A stretch of 64,000 nt of DNA from Camelus ferus. Its lineage: Eukaryota. Each line of letters begins with the position of its first letter. The stretch's first letter is position 1. Below are positions 1-64,000 of this stretch, piece by piece. Where the stretch lies: contig NC_045704.1 in assembly GCF_009834535.1 (NCBI RefSeq), positions 60,078,001 to 60,142,000 of the forward strand. Reading direction: 5' to 3'. The notes below the pieces were generated by a model, which was given only the letters and a program-made list of their open reading frames with translations, did not search any database and was not told where the DNA came from. Position numbers and translations under genes: made by a program.

Positions 1-789
1 GTGGCTACAGCCCAGCCAGCACAGGCGAGCCCTGAGGAGCCCACCCTAGAGATGGCGCAAGTAAGACTGAGATGAAATTACCAGTCCACAGCCAAGGTCC
101 CCTTGGAGCTAGGCTGACCCAGATGCTAGGGTCAGATTGCTTTTAGGGAAGCTGGAAGGATATCAGAAAGACTGGACTTTTCCATCTTCATGTGACACTC
201 TGGGAAGTTCCCGTGCCTCAATTTACCTAAATATATTCTCCAGCCAGGCTGAGTTCCTTCTAGTAGAAATTACCTGCAGAGGACTAGTAAAGTAGATTGT
301 CACTGTTTTTTCTTTTTTTTTTTAAATCTATAAAGTCCGCAAATAGGACCAGTCACTGGTGGTTAGTAATTGGAGGACCAGTAGACCTGGGGTTCCCCAC
401 TTGAATAAGCATCAAAATTATTATTGTTAAAAATAACAGAGGCCCAGGCCCAACCTAAGCTACTGAATCACCAGCATTTTATTTTTTGCAGCCACTCTGA
501 CCGCTTCTCAGAAAGTCCACGCTCTGGGAAAGGCAGAGCGGAAGGTAGAGGTCACACAACCCCAGCAGGGGTGCCTGCAGCACAGAGCTCGCTTTCCGCC
601 TCACAGCGGAGGTTCCAGCAGGCCGGGGAGAGTCACTTACATATGTAGTTGCTTCATATGTTTGCTTCCTTTTCCCTCATCCATCAAGACTGTACTCACC
701 CATTGAATCAATTGGCTTAGTGATATAAATTTTTTTCAATGTAAGTGGTATGGGCGATACGGAGAAACGGTCAACGTCTTCATGAAGCT

Positions 790-990
790 TACTAAGTGTG
801 CATTTCATCAGTTCTAAAATGCACTTTTTCCACACTTTAACACCTCAGAAATGGAATTGGGCATAACATTGAATGTGTCTGAGCATTTGTTACGATGTAA
901 CTGAGAATGTTTTTTCTTTCTTATGGTTTAGGAATAATGGTGCCAGTTAAAATCAGTAGTTATCTTCAAATTGATGAAATATGGTAGTGG
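790..990. mobile_element. Non-autonomous DNA transposon relic (TcMar/Tigger-like MITE)
   Basis: Imperfect terminal inverted repeats: catttcatcagttctaa ... ttcaaattgatgaaatatgg. Confidence 0.5.
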
Positions 991-1084
991 GAAAAGGAAC
1001 AACACACTTACATAAACAGGTAGCTGGCAAGAGCTTTGCTCATGCTTCTCCCTCTGCATGAGTAGTTCTGCACTTCTGCTTCAT

Positions 1085-1385
1085 CAGTTCTACTAACCAA
1101 TTACAACTCAATTCAAATGCCACCTCCTCCAGGAAGCCTTCTGTGTCACCCCAGCCCCACTACCCAATCTGGATTCCAAGTTCTTCCTTTGGGCCCCTGT
1201 GCTGGCCTCTAATGTATGCTTATCATGCTGTGTTACATTTATCCTGTTATCAGTCCACCCCTCCCCCAACTAGATGGTGAGCACCTTGAAAGCAAAGATG
1301 CAAGGTACACCTCTGTGCTCCTAGTACCTGGCACAGAGCCTGGTTTACAGCAGAAGTTCAATAAATGTTTGTTGAATGAGTAAAT
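1085..1385 (+). mobile_element. L2 LINE 3' end
   Basis: caaatgccacctcctccaggaagcctt ... cctggcacagagcctgg ... caataaatgtttgttgaatga is the typical L2 terminus. Confidence 0.8.
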
Positions 1386-1699
1386 TCTAAAGGGTTGGAT
1401 AGTTACAGGCCATAGATGTTCTGACCCATATGTGAGACCACAGGATTTCAGAAGAAAGGCAGAGTGCAGGGCTGGAAAGGCTGAGGAGGGCTTCTGGGAG
1501 GCAATGGGTTAGGAGCCATTCTGGCGGGATGGCTGGTGGACTCAGGGCTGCAGGGAGAAATGAAGACGTGGGCAGCGCTAAGACCTTCATTTCTCTTACT
1601 AGGTGTAGATCTGTGGTGACTGTCACTTGACTGGATTTTGTGTTTAATTTCAGGAAGCTGTGGGCCTCAACAACATTCAACATTATTCTTAATAATTAA

Positions 1700-1920
1700 C
1701 TCTAGGTGCTAAAACAATAGATGCTCAGGTTCAGAGAAAAGAGCAGTTCAACCCTCACTGAGTTCTCACAGGAAGTCCTGAATACACATAGATTTTGTGG
1801 TTTAGACCTCAGAGCTTCCTGCCAGAGCTTTACAAGCTTTAGCAAGTCTAAGCAGCCAGGAGAAGGCGGGCGGATGGGACCACAAACAACATGGTACCAA
1901 CATTTCAAAGCAGGTGCCTT
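1700..1920. promoter_or_regulatory. Candidate CD2 3' T-cell enhancer (LCR core homolog)
   Basis: Cluster of AACAATA (SOX, 1713-1719), CAGGAAGT (ETS, 1769-1776), TGTGGTT (RUNX, 1796-1802), CTTCCTG (1815-1821), ACCACAA (1879-1885), TTCAAAG (TCF/LEF, 1904-1910) and CAGGTG (1911-1916), 0.55-0.8 kb past the polyA signal. Confidence 0.6.
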
Positions 1921-2487
1921 CTTACCATCTATTGATTTAGAACCTCAACTGTAAACTGTTTTTTTTTTTTCTCCCCCACTTCCCCCAAAGTACAGCTAGC
2001 ATGACTGCTTGGTGCTGGTGGGGTCTGACCTTTTAATAATGGTCATTTAAGACTTGGGATTTGATTCAACTGAGTTGTCTCTTAGCTTGCCCTTCTGTAC
2101 ATTGTCTGGGAGGCTCACAGAACCTCCAGTGTTCATGGAGTCCCCTCTTTTGAAGGAGAGGTCTACAGATCACTGTGATCACGTCTGAGCAGTCAAGGAA
2201 ATGAGACCCAAACAGTTATGGTTTCTGGTGTTTCTCGTTGAAGTTTGCTCATAAAGGATTTCAATTCATTATATAAATCTACCAATAGGTTGTGGGTCCA
2301 GCTTTGCAGCTGAGACCTGGGGAGTGGAGTCTGGTTGTTCTAGTGGGGATTAAGGTGGCCCAGTTAAATTGGGGTGACCCAATTTGATCCTGCTGTCACA
2401 CCCCACTAACCAGTCTCTTTTGCATTCAGCAGCTGGATGCTGGGCTCCTTTCTAACAATGAGTAAACACTGGGGTCAAGTCAAGGCT

Positions 2488-2493
2488 TTTATT
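2488..2493 (-). other. CD2 polyadenylation signal AATAAA
   Basis: AATAAA on the minus strand ~460 nt past the stop codon. Its use as the signal is inferred from position. Confidence 0.7.
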
Positions 2494-2949
2494 TCACTTC
2501 TATTCCTGAGACAGTGAGCAGCTGTCCATCAGGCACATAAGAAACCCAATAGTGTCCCAAACAGGCAGGCTGCTCGCAGGGAGACACAGGCACAGCGACC
2601 GCTTGACATCTGACACCTGCACGTGGTCTGAGGCGATCTCTAGGATTTTGTACTCAGTCACTGATCATCCTAATATTTGCATTTTTATTTTTCTCTTCCT
2701 GGTGTGGTAGAGGTCTGTGTGGAGGCCAGAGATGCCAGACGTCAGATCACGTGGCTGAGTCAGAAGGTGCAGACATGATAGTGGCTCCTGAGCTTGGGAG
2801 CTGGCGATCAGGGTCTACTCATAGAACACCCGTGATGGAAGTGCGGGCGTGCACATCTGGAGTGGAGAAATTCCACAGTGCCTTCTCCGAGAAAGGACCA
2901 TTCCTATTGCTTTTCATTAGAAGAAGGTGACAACTGAGTCAGGAGACAG

Positions 2950-3273
2950 TTACACGTTTTCTTCGGCTTCACGGAGAGGTTTAGATTGAACTCGAGGCTT
3001 GGGGAGGGGAGGGCCTTTTTGCTGGTGACCTTGTGTTCCTGGGGTAGGAGGAGGCCTCTTTTTCTGTGCGTGCTGGCACACGGGGGCCAGGAGGCCCGGG
3101 ACGATGAGCAGGTGCCTGGGGGCGATGAGCAGGTGTTTGGGGACGATGGCCAGGTGTTGGAGGAGTTTGGGACATGGCTGGATTTGGAGGAGTTGAACCT
3201 GGAATTTGGTAGGACTTCCGTCCCCTTTCCTCGGCGGGGGTCACTCTGTTCACTCCTGTCTCCAGCTCCTCAT
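2950..3273 (-). CDS. CD2: CD2 exon 5 (proline-rich cytoplasmic tail); apparent +1 frameshift at 3075-3076
   Basis: Acceptor ttattgttgcag|AT; starts DEELETGVNRV...ERGRK. As assembled the frame stops at 2983-2981 (337-aa protein ending ASSSI). Removing one base at 3075-3076 gives QHAQKKRPPPTPGTQGHQQKGPPLPKPRVQSKPLREAEENV with a stop at 2952-2950 (347 aa), matching the CD2 tail. Confidence 0.93.
3098..3160. repeat. Coding 21-bp tandem repeat (3 copies) in CD2 exon 5
   Basis: gggacgatgagcaggtgcctg / ggggcgatgagcaggtgtttg / gggacgatggccaggtgttgg. Confidence 0.85.
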
Positions 3274-6200
3274 CTGCAACAATAAAAACCTCTGAAGAGT
3301 TTTCTTGAAAAGATATGATCAAGATCAATGCAACTATTTACTGAGCATGCCTCCTATGTACAAGGTGTCATGCCAGCTACTCTGGTGCACGCGATGAGGA
3401 AGCAGAAGCCACCTCTACCCTCCAGAGATTCCAGGTCTTGCAGGGGAGACAGAAATGCCCACCTATCAAGGGAGAGTGAGAGTCCAAGGCTTTAGAGAAC
3501 TCAGGGAGCCAAAGGCGAGATGTGTGAAAGGCTTTAGGTCTCTCGAGAACAAAGTGGGCACCCAGACCCCAGAGCCCTGACTCCAAGTCACCCCAGGGGC
3601 CACACCTTGAGAGCACCTCAGGGTTCTAGCCCTTGTCATGGGACCTAAGTAGTCAGAGAAGACATTGTCAACTACCTGCCTTCAGGTGGGTCTTTCTGTT
3701 AGATCTGCCTTTCCCCCAGTTCTCCTGTAATGTGACCCACATTCATTCTGGTGAGGGGTTGGGTTATATGCAAGGAGTTTTTAGTTCTTAGAAACAATAG
3801 TTTCCCAGAAATTCATAAGCAAGCGCAGTCCTCTTGGGCTTGGAAAGAAAAGAATTCCTCCTCTGGTCACCCCTCTGGGATTTTCTGCTTTCTGTGATGG
3901 CAGTCCATGAAGACAGGCCCACGACTCACAGTAATGTAATTTTTCCTTTGCTGTTTTAAAATGACACAGGAAATCTGTGTAGATTCTCAGATGCTCTAAG
4001 CCTGGAGGTTCCCGCTGGCCCGCTGGCCCTCTGGCCTCCGTTGGGCTACAGGTTGGGTAATCTGGTCCCTGTGCCCAAAGCCATCATTGCAGTGCTCCGG
4101 AGAAAGCTCGGAAGAGGGGCTCTCCCGGGGTGCATGAACCGCTGCTCACGTTGGTGCAGGGGTGTGAGGCTTAGGAAGCACACGCCCGCTCTGAGCATCG
4201 TCCTGCAACTTTGGGTGCTAATGCCAGTTCAGACGGCCTCTTTCAACTGCTAGAAATCCAGGCCTGGGGGCTTTAAATCTGAAGACTCAAAGTCAAACGT
4301 TGTGGTTTTGATGTGGAGAGGCTGGTGTGCTCGAAGCACAAAAGTAAAATGCACAGAAAGGGAGAAACAGTTTCTGTGCCACCTTTGGTGCCTCCAGGTA
4401 GCAGAGGTCAGGCCAGGAGGCCCCAGGAGAGGGCTCTGGCAATCCCAGTTCCCAGCTGCAGGGCAGCGGGCGGTCCTTTTGCATCTCCATACGGCAAGCT
4501 TGGGCTGGCCGTTTGCTTACTCTTCTGTTCACCCACTGTTTTGTTCATTTGGTTTTTGAACATTTTCCCCCCATCTTCTAGGTGTTAGGTGCCTGTTGCT
4601 AAGTGGCAGTGATGGCTCAGACACAAGCATTGTCCTTAGGAAGCCAAGCAAGTGGCTGCAACGACCCGAGACTGCGAATCACAATGTCAGTCTCTGGTGA
4701 GGACCCAGGGCCACCAGAGAGGTGCAGACAAAGAGCCCCATGAGTTCTTGGAGGAGCGGGGTGTGGCCAACTGGCTGAGGCCTCAGGCTGGCTTGGCTCT
4801 GTGCAGCCTGCTGGGTCAGAGCAGGACGGGGGACCTGGAAGCCCATGCCTGCAACTTCAGCCCCTGCCCACATGGCTGCTTCGTGGAATTCCTCCAACCT
4901 CAGTGCTCTCCTCCCTCCCCATATCTCCTGGTTACTCAGCCCTGGGCCAGGACTAGATTGAAGCAAGCAGGCGCCCAGGGCACAAAACCAAAGAAGGCCT
5001 AACTCCTGGGGTTGTGCAAGGGCAGGGTCAACTCTGAGGGGGAAGATATCCTCAAGTTTTGCACCCTGAGCTCCAGGTTCACCTTACCCTCATCCTAACT
5101 CAGCCTCCTGGCCGTAGAATTTGGGGCACATCGTTTGACCTCATTGAATTAAACTTCTGTGTCTGAATGAATATTATCTATCTCATAAGGTCACTCAGAA
5201 AGTTGAGTGAGATAATGAATATAAAGAAATATATATATAATATAAATATATTACAGAGATCAGTGCCTGGTACAGCCAACTGCTTTGTCAACTTGAGCCA
5301 ATCATCACGCTGGCCAGTCAGCCTGGTGAAAGTAGAGATTGCCTTGTCTTAGGTGACATGCAAGGTCCACCTTGGAAGGATGCGTGATCTTTGACCATTA
5401 GGCAGAGAAGGAAAGAGCCTCTGCAGGGGGATGGGGGGCCGCGAACTGCCAGAGCAGGGCCCAGAAGTGAGGAGGCTGTGGGTGCCGATGGGTCTCCACC
5501 AACAATTCTGTTCCCCTGGAGCGGAGAGTGTGTGTGAGACGGTGGTGGAAGCGCGGGGCCATGCTGGGGGCAGGGGTGTAGCGGGACATGAGGCGGAGGG
5601 GCAGTGGCCTGAAAGAGACCTGGGGAAAGATGTCTAATTTGAGGAAGCCAGAGCCAAAGGTGGTTCAAGGCCACCACTGCCTGGGGAGGTTCAGACCAGG
5701 TCATTCTTTGGGTGGTCCCGGAGGCAGCTGGCAGGGACACACTGGGCCTGCTCCTGGGAGAGACCCCGTGTAGGGGACCCAGTCCTGCTGTGAATGGGAA
5801 CTTGCACAGAACCTGAGGGACCTGCCCACCTGGCCGCATGTCCTGATGATGGCTGGGCAACACTTGAAGGACCCAGCTGCAACATGGGGTCCCAGCACCC
5901 CCGCCATTGTCCCAGCACAAGAACACCATTATCCAAACATGCTGCCTTGGTTGGCCTGGATACCCCTTGAGCCAGCTCCCCACTTATGAACATAACATTT
6001 TCATTCTTGGTGGGTTGTCAGGCCTGATTCAAGGAAGAAACACTTGCAGCCCTAACATACCCCCTCGAACAGCCAATTGGAAAGGGGTATTAACATCCAG
6101 TTTGGGAACAAATGTATTCCTGTGAGTCCCCGGTGCCCTGAAATTTTACCTGTATTCCCAGGAGCTTGGTCCTCAACACATCTCGGCCACCCCCTCAGGA

Positions 6201-6566
6201 GAGGACGAGATGTTTGTTCATGGAAATGGAGTTTTGAAGCTAATCTTTTTGCCCACGTAGATATACGTGGTTCACTGGAAATCTGTCCACAGAGCCTCAC
6301 ACTGAGTCAGCCTCAGGTGGTGGATTCCAGTGAGGCCGCCTGGATTCAGCTTCTCAAAGCTCCCACATTGTCACCACCGAGAATTTGTTTTTCAAAAATC
6401 AAGCTAACCACAAAATGGAACAAACTGTAACCGCCAGTTACAGCCCTGACATTCTGAAACTACCCGTCTCCATTATTTTCTTTCCAGACTCTGAGCGCCA
6501 GCCCCATGAGTTGTTTCCACGGGGATTTCACGCGGGCCTGCAGGGGGACGGCAGGGGGGAGCTTAC

Positions 6567-6689
6567 CGTTTCTCCTACGGCTCTGTTTTTTCCTCTTGCT
6601 GATGTAGAAAATGAGTAGTGCCACAAAGACAAGGAAGACGGTGCCTCCTCCGCAAATGCCAATGATGAGATAGATATCCAGACCTTTCT
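6567..6689 (-). CDS. CD2: CD2 exon 4 (transmembrane segment)
   Basis: Acceptor cctcttgcag|AG, donor AACG|gtaagc, 123 nt. Encodes EKGLDIYLIIGICGGGTVFLVFVALLIFYISKRKKQSRRRN, near-identical to human CD2. Confidence 0.98.
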
Positions 6690-7394
6690 CTGCAAGAGGA
6701 ATGGACGTGGGATGGAAGGGGTGGTCCTGGGCAGAGGACCATTTCTCTGCTCTGGCCAAGGACTCTTGCCTCCTGCCGTTCAGATAAAAGAGCTCAATGT
6801 GACTTCTACTCTCACAGAGGCCAAGCTCACGGAGGCTGGTGGATTCTGTCACTGCCTGAAGGGGCACCGGGTCCAGGCTAAGCCCCTCCAAAGGCTCCTT
6901 GGAGGACTGCTCTCCTGGACCAGAGATGCCTGATTCTTCATGTGCCAAGGCGCTGTCCCCTGCCCCCTATCAGGGAGAACGTCACAGAAGTTTAGATCTG
7001 AGAAAGAGTTTAGAGACTAGTGTCACCTCTAGCTTTGCAGACAAGGCCCAGAGAGGGAGGATGAGTTGCCTGAGGCCACACTGTGTCCTTTCCTATGTGA
7101 TTCCTTTAAGCAGCCCCTCATCTCCATGTTCCTGAACTATTTATCCAGCTTCATTTCTGGCTGCCCTCCTACAGCATGATTTTTTTCCTCACCCTCTTGA
7201 CCAGACAGTTTCCAAAGACTTGGGGGACATGTTTCATGTGTCCAGCCCAGCTCTCTGACCACAGATTTTCCCCAAACTGTGAGAGAAACTCAGACACACA
7301 GTGAGTTAGCAGCAGGTGTTGACTAGACCGTCAGCCCACAGACCTTCAGTTGCCCTAATGCAGTGAGGATAACAATGACTTTGTGTTAAGAGAA

Positions 7395-7575
7395 ATGGCT
7401 CTGAGTGCAGGCTCTACTAGACAAGAGCTGTGTGACCTTTGGCAAGTTATTCTACCTCTCTGAGCCTGTTCCTTTCTTTGAAAAACGGAGATCATGCACT
7501 TAGATCACAGGTGACTGTTGGAAGTCAATCAGATAATGAATGTGAAAGTGCTTTGTAAACTGTAAAACTACACGC
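7395..7575. mobile_element. MIR SINE
   Basis: gctgtgtgacctttggcaagttattctacctctctgagcctg ... aatgtgaaagtgctttgtaaactgtaaa is the MIR core. Confidence 0.75.
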
Positions 7576-8564
7576 GAAGACAAGGGCCTGCTCTGACTAC
7601 AGCTCTGTGCACCGGCGTTTCTGGGAGCTGCTTCCCGGGAGGGGTGCTGGGCCGCCTGCCCCTTTGTGAGTCAACAGCAATCAGAGAGGCATCAGCTGGG
7701 GGCATGGGTCAGGGTGCTCGTACATCTGGAGAACAAATGGAGCTCAGCTCGGAGTCACAGGGAAACCCTTCTCTGGCCAAACGTTCCTAGGAAGATGCTG
7801 TTGCACGTGAAGCCAGGCCGGCCCAGGAGCAAGCCAGAGGCTCAGAAACCCAGCTACACAGATGTTCCGACGGCAGTGGTTTGTCGATCCTTGCTTTCTT
7901 TCCCAGGTCTCTCTCTGACCCAGAGACACAGCCTCTCTATGCGCTGTGGATGAAGGGGCTTCCCCTAGAGAAACAGGCATAATCCTAACCTTCTGTGAAG
8001 CTAGGCAGGGAACGGAAGGGGGGTCCCTTAGGCTCTGCCTGCTCGCAGGAAGGGCCAGGGCTGATGGCGGCCGCCTCGGGCTGAGCCGAGGACTTCCCGG
8101 GGTCTGGCCTAGAGGGCTGGGGGGCCCAGGGCCGGCCTCGGACAAGTTGGGAGCATCGGGCTAAGCCATGCAGCCACTTGCTCGTCTTCTCTGAGTCCTC
8201 AGACAGGGTGACCAAACCCTTATCTGGGCACCCTGGGGAATGTAGGACACAGTCTGGTCACAGGTGTGTCCAGCCAGGCCCTCCGGGTGCTTTCTGTGGG
8301 GGACGATCCAGTGTGTCTTGGACGGAGGCATCTGTGGCTCTGTCATTCAAAACTGTGTTCTCACAGTCGCTAAATCCAGCCACACTCCTTCCTGGACTCC
8401 TCCTTGGAGATAACGTGCCCGTGAATTTACATGGGGGAGTCCTTCCTGGGTGTCCAGACCTGTGCCTTCACCCTGGTATTTTGCTTCTAAGTTCATACTC
8501 GTCTCTTCTGAGCCAAGTGGTTAAGTCTTGTCATCGTCCTCTCTGCCTTGACCTCGGCCTTTTA

Positions 8565-8741
8565 TTTTTACTTTTAAAAATATTTTATTTATTCACTTTT
8601 TGTTTTGGTTTGTTGGGGGGGTAATTAGATTTGTTTGTTTGTTTGTTTGTTTGTTTATTGTAATGGAAGTGCTGGGGATTGAACCCAGGACCTCGTGCAT
8701 GTAAGCACACACTCTACCACTGAGCTGTACCCTCTCCCTGG
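8565..8741 (-). mobile_element. tRNA-Ala-derived SINE (camelid vic-1-like) with target-site duplication
   Basis: Reverse-complement A and B boxes, (TTTG)n-type tail, flanked by cctcggcctttta (8552-8564) and ccttggcctttta (8742-8754). Confidence 0.85.
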
Positions 8742-9008
8742 CCTTGGCCTTTTAGGATGAAACCCTTTAAGGGTCCTCAGGAGCAGCCTCATCCTCCCCA
8801 GCCTCCCCCTAAGTATTCCTCCCATCTGTCTAGTGGCTGTTTCTCAGGCTAGCTCCACTCTGCCCCACAGAATAAGGGACTTGAAGGTTCTAGGCGTCAA
8901 ACCTCGGCTTCCTTCAAAGCCCTTCCTCCCTCCGTCCAGCCCTACTGCGTGCGCATTCTTTTTTTTTTTTTTCCAACTGTTGGGATCTAATTAAAGTAAA
9001 CATGGAGT

Positions 9009-9143
9009 AGGGTTGGCAGCTAAAATACACAGGATGCCCAGCTAAGTCTGAATTAAACAATGAATAATTTTGAGTATAAGTATGTCCCACGCAACATTTG
9101 GAACATTTACACTGCCTTTTTATTTGCTAAATCTGGCAACTCT
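9009..9143. mobile_element. MER53-like hAT MITE
   Basis: ggttggcagctaaaatacacaggatgcccag ... agtataagtatgtccc ... tttgctaaatctggcaactct, with inverted ends. Confidence 0.7.
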
Positions 9144-9399
9144 AATCAAGGGCCTCCTGAAAGGGGACAAGAGCTTGAGTAGTCGAGAAGGGGCCGTTCA
9201 TTCACTGTGTCGTAGTGACGCGGTGTGGGGGGGACACAGGGATGACAGGTGGACGAACAGGAGGTGAGGGCATGCTGCTCTAAGTGTGTGACGGGCAGAC
9301 CCTAGGAGGGTCCCCATTGATCCCAGCCTCCTGGTCCTTCCCGCTGGGTGCAATCCCCCCCCCCCCCCGACTGAACGTGGGCTGGCCTTCCTGAGTGAC

Positions 9400-9760
9400 T
9401 GCTCGTGGACAGAACACAGCAGAAGTGACAGGATCTCTTCCGCTCCTGAGATTAAGCTGTAAAAGACCATGGCTTTTGTCTCGAGCACTTGCTGTCACTC
9501 TCGCTCTGGCTGCTCTGAGGGGAGCTGCTGCCACACTGGGAGGCGGCCTAGTGCCCCCCCCCCCCAGTAGTGCCTGCACCTGACGGATGTGGCTGCAGCC
9601 CCTGCCAGTATCTTGACTGCAGCTTCGGGGAAGACTGAGCCAGAACCATCCCACTAAATCACTCCCAGATTCAGGTCTCACCAAACCTGCGAGACAATAA
9701 CTGCTGGATGTTTTAAGCCGCTAAATATGGGGTCATTTGTTATGCAGCAGCTGGTAACTT
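9400..9760 (+). mobile_element. MLT1 (MaLR) solo LTR
   Basis: ttgactgcagc...gagccagaaccatcccactaa ... gttttaagccgctaaatatggggtcatttgttatgcagca is the MLT1 3' signature. Confidence 0.7.
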
Positions 9761-10808
9761 ACTCAGAATGTGCATAAAAAAGCCTTAATTCTGACTTCAC
9801 ACTAGCTCGGGCTGCCCCCTAGGGTCACTGACCAGACATAGTCGCTGTAGAAACTCAGGGCCTCTGGCCAAATAACTATTTTTTGTTCAGTTTTGCTTCA
9901 AGGGGACTGACAAGACAGCATTGGAAAAATAATCGCAGCGTATCAGATGAGTGACCTCTTGGGGTTCATAGGGCTTGTCTTCTGTGTGGACCAGAAGGCT
10001 GAAGCCTAGAGACGGGCAGAAACTCTGTCCAGGTCATCTGTTCCATTTGGACAGACCAGGATAGAAGTCTAGGCTTCTGGCTCCCAACCCAGAGCTGAGT
10101 TCTACAGCAGGCTGCCTCCCAAAAATTATTTCTGGGGGTCGTGCCAAGCTGGGGGTCCAGGGAAGAAGAACTGGTCCTGGAGTCAGGATTTCCTGGTGCT
10201 GGCACCAACGCCAGGCTGTCTGCTCTGAGGCAGGGAGAGCATTCCTACACTGGTTCACTGTCCTCCCTGCCCTCAAGCTCTTCCTCTCCCCAAGCCCCTA
10301 ACTCCCAGGGTTTCCACAACCTTTCTGCCCCCCGTCTCTGATAGGAGGTGCTGGCCATCTCCCATCCAGAAAGCAGTCTTTTTTGCTCCCTTCTCCATCG
10401 TTGCCCTAGGAGTCACAGTCATGGTCACTGACTAGCCGAGGGATCATGGGCAAGTCAGTTTGCCTCTCTGGGAAGTTTATCTCTGTAGGAGATAAACTTT
10501 TCAGCTCGTTTATCTCTCCCATTTGACAATTCTTTCTTCTAGAAGAGAATCTTCTGAGTTGCCTGAGTTTAAATTGCGCTCGGTGGGAGGACTCCCAAGA
10601 TGGGTAACCCCAGAACACTAACTCCTCTCTCCTCTAAGGCGTCCCTTGAAGGGTTCCAGGGGAAAGAGGTATACTTTCAGGTCTCATCCTGAGCCAAGGC
10701 TGCCTCCCAGCTCAAGCACCCATGCCCTGGAGCAGTCCGCTGCTGTGGGCCTGGAAGGCTGTGTTTGTGAAGTGAACTTAAGGTGTCTGCCCAGTGCCCA
10801 CTACGCAC

Positions 10809-11039
10809 CTGAACACCTGATGGGCATCGCGTTCGTTTCCTTGCTGACTTCGTTACTTGACACGCACTTGACGGATGCTTTCCATTTGGTGTTCCACTTG
10901 TATTTGATGATCTGCTGATCTTCCCTGACCTTGGACTCATTTATGTACAGTTCTAATTTAGAGCCATTTACTCTTGCTGCCTCACAGATCAGGGTTCTGT
11001 TGGTACAACTCCAGGAGATCACTGGTTTTGAGACCATCT
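10809..11039 (-). CDS. CD2: CD2 exon 3 (Ig C2-set domain D2)
   Basis: Acceptor tttgtttcag|AG, donor TCAG|gtgcgt, 231 nt, phase 1-1. Encodes EMVSKPVISWSCTNRTLICE...VKCVSSNEVSKE...IRCS with the four D2 cysteines. Confidence 0.97.
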
Positions 11040-13254
11040 CTGAAACAAAAATAAAGATCCAACTCATACTAGGCAATTTATAGATTGTAAAAGATGTACC
11101 TGTTTATACAGGGGAAAGTGAGTGAGTTTGGGGCCAGGAAACAATTTCAAAGACCCCTAGCTATTGTCAACAGTCATTTCTATTCTATTTTATTTATACG
11201 GCACATTCAGAACACGTTTATTTCCGATAGTTTATAGATACCTTATATTAGTAAAAAAAAAAAGTCATTTCAAATATTTATGTGGTATTTTATATCTTAA
11301 AATGTGTCCACACGTATGATCACATTATTCTAAGGAACAGAGAGGCCAATGTTTTCCTTCCTGTTTGCAGATGAAGTGCCCAAGGCTCTGAGGTTAAATG
11401 GATGGTCCAAGGGTACACACTGATAAATGGGAAGTCAGGAGAGGAGCCCACTTTTCCAAGTGCATGGTCAGTGCTATGGGTAAAGGGTTTACCACGCCCC
11501 ATCCCCTTATCCTCAGGTCCTAGGATGCGGGACTGGCGGCCGGGTGGGCAGTGCATCTAGTGCAGCTGGGAGCTTGACCTTGAGGAGTTGGTACGCGTGT
11601 GGCCTGAGGCCTTGGTCACAAATGAAAACCCCCTCCCCCAGCAGGGTCCTGGGAGCAGGGGCCAGGTGTGCAGTTCAAGCTCTGAGGCCGAGGGGAGAGA
11701 GCCCCTCCAGCCTCCCAAAGCTGCTCGGCCACACCCTGCACCCCACCGAGCTCACTCATAGGAGAAGGATGAGAAGGACATCCCCCACCTGTCACAACAG
11801 GGACGACATGTGACACAGCCCTGGCACGTTGATCATACCGACGATACTGGTGGTAGTTGTTACAGCCACAATCGTGCACTCCTTGCCTCTCCTGACACAA
11901 TACTGTTAGAAGGCTGCATCACAAAAGACAAGGCCGTGGCCTTGGCATCAGTTGGGGAGGGTCCAGATCCTTCTTTACCACCTCCGAGCTGTCCAGTCAG
12001 CTCATTCTTTTCTCATCCTTTCCTCTCTGTCCCCAGACTTGCCACCTTTCTCATTCAGTGTCTTTCCATTCATTATGCAAATACATAAGTTTTTTCTTTT
12101 TTTTGGTGATTCCCTCCCTCCATGACTCCCAGACAACAATGTCTTCCCCATGAACTTTCCCACCAAATTCCATCTCTTTCCCAATATACAGGCATGCAGA
12201 AATTAAGTTTTCTTCCTATCCCAGAACTCAGAGTGACCCAGAATGAAGAGGGTGGAAAAACATCATCCTACAACAAGACAGGGTCAGTGGAGAGTCTAGG
12301 AGTTGAGCCAAGGCATTTACTTGTCTCTTCAAAATGGAAATACTACTTATAAGAGTGACATCACTGTACAAATTGATAAAAATACCCCCAAAATTTCAAG
12401 AAGACTTAAAATCATTTGCTATTCTACTACCCAGAGTCAACAATTCTTAAAGTTCTGATGTATCTCTTTAGCAAATGTTTTCTATGCACACATGCACATA
12501 AATGTCTTAAAAACTAAAACTGGATCATATTGTTTGTCTGCCTTTTTTTCCCTTTACTGATCTATTTTGAAATTCTTTCCATTATAAACACCAAGAAATA
12601 CACATCGCCACCATCTTCTTAAATAATATATTCTTCATTTAGTTAATAAGTTTCTAACTGCTGGGGACTTTAAAATCCCTTCCAGCATTTCACTGATATA
12701 AACCACCCAGGGATGAGCAGCCTGTCAAAGTCATACATTTGTATACACCCTTTCTGTGAGATAGCTTCCTACAAGAGGTGTGCTTCAATCAAGCGAGCAC
12801 ATCTCATAGGTGAGAATCCTTAACTCCAGGTTGCCAGGACCAACGCCTTCTCTACTAACATCTGCTTTTAAGGAGCCTTCCACTGCCTCTTCAGTTGGCG
12901 GCAGTGTTCCCTTGTTAAGGGGTTGTGGGTGCCCAGATTGGAGTCTGAGCAGCATGCAGGAACAAAGAGATGGCAGACAGCATTACACTGAGGAAGCACG
13001 ATTGCATCCCAGGTGCCCGAGGCACCTATGCTAAGTGTTTCCCTGAAGTCCTGTCCCCCTGAACATCCCATAGACTTATTTTTATGAAAGTTAGACTCAG
13101 AGCACACAGGGAATTGATCCAAGACCATGCGGCAAGTAACAGTGATCGGACTGCATATTGAATGCTGGACACACACACACACAGCAAGGTGGCTATCCTG
13201 TCATGGAATGATCTCCATCTTTTGGCCAAGGAGTGAGGGTTTATTTTTGAGGTC

Positions 13255-13385
13255 ATGAAAACATTCTAAAATTGACTGTGGTAATGGTTGCACAACCCTG
13301 TGAATATGCTAAAAGCCATGGACTCACACACTTTAAAGGGGTGAATTTTATGGTATGTGAATTACATCTCAGTGAAGCTGTTTGG
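13255..13385 (+). mobile_element. Old L1 (L1M) 3' end fragment
   Basis: gaaaacattctaaaattgactgtggtaatggttgcacaac ... ttatggtatgtgaattacatctca. Confidence 0.75.
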
Positions 13386-14162
13386 GGTGGGGAGGGGTGT
13401 CACTATCCTTGCTGAACACAACCTTGGGTTTGGGCCCCGACTTTGCTCCTGTCAGGCCACTTCCGTTCCCTTATAGATAATAAGGGGGTAATAACAGCGA
13501 CCTCTCAGAATTGTTGGGAACCTCAAATAAGATCACGTAGCAAAGCACCTGACACCTCGCCAGTAGCCGTTATTCTCACAGCACTGCCGAACGAAGCACG
13601 AGTGTGAGGCTCAAGCTCAAAACCAGACCCTCGAGTCCGTGCTGGCAGAAGTCATGCCAGCCGCGGTTCCCAGAGCCCACACGCAGAGGCCCCTCTGGCT
13701 CCATTCTGTCTCGCCCGCCCCATTTCTGGAATGCGCGCTCCCTTCTGCCGCGGGACTAGGGTGTGGAAAGCTGTTGCTTGCAGGGGAGCTGACAGTGTCT
13801 GTGATCGTTGCAGTGGGCCTGCTGTCAGGTCCAAGTGCTGAGAGCAGGGCTGGAGGTGACCCTAGGTAGGAGGCGGGGCCCCCTCTTTGGCAGCATTTTC
13901 TGTGTGAAGCACAGAAGTGTTTATTTGCTCGCTGAATCCCTGGCTCGTGCCTATGCTGGGGTTCCTGCTTTCTTCTCCAAGCGAAGCACAGCTTCCTCTT
14001 CTCACTTCCGATCCAAGCCTTGCCTAGTGTCCCCTGAATTTGTGGCTTCCAAGTCACTCCACTCCCACTTCCCTTCCCTCTCTCCCAAGCTCAAGACGCT
14101 TTGTTCATCCTTTCTCAGTGTAATCATTCTTCAGGCGTTTTACTGGCACCCTTTAGTCTAGG

Positions 14163-14338
14163 CCAGTGGCTGTCAGCTCTGGCTGCGCATTAAAATTACC
14201 TGGGGAGTTTAGCGCCTGCGATGCCCCGGGCCCCATACCAAGGAACCCTAATTTAATTGGTCTGGGTTAGGACCTAGCACTGGTAACGTGAATAGCACCT
14301 CAGTTGATTCTAACGTGAAGCCTGAATTAAGAATCACC
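14163..14338. mobile_element. MER5A-like hAT element
   Basis: cagtgg...gcattaaaattacctggggag ... taattggtctggg ... gattctaacgtgaagcctgaattaagaatcac. Confidence 0.75.
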
Positions 14339-15041
14339 CAGCAGGTCCTCCCTACTTCACTTGGATGAGAACAGCAGCGCCCTGGCTAGTCTTCAAACAT
14401 CCATTGGCACTATCCATTCCTGCCCTCCCGGGACGTGCACAGACACACAAAGCCACACCTTGTGTATTTTCTATAGATATCAGCAAATACCATCTTCCAC
14501 CTTTGATCATGCTGCTGTTGAGCAGATTAGTAACAAGGGCTATTCATCCTTAAATTCATTATTTCCAGCCCTTTTCTGCCTTACAACAAACTACTCCTTC
14601 AGGACATCCTGGCTGGACATTGTCTTTCAGGATGGAAGACCCTCTAGTCATCAGCCAGCCTCCCCTCCCCAGCCCCACATCGAGCTTGCTCCTTCATTGT
14701 CCACTTGGCATGGTCACGTTTTTCTTCTGCCCATCTATCTCCCTCCCCTTAATTAATACCATCATCATCCAGATTCTTCACTCAGCTGCGCATCCCACAA
14801 CCACGGAAGAGAGAGTTTGCGATGTGCAGACTTGAGGGTCTATGAGCTGTGGATTTCCACATGTGGAACCCGTCTCTCCCACAGGACTGGAGCCTGCACT
14901 GAGGCAGGAGGAGAGCATTCAGTTCCTTTAAGGCTCCCTCAAGGCCAAAGTCAGGGCTAGGGACATTTCTTAAATGCTATTCCCCAACCTGCTAAACAGT
15001 GCCCATACTGAGGTGGAGGAATTTAGAGACCAAACACTTAC

Positions 15042-15347
15042 CTAGAATCTTCAAATCGAATAGTTTGTCCAGCACGTGTTTTCCTTGTGTGTCGTATACA
15101 GCTACCTTGTAGGTGTCTCTATCAGTGCTCTTCAGATCTTTAATTTTCAGAGTCCCATTTGTTAATATCATGTATCTGTCCATTATCTGCTGAGGTGTCT
15201 TGTTTCTTTTGAATTGTGCGACCTTGGTTCTGCTTCTGGACCACTGTATATCATCTATAGAATCACTCATTTGAAAATCAGGAATGTCCAGGCTGATGTC
15301 ATGGTTCAGGACACCAGAGATGACCTGCTTATTTTCAGAGACTGCAC
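15042..15347 (-). CDS. CD2: CD2 exon 2 (Ig V-set adhesion domain D1)
   Basis: Acceptor T21-aatag|G, donor CTAG|gtaagt, 306 nt, phase 1-1. Encodes AVSENKQVISGVLNHDISLDIPDFQMSDSIDDIQW...NGTLKIKDL...YDTQGKHVLDKLFDLKIL, homologous to human CD2 D1. Confidence 0.97.
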
Positions 15348-15504
15348 CTATTAAAAAAAAAAAAAAAAAAAAAAGACAGTTACTGAAGTCGTGCGAGCCA
15401 CTGCCAGGGAAAGCTGGGCTGTGACCTCTTTGCCTCTTCCACTCACTTCATGGTCTCCAAAAAAGTTTCTAATGGTGACAATGGAGACCCACACATCAAC
15501 TTAC

Positions 15505-15565
15505 CTTTAGTGGAAACAGTGAAAAGCAGAAGGCAGCTGGCTAAGATGTTACATGCGAGGCTCAT
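15505..15565 (-). CDS. CD2: CD2 coding exon 1 (signal peptide, MSLACNILASCLLLFTVSTK/G)
   Basis: ATG at 15565-15563, 61 nt, donor AAAG|gtaagt. Translation resembles the human CD2 leader MSFPCKFVASFLLIFNVSSKG. Confidence 0.96.
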
Positions 15566-15720
15566 CTTTGGTGTCAGTTTCCTTCTTGTGATTCTGAGCT
15601 CCCTTTACAAAAGGAACTGAAGTGAGACCAGTGGAATCCACCCCCGAGAGCTTAACCACGTGCCTCTCTTCTTTGCTTCTTTACAGTAATCGTAGAAGAT
15701 GCACGCTCACACACACGCGA
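15566..15720 (-). promoter_or_regulatory. CD2 proximal promoter / 5'UTR, TATA-less, with E-box
   Basis: CACGTG at 15657-15662, ~92 nt upstream of the ATG; the human CD2 promoter has a USF-bound E-box. GGAA core in AGAAGGAAAC just upstream of the ATG. No TATA box seen. Confidence 0.7.
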
Positions 15721-16599
15721 GCACACAGGAAAGCAAGCCCGCTCAAGTGTTCCTTTGCCAAAGCAGCTGTGTTTATGAGTGTGTGTTTCCTTATCATATT
15801 TCACTCCTCATGATGACCTTAGATGGGGTTCATTTCCTCCATCGAAGAGAAGAGGAACTGAGAGTCTAAGTAAACCATGCAGGATCGCCCTTTAGTTAAC
15901 AAGGAGACAAATTCAGCCACACGGCCCGTCTTCTAACCATTCTGTGGCAGTGCCCCTCACAAGACCACATAGAAATGTGGGTGAATGTCCATAAGTGAAC
16001 AGCCAGCAGACCACGATTATCTATTGCATGGTTACAACTACTGGAAAATGTGTACATACAAAATAATTACAAAAGTGGATTTTTTTCCTCTTTCTCAAAA
16101 TGCATTCTAAAATGTTCTGAAACTGTTTTATGTGATGAAGGGAAACAAATATAAATTGAGCCTCAGCTATAAATGCTTGAAATCCCCAAATCTTACGTTC
16201 AGTGCACATTTCACAACTATACTGAAATTCACAGTTAGGTAAATAAAAATGTGTTCCAAAACAAGCCAAAAATGCTTTGAGGCTATGAAATACCATAAAC
16301 AACCAGAACAACGAAAAAACATTTTAAGCTGGTTAACACTATAGATGGTTAAGGAACGGAAGAGTTAAGAAGAGAAAAGGAAGCAAGAGAGGACTGGGAG
16401 AAAGAAAGAGAAAAGAAACGTGTGACCCAGGGAGAGATACAGAGAGATGCGCTGATGGACGCAAACAGAAAATGAGGCCGGGAGAGATCCCACTGCAGAA
16501 AAAAGGGACACCCAGTGACAGATCTCCAAAGTAAACTTCCAGCTTTATGATTCTTTAGGATAGAGTGAGCAAAAATCTTAAAAACTGTGCTTGTTTTCT

Positions 16600-19230
16600 G
16601 TTTCAACTTTAGGGGCAAATACAGATATTCTCTCTCACAAAGCTGCCCAGGGAATGAAAAAGTAAGTCAGAGCAATAGGATCTCAACCACTGGGTAAAAG
16701 GAAGCCTCAATAGATTATTAAACTCATGATCATGTGACAAATCCTTAACTCACATCATCCACAAAAAAAAAGTTCAGTTGAATTACACTTTTAAATGTTA
16801 AAACTGTTTTTAAAAATTTTTCAAAAGCTTTATTTCGTATATTTACATGAAACCAATAGGACAGTTTTATTCTATTAATACAGAAAAATTCAGTAGTCAC
16901 ACAAATGGGTCATCACACTTTCTAAACAATGTTAATGATAAAGCAAATCATTTGATAGAACTTTAACAAATACATATTCTGTGTTCATAATCATTGTGTC
17001 TATGTCATTTGTTAAAATGTAAAGCATAGATTACTTGCCTTTTCCCCTCTAATTCTATATTTATAAGCATATTCTTCTAATAAGATTCTGGTAAAAATAC
17101 AGTCATAAATTTTACCTACAACTTTAATTTTACCTATTCTGACATTAGGCAGAAATTTTTAAGATCTTATGTGTTAAAAAGATTATAGTGCTTAAAAAAT
17201 AGTATAGAAAAATACTTTCCTATCTTTGGGTACAGAAAGCCTGCCTGTATATACTATAAGATGCAAAAGTAATAAAGAAAAGATGGGCACAATTGACTAT
17301 GTAAAAATGAACAAAATGAAAAGACATGACAGAAAATATTTGCAATATATATAAATTACTAATATCAAAAATATATAAATTATTCCTGTCAGTCAATAAG
17401 GTCAATAAAACTCAGTCTTTAAAATGGGCAAAGGGTATAAATGAGTAGCTTATAGAAGAAATAATAATAAATGTATGAGAAGACATCAAATATCACAAAA
17501 TATATATATTATAGCCGTAAAACACTATTTTCACAATCAGATTGTCAAAGTTAGAAAAAGATAGTGATTTAGATTATTGACAAGAATGTAACGAGAAACA
17601 GGCACTTCATGTAATGTTGGAGGGAGCATAAAGCCATACCTCCCGTGGGGTGGAATTTGGCAATTTCCACCAAACTTTAAAATATATATATATTTTTGAA
17701 CTAGTAATTTTAATTTGAGAAATCTATCCTATACAAATATTTGCATAAATGTGCAAAACATCTGTTCAAGGATGTCTGTTGTAGCATTTTTTTATAATAA
17801 AAAATTTCAAACAACTAAAATTATGGTATATTCATATTATGAAATACTGGGTAACAATTAAAATGAATGAAGTAGACCTAAAAGCAAAAATATATTATAC
17901 TGTATGTAATAGTTAGTGTATGCTTGGACAAAAGGTCTGGGAGGATTCACACCAAACTTTTAACAGTGATTCCCTTTCAGGACTTAGATTTGGAGCAGGC
18001 TGAAAGAAAACTTTGACTTCTTACTTTATCAACTTCTACGAAGTTAGAAATTTTGATAATGAACACATTAATTTTGTAATAAAAAACTTTTAACAAAGGG
18101 TGCTTAGGACACATGTTTTTTCAAAAGTATATGCAGATCCTGAGAAACAGTTAGCATCTAATTTCCTTGCTTATAAGTGGCTAACTGCTCGCCAGCTGCC
18201 AACTCCAGCCTTTCAACACTGGGTCCGGACGGTGAGGTGACGGCTGTGGTGTAACCTGCCTCAGCTTTCCTGACAGTTTTCCTAAGTTTCCATGCAGCAA
18301 GTGGAGAGCAGTTCTCTGTTCTTTTCGAAACAATAATCCTGCTCCTCTCACATCTAAATTCTGAGTGTGGAGCTTGACTTTAAGGGCAGAAATTGACAAA
18401 GAAAGGGATCGATAAAATCTATGTAAAATTTAAAACCTTTGTACATAAAAAGCCCTAAAAAATGTTAAAAGACAAAGTACTAAGAGGAGAAAATTATTTA
18501 CAAAATAAATAACAAAGTTTAATATCTTTAAAATTAAATTTTTCATGTAAATATAGAAAGAAAAGATAGACACCTTGATATTAAATTGGGTCAAGGTCGT
18601 AAAAGGGACAATTCACAAAAAAAAGAAATACAGTTGTACAATAAGCCTATGAAAATGCAGTCAATTTACTAACAAACAAAAATATAAATTTTAACATAGA
18701 TGCCTTTTTCATCTTTTATTTTAAAAATGAAAATATACAGGGTTGATGATGGTAAAAACAGACATTCTTGACTGTGGACCATAGAAATGTGACCAGGTGT
18801 AGAGTTTCTGATGGACAGTTTGTCCGTGTGAATCAGAGGCATCAAAGATATTTTTATGTTGACCTAGCAAGTCCGCAAAAATCATTTTATCTTAAGGAAA
18901 TAATGAAAGACTTATAAGACTTGACTAAAAATTTATACCTTATAGCATTTTTAATAAGTCAAAATTGGAGATGATTTAAACATTTGAGAGGAGAAAATTT
19001 GTTAAGTAAATCATGATACAGACAAACTGAGTATGGGGGGGAAGGTCACAATAAACAATATAATCCCATTTTTGTTTGTCAAAAAGTGTGTGCTGGGTGT
19101 GTGTCTTTTGGAAGGATGTCCATCAGAGTGTTGGTCTCTGCGTGGTGTGATATGGCAATGGTTCTGTTGTGCTTGGTGTTTCTTGCCATTCTAATGTTTC
19201 TAAATTGAACATATATTGCTTTTCAATTTG
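16600..19230. mobile_element. Degraded old L1 (L1ME/L1MC-like) patchwork
   Basis: Very A/T-rich, with ORF2-like relics such as aaaatgggcaaagg, tttggcaatttccaccaaa and aaattggagatgatttaaacattt. Confidence 0.55.
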
Positions 19231-19314
19231 ATTTCTTTTTAATTCTAAGTAGGCCTCCCACTTAGGTAAAAGCTCCCAGAACTGAGGGTGGGTGGGGTTC
19301 CTGCCTTCACGTAC

Positions 19315-19340
19315 GTGTGTGTGTGTGTGTGTGTGTGTGT
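19315..19340. repeat. (GT)13 microsatellite
   Basis: Direct reading. Confidence 0.95.
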
Positions 19341-22300
19341 GAGCTGCTAGGGAAAACCCACCGTTGACTCATTTCAGTTTCTCCCTCCCTGTCCTCACTG
19401 CCGTCCAGGGGCTGTCGCCTGCTCTATCATCACTGCCTCTTCTTCTCACCCAAACTAACACTCCTGGGGAACTAGACTAGAGGGAAGCGAATAAGAAGCA
19501 AAATCTCAGAGATTTTGCTCTGGGACCAATTCCTGTCCCTCACGAGAATCGGGTTGTGTTAACACCGTGGCAGTTCACACCAACCAAATGTCTTGAATTG
19601 GCAGATTTTAGAGCAGCAGGAAACTCGGGAAGCGATCTGGTCTCCTTTTTGCATTTCTGTTGAGGGTCCTGAGCCCTGGGAAGTTCTAGGGTGTGCCTGG
19701 CCCCCTCATCCAAGTCAGCAGCCCACTCCCCAGCCTCTGGGACACTGTCTGCTTCCTACCGAGACTTCAGAGTCCTCTCTGCCTCCCACACCTCATGTAC
19801 CCCTCAACTTAGGATTCACTGAGTCCAGCCTCACCCTCCTCTGTAGCATCCATTTCCTCCTCGGTACCTCCACTTGTGCCCTTATTACAGCTTCCCACAA
19901 GATAAGGTGAGAAATGTGGAAAAGGAGGCAGGTATGTAGCATTTTGTACTGAAACTGAGTACGCTGTGGCTTCAGTGATGATGAGGAAGTCCACCCCGTG
20001 TCTGCTTGCAGCCCAGTCCTGTTGGTATTCAGCCTGGCAGGGTCTGGGTGGTCACACCAGAAGCAGCATGAGCATCAGGCCAGGGCTATTCTCACCACCA
20101 GGCAGTGAGTGGGTGTTCTGACAAAGGTGGCCTCAGCCACCAGTGCATGGTGCACGGTGGGAGACCTCCGTCTCTGAGAGCCAAGTCCTCTGCCAGGAGT
20201 TACCTCCTCTGGGGCAGAAACTGAGTTTTCTTTGCCTTTTGTGTTTCCCACCCACTCAGCAAGCAAGAGAGAATCGACCCACGGAAATGGTTGCTGTGTG
20301 AAGCCTGGGTACCTGAAATGAGAGTCGCTCGGCCTGGAAGTCCCCTGGGGGGGTAAACGTCTCAGAGAGGAGAAGGAAGTATGATCAGCCATCTCAGCTG
20401 TGTAACCACGTGGCTTCAGAGAAGGGAGCTTCGAGCCAACAGGTACTGGTTATGCTGATCTGGGCGCTCAGTTCATGTTGGTGAGCTCGGCTTCCACGTT
20501 TGTGACAGAGGACAAACACTTCATGCTCAAGCTTACTGGGGGAGTCAGACGAGGTGATGGTGACCAGCGTCTTGGGCAGTGCCTGGCCCTGGGGAGAGCC
20601 TCAATAAACATCAAATTTCTCTCCTGTTTGCCACTCCGTTCCTGAGAGAGGGGCTTACTTAAGAAAAGAAGGGAGGGGACAAACGGAGAAGATTTGCCCT
20701 CAGACATAAGCCAGGAAAGCTTGTGGTTCTCAGGGCTTTTGAATGCTTTCCAGCAAGAAAGTCGGGGCCTTAAGACTGACAAGCACTAAGAAGCTTGATG
20801 AGACTTTTTAGGATGTGTATTGCTTTTCTCTGCTTTTTATTTTTGTGGCCTTCCTCTCCCTACTTGTTTCTCAGGGTAGCTGAGCTAGAACTTCAGGGGG
20901 ACCTGTGAGTCTGTGATCAGAGAAGCAGTGTCGCAGGGGACACAGGGAAACAGTGCTTCAAAGCAGCTGGGCTGGGGAGCATGAACCAGGACACAGAAGG
21001 CGGTGCGGCTGCCCAGGGGAGAGGGATACAGTGGAGGAGAGCGGGATGGAGACGCCAGCTGCCCTGAGCCCCAAGAAGGGTCCACAGTGGCTGGAAGTCC
21101 ATGCAACTCCCCAACAAACAGCAAGAACCCAGTAAATGCCAGTTGTGTGGACAACTGAAGGGAGACAGTGAAAGAAGCAGTGGTGTGATGGAACTCAAGC
21201 TGGAGGACCCAGTGCGAGTTCTGGCTTTTCTACTTGCTAGCCGTGTGCTCGTCCAAGTGCCTCGGTGAGCTTCAGTTTCATCAAGTCTAAAATGGTGAGG
21301 TTGGGGCGGGGCAATCCCTCTGCTTGCTCGATTTAGCTCAAAAGGTTGTGGTAAGGGTGTGATAAACTCACCGGTGAGAAGCCTACACTGTACGCCAGAA
21401 AGTTCAGGGTGGCGCCGGGACGGTGTGAGTGGCCATCAGAAACTTATGGGGCCCTGTAATGAAGAGGAATATGAAACAGAATATATAACTGAATCACGAT
21501 GCTGTACACCGGCAACCAATACAGCATTGTAAATCAGCTATAGTTCTATTTTAAAAACGTTTTTTAAAAAAACTTATGGGGAAACATCAAAGGAAGCTTT
21601 CTGGGATTAGTTCAACCACAGCCAGGTCCCACACCAGGAGAGAGGGCAATCTCTTCAGGGTCAGGTGAGCTGGGCAGAAAAGAGAAGGGTCACCATCACC
21701 ACAGGGCAATCCAGCAGCTCCTGGGGTGGTTTTATTTCAGAAGACCCTGGGGCAAAGTTTCTGCCTGCTGCTGCCACCTGCTGGTAATAAACTGAACTGC
21801 ACCCTTGCTAATAACACTGTTGGCGGTTCGAACGTCTTAACCTTTGCATACAAACTGCATTTGTGCAGTGTTTCAGTTTACAATTTTTCCCCTCTCAAAA
21901 ATGATATTCTTCTTTTAACTGAAGTACAGACAGTTACGATGTGTCAATTTCTGGTGTACAGCCCAATGTCCCAGTCATGCACTGATACTCTTTCATCCAC
22001 ACAGTTTCCTTGCAGTATAAGCATTTTTGTAGATTTAAAAAAACAAAGCTTGGAGGAGTTAAATGAATTCTGCAGAGACTTAACCAGGAAATGACTCGTT
22101 TCTCTGATTCTAAGACCTGTGTTCTTTCTGCCGTCACTAGGGGTGTGTCAGTCAGTTCTGCCACTACTATGGTGGGTCTCAGAATCTGAGCCTGGGATTC
22201 TCCTGACCTCTGCTGCTACCACACCTCTCCTCCACAGCCCCAAACCCCCAATATCCTATCTGTATCTGAGGCTGCCAGCGTGCAGGGGTGGTAGGGCTAC

Positions 22301-22934
22301 AAAGGTAAGCTAGGCCTGCGCCGTCCCTGTCCTCCCAGAGATCTCAGACTGAGGAGGGAGGTGAGACAGGCATCCAGGGACCCCGGGGCCTGTGAGAAGT
22401 GCCACAGACAGGCTCAGGTGGAATTCACGGGAGGTCAAGGAGGCTCCAGCTGGGAGATGTGGTGGCTGAGCTGGACCTTAAAAGACTAACACGATGCAAG
22501 TTCATAAAGAGGTCGATAAATGACATCCCAGGCTGAGGGCCCAAGAAGAGGGAAGCCTCAATGGGGACAAGCATCAGTGTGAGGGGAGGAGGTGCTCCTG
22601 TTTGGCGGAGGAGAGACGTGGGCAGTGATGCTGGGCGTGGAGACTGGGGGCAGGCTGAGATTCACACTACTTTCTAAGGGCCATTCATGCTTCATGGTTT
22701 CCACTAACTCATTTAACAAATTCTTATTGTGACAGACACATATTCTGTTTCTAAGGATCATAGCAAAACCAACACTTTGTCACATAGCATTCATTTATTT
22801 ATTCAGTGGATATTTGCTGACTGCCTACTTTCCCTGTGCCAGGCGCTCTTCCAGGCCCTGGGATTTGTCCCTGCCCACACTGAACTTACATTCTAGTGGA
22901 GACACAATGTACAACATAGAGAAGTAACACGTAA

Positions 22935-23050
22935 GGAGGAGGGTACAGCTCAGTGGTAGACCGCGTGCTTCGCATGCACGGGGTCCTGGGTTCAATCCCT
23001 AGTACATCAATTAAATAAATAAATAAACCTAATTACCTCCCCCCCACAAA
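22935..23050 (+). mobile_element. tRNA-Ala-derived SINE (vic-1-like)
   Basis: gggtacagctcagtggtaga...ggtcctgggttcaatccctagtac plus tail aaataaataaacctaattacctcccc. Confidence 0.85.
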
Positions 23051-23390
23051 TTAGCATATGAACATTTAGGTGGTGAAAATGGGGGAGAAAATGAGGAAAG
23101 GCCTGCGTGGGCCTCGGTTATCTTTGCAGCCCTGCCACCGCTGGAGTTTGGGGCCTGAGAAGAGGCCAAGAGAACCCCAGGCTCATTTTGCAATGCAAGG
23201 GGCGGGGGTTTGCACTTTTCGAGAGGTGGCCACAAAGGTCGCGGTGGAAGTGGCTGAGTAAAGACCTGAGGGGGTGAGGAAGGGAGAGGGTGTGTTGGGG
23301 AGTGGTGCCCCAGGCAGGGCAACATGTGAGCAGAGGCCCTGAGGTGGGGCCACAGTGTTTGGGGATGGGGTGTGTATGGGACGTGGTGGC

Positions 23391-23411
23391 GGGGGGGGGG
23401 GGGGGGGGGGG
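23391..23411. repeat. G21 homopolymer
   Basis: Direct reading. Confidence 0.9.
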
Positions 23412-24409
23412 AGGGAAGAGCGGGAGGTGGAGGAGGGGCAGGCGGTAGGAAGTCACAAGAGGCTCTGTTCCAAGCAGGAGCAACTCAGGGCTGCCAGCCT
23501 TGAAGGCGCATACTTTCTGCAGATTTTAAAGCAGTGGGGAAGGAGCCTTTACTGCAGTCCTACTCTGTAGATCCAGGTGTGGGGAGGTGAGGCCAGGGGG
23601 CCCAGCACACACACAAGTGGCATAGAATAACCACCGCACTGTTACGCTCGCAGAATCTGCGGGCAAGCTCTTCCCTGTCCTGTGGCCCCTGGCACCTCCA
23701 CTGGGAAGGCCCAAATGGCAGGAGGGGCGCGGGGCCCTGGGAGGGCTGGGCCTGCATGAGGCACGTCCAACACTGACTTTGTTCATAGGCCTGATGCCGG
23801 CAACAGGTGGGCTGAGGGACTGTCCAGAGTACCCTCCACGGCCCTTCATGCAGCAGTGCGGGGGCTTCCTTCTGAGAAGGAGGGGCCGCCAGAGAGCCAG
23901 CGTTCCGAGAGGAGCAGGCCCAAGTGCCCGGCCGGCTACGGCCCAGCCTCAGGAGACCTACAGCATCATGTCCGGCATTCAGCCGGCTGAAGGAGTCCCA
24001 GAGCTCAGACGCCAGGGGAGGGGCCAGGCCCCACGTCTCGATGGGAAGTAGCTCCAAAAGATAGCAGCCTTTTAAAAACACCACCACAATGAACCTTGAG
24101 GCAAGTCGGAGCAGGGTTACCGTAGACATGAGGTTTTAATTAGAAAGCAGACCCAAGCCGCCTTTAACCCCATGCTCGGGGAAAGAGGTCTTCCACCTGT
24201 GCGTTTCCAGGCCTTTGAAAAAACAGCTCCAGTGAACATGGGAGTGCATCGTTCACAGCAGCCAATGTATGGACACAACCCAAGGGTCCATTGCATGAAA
24301 TGGAATATTTTTCATCCTTTAGAAGGAAGGAGCTCCTGCCATTTTGACAACATAAATAATGGTGGGCAATTTGCTACGTCGTAGAAGGACAAAGACTGCG
24401 TGGTCCCAC

Positions 24410-25720
24410 TTACGGGAGGTCTCTAAGATAGTCAACCTCGTGGCCGCAGAGAATACAGTGTGGTTACCAGGGGCTGGGGGGAGGGGAGGCGGGGAGCTGT
24501 TGTTCAGTGGGTGTAAAGTTTCAGTTACATGGGATGGATAAGCTCCAGAGCTCTGCTGCCTAGTTAACAGCGCAGCACTGAGCACCTCAACGTCTGTTAG
24601 GAGGGTCGAGCCCGTGTTACGTGTTTTCTTTCCCCCAAGCTTTACTGAGATACACTTGACACGTAACATTGTGTAAGTTCAAGGCGCACAGCCTGGTGAT
24701 TGGATGCACGGGTATGTTGCAAAATGATTATCATAATAAAGTTAGTTAACAGCTCCGTCACCGCACATACTTATGTGTGTGTGTGTTAAGAACATTCAGG
24801 ACCTACTGTCTTTGCAGCTGTCAAGTATATAATACACTATTGTTAACAGTAGTCACCATGCTGTACATCAGATCCCCAGAACGTTTTCCTTTTATGACTA
24901 GAAGTTCACACACTTTGACTAGCATCTCCCCATCTCCCCCACTCCCAGCCCCTGGCAACCACTAATCTATTCTCTGCTTCTATGAGTTTGGCTTTTTTAT
25001 GTTTTTATTATTTTTTTGGAGCGGGTGTGTAGTTAGGTTTATGTATTTATTTATTTTTAGAGGAGGTATTGGGGATTGAACCCAGGACCTCATGCATGCT
25101 AAGCATGCACTCTACCACTTGAGATATGCCCTCCCCCCAGGGTTAACTTTTTTAGATTGTTCATCTAAGTGAGATCGTACAGTATTTATCTTTCTCTGTC
25201 TGACTTATTTCACTTAGCAGAACACCCTCCAGGTCCATCCATGTTGCCACAAATGGCAGGACTTCCTCCTTTTTTATGGCTGATTTATGTATTTTCTTTA
25301 ACGGTTCATCCATCAAGGGACATTTAGGCTGTTTCCCTGTCTTGCTATTGTAAGTAATGCTGCTTTGTACAAGGGATGCAGTTATCTCTTTGAGCTAGTG
25401 ATTTTATTTCCCTCGGATATAAACCCATAAATGAGATTGCTAGATCATATGGTAGTTCTATTTTTAGTTTTTTTGAGGAACCTCCATGCTGTTTTCCATA
25501 ATGGCTGTACCATCCTGTTAAGTGTTCTTATAGCAAAACAAACAAATCAACGAAGGGACACAAGCAAACCTTGGAAGGTGTTGGATGTGTCTGTTACCTG
25601 GGTCGTGGTGATGGTGTCATGGATCTTTGCATATATCCAAACTCATCAAATTGTACACATTAAATATGTGTAGCCCTTTCTCTATCAAATATACGTTAAT
25701 AAAGCTGTTTAAAAAAAAAA
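24410..25720. mobile_element. L1MA/L1MB 3' fragments in both orientations (plus ~24410-24620, minus ~24620-25520, plus ~25520-25720)
   Basis: L1 3'UTR signatures: gtggttaccaggggctggggg; ttatttcacttagcagaacaccctccaggtccatccatgttg; actcatcaaattgtacacattaaatatg. Confidence 0.75.
25001..25140 (-). mobile_element. tRNA-Ala-derived SINE (vic-1-like) inserted in L1
   Basis: ggggattgaacccaggacctcatgcatgctaagcatgcactctaccact is the reverse complement of the SINE head. Confidence 0.85.
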
Positions 25721-26844
25721 AGAAAAAGAACAGCTCTGCAGAAGGGCCCCGGAAAGGGGGCTGCATCCTAGACCTTCTCATGCTGTGGGCTGTGTCTGTA
25801 AATGTGTAAGTGATCCCTCCTTCCTCCCCAAGGGGGAGGGGGCAGTGTCGGTGCCAAATGTGTGCCAAGTACGTATTAATAAACTCTGAACCATATTGGC
25901 AGCTTTGTGGTTTTCTGCAGTCTTTTGCAGCCTGGAAAACGTTTTCCGATTAGAAGCCCCTGCTGTTTTATCTATTACACGTGAAACTGAATAAGTCTCC
26001 ACACGTCCACTGGGAGTTGGTGAGTAACATCAGAGTGTGCAGCGAGGGGGAAGGAATTAAAAAGGGAGCTAATGTCATCCATGGGGAATAGCTGAGGGGA
26101 GGGAAAAACCGCTCCGGAGGAGAAGGGCTGCTGGAGGATTTTTTGCCGTGTATTACGGCCACTCCAGCAGGAGCACACGTCTGCCGTCCGCGCCCCTGAC
26201 ATGTAAAAGGCAGCTGCTCAGAATGGTACACATGGGCTGACTTACAGGGAGAAAAATTTTATCTCACAAGGCAGATTTGATTTCCTGAGACCATATGCTT
26301 GCTTTTCTTTTTCCCAAAGAGCCCACGATCTCATGTGGGAAAAATTCAGTTTTATTGGCTTTCGGAGAAGAGGGAATTGGAAATGTTAGCTAAATACAGA
26401 CCACATGGACCAGAATCTCAATGCACTCCCCCAGGGCTGTGGATGCCTTTCGTGCTATGAAGCTGCAGATCTGTGGACAGAAAGGCAAAACTGAGAAGAG
26501 CTGTGGCTGGGAACAAGGAAATGTGGGCTCTGGTCCCTGCTCTGCTGCTTACCTCCTCCAAACCGCGCTTTGCCTGTCATGTGGGGGGAGGGCGAGATTT
26601 GCCCCGTTTATCTTGCAAAACCAACGTGAGCATCTAAGGGGCACCGAATGTGACACTGACTTAGGATTCAAAAGGGGCCAGGTATTGTTATTATATGAAG
26701 ATGACACAGTCTGACCACACCTAAGGTATTCACCTGTCCATTTTTTAAGCAAGTATTACATGAATGCTGTATTAGGACATTCTGTCTGTAAGTGGCATAA
26801 AGCCAACTGAAAAGTCCTTCCTCAAAATAGGGAAGCCATTAGTT

Positions 26845-27470
26845 CATTTATCGATTCCTTCATTCAGTCAGTAAGTTGACAACACTTTGAGTCCCTGCTA
26901 TGTGACAGTTGCTCTTCTCAGAATTGGAGACACAGCAGCAAACAAAACAGTCAAGTTTCTCATAGGATATACATGCTAATGAGGAGATGCAGATAATATT
27001 AGCCACATATATATGTACTTTTTCCAGTGGTGGTAAGGCAAGGGGACACAGAGTGACAAGGAAGCATCATTTAAGGGAGGACTGGTCAGGGATGGCCTAA
27101 CAGAAAAGGTAGCAGTTGAGCAGAGCCTTGAAGGAAAGAGGGAGCAAACCATGCAGTGATCTGATGGAAGAGCATCCCAGGGAGCAGAAACAGCAAGTGC
27201 AAAGGCCCTGAGGTGGCAGGCAAAGGCCAGTGAGGATAGAGTGGGCTGAGCTAAGGGGAGAGTGGTGAGAGATGAGGTGAGGGGAGCAAGTGGGTCACGC
27301 AGGGCCTGTGAGTCAAGGTAAGGATGTTGCAGTTGAAGAGAGAGCTCTTAGAGGGTTCTGAGCAGAGCAGTGGTATTATCTGACCTATGATTTTACCAGG
27401 ACCTCCGTGGAGAATGGTGCACACGGGACGAGAGTGGAGGCATTGCAGTGGTCTGAGCAGGAGGTCCAGG
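26845..27470 (-). mobile_element. L2 LINE fragment
   Basis: ttcattcagtcag...tgagtccctgctatgtg; gagcagagccttgaagg; cagcaagtgcaaaggccctgagg. Confidence 0.75.
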
Positions 27471-30400
27471 AAGTAGCAGCAGACAAACGGAGGGGGATGG
27501 ATCTCAAAGGCAGTGCTGGTGGGACGTGCTTATGGATTGGATGTAGGGTACAGGGTACCACAAAGGTCTAGGGTGGTTCCAGCACAGCTGGATCCCTGAG
27601 CTCAAATAATAAAGCCAGGACTCTGTCTTTCTGGAACCCTTGGCTCTGCTGTCTTCTGTGTTGGCTTCATTTTCAGGTGGGCACTTCCACATAGTGATAA
27701 GTATGACCCCAGCCCCTGTGACCACTTCAGGAAGCCCTCTCAGAAAAGCAAGGAAGGCTTTGTCTCAAAAGTCTCCATAGATGTCCTCTCTGGTCTCATT
27801 GGTTTGAACAGGGTCATGTGCTCACCCTGAACCAATGAGAATGGCCGGGGGGTGGAATCACATAAGCCACATGTTCCCTTCCTAGGACGGTGGGTAGAGT
27901 TAGCTTCCCTTCAGCTCGGGGTGGTGGTGGGGGCGGGGGAAGGGATGCAGATAATGGAAGGAAAACCAAGAGTGGCTCCAGAGAGAGGGGTGGCTGGGTG
28001 TGGCTGGCCACCGCCATGTGCAGTGCCATCAGGGGAGCTTTAGCAAGGGCATCCGGGGCAAATGGAAGGAGGGAAACATCAAAGATGCAAATTGGTGAAA
28101 CATCACCGCTGGCAGACGGAGGCCAGAGATCATTCTGGAAGAATTTAGGCAATGATGTTAATAGAAATAGGGGATCCAAAGTATGTTTGCTTGCAAAGGG
28201 CTGAGATGCTGAGTTAGGTTTTGGACGTGTAAGACACATACACGACTAACCACGAGTTAAGGCAGAAGGAAATAGATGTTAAATGAGAGAGCAAGGGAAA
28301 CACACAGGGGAAGCTGTCACTGCGGCACCTGCAGGTCAGAATGGAGAGAGGACAGCAGTCAGGCAGACGGTTAGCCCTGGCTCTCAGCAGACCAGGAGTG
28401 GCGTTTCACTGTCACTGACAACGAGCACTTGGTTATCCGCAGCCACTGCCCCCCCCCCCCCCCGCCCCGGTGTGCTGCATCTTTTCAGTCATTAGCTCCT
28501 CCAGCAGTCAGTGCCCCAAGCTGCTAGTAGGTGGCCCGTCTGCCGGCACAGTTTCCCTCTCCATCCTTGCCCCAGGCACAACCTTCTGCTTCTGCAGCGA
28601 GACAGCCAAGGGTTGAGAGCAAAGAGTGCTTTGTCTGGCTGCAGATGGAAGACTAGAGAAACCTGAGTGGTTTCAGGGGAGAAGCTGGTGGCAAAGCGGG
28701 GGTCCACCCATAATTAAAGCCCCACCCAGCACCTCTCCTAAAGGAGAAGCAAAAGACAACTGGTGCAACTTCTCCCTGCGGAGAAAGGAACCCACTCCCG
28801 TTTGTGGAAAAGAAGGGAGAGAATTAAATGAGAATATGCTGCATCAGTTAACGCTTCCTGGGGAAAGATAAGAGGGGCGAAAAATCAGAATTAGATCACA
28901 CCAACCAAAGCAATTAAGGAGAATAAGATGTGCTTTTACAAATATCAGGGGAAAGGAGATTATGGAGAGGAAATAAGACTTAATAAATGCAGAGGACCAT
29001 GAAATTAATGATGACCACACATGGCTGAAATATCCAATTCATTCTTTGTTAGCCTTTAACTAGGAAAACAAAGAAAAGAAATCGAGCAATTAAAAAGCAA
29101 GGACAACTTGAGAAAAGAGTGGAGAGGCTGCTGGCAGGGAGGAGGTTTCTACCCCTCTGATCCTCAAACTTTGCAGGCAATTTCTTGGGACCCGACACAC
29201 AGGGCTCATGTAACAGCCCCAGCCCAGCGTCTGCACTGGTGAGCGTGGTGCACTCAGTTTCCTGAGTTTAATGAATTGATGGAGCTGAGGAAAGAGAGCA
29301 GAGTGAGGAGGGGAGGCGGGGAGGAGAGACTCCTAAGCTGTGGTGAGTTTGCAACCATCATAATGGCCCCAAACTAAGATCAGCTAATCGTCAGTGTGGC
29401 CCCTCTCCTCCCACACTTCTCACTCTTCTCACTCTGCTTCCCTCTCTCCTTCCTCCTCCAGGGTTTACTCTCCAGTGTTTAGTGCCCATTCTTGGCTTTT
29501 TTCCTGTGAAGAGCCCACCCATAAGATTGTCCTGTTTCTGAGAAATGGGAGAACGTACGGACAGGCTGGGATGCGCTGAGAAGCAAAAGTGGCTTGTCCT
29601 TTTTTGCTTAAGTGGGGAGATCAAGTTGATTTCTATAACTTACAACCAAAAGTCCTGACTTACACGGGTAGGTTCTATGACAGACACTGCGGATGCAAGG
29701 GTATGAAGACAAGGGCACTGCTCTTAAAGAGATCACAGCCCCATAAGAGAGACATCACACAGACGCAAATCCTTGCAATACAGTGCAATGAATGTAATCA
29801 AGGTGGACATCTGGAGGAGGCGCCTGGACGGCTCAGAGGAGGAGGAAGCTACTCTGCTCAGGTGGACCAGTGAAGGCTTCTCAAGGTGTCCCGTGCTTGC
29901 TTCTGACAGATGACTGGGATTTTGATGAGTGGCAAAGGAGAGCTTTTCAGACAGCAGGAACCCCAAGTGCAGAGGCCAAGAGGCATCAACAGCGTGGGGC
30001 ATCCAGGAGGTAGGTCATTGCCTTTCATTTCTAAATCTTTCCAATATCTACAGCCTCCAGTGGCCTAATATCTTCCTGTAACTCAAATATTTTTTGCTCA
30101 GAAGTGTTTTAGGAATAGATTGAACTTGTGGCCACCCTCCCCTCCCTGAACTGCATTACGCAGAAGACTGAAATGTAAGGACAGTGCTTAACCAAGCACA
30201 GGCTTCCTGACTTGGTGGCTGCAGAGGTCGGTGAGGGGACTCAAGGGCTGGCGAGTGCCTCCTGTGTCTAGAATAGCTTCCTCCTCTGCTTCCAGTGGAA
30301 GGCACTGGGAGTGCACAGCACCTCATACACCACCTTCTCCCTCGTTTGTTTGGGGGGGTGCCATGCCGAGCACACAGACACAGCTCCTGCCTTCCCAGAG

Positions 30401-31479
30401 ACTAGAGGCCCGAATCATCACAGAAAGGGAGGGACAGCTGCCAAGGAGGGGAAGCTGGAAGGAGGGGCGTGGGTGCTGTGAGCGTGGACCCCGGGGGTGT
30501 GGTCTGGTCAGGACGGTCGGGGAGGCCGCCTTGAGAGAGCATCACTGGGATGGGCAGGACGGGTTAGCCTTTCCTAGGACAAACTGGGTGGGAAAAACAG
30601 CGCTCCAAGGCAGAAAGGAGAGCGGCGCAAAGACCCGCAGTGGGAGGACACGTGGGTGGAAGGAAGGTCGTGTGTCTGGGACTGAGAGAGCCGGGCCTGG
30701 GGCTGGTGCTGGAGACCACTAGGTGCCAACTCGGGCAGGGATGAGGCCAAGACTCCTAATCCCATCAACAATGGGAAGCCACTGAGAAGTATAGGTAGCA
30801 GGTGACCTGAAGCGTTCCGACGTGTGTAAAATCAGCTGGAGGGAGCCACGTGGCGTGGGTTCAGGTTCAGACGACAGAGGAGGGTGGCGCGTGGATTAAT
30901 GTGGGGGCGGTGAAGCTGGATGGAGAGGAGACAGGATGTGGTGATGGACTGAATACAGTGGGTGGGGCGGGGATACGGAGAGGGGAAAGCATGTCCGGAT
31001 GGTCCTAGGTGCCATCAACCAAGATGGGGACTTGAGAAGAGGACGGTGGCCTCGCTCAGCCTCAGCTCCCCTGGCTCTTGTGCGTGCACCTTCCCGAGGA
31101 CCACTTGGAGGTGCCAGCACTGACACATCGCCCCGGTCAGTCCAGACCTCTGCTTGGATCACCCACAGGCCCCCTGGTGTCCCCCAGTGGAGGGAGAGAG
31201 GCACAGCCAGACAGCAAGACCTTGACGCTGTGGCTGCTACTATCATTCTGTATTGTTTTTGCCAACTTCCCCACCCCCTCTGGTGGGAAGACAAGAGGCT
31301 AAGGATCAAGATAAGGACTAAAAAAAGGAGCTATCGACTTGGCAAAATAGACTGAGGAGTTACATGATCGATCAATCATACAGTGTTGGAATTGAAAAGA
31401 AACGTAGCAAAAAAAAAAAAAAAAAGAAAGAATAAAAACACCTCTTCTAGAGCAAATTTGACAGCTGTTAAAACACCCC

Positions 31480-31690
31480 CTGCTTCAGCATTTCCAATTG
31501 CTGGGAGCAAACTGTCTGAACTAGCCGCCAGCTCCATTGTCAGAGGGCTCTGATAGCAGGAGATAGGGTTTTCTTGTGTTCCCTCGGAGCAACTTCCACC
31601 CATTGGTCTTGGTTCCATTCTCTGGAGGCAGAGCAGGTCAATGTCCCTTTTAAAATGTGATGCCCAGAAGGCGACACAAGACTCCAAATG
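31480..31690 (-). mobile_element. L3/CR1 LINE ORF2 C-terminal relic
   Basis: Translation ESCVAFWASHFKRDIDLL resembles the CR1 motif EYCVQFWAPHFKKDIDKLE. Confidence 0.7.
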
Positions 31691-34145
31691 TGGCCTGATT
31701 CAGTTAAAGCCCTGTGGGGAATTTAGAAGGGGGGAAAAATAATAAAGCCACTGAGTTAACCAGCTAAAAAAAAAATGACAGTCATAGAAAGTGCCCATAA
31801 GCGGAGCCTTAGAATCATAAACTAAAAGGAGCCTTTGAAAATGCCCAGCTGGTCCCTTTCCCTGAAGAGATCACACCTAAACCCATCCCATCCAGAGAAG
31901 CTGACCTATTTTTTTTTTAACATCTCTAAAAGCAAGGGTTCCACGGGTGTTTATTGCAAGAGGCTTCTTACAAAGCAATCATTGTCAAATATTTTCAAAT
32001 CAGTGTTTTCTAGAAGACTAGAAATGTTTTTACATTTTCCTCTCTTGCTGTTATCTCTCCAACCACATCAATTGTCTTGCTAACGAAGCCGCTTATTGTA
32101 TCATTTTCCGGGAGTGCATGTTCTTCTGCTCCTTCTGCTTCTGTTTTAGTTCTTACTGCATTAATTAACCACACTTCCTCTATTATTTCCCTCTTTTTTG
32201 TATGGCATCCATGCTCTTTATCCTTATATTGTTGCGTAATGCTTGGTGTGATGGATGTGCTCTCAGAATTGTGTGCAAGTCTAATCTTTGTAAATTGAGT
32301 CTCTTCAATTAGAAGTGCCTTCCGAATGCACTTCAAGTGTCATTATTTTGAGGCTCTTCGTGGAAGGTGGCTTGGGAGAATAGGGAACTCTGGGCCCTTC
32401 GGAGCCAGAAAATGAAACCACCCAGCTCTGGGGCTGCTTTGTACAAGCTGTAGCCTGTAGCCTGACTGGTTACTTCATCTATACGAGCCTTGTTTTCTAA
32501 TCTATGAAATGGAGATAATAATGCCACCTCAAAATGTTGTTGGAAAAAATAAATAAGCAGAGCAAAATTCCTGCAGCCAAGGGAGGAGATACATCTGCTC
32601 CCTTCCAAGTGGAGAATCATTTTTTAAAGTGAATAATCTTAAAAATCTACTTTGCAAGGTCAGATGTTTCTGATCGCAGCCTTAGCGCAGGACGCACGTC
32701 TGCTGAGTTCGCTCTCTGACTTAGGAGGCTTCTAGCAAACCCCGTCCGGGCGTCTCCCCTGCAGAGCCCACCCTGTTCTGACAGACCTTCTCACGTGGCC
32801 CATAGCAGAGGCTGCTACCTGCTGGGCTCCTGACTGCTTTGCCAAGTCTGCTTCGACCCAGCATGCTTGCGTTCTTGAAGCTTAAGTCACATTCCTCTGC
32901 CCTGACTATCATCTACATGTCTCCTTCTAAATATCTTTACCTGCCCTTTTTAAATGTTATTTGGGTCTTTTTGGTTCCCAAAGCTCTTCCCCAGAAGAGT
33001 GGGATTTTGCATTTGCTTGAATCACCCATCTTTCCTACCTGACTTTGAGTTCCTTGAGAGGCCATGGCCACAGTCCAAGCACAGTGCACGAATGAGGGGC
33101 TAGCGACCCTCCCTGGAAACTCTTTCTGCAGCCTGATACCTGGAGCAAGTCACTTCAACTCTCCACTTGTTATCTGTGAAATGAGGAAATACCATAATGT
33201 CAGTGGTTTCCAGGCTGGAGTTCCTAGTCCTTAGGGAACCACAGTGGGAGAAATAGAGAAAAGGAGAAAATTACTCTGAATGTTTTGAAGAGTTCGAAAG
33301 AAAGTGTACATTTACTCAGTTAAGGCTGCACTGGTTCGTGTAAACACTGTCCCTTGATCTGATACCAGTTCTGTCTGGTGTCACAGGTACAATCACATTG
33401 CTCAGTGTGTGCATCAGTCAGGATTCTTGGTTGTGAAGAACAGAAACCAAGTCTGATTGACTAGAGCAAACAATAACTGCCCTGGAAATTTGTCGGCTGG
33501 CTCTAGACAAAACAGAAAGGCAGGAGGACCAGGCTATGGAAGTGGACAGAAACCAGAGAAAGCTGGGCGATGAGGTGCTCAGCTAAGTTCCCAAAGGAGC
33601 AGCCTGGTGGGGGTGCCACTGGACACCAGACGCTGACCTGCTGGAACCACCCCACTACGGCACAGGATCTGTTGCCCAGTGGGGTGACTGCCAAACTATG
33701 GTGGCTGCTTTGTATCACTCAGTGCAGATGCAAAGTCTCAGGTGAGAGGATCCAGTTAGCTAACCTTAAACTTTCTGTGTCCAGCTGCTGGAGGACAGGG
33801 GTACTTGCTAGATACCTGCCAGTATTAGGTCTTGAGAGACTCTATTCTATTAGGAGAATTTCCCAAATATAGAAAGAGGACAGCCCCCGAAACAGCAAAT
33901 GTCCTTTATGGTTGATAAATGTCATGATGAGTATACCACTTAGGACTTAATCAATGGGGAAATTTTTTATTTTGAAACATAGGAGCCATAAAAGAAGAAA
34001 ATAATGAATTGGCTTGATGACTTTAAAAAAAAAAAATTGACCAGAGTAGATGTCTAATGTTACTTTCAAGCTTAGGTGCCCCCTGCAGGCAAGATAGAGA
34101 AATAAGAACTGAACTGATTTTTCTCAAACTTTGTTTCAGCAAACA

Positions 34146-34497
34146 CAGTTGTCCCTCAGATCTGAGAGGGATTGGTTTGAGGACCCCCTATGGATACCAA
34201 AATCTATGAAGACTCTAATTCCTTATTTTATAAAATGGTGTAGTGTTTGCATATAACCTACACACATCTTCCCTTCCACATACTTATAGATTACTTATAT
34301 AATACTTCCAGATTACTTATAATACCCAATACAGTGTACATGCTATGTAAATAGTTGTAAATACAGTGTAGATGCTAAGTAGTTGCCAGTGCAAGTTTTG
34401 CTTTTTGGGACTTTCTGTAATTTTTTTTAAAAATAATTTTGATCCACGTTTGGTTGAATTCATAGATACAGGACCTGTGGATATGGAGGGCTGACTG
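34146..34497. mobile_element. MER2 (Tigger-derived) DNA transposon
   Basis: cagttgtccctcag...ggattggtttgaggacccc...gataccaaaatc ... ttggttgaattc...ggagggctgactg, with a TA flank. Confidence 0.85.
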
Positions 34498-34635
34498 TAT
34501 ATGCCATTAAAACCTAGATTTTTTTAGAATTAATCGCTGCTCAGGAATAATTAGCCATAGCTGATATTAGGTTCTGCTACATATAAGAGAAAACAAGAGG
34601 AATACGGAGTTTTCTTTTACATTAAAGAAATCTGC

Positions 34636-34655
34636 TGGGGGAGGGTATAGCTCAG
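34636..34655 (+). mobile_element. 5' end of tRNA-derived SINE cut by an assembly gap
   Basis: gggggagggtatagctcag immediately before the N run. Confidence 0.7.
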
Positions 34656-34819
34656 NNNNNNNNNNNNNNNNNNNNNNNNNNNNNNNNNNNNNNNNNNNNN
34701 NNNNNNNNNNNNNNNNNNNNNNNNNNNNNNNNNNNNNNNNNNNNNNNNNNNNNNNNNNNNNNNNNNNNNNNNNNNNNNNNNNNNNNNNNNNNNNNNNNNN
34801 NNNNNNNNNNNNNNNNNNN
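34656..34819. other. Assembly gap (164 N)
   Basis: N run. Confidence 1.
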
Positions 34820-35984
34820 GTCCCAGGGTGGTATGGTGGCTTTAGTTCATGAACCCATGCCTCTTTCATTTTAACTCTGCCATCCTGAGTAGTTCAGTGC
34901 TTTTATCCACAAGGACACCTCCTCAGGGTTGCTGGAGCTCCAGCCATCATGTCTACATTCCAGACAGGAAGTAGGAGGAATAGTGAAGGGACAAAAGGCA
35001 AAAGAGTGCATATAAACTGTCTGCCCATCTTAAGACTTCCTGAAAGTTGCAGTTAACAATATCTGCTTACATCTTATTGACCACATCTAATTTCAGGACA
35101 GCCTGGGATGTATATGATCTTTTAGCTGCTCACATAGCCACCCAACTATCAAGTGGGCGACTAGCAGCCTTTGCCTCCCCAAGGAACTCTCAGGATGACC
35201 AGGGGCAGTCAGAGGTCTAATCTGATGGCCGTTGGCTCTCTTGCAGCAGTTAACTTTATGGGTATCATCTAAGGCCAAGGAAGCCTCAGGGGGAGAGACC
35301 AGCACAGATGCCTTAGGAGCTGTCTTTCTGAAACACCTGGAAGTTGGTTATGGGTCCTTCCAGGATCTTCCTAGAGAATAACAAAAACAGTGAACATTTG
35401 TGGAGTGTTTAGCTTCTGCCAGGTACTGCATGATGAACTTCATCTTCACCATCTCACCTCATTCTCACAGCCTCTCCATGAGGTAAGGCAAAATTGTGCC
35501 CGGCCTGCAAAGGAGGAAACCACGGATTAGCTGGCAATAAATATCTTGCTTGATCACAGTTAGTATGTGGAAAGCCGGGGTCAAAACCTGGGGCTGTCTG
35601 ACTCTGGGTGTGCTTCCATTTCACCCTGCTCTTTTAAAAGATTGCAAAGCTCCCAGCTGCTGCAAAGTCAGATTCTTAAGAACACATTTGCATCTTTTCT
35701 CGGTTGCTGCCTTAATTACACATAATAAAGGTATTTAGTTATAGAAGAAGAGCTGATGAGCCTGTACTGTAATAAAAAGCTCTTGCCAAGAGCTGTTTCC
35801 TTTGTCAGGAGAGAACTTGCTCAAAGACAGTGGGAAGCCGTGATTCATTCTTATGCCACAGTGTTACTACGAGAAATTCGGTTCATCGGGAGTGGCTGTC
35901 GCAGAACTGTAAGCTGAGACAGGCGTGCTGCAACCGCCACCGATGCCCGGACTGGGAAGTGGCGACAAGAGAAGACCAGCGCCG

Positions 35985-36208
35985 TCTGTGGCAGATTTAT
36001 CAGGGTCCACACACTTTGTGGGCCGACTGCCTGTTTTCGTAAATAAAGCTTTAATGGGACAGAGTCAGGCTCGTGCGTTTGCAGCTGATTTACAGCTGCG
36101 TCCACACGACAGCAGCGTCCACACGACAGCAGCAGAGTAGGGGAATTTGCCACAGACACCACCTGGCGTGTGAATCCTAAAATACTCTCTGACCCTTTAC
36201 CACCCCTG
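35985..36208 (-). mobile_element. MER58-like hAT element with an internal 17-bp tandem duplication
   Basis: gttttcgtaaataaagctttaatggg ... cctaaaatactctctgaccctttac...cccctg; gcgtccacacgacagca x2 at 36098-36131. Confidence 0.7.
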
Positions 36209-36989
36209 GCTTAGAAGGCAGGAGTTTGGATAGATCAGAGGACTCAGTCCTACCCTGTTTGGGTCTCTCTCTGGGAGGGTGTGCACTGACCCTGCCCTCT
36301 GACCCCGTCCAGGGCACCGTCACCTCGCCCCTTCGTGACTGCTCCAGCCTACTTCCTGCCTTCCTGTGTCCCCGCTGCCCCTGCAGTCTGCTCTCCACAC
36401 TGCAGCCTTTTCTTGCCACTGCCTCCCTCCAAGCCCTCTGAGGGCTTCCAATTCATGGAGTCAAGCCCAAAGTCCCCAGAGTGACTTGCAGGACCCTCCA
36501 TCATCTGTCCACTGCCCACCGAGTTCCTCTCTGAGCTGTCTGCTCCACTGGCTCCCTCTGCCCGCTCTGTCCCAGCCACACCAGTCTCCTTACCTAGCCT
36601 TGAACTGCCAAGCACCGTCTCCACTCACAGCCATGGGTGGGGAGCCAGCCCCAAAATGACTGTCTACATCTGTGCCTCACAGCTGGGAGGCAGCAGCCCA
36701 GGCAGACCCTTGGCATTGCAGGGTGGCCTCGAGACTGGTTCTCATTGATGGAACGTAACAGGAAGTGGCCCTGTCACTTCCACCAGGCGTGCAGGTCTTA
36801 AGAGCTGTCTGTACCTTCTCCATTCCCCATCCACCCCTTACTGGGGAGGGCCTCAAGACTGTTGGAAACAGGAAAGCCACAAGCTAGAAGGCCGCTGAGT
36901 CTCTGGACCCAGATGAAGACTGCCCATCACCAGCAGCATAACATTGGACTGAAACACGATAAGAAAACATTCGTTGTGCTACACTTTTA

Positions 36990-37395
36990 TTGTAGAGTTT
37001 TCGGGTTTGTTTGTCATGACAGTGTAACCTTGACTAACACAAGGTCTTTGCACTTGCTGTTCCCTCTGCCTGGAAGGCTCTTCCCCAAATATCTGTATGG
37101 CTTTCAACTGCTTTCAGGTCTCTGTTCAACTGCCATCTTATCCAAGAGGCTTTCCCAGATGATCCTAAAGGGAAGAGCAACTCACCTGCCACCCAGCACT
37201 CTCCACCTTGTCTGTTTTGTTTTGCTCAACACCCACGGTCATCTTACAGAGTCTCTGTTTAGCTTGCTGTTCAGTGTGTGAGTTGTGTGCCGTCTTCCTC
37301 ACTCCACTAAGATGTGAGCCCCCACTTGCCCTGTGGCTTAGCACAGTGCTTGCCACAGCACAGAGGCTCAGTAAATGTTTGATGAGTGAACAAAT
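36990..37395 (+). mobile_element. L2 LINE 3' end
   Basis: ctttgcacttgctgttccctctgcctggaa ... gaggctcagtaaatgtttgatgagtgaa. Confidence 0.8.
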
Positions 37396-39294
37396 GACAG
37401 ACCAACCATCTCAAGGACTGTCTTCCTGACTAGATACACAAAGATTGATGGGGAAAAGAATAAGGAGCAGATGGCGGGGTAGGGGGGAAGATAGGCTGAT
37501 ATGGTAGGATGATTCCCTTTGCAATTTTTAATATAAGTAAAGTGGTATTTGATGTCGGAGACAATGCCCACAGCAGGCACGTGGAGCCCTGCCCCCACAG
37601 GGGTGTGGGGCACGGGCGTAACACACCGTGAGGGCTGCTCTGTCACAGGGATGGGCATCAAATTTAGCCTGGGGGTCAGGGGAAGCTTGCCAAGGGAGGC
37701 AACACCTAGAAGGAACAGGCTGTGAGAAGAAGCCAGAAGAGGATTTCCAAGCATACGGGAGACCAGGAGACGTGCCACAGCCTGGAGGGTTTGAGGAGCC
37801 CTGAACCGTCTGATGCGGCATGAACTCAGGGACAGGCAGGGAGTGGAGGTAGGGGAGGGCCGAAAGGCCTGTGGGGCCAGATCATGAACAGACTTGCTTG
37901 TTATGCTAAGCAGCTTGAACTGCATCTTGAAAGCGATGGGAAGCAGGCAAGAGAGGGCTAAGCCTGAGAATGGCATAATCAGAGGTGTGTTTTATAAGGC
38001 TCTTTCTGGCAGCCACCTATAAAATGGGATTGACGAGGGCGTGAGATTAGAGACCAGGTGAGGCAAATATGTGATGTCCTGGAGTGGTCCAGGATCCCAG
38101 TGCCTCGCTGCTGCTGCAAGACAACACAGACCACATGGCCTCGCTCTAGCCAATGGGAGCCTGGGAAGCTGCTTCCACTTTTCTTCCTCCCTGTGCCAGG
38201 TGAGGGGGGTGGGTACCATCTGGGCTCTAGGAAAAGGCCGTGGTTTCCAGCAGTGGCATCTCTGAATCCTTGTTGAGCTCTGCACTCTACCTTCCCTCAC
38301 TATCCAGCAGGGACCCTGCTGGGATGGCTGACCCTGATGAATCACTGCCACAGACCATTGCCCATGAATAGGCCAAGGGCACTGGGGTCCAGCTGAAGGG
38401 AGGATATTTGGGAGGCCCCGGGATTTTGGGTCTGCCATGTTGGAACATAAGTGTTTAGGGCCTTGGCATCTGAGGTGTCCAGAGGGGAGATACTTAGACC
38501 ATATAACTGCATTTCAGATGAGTGGAGTTGGCCTTCTCCAGTTAGGAGAGGCTGAGGAAGACAAGGAGAGGTCAGCAAGCGGTAGCAGGAGAGCTTCTGA
38601 GACTCTTGGTTTGCTCCCAGGCACTTGGTAGCTTCCATGCGGCAGCATCCACACAGCAGCAGAACTCAATATGTGCATTTCCATCACCTCCTGAGCTCAC
38701 CTACCCGTGGAGCACTTGCTGAGGATTGCGGGTGCGATGGGGAATGGGAGGATGGTGGATGGGGTCTCCAGGGTGTGCAGATAATTCTTGGAGCTGAGCA
38801 GTGAGTGAACCACAGGGGTCACGGCTTCCAGCAATGACTCTTGAAAGGAAGGGGAGGGTCAAGTCAGCCCTTATGTCTCACCTGGTTTGTGCTGTGAGAG
38901 AACATTCTGCATTTGAGGAGCTTGGAAAAGTCACGAGGCTGGAGTGAGCAGCACAGGCAGTGGGTGTGTGAGTGAGGTCAGAAGCCGAGGATGCCATGTG
39001 GAATGTTTGACAAGTGCCTGAAACAGGGTCTTACTGCCCAGGACTGGCTTTCACAGCTCTCTCTGGCCCTCGTTATGTATGGGTGGCTCGGGGCATTGAG
39101 TTAGATGCTCAGAAGGGCCAGCAAGCCATGCAGCTGGGTAAAGTGGGCAGGGGGTGACTGGTCTCCATCGAAAGGGGGAGCCGCCTATCATCTCCAGCCA
39201 TTTGTTGCCCTGGGGCCCTGGGGCCCAGCGTCATCAGATCTTCTGATTCTTTAAGAAAAATGCAAGATGCAGATTCTTATCAGATATCTCTTCT

Positions 39295-39720
39295 ATCAGT
39301 CACCTTTTCTAGGTTAGGCTGTAGTAACAAACAGCCCCCAAAACATCAGTGGCTCATAGCAGTAAAGGTTCATTTCTGTTCCTGTTACATATCAGCAATG
39401 GGAGCTTTGCTCTGCGTGTCTTCTTGTTCAAGGATCCAGGCTGAAGAGCAGACCCCATCCTGGATGTGCTCCCAGGTGGCCGAGGGAGCTTCGGCTCACA
39501 CCCCATCCACCACGGCAAGGCCCCCGGCCAAGCCTGAGCAACTGGGGAGGAGGGCGAATGCCCACCCGCCCCCACCTCCCACAGGGAGACACAGCCGTTC
39601 ACACGGCCACTGGTGGGAGGACAGAGGACAACTGGGGCAAGAATACCGTTGGTCACATCCCTCTTTTTAAAGGTTGGCAACTGCACCAAAAGGGTCATAA
39701 AAGCTGGGTGGAGCCAAACA
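39295..39720. mobile_element. MLT1-type LTR relic
   Basis: ggctgtagtaacaaacagcccccaaaacatcagtggct ... ggatccaggctgaagagcag. Confidence 0.6.
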
Positions 39721-42700
39721 AACACAGGGAACCACAGGCCGTGAATTTACAACTTCTCATTTATAGGGTCAGAGATGGAGTGAACAGTCGTGCTCTCTTC
39801 CTGAACCACAGACACCGGCTCAGAATCCTGTGAGCTTAGTAGTCCTTTCAAAAAGAGAAAAATGGTTATTATGCCTTCACATTATGGGTGACTCTATACT
39901 GGCTCCTCGCAATCACTACTTCCTTTTATAGATGCTCGTAGATTTCCTGTAAACAATTCTTTTCATAAATTTTACCCAGGATCCAGGTTGCTTACCATTT
40001 GTGGTTTTCAGAACTCACCGTCTTCTATTTTTTGCATTCAGGACGTATGTTACCAGTCTTGTTCTCCCCAGAACTCAGCCGTGACATTTGCAAGACCTTT
40101 TGGCACCCAAGGGTTAAATGGTTTTGGGCCAAGAAAGTGGACTCCACTTCCAACAGTAGGAAGCTCTCCTGCATTCTCTTTGTTATTTCTTTGTAACAGG
40201 TGTGTCCTGGGTGAAGCCAAGACCGTCCATTTTCTTTGTAAATCATGTAGGTAGGATCTGTGGAAGTTGCCATTCACACCTGCATCCATCTTTGTCTGGA
40301 AGAAGATGGTGAGTTGACTCCATCTGGATGGTACATCCTTGGGTCACACTTTGTGGGTCACTTTGTTACATACCCATGTAAGCCAGGACCCGGTGTGTGC
40401 TCTTTGGATTAAAGTCGTCATTAATCTGGATGTGATTTAGGTTTGGATGATTAATGTTTTGTCTTAGTAGTGTATGTTTTGGTCTATGACTGAGCCTGAG
40501 CTAAGTCACTGTGACCTTGCTTTCAGAGAAGGGGAGAAATATTTCTTAACGCTGTATGAAAGTAGGTGAATTACAGTATTTGATTATTCTTGCAGAGTTG
40601 AGAGTAGATTTTCCCTGAGCAATTGTTTGTCGGGCTGAGACCCAGAGGACTGCAAGGGCCATTCAGGTGGAGTATTGACCTCTCCTAAAAGAGGCTATGA
40701 AAGAGAACCAAGGATGCTCGGAGCAGTGGAACCGGGGTGGACCGATCCTGTCCTTCATGTGACGTCACTGGAAACTGATGGCCCCAGAGCCTCTCAGACA
40801 ATCACGTACTGATGGGACCATCCTACTGGTCACTGCAGGATAAGATTGCGGGCCTGGCATGGGGGCTGGGTTTTCCAGGGGAAGGCATATGCCATCACCA
40901 ATCAGAGAGAAGAGCAGATGCTGGGGCAGGAAATGAGCACAGGGAGGCTGGCCCTTTCTGGGCCTTGGTGGGGTTGGGCTGGAGTCCTGTGCTGGCTCCT
41001 GGGAGCCCTGTAGGGAGACAGTGCAGCTTGTCTGTGGAACACAGAGCCTGGCCAAGGGGTGGCACCAAGCCGTGTGTCCAAAGGCCATGTCCACCCTGGT
41101 GTGGGGCTGCCCCTGCTGGGAGAAAGGCGCTCCTTGTTCTTCATACAGAGCTACTACCTACTGACCAGTGGGCCCACAGGGCTGTGCCCACCAATTGGGA
41201 TTTCCTTCTAATGTATCCACCCACCTTGCGGGAGGGCAGAGGGGACACATTTTTTCTGTGTCATCATCAGCCCAATGAACCCTTTACTTTCTATGAAGGC
41301 ATCTTCTGCATACAAAGGGATGGCCTGCTCAAGGTGGGTACTTTTGTTGTAGTTTATACAAAAGCATTCCTAAATCTGGGCCTGAGAACCCGGAAATTAG
41401 CACCATCTTTTCACTCTTGGTAGTTACCCTTGCCTTGTTCTTTTAGTTTTTTGGAATGTGCCGTAAAGCCTCGCTGAGAGTTAGAGATTTAATGAGTTCC
41501 AGCTCTACGTCAGGAACTGATCTGGACTCTGGGGATGCCTAAGTGGGAAAAACAGAACAGACTCCCTGCCCATGTGCAGCTTGTGTTCCAGAGGGAGAAT
41601 TGTGTGGGCTCAGTTGTGCTCGGGAGATTGAGGAAAGGCTGTGTCTTCCCTCTGATGCTCTGGTGGGAGGGCAGAGTGGGGCCTGGGGGCCCTCACCCCG
41701 AGGCTTGCCTGGTGGTAGCCTCGGTAGGACTGGCTGGCGAGAGCCCGCAGGGGGCCCGTCTCTCGAGTATCATCAGCAGCAGGCAGAGATTTGGCAGGGA
41801 ATACAAACACTCAGAGCCTGGCACCCTGGGCATCTCAGAAATAGCTGAGGTACACCGTGAGAGGGCTGAATCCTGCAGGAGCATCCAGGTACGGAGCGGG
41901 TATGTGAATCTGCTCGTAGATTTCCGTGTGGCTTCCTGCCCACTCAACGGTGTTAATTCTGCCTTTGCCAGTCTGAGCATCAGTCCTCCTAGCTGAGAAT
42001 CTGGAAGGAAAGAACGAGTTGGGGGTTCTGCTATCTTGCTATCATCTGTCTGCAGAATACAAGTCCCACTTAGCCTCCCTTTCCTCTTGAGCTCTCTGCT
42101 CGCTGAGAGTCTCTGCTCCCAGAGACCTCACCACCCTTCTCCGGACATTTCTAAAATCTGCTTTCGCAGCATGTTCAGGGGCTTCGTCTGGCTGGGCCCT
42201 GGATGTCACTAGCTTGTGAAGTTCAGGGAGCCGTTCTTCTCCTTTCTTTCCTGAAATTATGAAAGATGAAACTGTCAGCAGCTCGAGGAGACCGTATAAG
42301 ACACCCTGGCCTAGCGGAGTGAGGTTCCTCACTGTCCCACCACCCCCACCCCATCTTGCTCTCTGCCACCAGAAGGCCAGCTCCGGCCGTGGGGCCTTGA
42401 GGGCAGCACCACTGCACGTGGGCAAACAGGTATGAGAGCGCAGCTCAGCCGAGCGGGTACCAGGTGGAAATCCACGTGAGCCTTTGTGTCCTGCAGCCAC
42501 CTGACCACTCGCCTCCTCCGCAGCCCGGCTGAGGCGCTTCTGGCTTCCGCCCCTGGCTCCTCCCTCTACCTGTGTCTGACTCTCATGACTCTGTCTCTAG
42601 ATTTGACTCACTCGTGTCACATGGCTTCTGCCCTTCAACTGACCTTGAGCCTGGATTTGTCTGTTCTTGAGTCGGTTCATTTTGTATCTAGTGTAGCTCC

Positions 42701-43284
42701 TGCTCCCGTGTGCCTGTACCTGGCTGCTTCCTGGCTGGGCTGGCTGTACTCTCAAACCCTTGATCCTTGCTTCCAGAAGCTAGCTGTGCCCCCTGCCCCA
42801 GCCCAGCACGCGGACTTTGATGCTCCTCAGAAGCGTGTCATCCGTTTCTTACATCTGGTTTCACAACCAGAGCACATGCCACCATCACGTTCCCGTCCCT
42901 CTCCTCTCTTCGCACTACTCTCTCTACCCTCGTGGCGTATGGATATCCAGGCAGGTGCGCTCACACCTGTGTGACACTCGCTCACTTTTTACTCCCTTTC
43001 CTACCAAAAGAGGAAAGAACTCTCCATTGCTGCCACCCCTTCCCATCCCCCAAGGCTAATGAAACAAGCGCAGGCACATTTGTCTTCCTGAGCTGAGTCT
43101 CAAGGTCATCTTTCGCAGGATCTATTCTCTCTACCCTGAGGTACAGACTCCAAGTTGGCACATTTCACTCTTCCTAGTTATTTTGTTCCATTTTTCTTGT
43201 TGTTTCCATGTCTTTTAATTTTATCAAGCCCTATAGTTTTGCTGCCTCAGCTGGTGCTTTAACACATCTTTGTTTTAAAAATGA

Positions 43285-43308
43285 CATATATGTGTGTGTG
43301 TGTATATA

Positions 43309-43362
<54 letters not shown>
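43285..43362. repeat. Compound (TG)n/(TA)n microsatellite within a short L1 3' tail (~43280-43440)
   Basis: Direct reading; followed by actgaatcactatactgtacgccagaaactaacacaacgttgtaaattgactatacttcaat. Confidence 0.9.
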
Positions 43363-43366
<4 letters not shown>

Positions 43367-43984
43367 CTGAATCACTATACTGTACGCCAGAAACTAACAC
43401 AACGTTGTAAATTGACTATACTTCAATAATTTTTTTAAAATGACAGAAATTCAATTCCAACAAGCTTAAGCACAGAGAGAATTTGCAGACTTGTGTAACC
43501 CAAACAAGGAGGGCAGGAGCAGTGCTGGGATCAGTGATGACTGGTCCGGAGCCGGAAGTTCTCTGCACACTTCCTCAGGCTCTCCTGCGGGCTGCAGGGC
43601 AGCGCTCTGCCCTTCCAGGGGCTTTCCTCTCAGCAGCTCCAGGCTCACGTGTTCACAGCTCTACCATAGGATCGGGAAGGGCTTGTTTCTCAGTTAGAAA
43701 AATCCTTGAAAGTACCAGGTTGGCATCTTGGGTGACTGGGTCATCCCTGAGACCAAGAACAAAACTGGAAAAGCCCTTACAGAACCTCATCTCTGGGTGG
43801 CAGCCCTAAATAACAGGTGTCTGGTCCTGGAGAAAAGAGTGGATATTAACAGACAAACAATAGATGTCCTCTATAGACCAAGGTCAAATACATCCTGGCT
43901 CTGAATCCTACATCAGTCCCCCTCCAAGCCCTCTCCCTGTTGTTGGTCTTCTAGTCCAGAAGACTAGAGGTAATTCTACCTTGG

Positions 43985-44442
43985 TGTATTGATCAGGGTT
44001 CTTCAGAGAAACAGAACCAAAGAGAGAGAGAAAGAAAGAGAATATGAAGAGATCTGCTGCAAGAAATTGGCTCACACAGTTACAGAGGCTGAAGAACCTG
44101 TGATCTGTGGTCTGCAAACTGGAGACCCAGGAGAACTGGTGGTATAGTCTGAGTCTGAGCTGAAGGCCTGGGAACCAGGGCAGCTGAATCCCAGGGCAGG
44201 AGGAGACTGATGTCCCAGTTCAGCAGTCAAGCAGAGAGAGAGAGAATTCCTGCTTCCTCTTCCCAGTTCGTTCTGTTCAGGCCTCAGTGGATAGACGATG
44301 CCCACCCACGTTGGGGAGGGCAGTCTGCTTTATCACGTCCACTGATTCAAGTGCTAATCTCTCCCCCGAAACACCCTCACAGACGTGCTCAGAAGGAGTG
44401 TTTAGCTAAACATCAAGCAGACATATAACATTAACCATCACA
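43985..44442 (-). mobile_element. MLT2 (ERVL) solo LTR
   Basis: tgtattgatcagggttcttcagagaaacagaacca ... gaaacaccctcacagac ... ttaaccatcaca. Confidence 0.85.
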
Positions 44443-44501
44443 CTGAGCAGCTTGGTTATGGAGATTTGGACCCCAGTACAAAAAGCTTTTTGTGGGTAAA
44501 A

Positions 44502-45064
44502 TGTGGTGGGAGTATCACCCCAAAAGTTAAAGACCCCAGTTCTTGTCATACCCAAAAGATAAATGTACAGTCAGGAGACAGTGCATTATGTAGCAAAAGA
44601 TTTTGAAAGATTTATTTAAAAAAAAGAAAAGTACACCCCAAGAACAGGAGGCGGGCTGGTCCACGGGAGAAAAAGCGGCCGTTTCTGTTTCCTCCTTTTC
44701 TCTTATACCCTCGCTTAGAGGTAGTCTCTTGATTGATTGATGGCTCTTGGCCGGAATGCTTAGTCATGTTTGGCCCCTTTGCGGCTGTCCTTACCCATGG
44801 TGCACACAGAAAAACCCATGGGGCTGAGGGGAGCCTAAACCACAGTGTTAACTATAATATAATGAGCAGTGGTTCACGTCCGGTTAAGTCCTTTCTGCTA
44901 CCACGCAGTTGTGGCTGTCGGGTTCTAACTGGTTTCTTGCTGGCACTCATTTAGAAAAAATAAAGTCCCTTTATGCTGGAGGCGGACGTGATGGCATCTT
45001 CTGGACCATCCTCCCTCTCCTCCACCTACCTGCCCGGTGCCCCTACTTATCTCACTACCTAACA
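44502..45064 (-). mobile_element. Probable ERV solo LTR (family unassigned)
   Basis: TG...CA termini, AATAAA on the minus strand near 44611, LTR-like composition. No clear target-site duplication. Confidence 0.5.
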
Positions 45065-45762
45065 GAAGCATCTATTAGAAACAAAGAGAAGGGAGAGGAG
45101 AACCAGATGACATCACAGTTTTTACCCCCCAGCTCAGCTAGCCTAGACCAAGTCTCCAACAACATTTTCACTGGCGCGAACACATCTTTTGCCTTTCATT
45201 ACAGCAACAAATGGCATTGGCCATGAAGAGAGGTGTGTTAGTGCTAGAGCAATGGTTTTCAAAGCTTTAAACACAGTCCCCTTTATTTATCACAAAGGAA
45301 GCAGCACGCAGAACCCCAACATGTAGAACAGACAGGAGCAGAGCTGCTGCGGTGCAAGCTTTCCTTGTGTCTCCCTCCCCAGGATCCCCGGTTTCCTCGG
45401 GACTCCATGACTTAACTGTAACAGCAGAGGCAGGTTACATTCTCTGTGATTTCCTTTGAAATGCCTCAGCGTCGACAATGTGATTTGCAGTGCGTGTGAT
45501 TTAGATGTAACCTGTACCCAAGGATCGCTCTAACTGGGAATGCACATGCAGGGGTGCCACACTCCAGAGGCAAGAACGCTGAGGTCTTGAGCCATCAGCA
45601 CCTCCAGCAGTCATCAGAAGCCAGCTGATGAGCATAATGGATAATAGAGATGCTTTTTGTTGATAACACAAGTGATGGTCAAGAGAAGAGAATTAGATCA
45701 AATATTAAAGAGAGGCTCCCCTGTCACATGGTAAGAACAGGATACAAGAATCTAGCAAGTGA

Positions 45763-45875
45763 GGGGAGGGTATAGCTCAGTGGTAGAGCACATGCTTAGC
45801 ATGCACAAGGTCCTGGGTTCAACCCCTAGTACTTCCAGTAAAAAATAAATAAACTAAACTAATTACCTCTTCCTG
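45763..45875 (+). mobile_element. tRNA-Ala-derived SINE (vic-1-like)
   Basis: ggggagggtatagctcagtggtagagcacatgcttagcatgcacaaggtcctgggttcaacccctagtacttcca plus A-rich tail. Confidence 0.88.
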
Positions 45876-46274
45876 CCTTCGAACAGTTAATCATTAAATT
45901 AAAAAAGGGGTGGGGTGGGGTCCAGTAAGCGCTTACTTTTCACCCGGGCTTGATTCCCGGACAGCCCTGGGTGACGATGCTGATTCAGAGGATTCCTACT
46001 TGCCTGACTCTTAACTAGTTGGTTAGCAGAAGTCAGCCTGTGGAATACTGTTGTTTGTTTCACATAAGTTTTCCATGAACTGCCTTGTCAGAGTACCTAA
46101 AAGGACTCAGAGCTGGGTCTTCATTGAGATTACAGGACAGATTTTGTGATGGTTCCTCTGCTACTTGATAATACATGTTTGTAATATGAAGCAGAATTTA
46201 ACCTGACCCTGTCTTAGGTGTAATCTGGTAGCAAGATTATGAAGGGGAAAGAACAAACACCTCCATCTACCTAA

Positions 46275-46740
46275 GGTTAGATCCAACTTTTGTGAGGCCT
46301 GAGACTTAGACATTTTGTGGGTTTTCTTTGAGAAAAAGCATTAAAAATTACAAACACAAAATTAGGTACAAAAGTAAATATTTATACAGAATGAGAAAAG
46401 GTCGGGGTGGGTGGGTGGGTAAAGCTCAGTGGTAGAGTGTGTGCTCAACATGCATGAAGTCCTGGGTTCAATACCCAGTACATCCAAAAGAAAAAAAAAA
46501 GAATGGGAAAAGAAATTATAACACATTTTGAATTTTTAAAAGTTAACAAATGTTACAAAGATCCAAAAAACAACATGATATGTTTATTAATTCATGGCTG
46601 ATACAAGTCTACCATATATATTCCTACATTTTGGAGCTGTTTATTCTTAGATGGTCTCTTTATGTTACAACTATTCTGTAATATTTTCTGTAGAGAGAAT
46701 AAAATAATTCAGTCCTTCCTCTAACTTGGTTGATCAAAAA
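46275..46740. mobile_element. hAT-Tip100 (Arthur1-like) relic, interrupted by a SINE
   Basis: gatccaacttttgtgaggcctgagacttag ... aattacaaacacaaaattaggtaca. Confidence 0.5.
46401..46499 (+). mobile_element. tRNA-derived SINE with 13-bp target-site duplication
   Basis: agctcagtggtagag...cctgggttcaatacccagtac plus A tail; flanks agaatgagaaaag (46388-46400) and agaatgggaaaag (46500-46512). Confidence 0.85.
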
Positions 46741-46744
46741 ATTT

Positions 46745-47890
46745 TGTGTTCTTTTTATTCTATCTATTTTTTTATTGAACTATAGTTGACATAGAATATT
46801 GTATTAATTTCTGGTGTACAGCATAGTGAGTCAGTCACAATATACATATATATATTCTTTAATAATTTTTTCCATCAATTTTTTTAATTGCAGTATAGTC
46901 AATTTACAATGTTGTATTAATTTCTGGTGTACAGCATAGTGATTCAGTTAAACATATTATATATTCCTTTTCATATTCTTTTTCATTACAAGGTTTTGAG
47001 TTCCCTGTGCTATACAGTAGGACCTTGCTGTTTATCTATTTTAAATATAGCAGTTAGTATCTGCAAATCCTGAACTCCCAGTTTATCCCTCCTCATCCCC
47101 TTTCTTCACTGGCAACCATGTTTGTTTTCTATGTCTTTGAATCTGTTTCTGTTTTGTAAATAAGTTCATTTGTGTCCTTTTATAAGATTCTATATGTAAG
47201 TGATATCATATGGTTTATTTCTTTCTCTTTCTGGCTTATTTCACTTAGTATGATGATCTCCAGGTCCAGCCATGTGCTTCAGATGACATTATTTCATTCT
47301 TTTTTATGGCTGAGTAGTATTCAATTGTATGTATAAATATACCACAACTCTTTATCTACTCATTTGTCAATGGACATTTAGTTTGCTTCCATATCTTGGC
47401 TATTGTAAATAGTGCTATTATGAACATTGTGGTGCATGTGTCTTTTCAAATTAGAATTTCCTCTGGATATATGCCCAGGAGTGGGATTGCTGGATCATAG
47501 GTAACTCTATTTTTAGTTTTTGGAGGAATCTCCATACCAGTTTCCATAATAGTTTCACCAAACGACATACCCACCAGCAGTGTAGGAGGGTTCCCTTTTG
47601 TCCACACCCTCTCCAGCATTTATTGTTTGTGGGCTTTTTAATTATGGCCATTCTGACTGGTGTGAGATGATACCTCATTGTGGTTTTGATTTGCATTTCT
47701 CTAATAATTAGTGATACTGAGCATCTTTTCACATACTTTTGGTCATCTGGATGTCTTCTTTGGAGAAATGTCTATTTAGGTCTTCTGCTCTGGTTTTAAT
47801 TGTTTGTTTTTTTGTTATTGAGTTGTACTAGTGGCTTGTATATTCTGGGATTTAAGGCCTTGTCAGGCACATCATTTGCAAATAAAATAC
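46745..47890 (-). mobile_element. Lineage L1, 5'-truncated (ORF2 C-terminus plus 3'UTR, doubled tail)
   Basis: ORF 47451-47732 [29 protein letters not shown] is the L1 ORF2 C-terminus; cetartiodactyl-type 3'UTR. Confidence 0.92.
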
Positions 47891-48471
47891 TGTGTTCTTA
47901 ATTTTTAAAATTCATCCAATAAGTAGCTTCAATGGGTATTTACTATAGTTCTTCCACAGGACTTCTGCCCTATAAATAAGGAATTCTAGTCAATTTGATT
48001 TTGCATAATCTCTTCAAAAAAGAAAAAAAGTATGGAATGTGTATAATTGTATAGATTGTATATAGAGAGTATTTCTGACAGAATTTCCTTTACTAAAAAT
48101 TGATGAGAACTGGATCCTCCATTTGCAACTTTCTATGTCTTGATTGGAAGAATTTTTTTGTGGATTAGCTCTTGGCTTTACACTATTAAAATCTTGTTTC
48201 TCTTCCTCTCTATCCTCTCCCACACCCTGTGCTGGGCACCATAGAACATGTTCCATCTCAGTAGGCTCTCTGGTCCTCCGTATCTCTATCACATCAATGT
48301 ATAAATTTGCCCAATAAGTGGTAAGACTGTTCCTGCACAGGACAGATAGGAATAAGTATACATGGAAATGTCTACAAACCACATAAATACATACCACAAA
48401 ACCCAAACTAAATTTATCACCAATTCAAATTTCCTTAGCTAGATCCCCCAAATGCCACTCAATGCCACCTG

Positions 48472-50565
48472 GTAAAATACCTAGGAATAAACCTACCTAA
48501 GGAGACAAAGAAACTGTACTCCAAAGAGTATAAGACACTGATGAAAGAAGTCGAAGACAATACAACAGATGGCAAGATATACCATGTTCTTGGAATGGAA
48601 GAATCAATATTGTCAAAATGGCCATACTACCCAAGGCAATATACAGATTCAATGCAAACCCTATAAAATTACTAATGATACTTTTCACAGAACTGGAACA
48701 AAAATTTTTAAAATTCGTATGGAAATACAAAAGAGCCTGAATAGCCAAAATAACCTTAGAAAGAATGGAGCTGGAGGAATCTGGCTCCCTGTCTTCAGAC
48801 TATACTATAAAGCTACAGTAATCAAAACAGTGTGGTACTGGCACAAAAACAGACACATAAATCAATGGAACAGGGTAGAAAGTCTGGAAATAAACCCATG
48901 CACTTATGGTCAATTAATTTATGACAAAGGAGGCCAGACTATACAATGGAGAAAAAGTCTCTTCAATAAGTTGTGCTGGAAAAACTTGGCAGCTACTTGT
49001 AAAAGAATGAAATTAGAATATTCTCTAACACTATACATAAAAATAAACTCAAAATGAACAAGTTTATACTGTATAACACAGGTAACTATATTCAATATCT
49101 TGTAGTAACTTACAGTGAAAAAGAATATGAAAACAAATATATGTATGTTCATATATGACTGAAGCATTATGCTGTACACCAGAAATTGACACAACATTGT
49201 AAACTGACTATACTTCAGTAAATGTATATATATATATATATATACAAAAAAAAAAACCAAAAACAACCTCAATGTTTTGTGTGCCCCATACCTCAAGATG
49301 GATTAAAGACCTAAATGTAAGACCAGATACTATAAAACTCCTAGAGGAAAACAGGCAGAACACTCTTTGACATAAATTGCTGCAATATTTTTTTTCGAAT
49401 CAGCTCCTAGAGTAATGGAAATAATAGCAAAAATAAGCAAGTGGGACCTAATTAAACTTAAAAGCTTTTGCACAGCAAAGGAAGCCATAAACAAAATGAA
49501 AAGACAACCTATGGAATGGGAGAAAAAGATTTGCAAATGACATGACAAACAAGGGACTGATTTCCAAAATATACAGTTCACAGAGCTTAATATCAAAAAA
49601 ACAAACAACCCAATCTGCGCAAAAGACATAAACAGACATTTCTCCAGACAAGACACCCAGATGGCCAACAGGCACATGAAAAGATGCTCAATATGGCTAA
49701 CTATTAGAGAAATGCAAGTCAAAACTACAATGAGGTATCACTTCACACCAGTCAGGATGGCCATCGTTAAAAAGTCTACTAATAATAAATGCTGCAGGGG
49801 GTGTGGAGAAGAAGGAACAGTTCCATACCGTTGGTGGGAATGCAAATTGGTGCAGCCACTATGGAAAACAGTATGGAAATTACTTAAAAAACTAAAAATA
49901 GACTTACCATATGATTCTGGTATATACCATATACCACTCCTGGGTATATATCTGGAGAAAGCTATAATTCAAAAAGATACATGCACCCCAATGTTCATAG
50001 CAGCATTATTTACAACAGCCAAGACATGGAAACAACCTAAAGAACCATCAACAGACAACTGGATAAAGAAGTTATGGTATATATATACAATGGGATATTA
50101 CTCAGCCATAAAAAGGAAAGAAATGATGCCATTTGCAGCAACATGGATGGACCTAGAGATTATCATATTAAATGAAGTAAGTCAGACAGAGAAAGGCAAA
50201 TATCATGATATCACTTATCTATGGAATCTAGAAAAAAAATACAAATTCTATTTACAAACCAAAAACAGACTCATGGACACAGGAGACAAACTATGGTTGC
50301 CAAAGGGGAAAGGGAAGGGGAGGAATAAATTAGGAGTTTAGGATTAACAGACACACATTACTATATATAAAATAGATAAACAATGAGGACTTACTGAGTA
50401 ACACAAGGAACTATATTCAATTTCTTGTAATAACATATAATGGAAAATAATGTGAAGAGAAAAAATATATATGTATGTATATGTACAATTAAATTGCTTT
50501 GCTGTACACCTGAAACTAACGTTGTAAATCAACTACACTTCAATAAAAAATAAAATTTAAAAAAA
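48472..50565 (+). mobile_element. Lineage L1, 5'-truncated (3' part of ORF2, 3'UTR, polyA); disrupted
   Basis: ORF2 fragments [26 protein letters not shown] and [11 protein letters not shown]...[18 protein letters not shown]; frameshifts; nested insert at 49057-49291. Confidence 0.95.
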
Positions 50566-50579
50566 GTTACTAGATGTGC

Positions 50580-53465
50580 CCCAAACAAGAAAACAACTCA
50601 TAATGAAGAGAAAAGTCAGTCAACAGAAGTGGATCTAGAAATAACAAAGATGGAATTAGCAAACAAGGACCTTAAAACAACCAGTATAACTATGTTTAAG
50701 GAATTAGCGGAAAACATGAACACAATGAAGAGGTAACTGGAAATTATAAAATAAAAATAAATAAATCTTCTAGAGCTTAAAAACACAAAGACCCAATACC
50801 TGAAATAAAAAAAAAAAACATTATGCAGGCTTAGTATGAGATTGCATATTACAGAAGAAAAGATCAGTGAACTTGAAGAAAGAAAACAGAAAATATCCAA
50901 ATTAAAGCACATAGGGAGAAAAAAACTGAAAAAACAAATCAACAGAAAAACACAAAAACAAATATCAGTACTGAAACAGAGGACATCATTACAAATCTTA
51001 CAGATATTTAAAAAACAGCAAGAGAATATTATGAACCACTTTATGCCAATAAATGCAATAACCTAGTTAAAATGCACAATTTCTTCAAAAACTCAAATAA
51101 CTAAAACAGACACAAGAAAAAATAGGAAAGCTAAATGGACCTATATATATTTTAAAAGTGGATTCAAAATTTAAAATCTTTTGACAAAGCCAACTTCAGG
51201 CCTAGGTGGATTAAATAATGATTTCTATCAAAACTCGAAGAAAAAATACAAGTCTTAAACAAAATCTTTCAGAAAATAAAGGAACACTTCTCAACTCATT
51301 TTATGAGGTCACCATTACTCTGATACCAAAACCAGACAAAGACTTCAAACAAAATTACAGACCAACATCCCTCATGAACATAGACTTAATCCTTAAAATA
51401 GTAGCAAAAAAAATCCAGGAATATAAATTAAATGATAATACATTATGACTGAATGGGTTAATTAACCTTTGAAAATCAATCAATATAATTTACCACATTA
51501 ACAGAATAAAGGTGAAAAATCATGTAATCATTCAAATCAATGTAGAAAAATCATGTGATAAAATTCAATGCCCAGTTGCAATTAAAAAAAAATCCTTCAG
51601 CAAACTAGGAATTAAAGAACTACCCCAACCTAATAAAGGATCTACCACAAACCTGAGCAAACACTACAATTTAATACTGAAAGACACTACTTTCCCAGTA
51701 ATAATGAGATCAGGGCAGAATGTTTACCCTCTTCTGCTCATCCCTGTGTAGGAGTCCCAGCCAGTGAAGGAGCACACGAAAAAATAAACAAGTAAGACAT
51801 GAAACAAGAAACAAAGACCTACAGACTGAGAAAAACAAAAGTTAAACTTTTTTATTCACAGAGGACATAATTGTGTACCTGAAAAAAATACTAACAGATC
51901 TGCAAAAAATCTCCCACACGAATAAATGAGTTTGTGTGGTTGTAGAATACACGATCAGTATACAAAATAAATTGAACGTATTTTTGTATGCTAGCAACAA
52001 ACGTGGAAAATAAAATTTTATATAGGATTTTCAATAGCACCAAAAATATAAAATATTTAAGAATGAATTTAATCAAGCATGTGTAGGACCTGCTCATTAA
52101 AACCTACAAAAAACTGTTCTCAGCACAGCAGGGGCAGCAAAAACACTAGCAGCCTGGCTCTGAGTCCCCCATCTGGTTCCCACAACTTACCTCCCAGCAC
52201 CTCAGAAGTACCCAGGGCTGCGTGACCTCAGGCTCTGGGAACAACTCCTGGCGTCACTACCTGTGAATGCCCCCAGCTCCCCCATGCCCAGCTTCAGCGA
52301 GGCCAAGGCAGCTGGCGCCCTGCTCAACAGACCAGCATCCAGCACCGCCCTGGGGATGAAGGCCCAAGTCTCTGAGCTCTTTGAAGTCCATGGAAGAGCC
52401 AGCAGCCTTCAGCACTGAGGACGCCGTGCCAGGGCTGCACCTGACTGAGCAGCACCGTGGCCGTTACATCATCCCATCGGCCCCGCATCCCCTGCAGCTG
52501 TCGGAGCTGAACATGCTGCTGTCGCTGGGTGTATGGGTGTGTGTTCTCTGGGGTCTGTGGCCCTCACCAAGGAGAGCTCTACCAGCAGGCCATGGAAGGG
52601 GCCTCCTGGCGTCACCTGCCCCACCCCTCAGACTCCATGCACATGCAGCAGTACCTCCCCAGGAGCCCCCGTCTGAATCCCCTGTCACCAGCACATGCTG
52701 CCTCGGCACCCGGACAACAGAGTTGTACCAGCGCCTGTGGCTGGAGACGCTCTGCTTCCTCCTCTTCTATCCAGAGGGCACTAAGGCACAGTAACTGGCA
52801 GCCAAAGCCCTTAAGAAGTGGTGGCAATTCCACACCAAATACATGCTGTGGTTCCAGGGGCATGAGGAGCCCAAGACAATCACAGAGGAGTTCAGGTAGG
52901 GCACCTGCATCTATTTGGACAAGAAGTGGGGACTGAAAAATAAGGAAGGCTTCACCTCTGAGTACCCAGGCCCCTCCCTGCCACACCCATCCTTCTGCCC
53001 AGGTCGGGTCCCTGCCCTGGAAGACTGAGGGGTGGCCCCAGGCCATGGGACATCCCCCTCCCTTGGAAAGCAGGGAGGGCCCTGAAGTTTTCCCATCCTG
53101 ATGGCCCAGGGCCCAGGGCTGCCCCGCGCCCCCTCCCCAGTGAGAGACCTTTTTTTGTAAACTTATTTTCATTGTGGAAAATATTTATGAATAAAAACAT
53201 TTATATTAAAAAACAGGAAAGATATACCATGATTGTGAATTGGAAGACTTAGTATCGTTAAGTTGTCAGTGCTCCGCAAATTGATTCAATACGATCCTCA
53301 TCAAAATCTGAGCAGATTTTTTTAGCAATTGTTATCCTAAACCTAAAATTTATATGGAAATGCAAAGAACCTGTATTAGCCAAGACAACTTTGAAGAAGA
53401 AATTCAAAATTGGAAGACTTAAACTACCTGATTCCAAGACTTGTTTTAAAGCTGTAGTAATCAAG
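50580..53465 (+). mobile_element. Older L1 (L1M) ORF1/ORF2 remnant split by the CNOT3 retrocopy
   Basis: NSFYEVTITLIPKPDKD and NYRPTSLMNID (ORF2). ORF2 resumes after 53213 with gaaagatataccatg...ggaagacttagtatcgttaag. Confidence 0.85.
52117..53213 (+). pseudogene. CNOT3: Processed, 5'-truncated CNOT3 pseudogene (C-terminal/NOT-box region plus 3'UTR)
   Basis: Translations such as [65 protein letters not shown] and [22 protein letters not shown] match CNOT3. No introns. Stops at 52792-52794 and 52897-52899, at least two frameshifts, AATAAA at 53190-53195 followed by a short A run. Confidence 0.92.
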
Positions 53466-53586
53466 ATGTATTCTGTGGCTGCTTTCTCACTATAATGACA
53501 AAGTTGAGTAGTTGCGACCCGGATCAATTGGCCCACAAAGCCTAAAAGTTTACCATCTGGCCTTTGCAGAGTTTTCTGACCCCTGT
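53465..53586 (-). mobile_element. MER58 fragment
   Basis: gtggctgctttctcactataatgacaaagttgagtagttgcgac ... ctggcctttgcagag...ctgacccctg. Confidence 0.75.
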
Positions 53587-54714
53587 GATAAACGATGCTT
53601 ATGTATGAGACATACTCTTATGTACAATTTCTGGCCCAATATATATTATTCCACCACTTTCTCTGCTACTCATTATAGCATATTAGAATGCAGGTTAGTG
53701 AACATAATTTTAGAAATAATATTTAATCCCATCTAATATATTTAAAAATACAAATTATTCATAAATTATGACACGTATAATTAATAGTAGATTGTTTGCA
53801 ATATCCCTTACAACAGCTCACAAAGTCATGGATAAAAACTGCCCCTACCAGGCTGAAAATAATTGCACGTTAGATTTGTATTGTGTGTAAATATGCTAAT
53901 TAGGCATAGTACTATTAGGCACGTTATAAAATTTATAAATGAAGAGGCCGACTGGCAAATGCATCTGTTAGAGCCTGCTACAGGTGTTTAGGAAAAGCAG
54001 ACCAATGAGACAGCGGGGTGAATAGGTACAAACTGGCGATGGATTGGGTGTAGGTAGCGAAGACAAGTATTGAAAAAAGTAATTCCGAGGGTTCTTGTGA
54101 GTCTGGGTTTTTAGACGTAGTTGCTTTTGACCTCGTGGGAAAATTGTGAAGAAATATTTATTTAGATGTCAAGAGCAGAAAGGCTATGAGTTCAAATTGC
54201 AACTGCTTAAAGCAATGCGTTTCAGATGATTGAATTCACCAGGTCATCTTGCTGGAACGTAGCTTGATGCAGCAGTGTTGGGACAAGTAAGTGCCAAGTT
54301 CCTGCAGTTCCAAGAAGTTTTCAGGTGGCTCGGACACGGCTGATTCAGGGACCCCGCTTTGAACTAATAGAGACTCAAACGTCGATTTCTTCTGGAAGAT
54401 CAGGGGAAGGTTGTGACAGGGCGTGGTTTTTATGCAAGAAAGGAAGGTGTCTATTGGTCTCCTCTAGAGGCAAGCTTGCAAAGGGCCTGCAATCTTGAGG
54501 GGATCTTTAATGTAGAGAAGAGGAGGATCCAGGGAAATCAATGAGAAAAAAAAAAAAAGAGCTGTCAGGAAAAAAAAAAAAAAGGAGAACCAGGAGAATT
54601 TATAGTCATTAAGGAATCCTATGGAATACTGAGTTTCAAGGAGGAGGTCAGTGGAATTCCAGTACGTAATTCATTTATCACAGTATCTTCCCTGCCCCTT
54701 TTCCAGTTGCCTCT

Positions 54715-55225
54715 TGGCTGTAGTAGATGGTTATTAGATTGTCTGTCCAAAGCCTACCCATTCCTTTTGCTGGAAAGGTCTCTCCTTGTCAACACGAGGC
54801 CCATGTGAACTGCCATGTTTTTATTTTATATTGCCCCATGCCCCCTCCCACAGTGGATTAGTCCAGGTGTGAACACCTGATCCCAGGCGGGCCAATCATA
54901 GTTCTTCCCTGGAATAACTTGAAATAAGATTTGATCGTGGCAAAATTGTTGGGCACAGAATAGTTTCTACAGTGGTCAGAGGTGTTAGGTACAGAATCTG
55001 GTAGTTGTCGCAGCCGTGTTAGACACAGCACAGAGAAACATCGCAGACAGGTGATGGAGGAGAGCCCTGGCAGTGTGCCAGCCATGCCGGCTGTTCCCAG
55101 GCCCAGCTCCAGCCCTCCTTTCCCATAATTTGGCTCTTCGCACTCCCTTCTGTAACCCAGAAAATTCCCCTGTTGCCTCAGATGGTCTGAGTCAGTTGCA
55201 GCAGAATTCTGACTAAGGCCCAGCA
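54715..55225. mobile_element. MLT1-type LTR relic
   Basis: ggctgtagtagatgg ... cctgatcccaggcgggccaatcatagttctt ... agatggtctgagtcagttgca. Confidence 0.55.
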
Positions 55226-55837
55226 AACCTTTCCCCAGCACATTTCCTCATGTTCTTCCTCCCTGGGGCCTCTGCACCCTATTGACTGTCACTTTCCCCA
55301 GGTGCTTCCCCAGGATGACACCAGGCCAGAAGCAGCTGCTGGACAAGGACCATAAACCCCAGCGCTGGGCTCGGTGGATGTTACTGTGTCACTGAGCACC
55401 AGTGTACTGAATCCACGTGTTCATGGCAACAGCCAGAAGAGCCCACAAAAGGCTCGTCTTCAACACACTGGAGCCTCTCCTGGCAGATTGCTAAGGCCCT
55501 GGGGCAGAGCTTAATGTGCATGACTATTTGCGATGCGCAATTTCCTTTTCACCTCATTTCGACTAAATTAAATTCATTTTGGAATTCTCAAAGCTATTGC
55601 CTATTGACTTCTACCCACCCTCTCCTTACTTCATGTTCTAGGTACACTTTCCCCAAAACTGAAAGCCACTCCCATCTCTAGTTTCCTGCGTGCCTCAGAT
55701 CCCTGGGGAGGTTCTATCCCTCCACAGTTTGTTAGGGTTCATGGAGTAAGTTAACTCCTCACTGCTGGGAAAATAAAATAAATAAAATAAAACCAAACCT
55801 GCTGTTCTGCAAAAAGACAAATATCGTTAGTACTTCC

Positions 55838-56295
55838 NNNNNNNNNNNNNNNNNNNNNNNNNNNNNNNNNNNNNNNNNNNNNNNNNNNNNNNNNNNNNNN
55901 NNNNNNNNNNNNNNNNNNNNNNNNNNNNNNNNNNNNNNNNNNNNNNNNNNNNNNNNNNNNNNNNNNNNNNNNNNNNNNNNNNNNNNNNNNNNNNNNNNNN
56001 NNNNNNNNNNNNNNNNNNNNNNNNNNNNNNNNNNNNNNNNNNNNNNNNNNNNNNNNNNNNNNNNNNNNNNNNNNNNNNNNNNNNNNNNNNNNNNNNNNNN
56101 NNNNNNNNNNNNNNNNNNNNNNNNNNNNNNNNNNNNNNNNNNNNNNNNNNNNNNNNNNNNNNNNNNNNNNNNNNNNNNNNNNNNNNNNNNNNNNNNNNNN
56201 NNNNNNNNNNNNNNNNNNNNNNNNNNNNNNNNNNNNNNNNNNNNNNNNNNNNNNNNNNNNNNNNNNNNNNNNNNNNNNNNNNNNNNNNNNNNNNN
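55838..56295. other. Assembly gap (458 N)
   Basis: N run. Confidence 1.
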
Positions 56296-58989
56296 CAAGA
56301 AGCGCACCTCCCAACACCCCTCCTGCAGGCAGAAACGCTGGCATTCGTAAGCTGTCACTCTGAGGAAGACAGCAGCTGTGTTATTCTATGATTTATAGAA
56401 CAGATTTGCATTTCCTTGCTTTTGAAGCTTGCCTATAATCTGCCACATAAATATTTGAAAGACAGGATGGTGGAAACAGACCTAAGCAGCTTAATCGAAC
56501 ACTTGGCAGGTAGAGGACTTGGGCTGGTGTTCATTTCCAACGCCCCCATGCCCCGGGGCCTCTTGGTGTGTGTGTACAAAATTGAAATTCAGTGTTTAAA
56601 CCCAATCCTACAGTCAAAAATCCCACTTGAAGGAAAAGCCAGAAGAATGCCCGTTGGAAAACAGGTTTCATCTCACGTCTGGTCTCTTGGGCCAGAAGCC
56701 TGTTTGGCTTCCTTAAACTCTGCTCCAGGAAGCGGGGAACGCAGAGTGGAAGCATCTCAGCCACGCTAGGAGGCCCACAGGTGCAAAGTGGGTGCTCTGA
56801 GCTCCCCCCCACAGCAGCCTTGTACTCATGAAGAGGCGGCTTCCCCAGGGAGTAGGATCAATCACCCCAAGACTAATCAAGGCTTTGGCTGTGTAGGGAA
56901 CCAGAATTCCCCAGCCCGGGAGCAGGGAAGCCTCAGAATTTCCATGCCTTCTCCCCCAGGCAGGCTCTTCCAAAATAGGGTACAGAGCACAGTTTCTAGA
57001 TTTATTATAGGTTCCTATTAGGTGGCTAGAGTCAGAAGCTCTAAGTCCTGTGGTAATAAACAATAATTGTAATTTGTTTAACTAATTGTTAGAGCAGAAA
57101 ATATACACTTTTCTTTTCACAGGAATCCTATTAATACTACAGAATAAGTAGAAAGCAGGAAATTGTGCCCTAATCTGGTTCAATAAATATGTGTGGGTGC
57201 TCCTATGTGTACTAGAAGAAGGAACATCAAAGGTGGTCTCCATCCTCAAGATAGACAGCAGTGCCACTTGTGGCTGGGCCCCTTATCAGTTGTCATACGA
57301 GGGTGGAGGAGGGGTGAAGGAGGAGGCGCTCCAAGCTAAAAGGGCTTTTGTAAAACTCTGCGTGGGAGAGGGCGGAAGATCCAGTAAACAGAGAGTCAGA
57401 CTGAAAGTCAGGAGACCTGGTTAGCCCCATCCCGCCATGAGTTCTGTCCTGAGTCCCATGTCCTGAGTCCAGCCACTTCCCCTCTCTAGACCTCTGTGGG
57501 CTCATCTGCAGAATGAGGCCACTGATCCCAGGAGCCCCCACCCTCCCCTTGCTGTTAACATTCTAGAGCAGGCTGGACTAGGGGCAAGATTCAGATATGT
57601 CTGGATGGTGGACTGACATCTCCCCCACTTCCCACCCGGATTTCCGGAGCTCTACAGAAAGAACCCCACTGTATTGACCACTGGGGTTGTCTGTAGACTT
57701 GGCACAGAGAGAGGAAGGAGGCGGGGGAACTGGTGACAAAAGCCAAATGTGCAGGTCCTAGGAGACGGCTGAACCTCAAGGAGAAAGGAGCCTGGCAGAC
57801 TGAGCAGCACAAGTCAGGAGGAAGCGGTGGTCCTGGGGCTAGCGTGGGAGCCAGCAGACAGCTGGGGTGTCTCATGAGCCTTCCAGGCCCCGGTGCCCAG
57901 TGACCCTGTCCTAGGGCCCTGTAGTATTGTCACACTGGGGGCAGGGAGCTGTTCTTATACTCCCAAGCTGACTGCCAAGAGCCAAAGGTCCAGGAAGGTG
58001 AAGCAATCTGCACTGTGGGTGAGACCTCCCCCGGACTCCCAGAGAAGCTATGGGTAGGAGACACACTGAGCAGGTTGGTGTCCTGGGGCAGTGAGCCAGC
58101 GACAGGCCACTGATGTTAACGTGGCCTCATTTGGACACTCTGTGAGCCTACACTAGTTAAGAAGGAAAGCAAGACTTAACATGGATCTGGGGAGGTGGCT
58201 GCCTGGGAGAGGGAGGAAAAGAGACCAGTCTCCCGAGGAAGCCCAGTGAGCACACCTGCTGTTACGGTGGGCAAGGGGGAGGAGGATCTCATGGCTCTCA
58301 GGCCTGGCCGGGCTATGATGGGCATACTGGCTTGAACCTCCCGGGAGAGGCTGTCACTGTAGGCAAGAGGAGGACAGAAAGAGGAAGGACCAGTCTCTGA
58401 GATGGAATGAGATTTGGGGACCCAGTCTATCCATCAGTCCTCACGCCCACCCAGAAAGTGGGCTACGGAAAGGTGGGAGAGAGTCCTACACCAGCAGGCC
58501 CCGCCCCCTCGCATCCCTCAGGGCTGTCAGCGCTGCCCCACCTCCTCGTGAAGGAGGAGCCGCTGGGCCCGCCCTGCCACCATGGGGGAGGTGTGAGGCC
58601 TGTGAGACCACGGGGGAAGCAGAAAGACATACACAGAAGGCAGTTCCATGGTTACCTGGCATCTGCCTGTCCATACCCCCAGGTGGATGCGGCCGAGGTA
58701 ATCCCGGCTACACAAATTAGGCAGAAGCCTTTGACCCCATATGTGGGTCCGTCATCAGAATCATGGTGGCTTTTCCCACATGCTGAGTCTGCAGCTGAGC
58801 CTGTTGTCCTGCGGCCTCAGCAGCTGTGCCTCTGACCTGGGTGGGGCTGCAAGTCTGGGCAGGAGAGGCTTTGGGAAGCCAGAGTTGTTGCCAATGATTT
58901 GTTTCCAGCCTGGGGTGGGAGCCAGGCTGGGTTCCAGGAGCAACGTTTGATCAGTCATTAGGCACCGACTTTGCCCCAGCTCCACAGTC

Positions 58990-59365
58990 AACTCATCCTG
59001 CCTCAGGGCCTTTGCACTTGCTGTCCCTCTCCCTGGAGTACTTTTCCTCCTGATCCTCTCCTGATGTGTGCTCCCTGTTTCATCAAATGTCACCTTCTCA
59101 TAGAGGCCTTCCCTGACCATCCAGGCTAGTGTAGCCCCCGTTCACTCTCTGCTATACTGCCCTGTTTATTTCCTTGTTGACACTTAACGACAATCTAATT
59201 CCCTTGTTTATCTGTTTACATGTTCACCTTCCTGGAATGTTAGTTCCTTTGGGGGAGGGGTCTTTGGTTTCTGGTTCACAACCATCCACGGCTTCCAGCA
59301 CCAGGCCTGGTGCACAGCAGGCACTTAACAAGTATCTGGTGAATGAATAAAGGAACGAATGAATG
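58990..59365 (+). mobile_element. L2 LINE 3' end
   Basis: cagggcctttgcacttgctgtccc ... aaatgtcaccttctcatagaggccttccctgacc ... gtgaatgaataaaggaacgaatgaatgaa. Confidence 0.82.
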
Positions 59366-59371
59366 AACACC

Positions 59372-59800
59372 ACTGCAGCCAGCTCTGTGGCGGGTTATCC
59401 CTGATAACCTTACCCCCGGGCTTCTCCCCTCTTAACAGAACCTCAGTTCTGTTTGGCAGCCCGTCCTGCTCACTAGTTTCACTGAGCTGTTACAGTGTCC
59501 CTTTCCGCATGCTAGTTACTCACTTCAGAAAAGACTCGTGAGGTGACTCTGGCCAGAACCATGAGCAGAAGTCTACTGAGTGGCGATTGGAAGTTCTAAA
59601 AGAGGTTTTCCCTTCATAAAAAGAGAAACAGATACAGCCATTTGATCTGGATGCAACGCCTGGTGTCGCTGAAGAATCTGGGTCCTCGGTGACATCACTG
59701 AAGGGCAGTACTTCTTGTTCTCGGGCGTAATTAATGCTCTCATTTTTAAGCCATTGTGAGCAGCAGCTTTTGTGAATTGCTGCCAAAGGCTTTTGAGCCA
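59372..59800. mobile_element. MLT1-type LTR relic
   Basis: gtgactctggccagaaccatgagcagaagtc ... ttttaagccattgtgagcag. Confidence 0.55.
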
Positions 59801-62800
59801 TTGAGACGGTGGCATATTGCTATCCCTTAGTCCTAGTGGCAGCCACTGACCTGGAGCCTGGGCTTTTGTCCCCTAGGTGTAGTGGCAGGTGAACATGAAT
59901 TAAAGAACTAGTTCCTTCCTTACTTCATCTGTACATCCAACAAACTTCCTTGAAAATCTCTGTACCGCACTAGAAGGAGAGAGGTAAGGTCCTGGCCCTG
60001 AAGGAGCCCAGAGCCCATGGGAGGAAGACGTGTGAAGAGAAACTGGAGCTTCTGCGACAGGGGTACATGAGGTGCCACGCAGAGCTGAGAGCAGGAGGAG
60101 GAAGGGTCAGAGAACGGGAGGTGGCAGGGTGACTGCAAAAGAGGTTGTATGTGAGCTGAGTCCTGAACAAAAAGGAGGAGCTGCCCAGATGGACAAGCTG
60201 GCCAAGAGTCAATCAGGCAGAGGGAGGAATAACATCTCAGGTTCCAGAAAAGTAAAAGAGTCAGTGGGACCCCCTTTTAAACACCTACCATGATCCAGGC
60301 ACTGTGCTAGGTGATGTAACATATATTTCCCCGTTCTCATCCTTCGGATACGCGTGCGAGGTAAATGCTATTAACCCATTTCATAATATGAAAACTGAGG
60401 CTCCCAGTAGTTGTGACCTGCCAAAGGTCCTGCAGCCAGAAAGCGGCAGAGTCAGGCTTTGAACACGGACCATCTGGCTCCAGATCTCATAGTCTTTCTC
60501 TCACCCCAGCATTCCTCCTTCGGAAGTGGACCCTACAAGACAAACTTGGAGCCCGACCCAGTGACCCACATGTGAAAGGGCCACAGCTCCGCTAGCAGGA
60601 GGGAGAAGTGAGAGACTGTTGGCAGAAGGTGTGCTCTGGGCGGGGTTGCGGTGAGGTGGGTGGTTGATGGCGACAGTGGGCAGAGAAGGGAGAATGTGGG
60701 TGACCTGGAAATGCCAATCTCTCTTATTCTGGGTTTATTTTAAGTTGAATGACTGTACTCCGGGTTGCCATTGCCTAATCATTTCCATTTAAATCTCCCT
60801 TACAGCTAAATCTTATGCTAAAAATTTACCGGCCCACAAATTTTTGTTAACCAGCCTGCTACGAATACGATACAGATGGCCAAATAAATAAAACCCATCG
60901 GTAGTTATGACAAGCCTCCCTGAAATGGTAAGTGGCCTTGGGCTCCTGGGATGCGGCTTCGAGAAGACTGACTTAAATAATGAACAGGAAGATGAAGCAA
61001 ACATTAGGTCTCCGGGCATTGCGTAGGCCCTGCCAAGCTGGCACCCCAGCTTCTGCAGACACCCTTAGTTGGCAAGCTCTCTTTTTCATGAAACACGGGG
61101 TATGACAGACACCCATCATCATAATAAAATAACCGCACGAGCTAATTTCCCAAGGCTTCGGTCTCGGCAGGGAAGGATATAATACTGCAAGCCAGCAGAA
61201 GCCAACCAAGTGGTGATACAGTAGTTCTGTTTTACATTACATTAAATGTTACTATTTCTGAAGGGGATGTCTGTGGAGCACTGGTGTTACCCATAGCAAC
61301 CAGCTAATAAATTGTAACTTACACTGCCTCAGCTTATTGTAGGGGTGGAGAACAGCAGGGGAAAAAAAAGACCAAAATTTAAAAAAAAAAGGCAAATGCT
61401 GGCAAAAATGCCACATTTTCCCTGCTCTCACCACCTCCCCTACACACAAGCGCACACGCGTGCGCGTGCGCACACACACACACTACCACAGATGCGGGCT
61501 GCATCAGCATTTTCTAGCAAAATTGCTTAAGGTGAAGTGGGACAATTAGCAGCCAAGGGTTTAAAATTCTTGACCTTCATATTTATATAGATGGTGCCTC
61601 TTTTAAAGCTCAGAAGGTATGCTTTAAATGTTTCTGACTCTGGGCGCTGCCCTTTACAAGGATGACCACGGGCATCTGCTCACAGCCTCTGTCGAGGTAA
61701 CAGTCTTCAGCGTCAAGCCTGCACCTGGAATTAAGCTGTTCACCTTTCCCCTTTCTGTCTGCAAATAGCTCATGCCTAATTGTCCCCCTCCTTCAAACTC
61801 ACAGCAGGCTGGCGAGCCTTGCTCGTTGCTACACTGAGCCTACTCTGTGGCCCCAAGACCAATAGATTCTTTCCTTCCATTGACTCCTGTTCCGGGAGCC
61901 ATTCAGTCTTTTATGCATCCATTTGGTCTCTCCAAAACTTGGGCCTTGGGTCTGTATTTACACTTTGTGGCCTTCAGACAGTCTGTTCATCTGTGTGGGC
62001 TGATGAACTGTGTAGTCTACCTACCTGTCCACGTGAACAGCATTGAACTTAATGAAATTGCTCCCTCCTCTGAAATGCCCATCACTCAGCCACCTGGGAC
62101 AAAGTGACTGACGCTCATACCACCTGAATAAGTGTCCCGGGCATCCTCTTTCTGTCTGGCCATCTCTGCTCTGTGTGCAGAATTGGGGAGCTGGAGAGTG
62201 CACCGAGGCTCAGACCAGAGGGTGCTCAGGATCAAGAACAACCTCGGGTACTTAAGAGCTGAGTGTCATTTGGCAAAACCATTTTGCTTCTGGGAACTTA
62301 ATCTCCTCATTTGCAAGTGACAATACTGGATCAGTTAGCACACGTTTAGCTACAGTAACAGAAAACCCAACTGACAACGCTTTAAAAAGGAAGAAACATA
62401 TATGTATCACTGAATCACTATGCTGTACACCAGAAACTAACACAACATTATATATCAACTATACTTCAATTAAAAAAATTAATTTATTAAAAGGAGGAAA
62501 CATTTTCTCATAAGGCAATGGTAGGAGAAACTGGAGACTGTTTCCAGTTCCCTGTAATTCTCTCCTGTGGGTTCCTTTCATCATCAAGTTCTCCACACCA
62601 GAGTGTGTCTCTACTGCAGTCTGTGTGTCCGTCTGCTCGCCCAGACCTGCCAATCTCACTCATCCCCAAAAGCCCCTGCCTCCAGCTCCGTGCCTGGATG
62701 TGGTCAGAAGGAAGGGATGGGTGAGTGAGTGAATGAGGGAGTGATTCTAAACCGTCTCCCTTCTCATAGAAGAAAAAGGGAATTGGGGGAAAACAAAAAG

Positions 62801-62989
62801 CTGTAATATGGGGGGAATGCTCTGTAAACTGTAACATGCTGCAAAGTATTCATTACTACATTCAGGAAGGTTCCCGCCATAGGAGCAGCCTCTTGGGTGC
62901 CAGTGTGAGCTCTAAGGCACACCGTAATGTCAGTGCGGTGTTTGATGGGACAATGGAGGGAAGATATTTTTTGTCCAGGAAAAGTAGAT

Positions 62990-63720
62990 GACTTTTGGCC
63001 CCTAAAAACAAAACAAAAACAAAAACACCCACAGTATAATCATTAATTACAAAAGTCAAAAGTTGTCTTTACACTGAAGAGATCTGATAGACATCCCCTT
63101 AGCCAAATAATTAAACTTGGCATCACAAACAATGAGGGCAACTGACCTTACGACTTCATGGCCTCCTGATGTGTGCAGTGGGGTCCACACGGTATCACCT
63201 GTGTATCTTCCCTCAGACACTCAGCCTGAATATGATCATGAGGAAGCAATCAGCAAACCCCAGGTCATGGGACAGTCAGCAGGAAAACCAGCTGGACGTT
63301 TTTGAATAATGTCAGTGTCAGGAAGACAAAAAGTCAAAAGGCAGGTCTCTTGCGAATTCACAGAGACTAAGAAGATATAACAACCAAACTGCAATGAGTG
63401 AATCTGGTTGGTTCCTTCTCACAAAAATGCTATAAAATGTATTTTTTTGACAGTTGGACTATACATTGGATAATCCTATCACACTAATGTTAAATGTCTT
63501 CAGTGTAATTGTCGTATTTTAGGAGAATGTCATTCTTAGTAGTTCCATCGTGACATGTCATAAATGTCAATAACTTACTTTGAAATAGTTTAGGGGGAAA
63601 AAAACCTAGACACAAATACACTCATGTAAATACACACACCGCACACAACACTCAGGCACACATATGCGTGGAGGGAAGAAGCGAATGTGGCGAAATGGGA
63701 GGGCAACATAAATATTCACT
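62990..63720 (+). mobile_element. L1MC-type 3'UTR relic
   Basis: ctttacactgaagagatctgatagacatccccttagccaaataattaaactt ... cctgaatatgatcatgaggaagcaatcagcaaaccc. Confidence 0.7.
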
Positions 63721-64000
63721 GTGCTGTTCTTTCAAGGTTTCTGTAGCTTTGAATTATTTTAATCTAAAATATTGGGCGGAAAGACATTAGCAGAGAGCAT
63801 CAGAATCCTCTTTACTCCTTCAGACACTGTTCTGGTTAGACATTTACATTGTGTCCATTTTGATTCTTTCAGTTTTTATTATCATGCATTTGTCTTTGGA
63901 ATTCTTCTACCCAGGCTAAATTAGAAAAATCAGGGCAACGTGTCAGAGCACACCCATTTGTAAGGATGCACCAGGCTTTCAAAAACATCAGCTGGGCTCC

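Follow-up and report, generated by a model that had tools for sequence, protein, structure and literature searches.

The extra base that shifts the reading frame of CD2 in a wild Bactrian camel assembly is very probably an assembly artefact, with both alleles of a synonymous SNP written in tandem

The last coding exon of CD2 in Camelus ferus, the wild Bactrian camel, as deposited, holds one base too many, and the locus raises the question of whether this base belongs to the animal or to its assembly. The stretch of DNA analysed here, referred to as the window, comprises 64,000 nucleotides of contig NC_045704.1 (positions 60,078,001 to 60,142,000), and CD2 is encoded on its minus strand. The preliminary description, made from the letters alone, had read the minus strand of exon 5 as CGT GTG C CAG, and both this sequence and its coordinates read as first described. 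It had offered two explanations, a very recent real change, which would give a natural allele of CD2 no longer coupled to CD2AP, or an assembly or sequencing error, which it regarded as quite plausible; the latter is borne out by other assemblies, DNA runs and mRNA. The extra base is best understood, with a probability of about 97%, as an artefact that arose during consensus or polishing in the assembly GCA_009834535.1, with no mutation of CD2 behind it. This is the chromosome-level wild Bactrian camel assembly BCGSAC_Cfer_1.0 (PMC8069558), and over 16,614 nt its sequence CM020776.1 (L004, L008) matches the window with 100% identity, the letters GTGCCAG included. The preliminary description had also taken the animal for a camelid, and rightly.

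The gene itself is well defined (Table 1). Every junction is AG/GT, all introns are in phase 1, and exon 5 begins at base 3273 behind the acceptor ttgcag. The features expected of CD2 are all found: a signal peptide, an N-terminal Ig V-set domain and a membrane-proximal Ig C2-set domain. A search with the V-set exon gave best matches named CD2 and returned camelid CD2 proteins. Spliced mRNA contigs that join exons 1–5 confirm the five-exon structure with its canonical splice sites, and both of them (L006, L007) cross the junction of exons 4 and 5. The true stop codon, TAA at 2950-2952, is in frame when the doubled letter is counted once. The QQKGPPLP[KR]PRVQ block, by which the tail of CD2 can be recognised, is present in the mRNA and in all other assemblies, and it is out of frame in the window. 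A Pfam search found no model covering the tail, and a search of the PDB with its 42 amino acids gave a single chance match (E 3.6), the CD2 tail peptides in solved complexes being too short for the library. Pseudogenisation of CD2 in camels was also considered, and is rejected in view of the intact exons and splice sites and of the spliced mRNA. The window contains two runs of N, both far from CD2, at 34656-34819 (164 letters) and 55838-56295 (458 letters).

Table 1. Features of the CD2 locus and private single-letter insertions, in window coordinates. Doublet letters are the two alleles written in succession.
Feature	Position	Strand	Remarks
CD2 gene		-	five exons recognisable
CD2 exon 1, coding part	15505..15565	-	signal peptide MSLACNILASCLLLFTVSTK; intact
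CD2 exon 2	15042..15347	-	Ig V-set adhesion domain, PF07686, E 1.4e-09; intact
CD2 exon 3	10809..11039	-	Ig C2-set domain, PF05790, 24 bits, at the cut-off; intact
CD2 exon 4	6567..6689	-	transmembrane segment and KRKKQSRRRN; intact; canonical AG/GT splice sites
CD2 exon 5, coding part	2950..3273	-	cytoplasmic proline-rich tail
Shifted reading frame PARTEKEASS...SSSI, then stop	2981..3074	-	spurious, made by the assembly; no orthologue match
First doublet	3077/3076 (site 3075..3077)	-	G+C; CD2 exon 5
Second doublet	4594/4593	-	A+G; intron 4; older C. ferus A; GCA_048773025.1, dromedary and alpaca G
Third doublet	4426/4425	-	C+T; intron 4; older C. ferus C; GCA_048773025.1 T
Fourth doublet	3464/3463	-	A+G; intron 4, 190 nt upstream of exon 5
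Fifth doublet	2258/2257	-	T+C; downstream of the ends of the mRNA contigs
Sixth doublet	743/742	-	T+A; downstream of CD2; older C. ferus A; GCA_048773025.1 and dromedary T

As assembled, the minus strand of exon 5 reads ...GGC CCC CGT GTG CCA GCA CGC..., with T3074, G3075, G3076, C3077 and A3078 on the plus strand, that is, GTG (3079-3077), CC (3076-3075) and AG on the minus strand. Its translation runs from (D)EELETG to GPPGPRV and then passes into PARTEKEASSYPRNTRSPAKRPSPPQASSSI, ending at a stop at 2981-2983. The extra base puts out of frame the conserved tail that starts with QHAQKK and ends with GPPLPKPRVQSKPLREAEENV and a stop. The other frame of the minus strand, one base further, translates over 2950-3078 as CQHAQKKRPPPTPGTQGHQQKGPPLPKPRVQSKPLREAEENV up to its stop, and in it exon 5 continues as QHAQKKRPPPTPGTQGHQQKGPPLPKPRVQSKPLREAEENV to that stop. 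The spliced coding range of the window is 1,045 nt long with a stop at codon 338, and CD2 as deposited has 337 amino acids against 347, its 31 C-terminal residues being unrelated. A homologue search with the 115-aa open reading frame as assembled returned no match, under a length filter that leaves out full-length CD2. The identity of the extra letter varies with the allele taken as reference. With GTG CAG, either of the two minus-strand C is surplus (plus-strand G at 3075/3076), in line with the preliminary description; with GTC CAG, the surplus letter is the minus-strand G (plus-strand C at 3077).

Comparison with orthologues reveals which of the two frames is the real one. Camelid CD2 tails follow the first frame of the window to ...GPPGPRV; at QHAQKK they pass over to its second frame, with which they agree exactly as far as the C terminus. 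The CD2 proteins of alpaca, dromedary, whale, pig, cattle, donkey, gibbon and mouse all continue as ...RVQH.QKKRPP...HQQKGPPLP[KR]PRVQ, and the QQKGPPLP[KR]PRVQ block is nearly invariant among the aligned mammals; the proposal that the downstream frame is conserved is thereby upheld by the alignment of mammalian CD2 tails. The camelid proteins compared are XP_006172570.1 and XP_010966476.1 of C. ferus and C. bactrianus (P0211), XP_010978998.1 of the dromedary (P0212) and XP_015102976.1 of the alpaca (P0002). P0211, which has 347 amino acids and is common to C. ferus and C. bactrianus, agrees residue for residue with the five exons of the window when the doubled letter is counted once, and the tail encoded by exon 5 is identical in the C. 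ferus/C. bactrianus, dromedary and alpaca proteins. SH3-binding site 4 of human CD2 binds CD2AP/CMS, CIN85, CD2BP3 and CD2BP1 (review PMC7295915). At the position of this site the camel tail reads HQQKGPPLPKPRVQ, compared with HQQKGPPLPRPRVQ in gibbon and mouse; camelids, whale, pig and cattle have K for R at one position.

The remainder of the tail has some peculiarities of its own. Three repeats of the HRPQ type (GHRPQTPAHRPQAPAHRP) are found in the camelid tail (window 3079-3273, minus strand), as in donkey, and two in whale, pig, cattle, gibbon and mouse. Camelids also read PPTPGHR and GPPGPRV where human-type CD2 has PPPPGHR, the latter being GYF/SH3 sites (PMC7295915).

Outside GCA_009834535.1, the extra base is absent from six other camelid assemblies. 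Across roughly 16.5 kb, divergence from the window amounts to 0.04% for the older C. ferus assembly (GCA_000311805.2), 0.39% for dromedary and 2.3% for alpaca. The older C. ferus assembly reads CGT GTG CAG at the site, and GCA_048773025.1, the dromedary assemblies GCA_000803125.3 and GCA_036321535.1 and the alpaca assembly GCA_048564905.1 read CGT GTC CAG. Four DNA runs, which belong to four studies and carry two organism labels, gave Logan contigs that match the window over 2800-3400 at every position but for one missing letter. In run X1 this is the letter at 3075, which leaves GTG CAG (the G allele), and in runs X2, X6 and X13 it is the letter at 3077, which leaves GTC CAG (the C allele). 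The preliminary description had stated that its frameshift would fall if other reads or assemblies lacked the doubled letter at 3075-3076, and this is what the DNA-run contigs and the assemblies have in common. The transcripts agree with them. The spliced mRNA contigs L006 (SRR33069700) and L007 (SRR33069687), which may share one study and may come from animals other than the reference, cover 1,044 nt of exons 1–5 and show 0 mismatches there; their single gap against the window lies at 3077, they carry the C allele, and they encode the full 347-aa CD2.

It could still be argued that the reference animal carries a private but real +1 allele of CD2, heterozygous or homozygous, which has lost the last 41 residues and with them the PPLPKPRV site for CD2AP/CIN85. 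The base does stand in the deposited assembly, a duplication of C on a GTG CAG allele would suffice to produce it, the shifted frame is open for 31 codons, and a minor allele could escape the Logan contigs, in which minor variants are lost and from which the presence of a form can be read but not its absence. Against this, the base is absent from all other assemblies, DNA-run contigs and mRNA contigs examined. In the word index the flanks are present in 20 runs, the best of which has 0.90 of the sampled words, and the 60 nt that span the site (4 sampled 31-mers) gave zero runs among the matches listed. No +1 form, as a real frameshift allele or a pseudogene would show, was found in the DNA-run contigs, the mRNA contigs or the runs listed. 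Nor would such an allele account for the fact that precisely the alternative allele of a SNP was inserted, or for the five like insertions that lie in non-coding sequence within 3.9 kb. If it were true, it would be a natural tail-truncated CD2 devoid of CD2AP/CIN85 docking, and its position at a SNP would be a coincidence. This reading is very improbable, and the proposal of a natural allele uncoupled from CD2AP/CIN85 finds no support, given mRNA contigs that are identical in the five exons and encode an intact PPLPKPRV tail, and given the signature of an artefact.

This signature is a doublet of alleles. The letters GTGCCAG of the window are both alleles, GTG and GTC, of a synonymous Val SNP written in tandem. 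Both alleles exist: G in run X1 and the older C. ferus assembly, and C in runs X2, X6 and X13, in GCA_048773025.1 and in the mRNA. The two haplotypes of 2800-3400 predicted from such a doublet are likewise both seen in public runs, one in X1 and the other in X2, X6 and X13. Letters of the window that are missing from all other Camelus and alpaca assemblies compared were defined as private. Five private, isolated insertions of 1 nt occur in 16.6 kb, and a sixth appeared when the comparison was extended to 32.6 kb; set against two other assemblies over these 32.6 kb, GCA_009834535.1 has no private deletion. All six insertions are allele doublets, with one letter found in the older C. ferus assembly and the other in GCA_048773025.1. 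Five of the six are non-coding. They all fall within one block of 3.9 kb (742-4594), and the remaining 28 kb or so of the comparison contain none. Among the other Camelus assemblies 94 of 16,670 columns are variable; by our own estimate, a random insertion has a chance below 0.006 of lying beside a variable column, and the chance that all six do so is less than about 1e-13.

These figures bear on a further explanation, namely a random single-base sequencing error of the homopolymer type, unrelated to heterozygosity. CC is a run of 2 nt, indel errors occur in long-read assemblies, and true homopolymers do differ between the window and the older C. ferus draft, namely the T run at 15375 and the G run at 9565. 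However, a random error would neither choose SNP sites nor cluster, and the six non-homopolymer insertions all hold both alleles, which leaves this explanation with hardly any probability, even less than that of a real allele. The idea that the extra base is real and that the frame is restored by RNA editing or programmed frameshifting can be discarded: it has the intact downstream frame in its favour and nothing beyond, whereas the DNA contigs of four runs, with which the mRNA contigs agree, already lack the base, and therefore no restoration is needed.

The older C. ferus assembly (L003) has oddities of its own with respect to the window, a private 10-nt insertion beside a G run in intron 3 (window 9361) and TT for AA just before the acceptor of exon 2 (15351-15352). 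Each of these is probably a mistake in the draft.

The model that emerges for the artefact is as follows. The Val codon that precedes QHAQKK is polymorphic in Bactrian-type camels, GTG or GTC, with no effect on the protein. The reference animal is presumably heterozygous across the 742-4594 block, and the assembly would have written both alleles in succession (GTG+C CAG), adding one base and shifting the frame. We infer that the doublets arose in a consensus or polishing step at heterozygous SNPs. The true gene and its mRNA encode a normal 347-aa CD2, the tail of which retains HQQKGPPLPKPRV, the counterpart of the human CD2AP/CMS and CIN85 site. Polishers are reported, in general, to fail often in heterozygous regions, with frameshifts in coding sequence among the consequences (PMC8092372). 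The errors described in that paper, on Hapo-G, resemble the present case in the heterozygous block, the mixed haplotypes and the coding frameshift; the camel signature differs from them in its specific form, with both SNP alleles in tandem, a form of polishing error of which no description was found in the literature searched.

The annotation of the locus has its own record of the problem. The protein collection places the 347-aa P0211 on the GCA_009834535.1 locus, where the deposited DNA yields 337 amino acids at most, and the NCBI title of the protein is 'LOW QUALITY PROTEIN: T-cell surface antigen CD2 [Camelus ferus]'. NCBI gives the label 'LOW QUALITY PROTEIN' to models in which a frameshift or a stop has been repaired by changing the coding sequence relative to the genome. 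Two other deposited CD2 gene models are wrong despite intact exon 5 DNA. One of them, P0001 (EPY90185.1, C. ferus, on L003), leaves out exons 3 and 5 and takes in open frames of the introns (e.g., window 7988-8257), and the other, P0104 (KAB1273776.1, dromedary, on L002), includes a spurious exon of 38 amino acids that matches the open reading frame at about 11619-11918 of the window.

Since the same doublet signature covers all six private insertions, heterozygous SNPs appear to have been rendered as two letters in GCA_009834535.1. Each doublet of this kind that falls within an exon gives rise to a spurious +1 frameshift, which matters for any use of this assembly, and the allele-doublet signature is the one result of wider use. 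For the biology of CD2 the extra base has no consequence: the CD2 of the wild Bactrian camel is ordinary and intact, and its CD2AP/CIN85 site is conserved.
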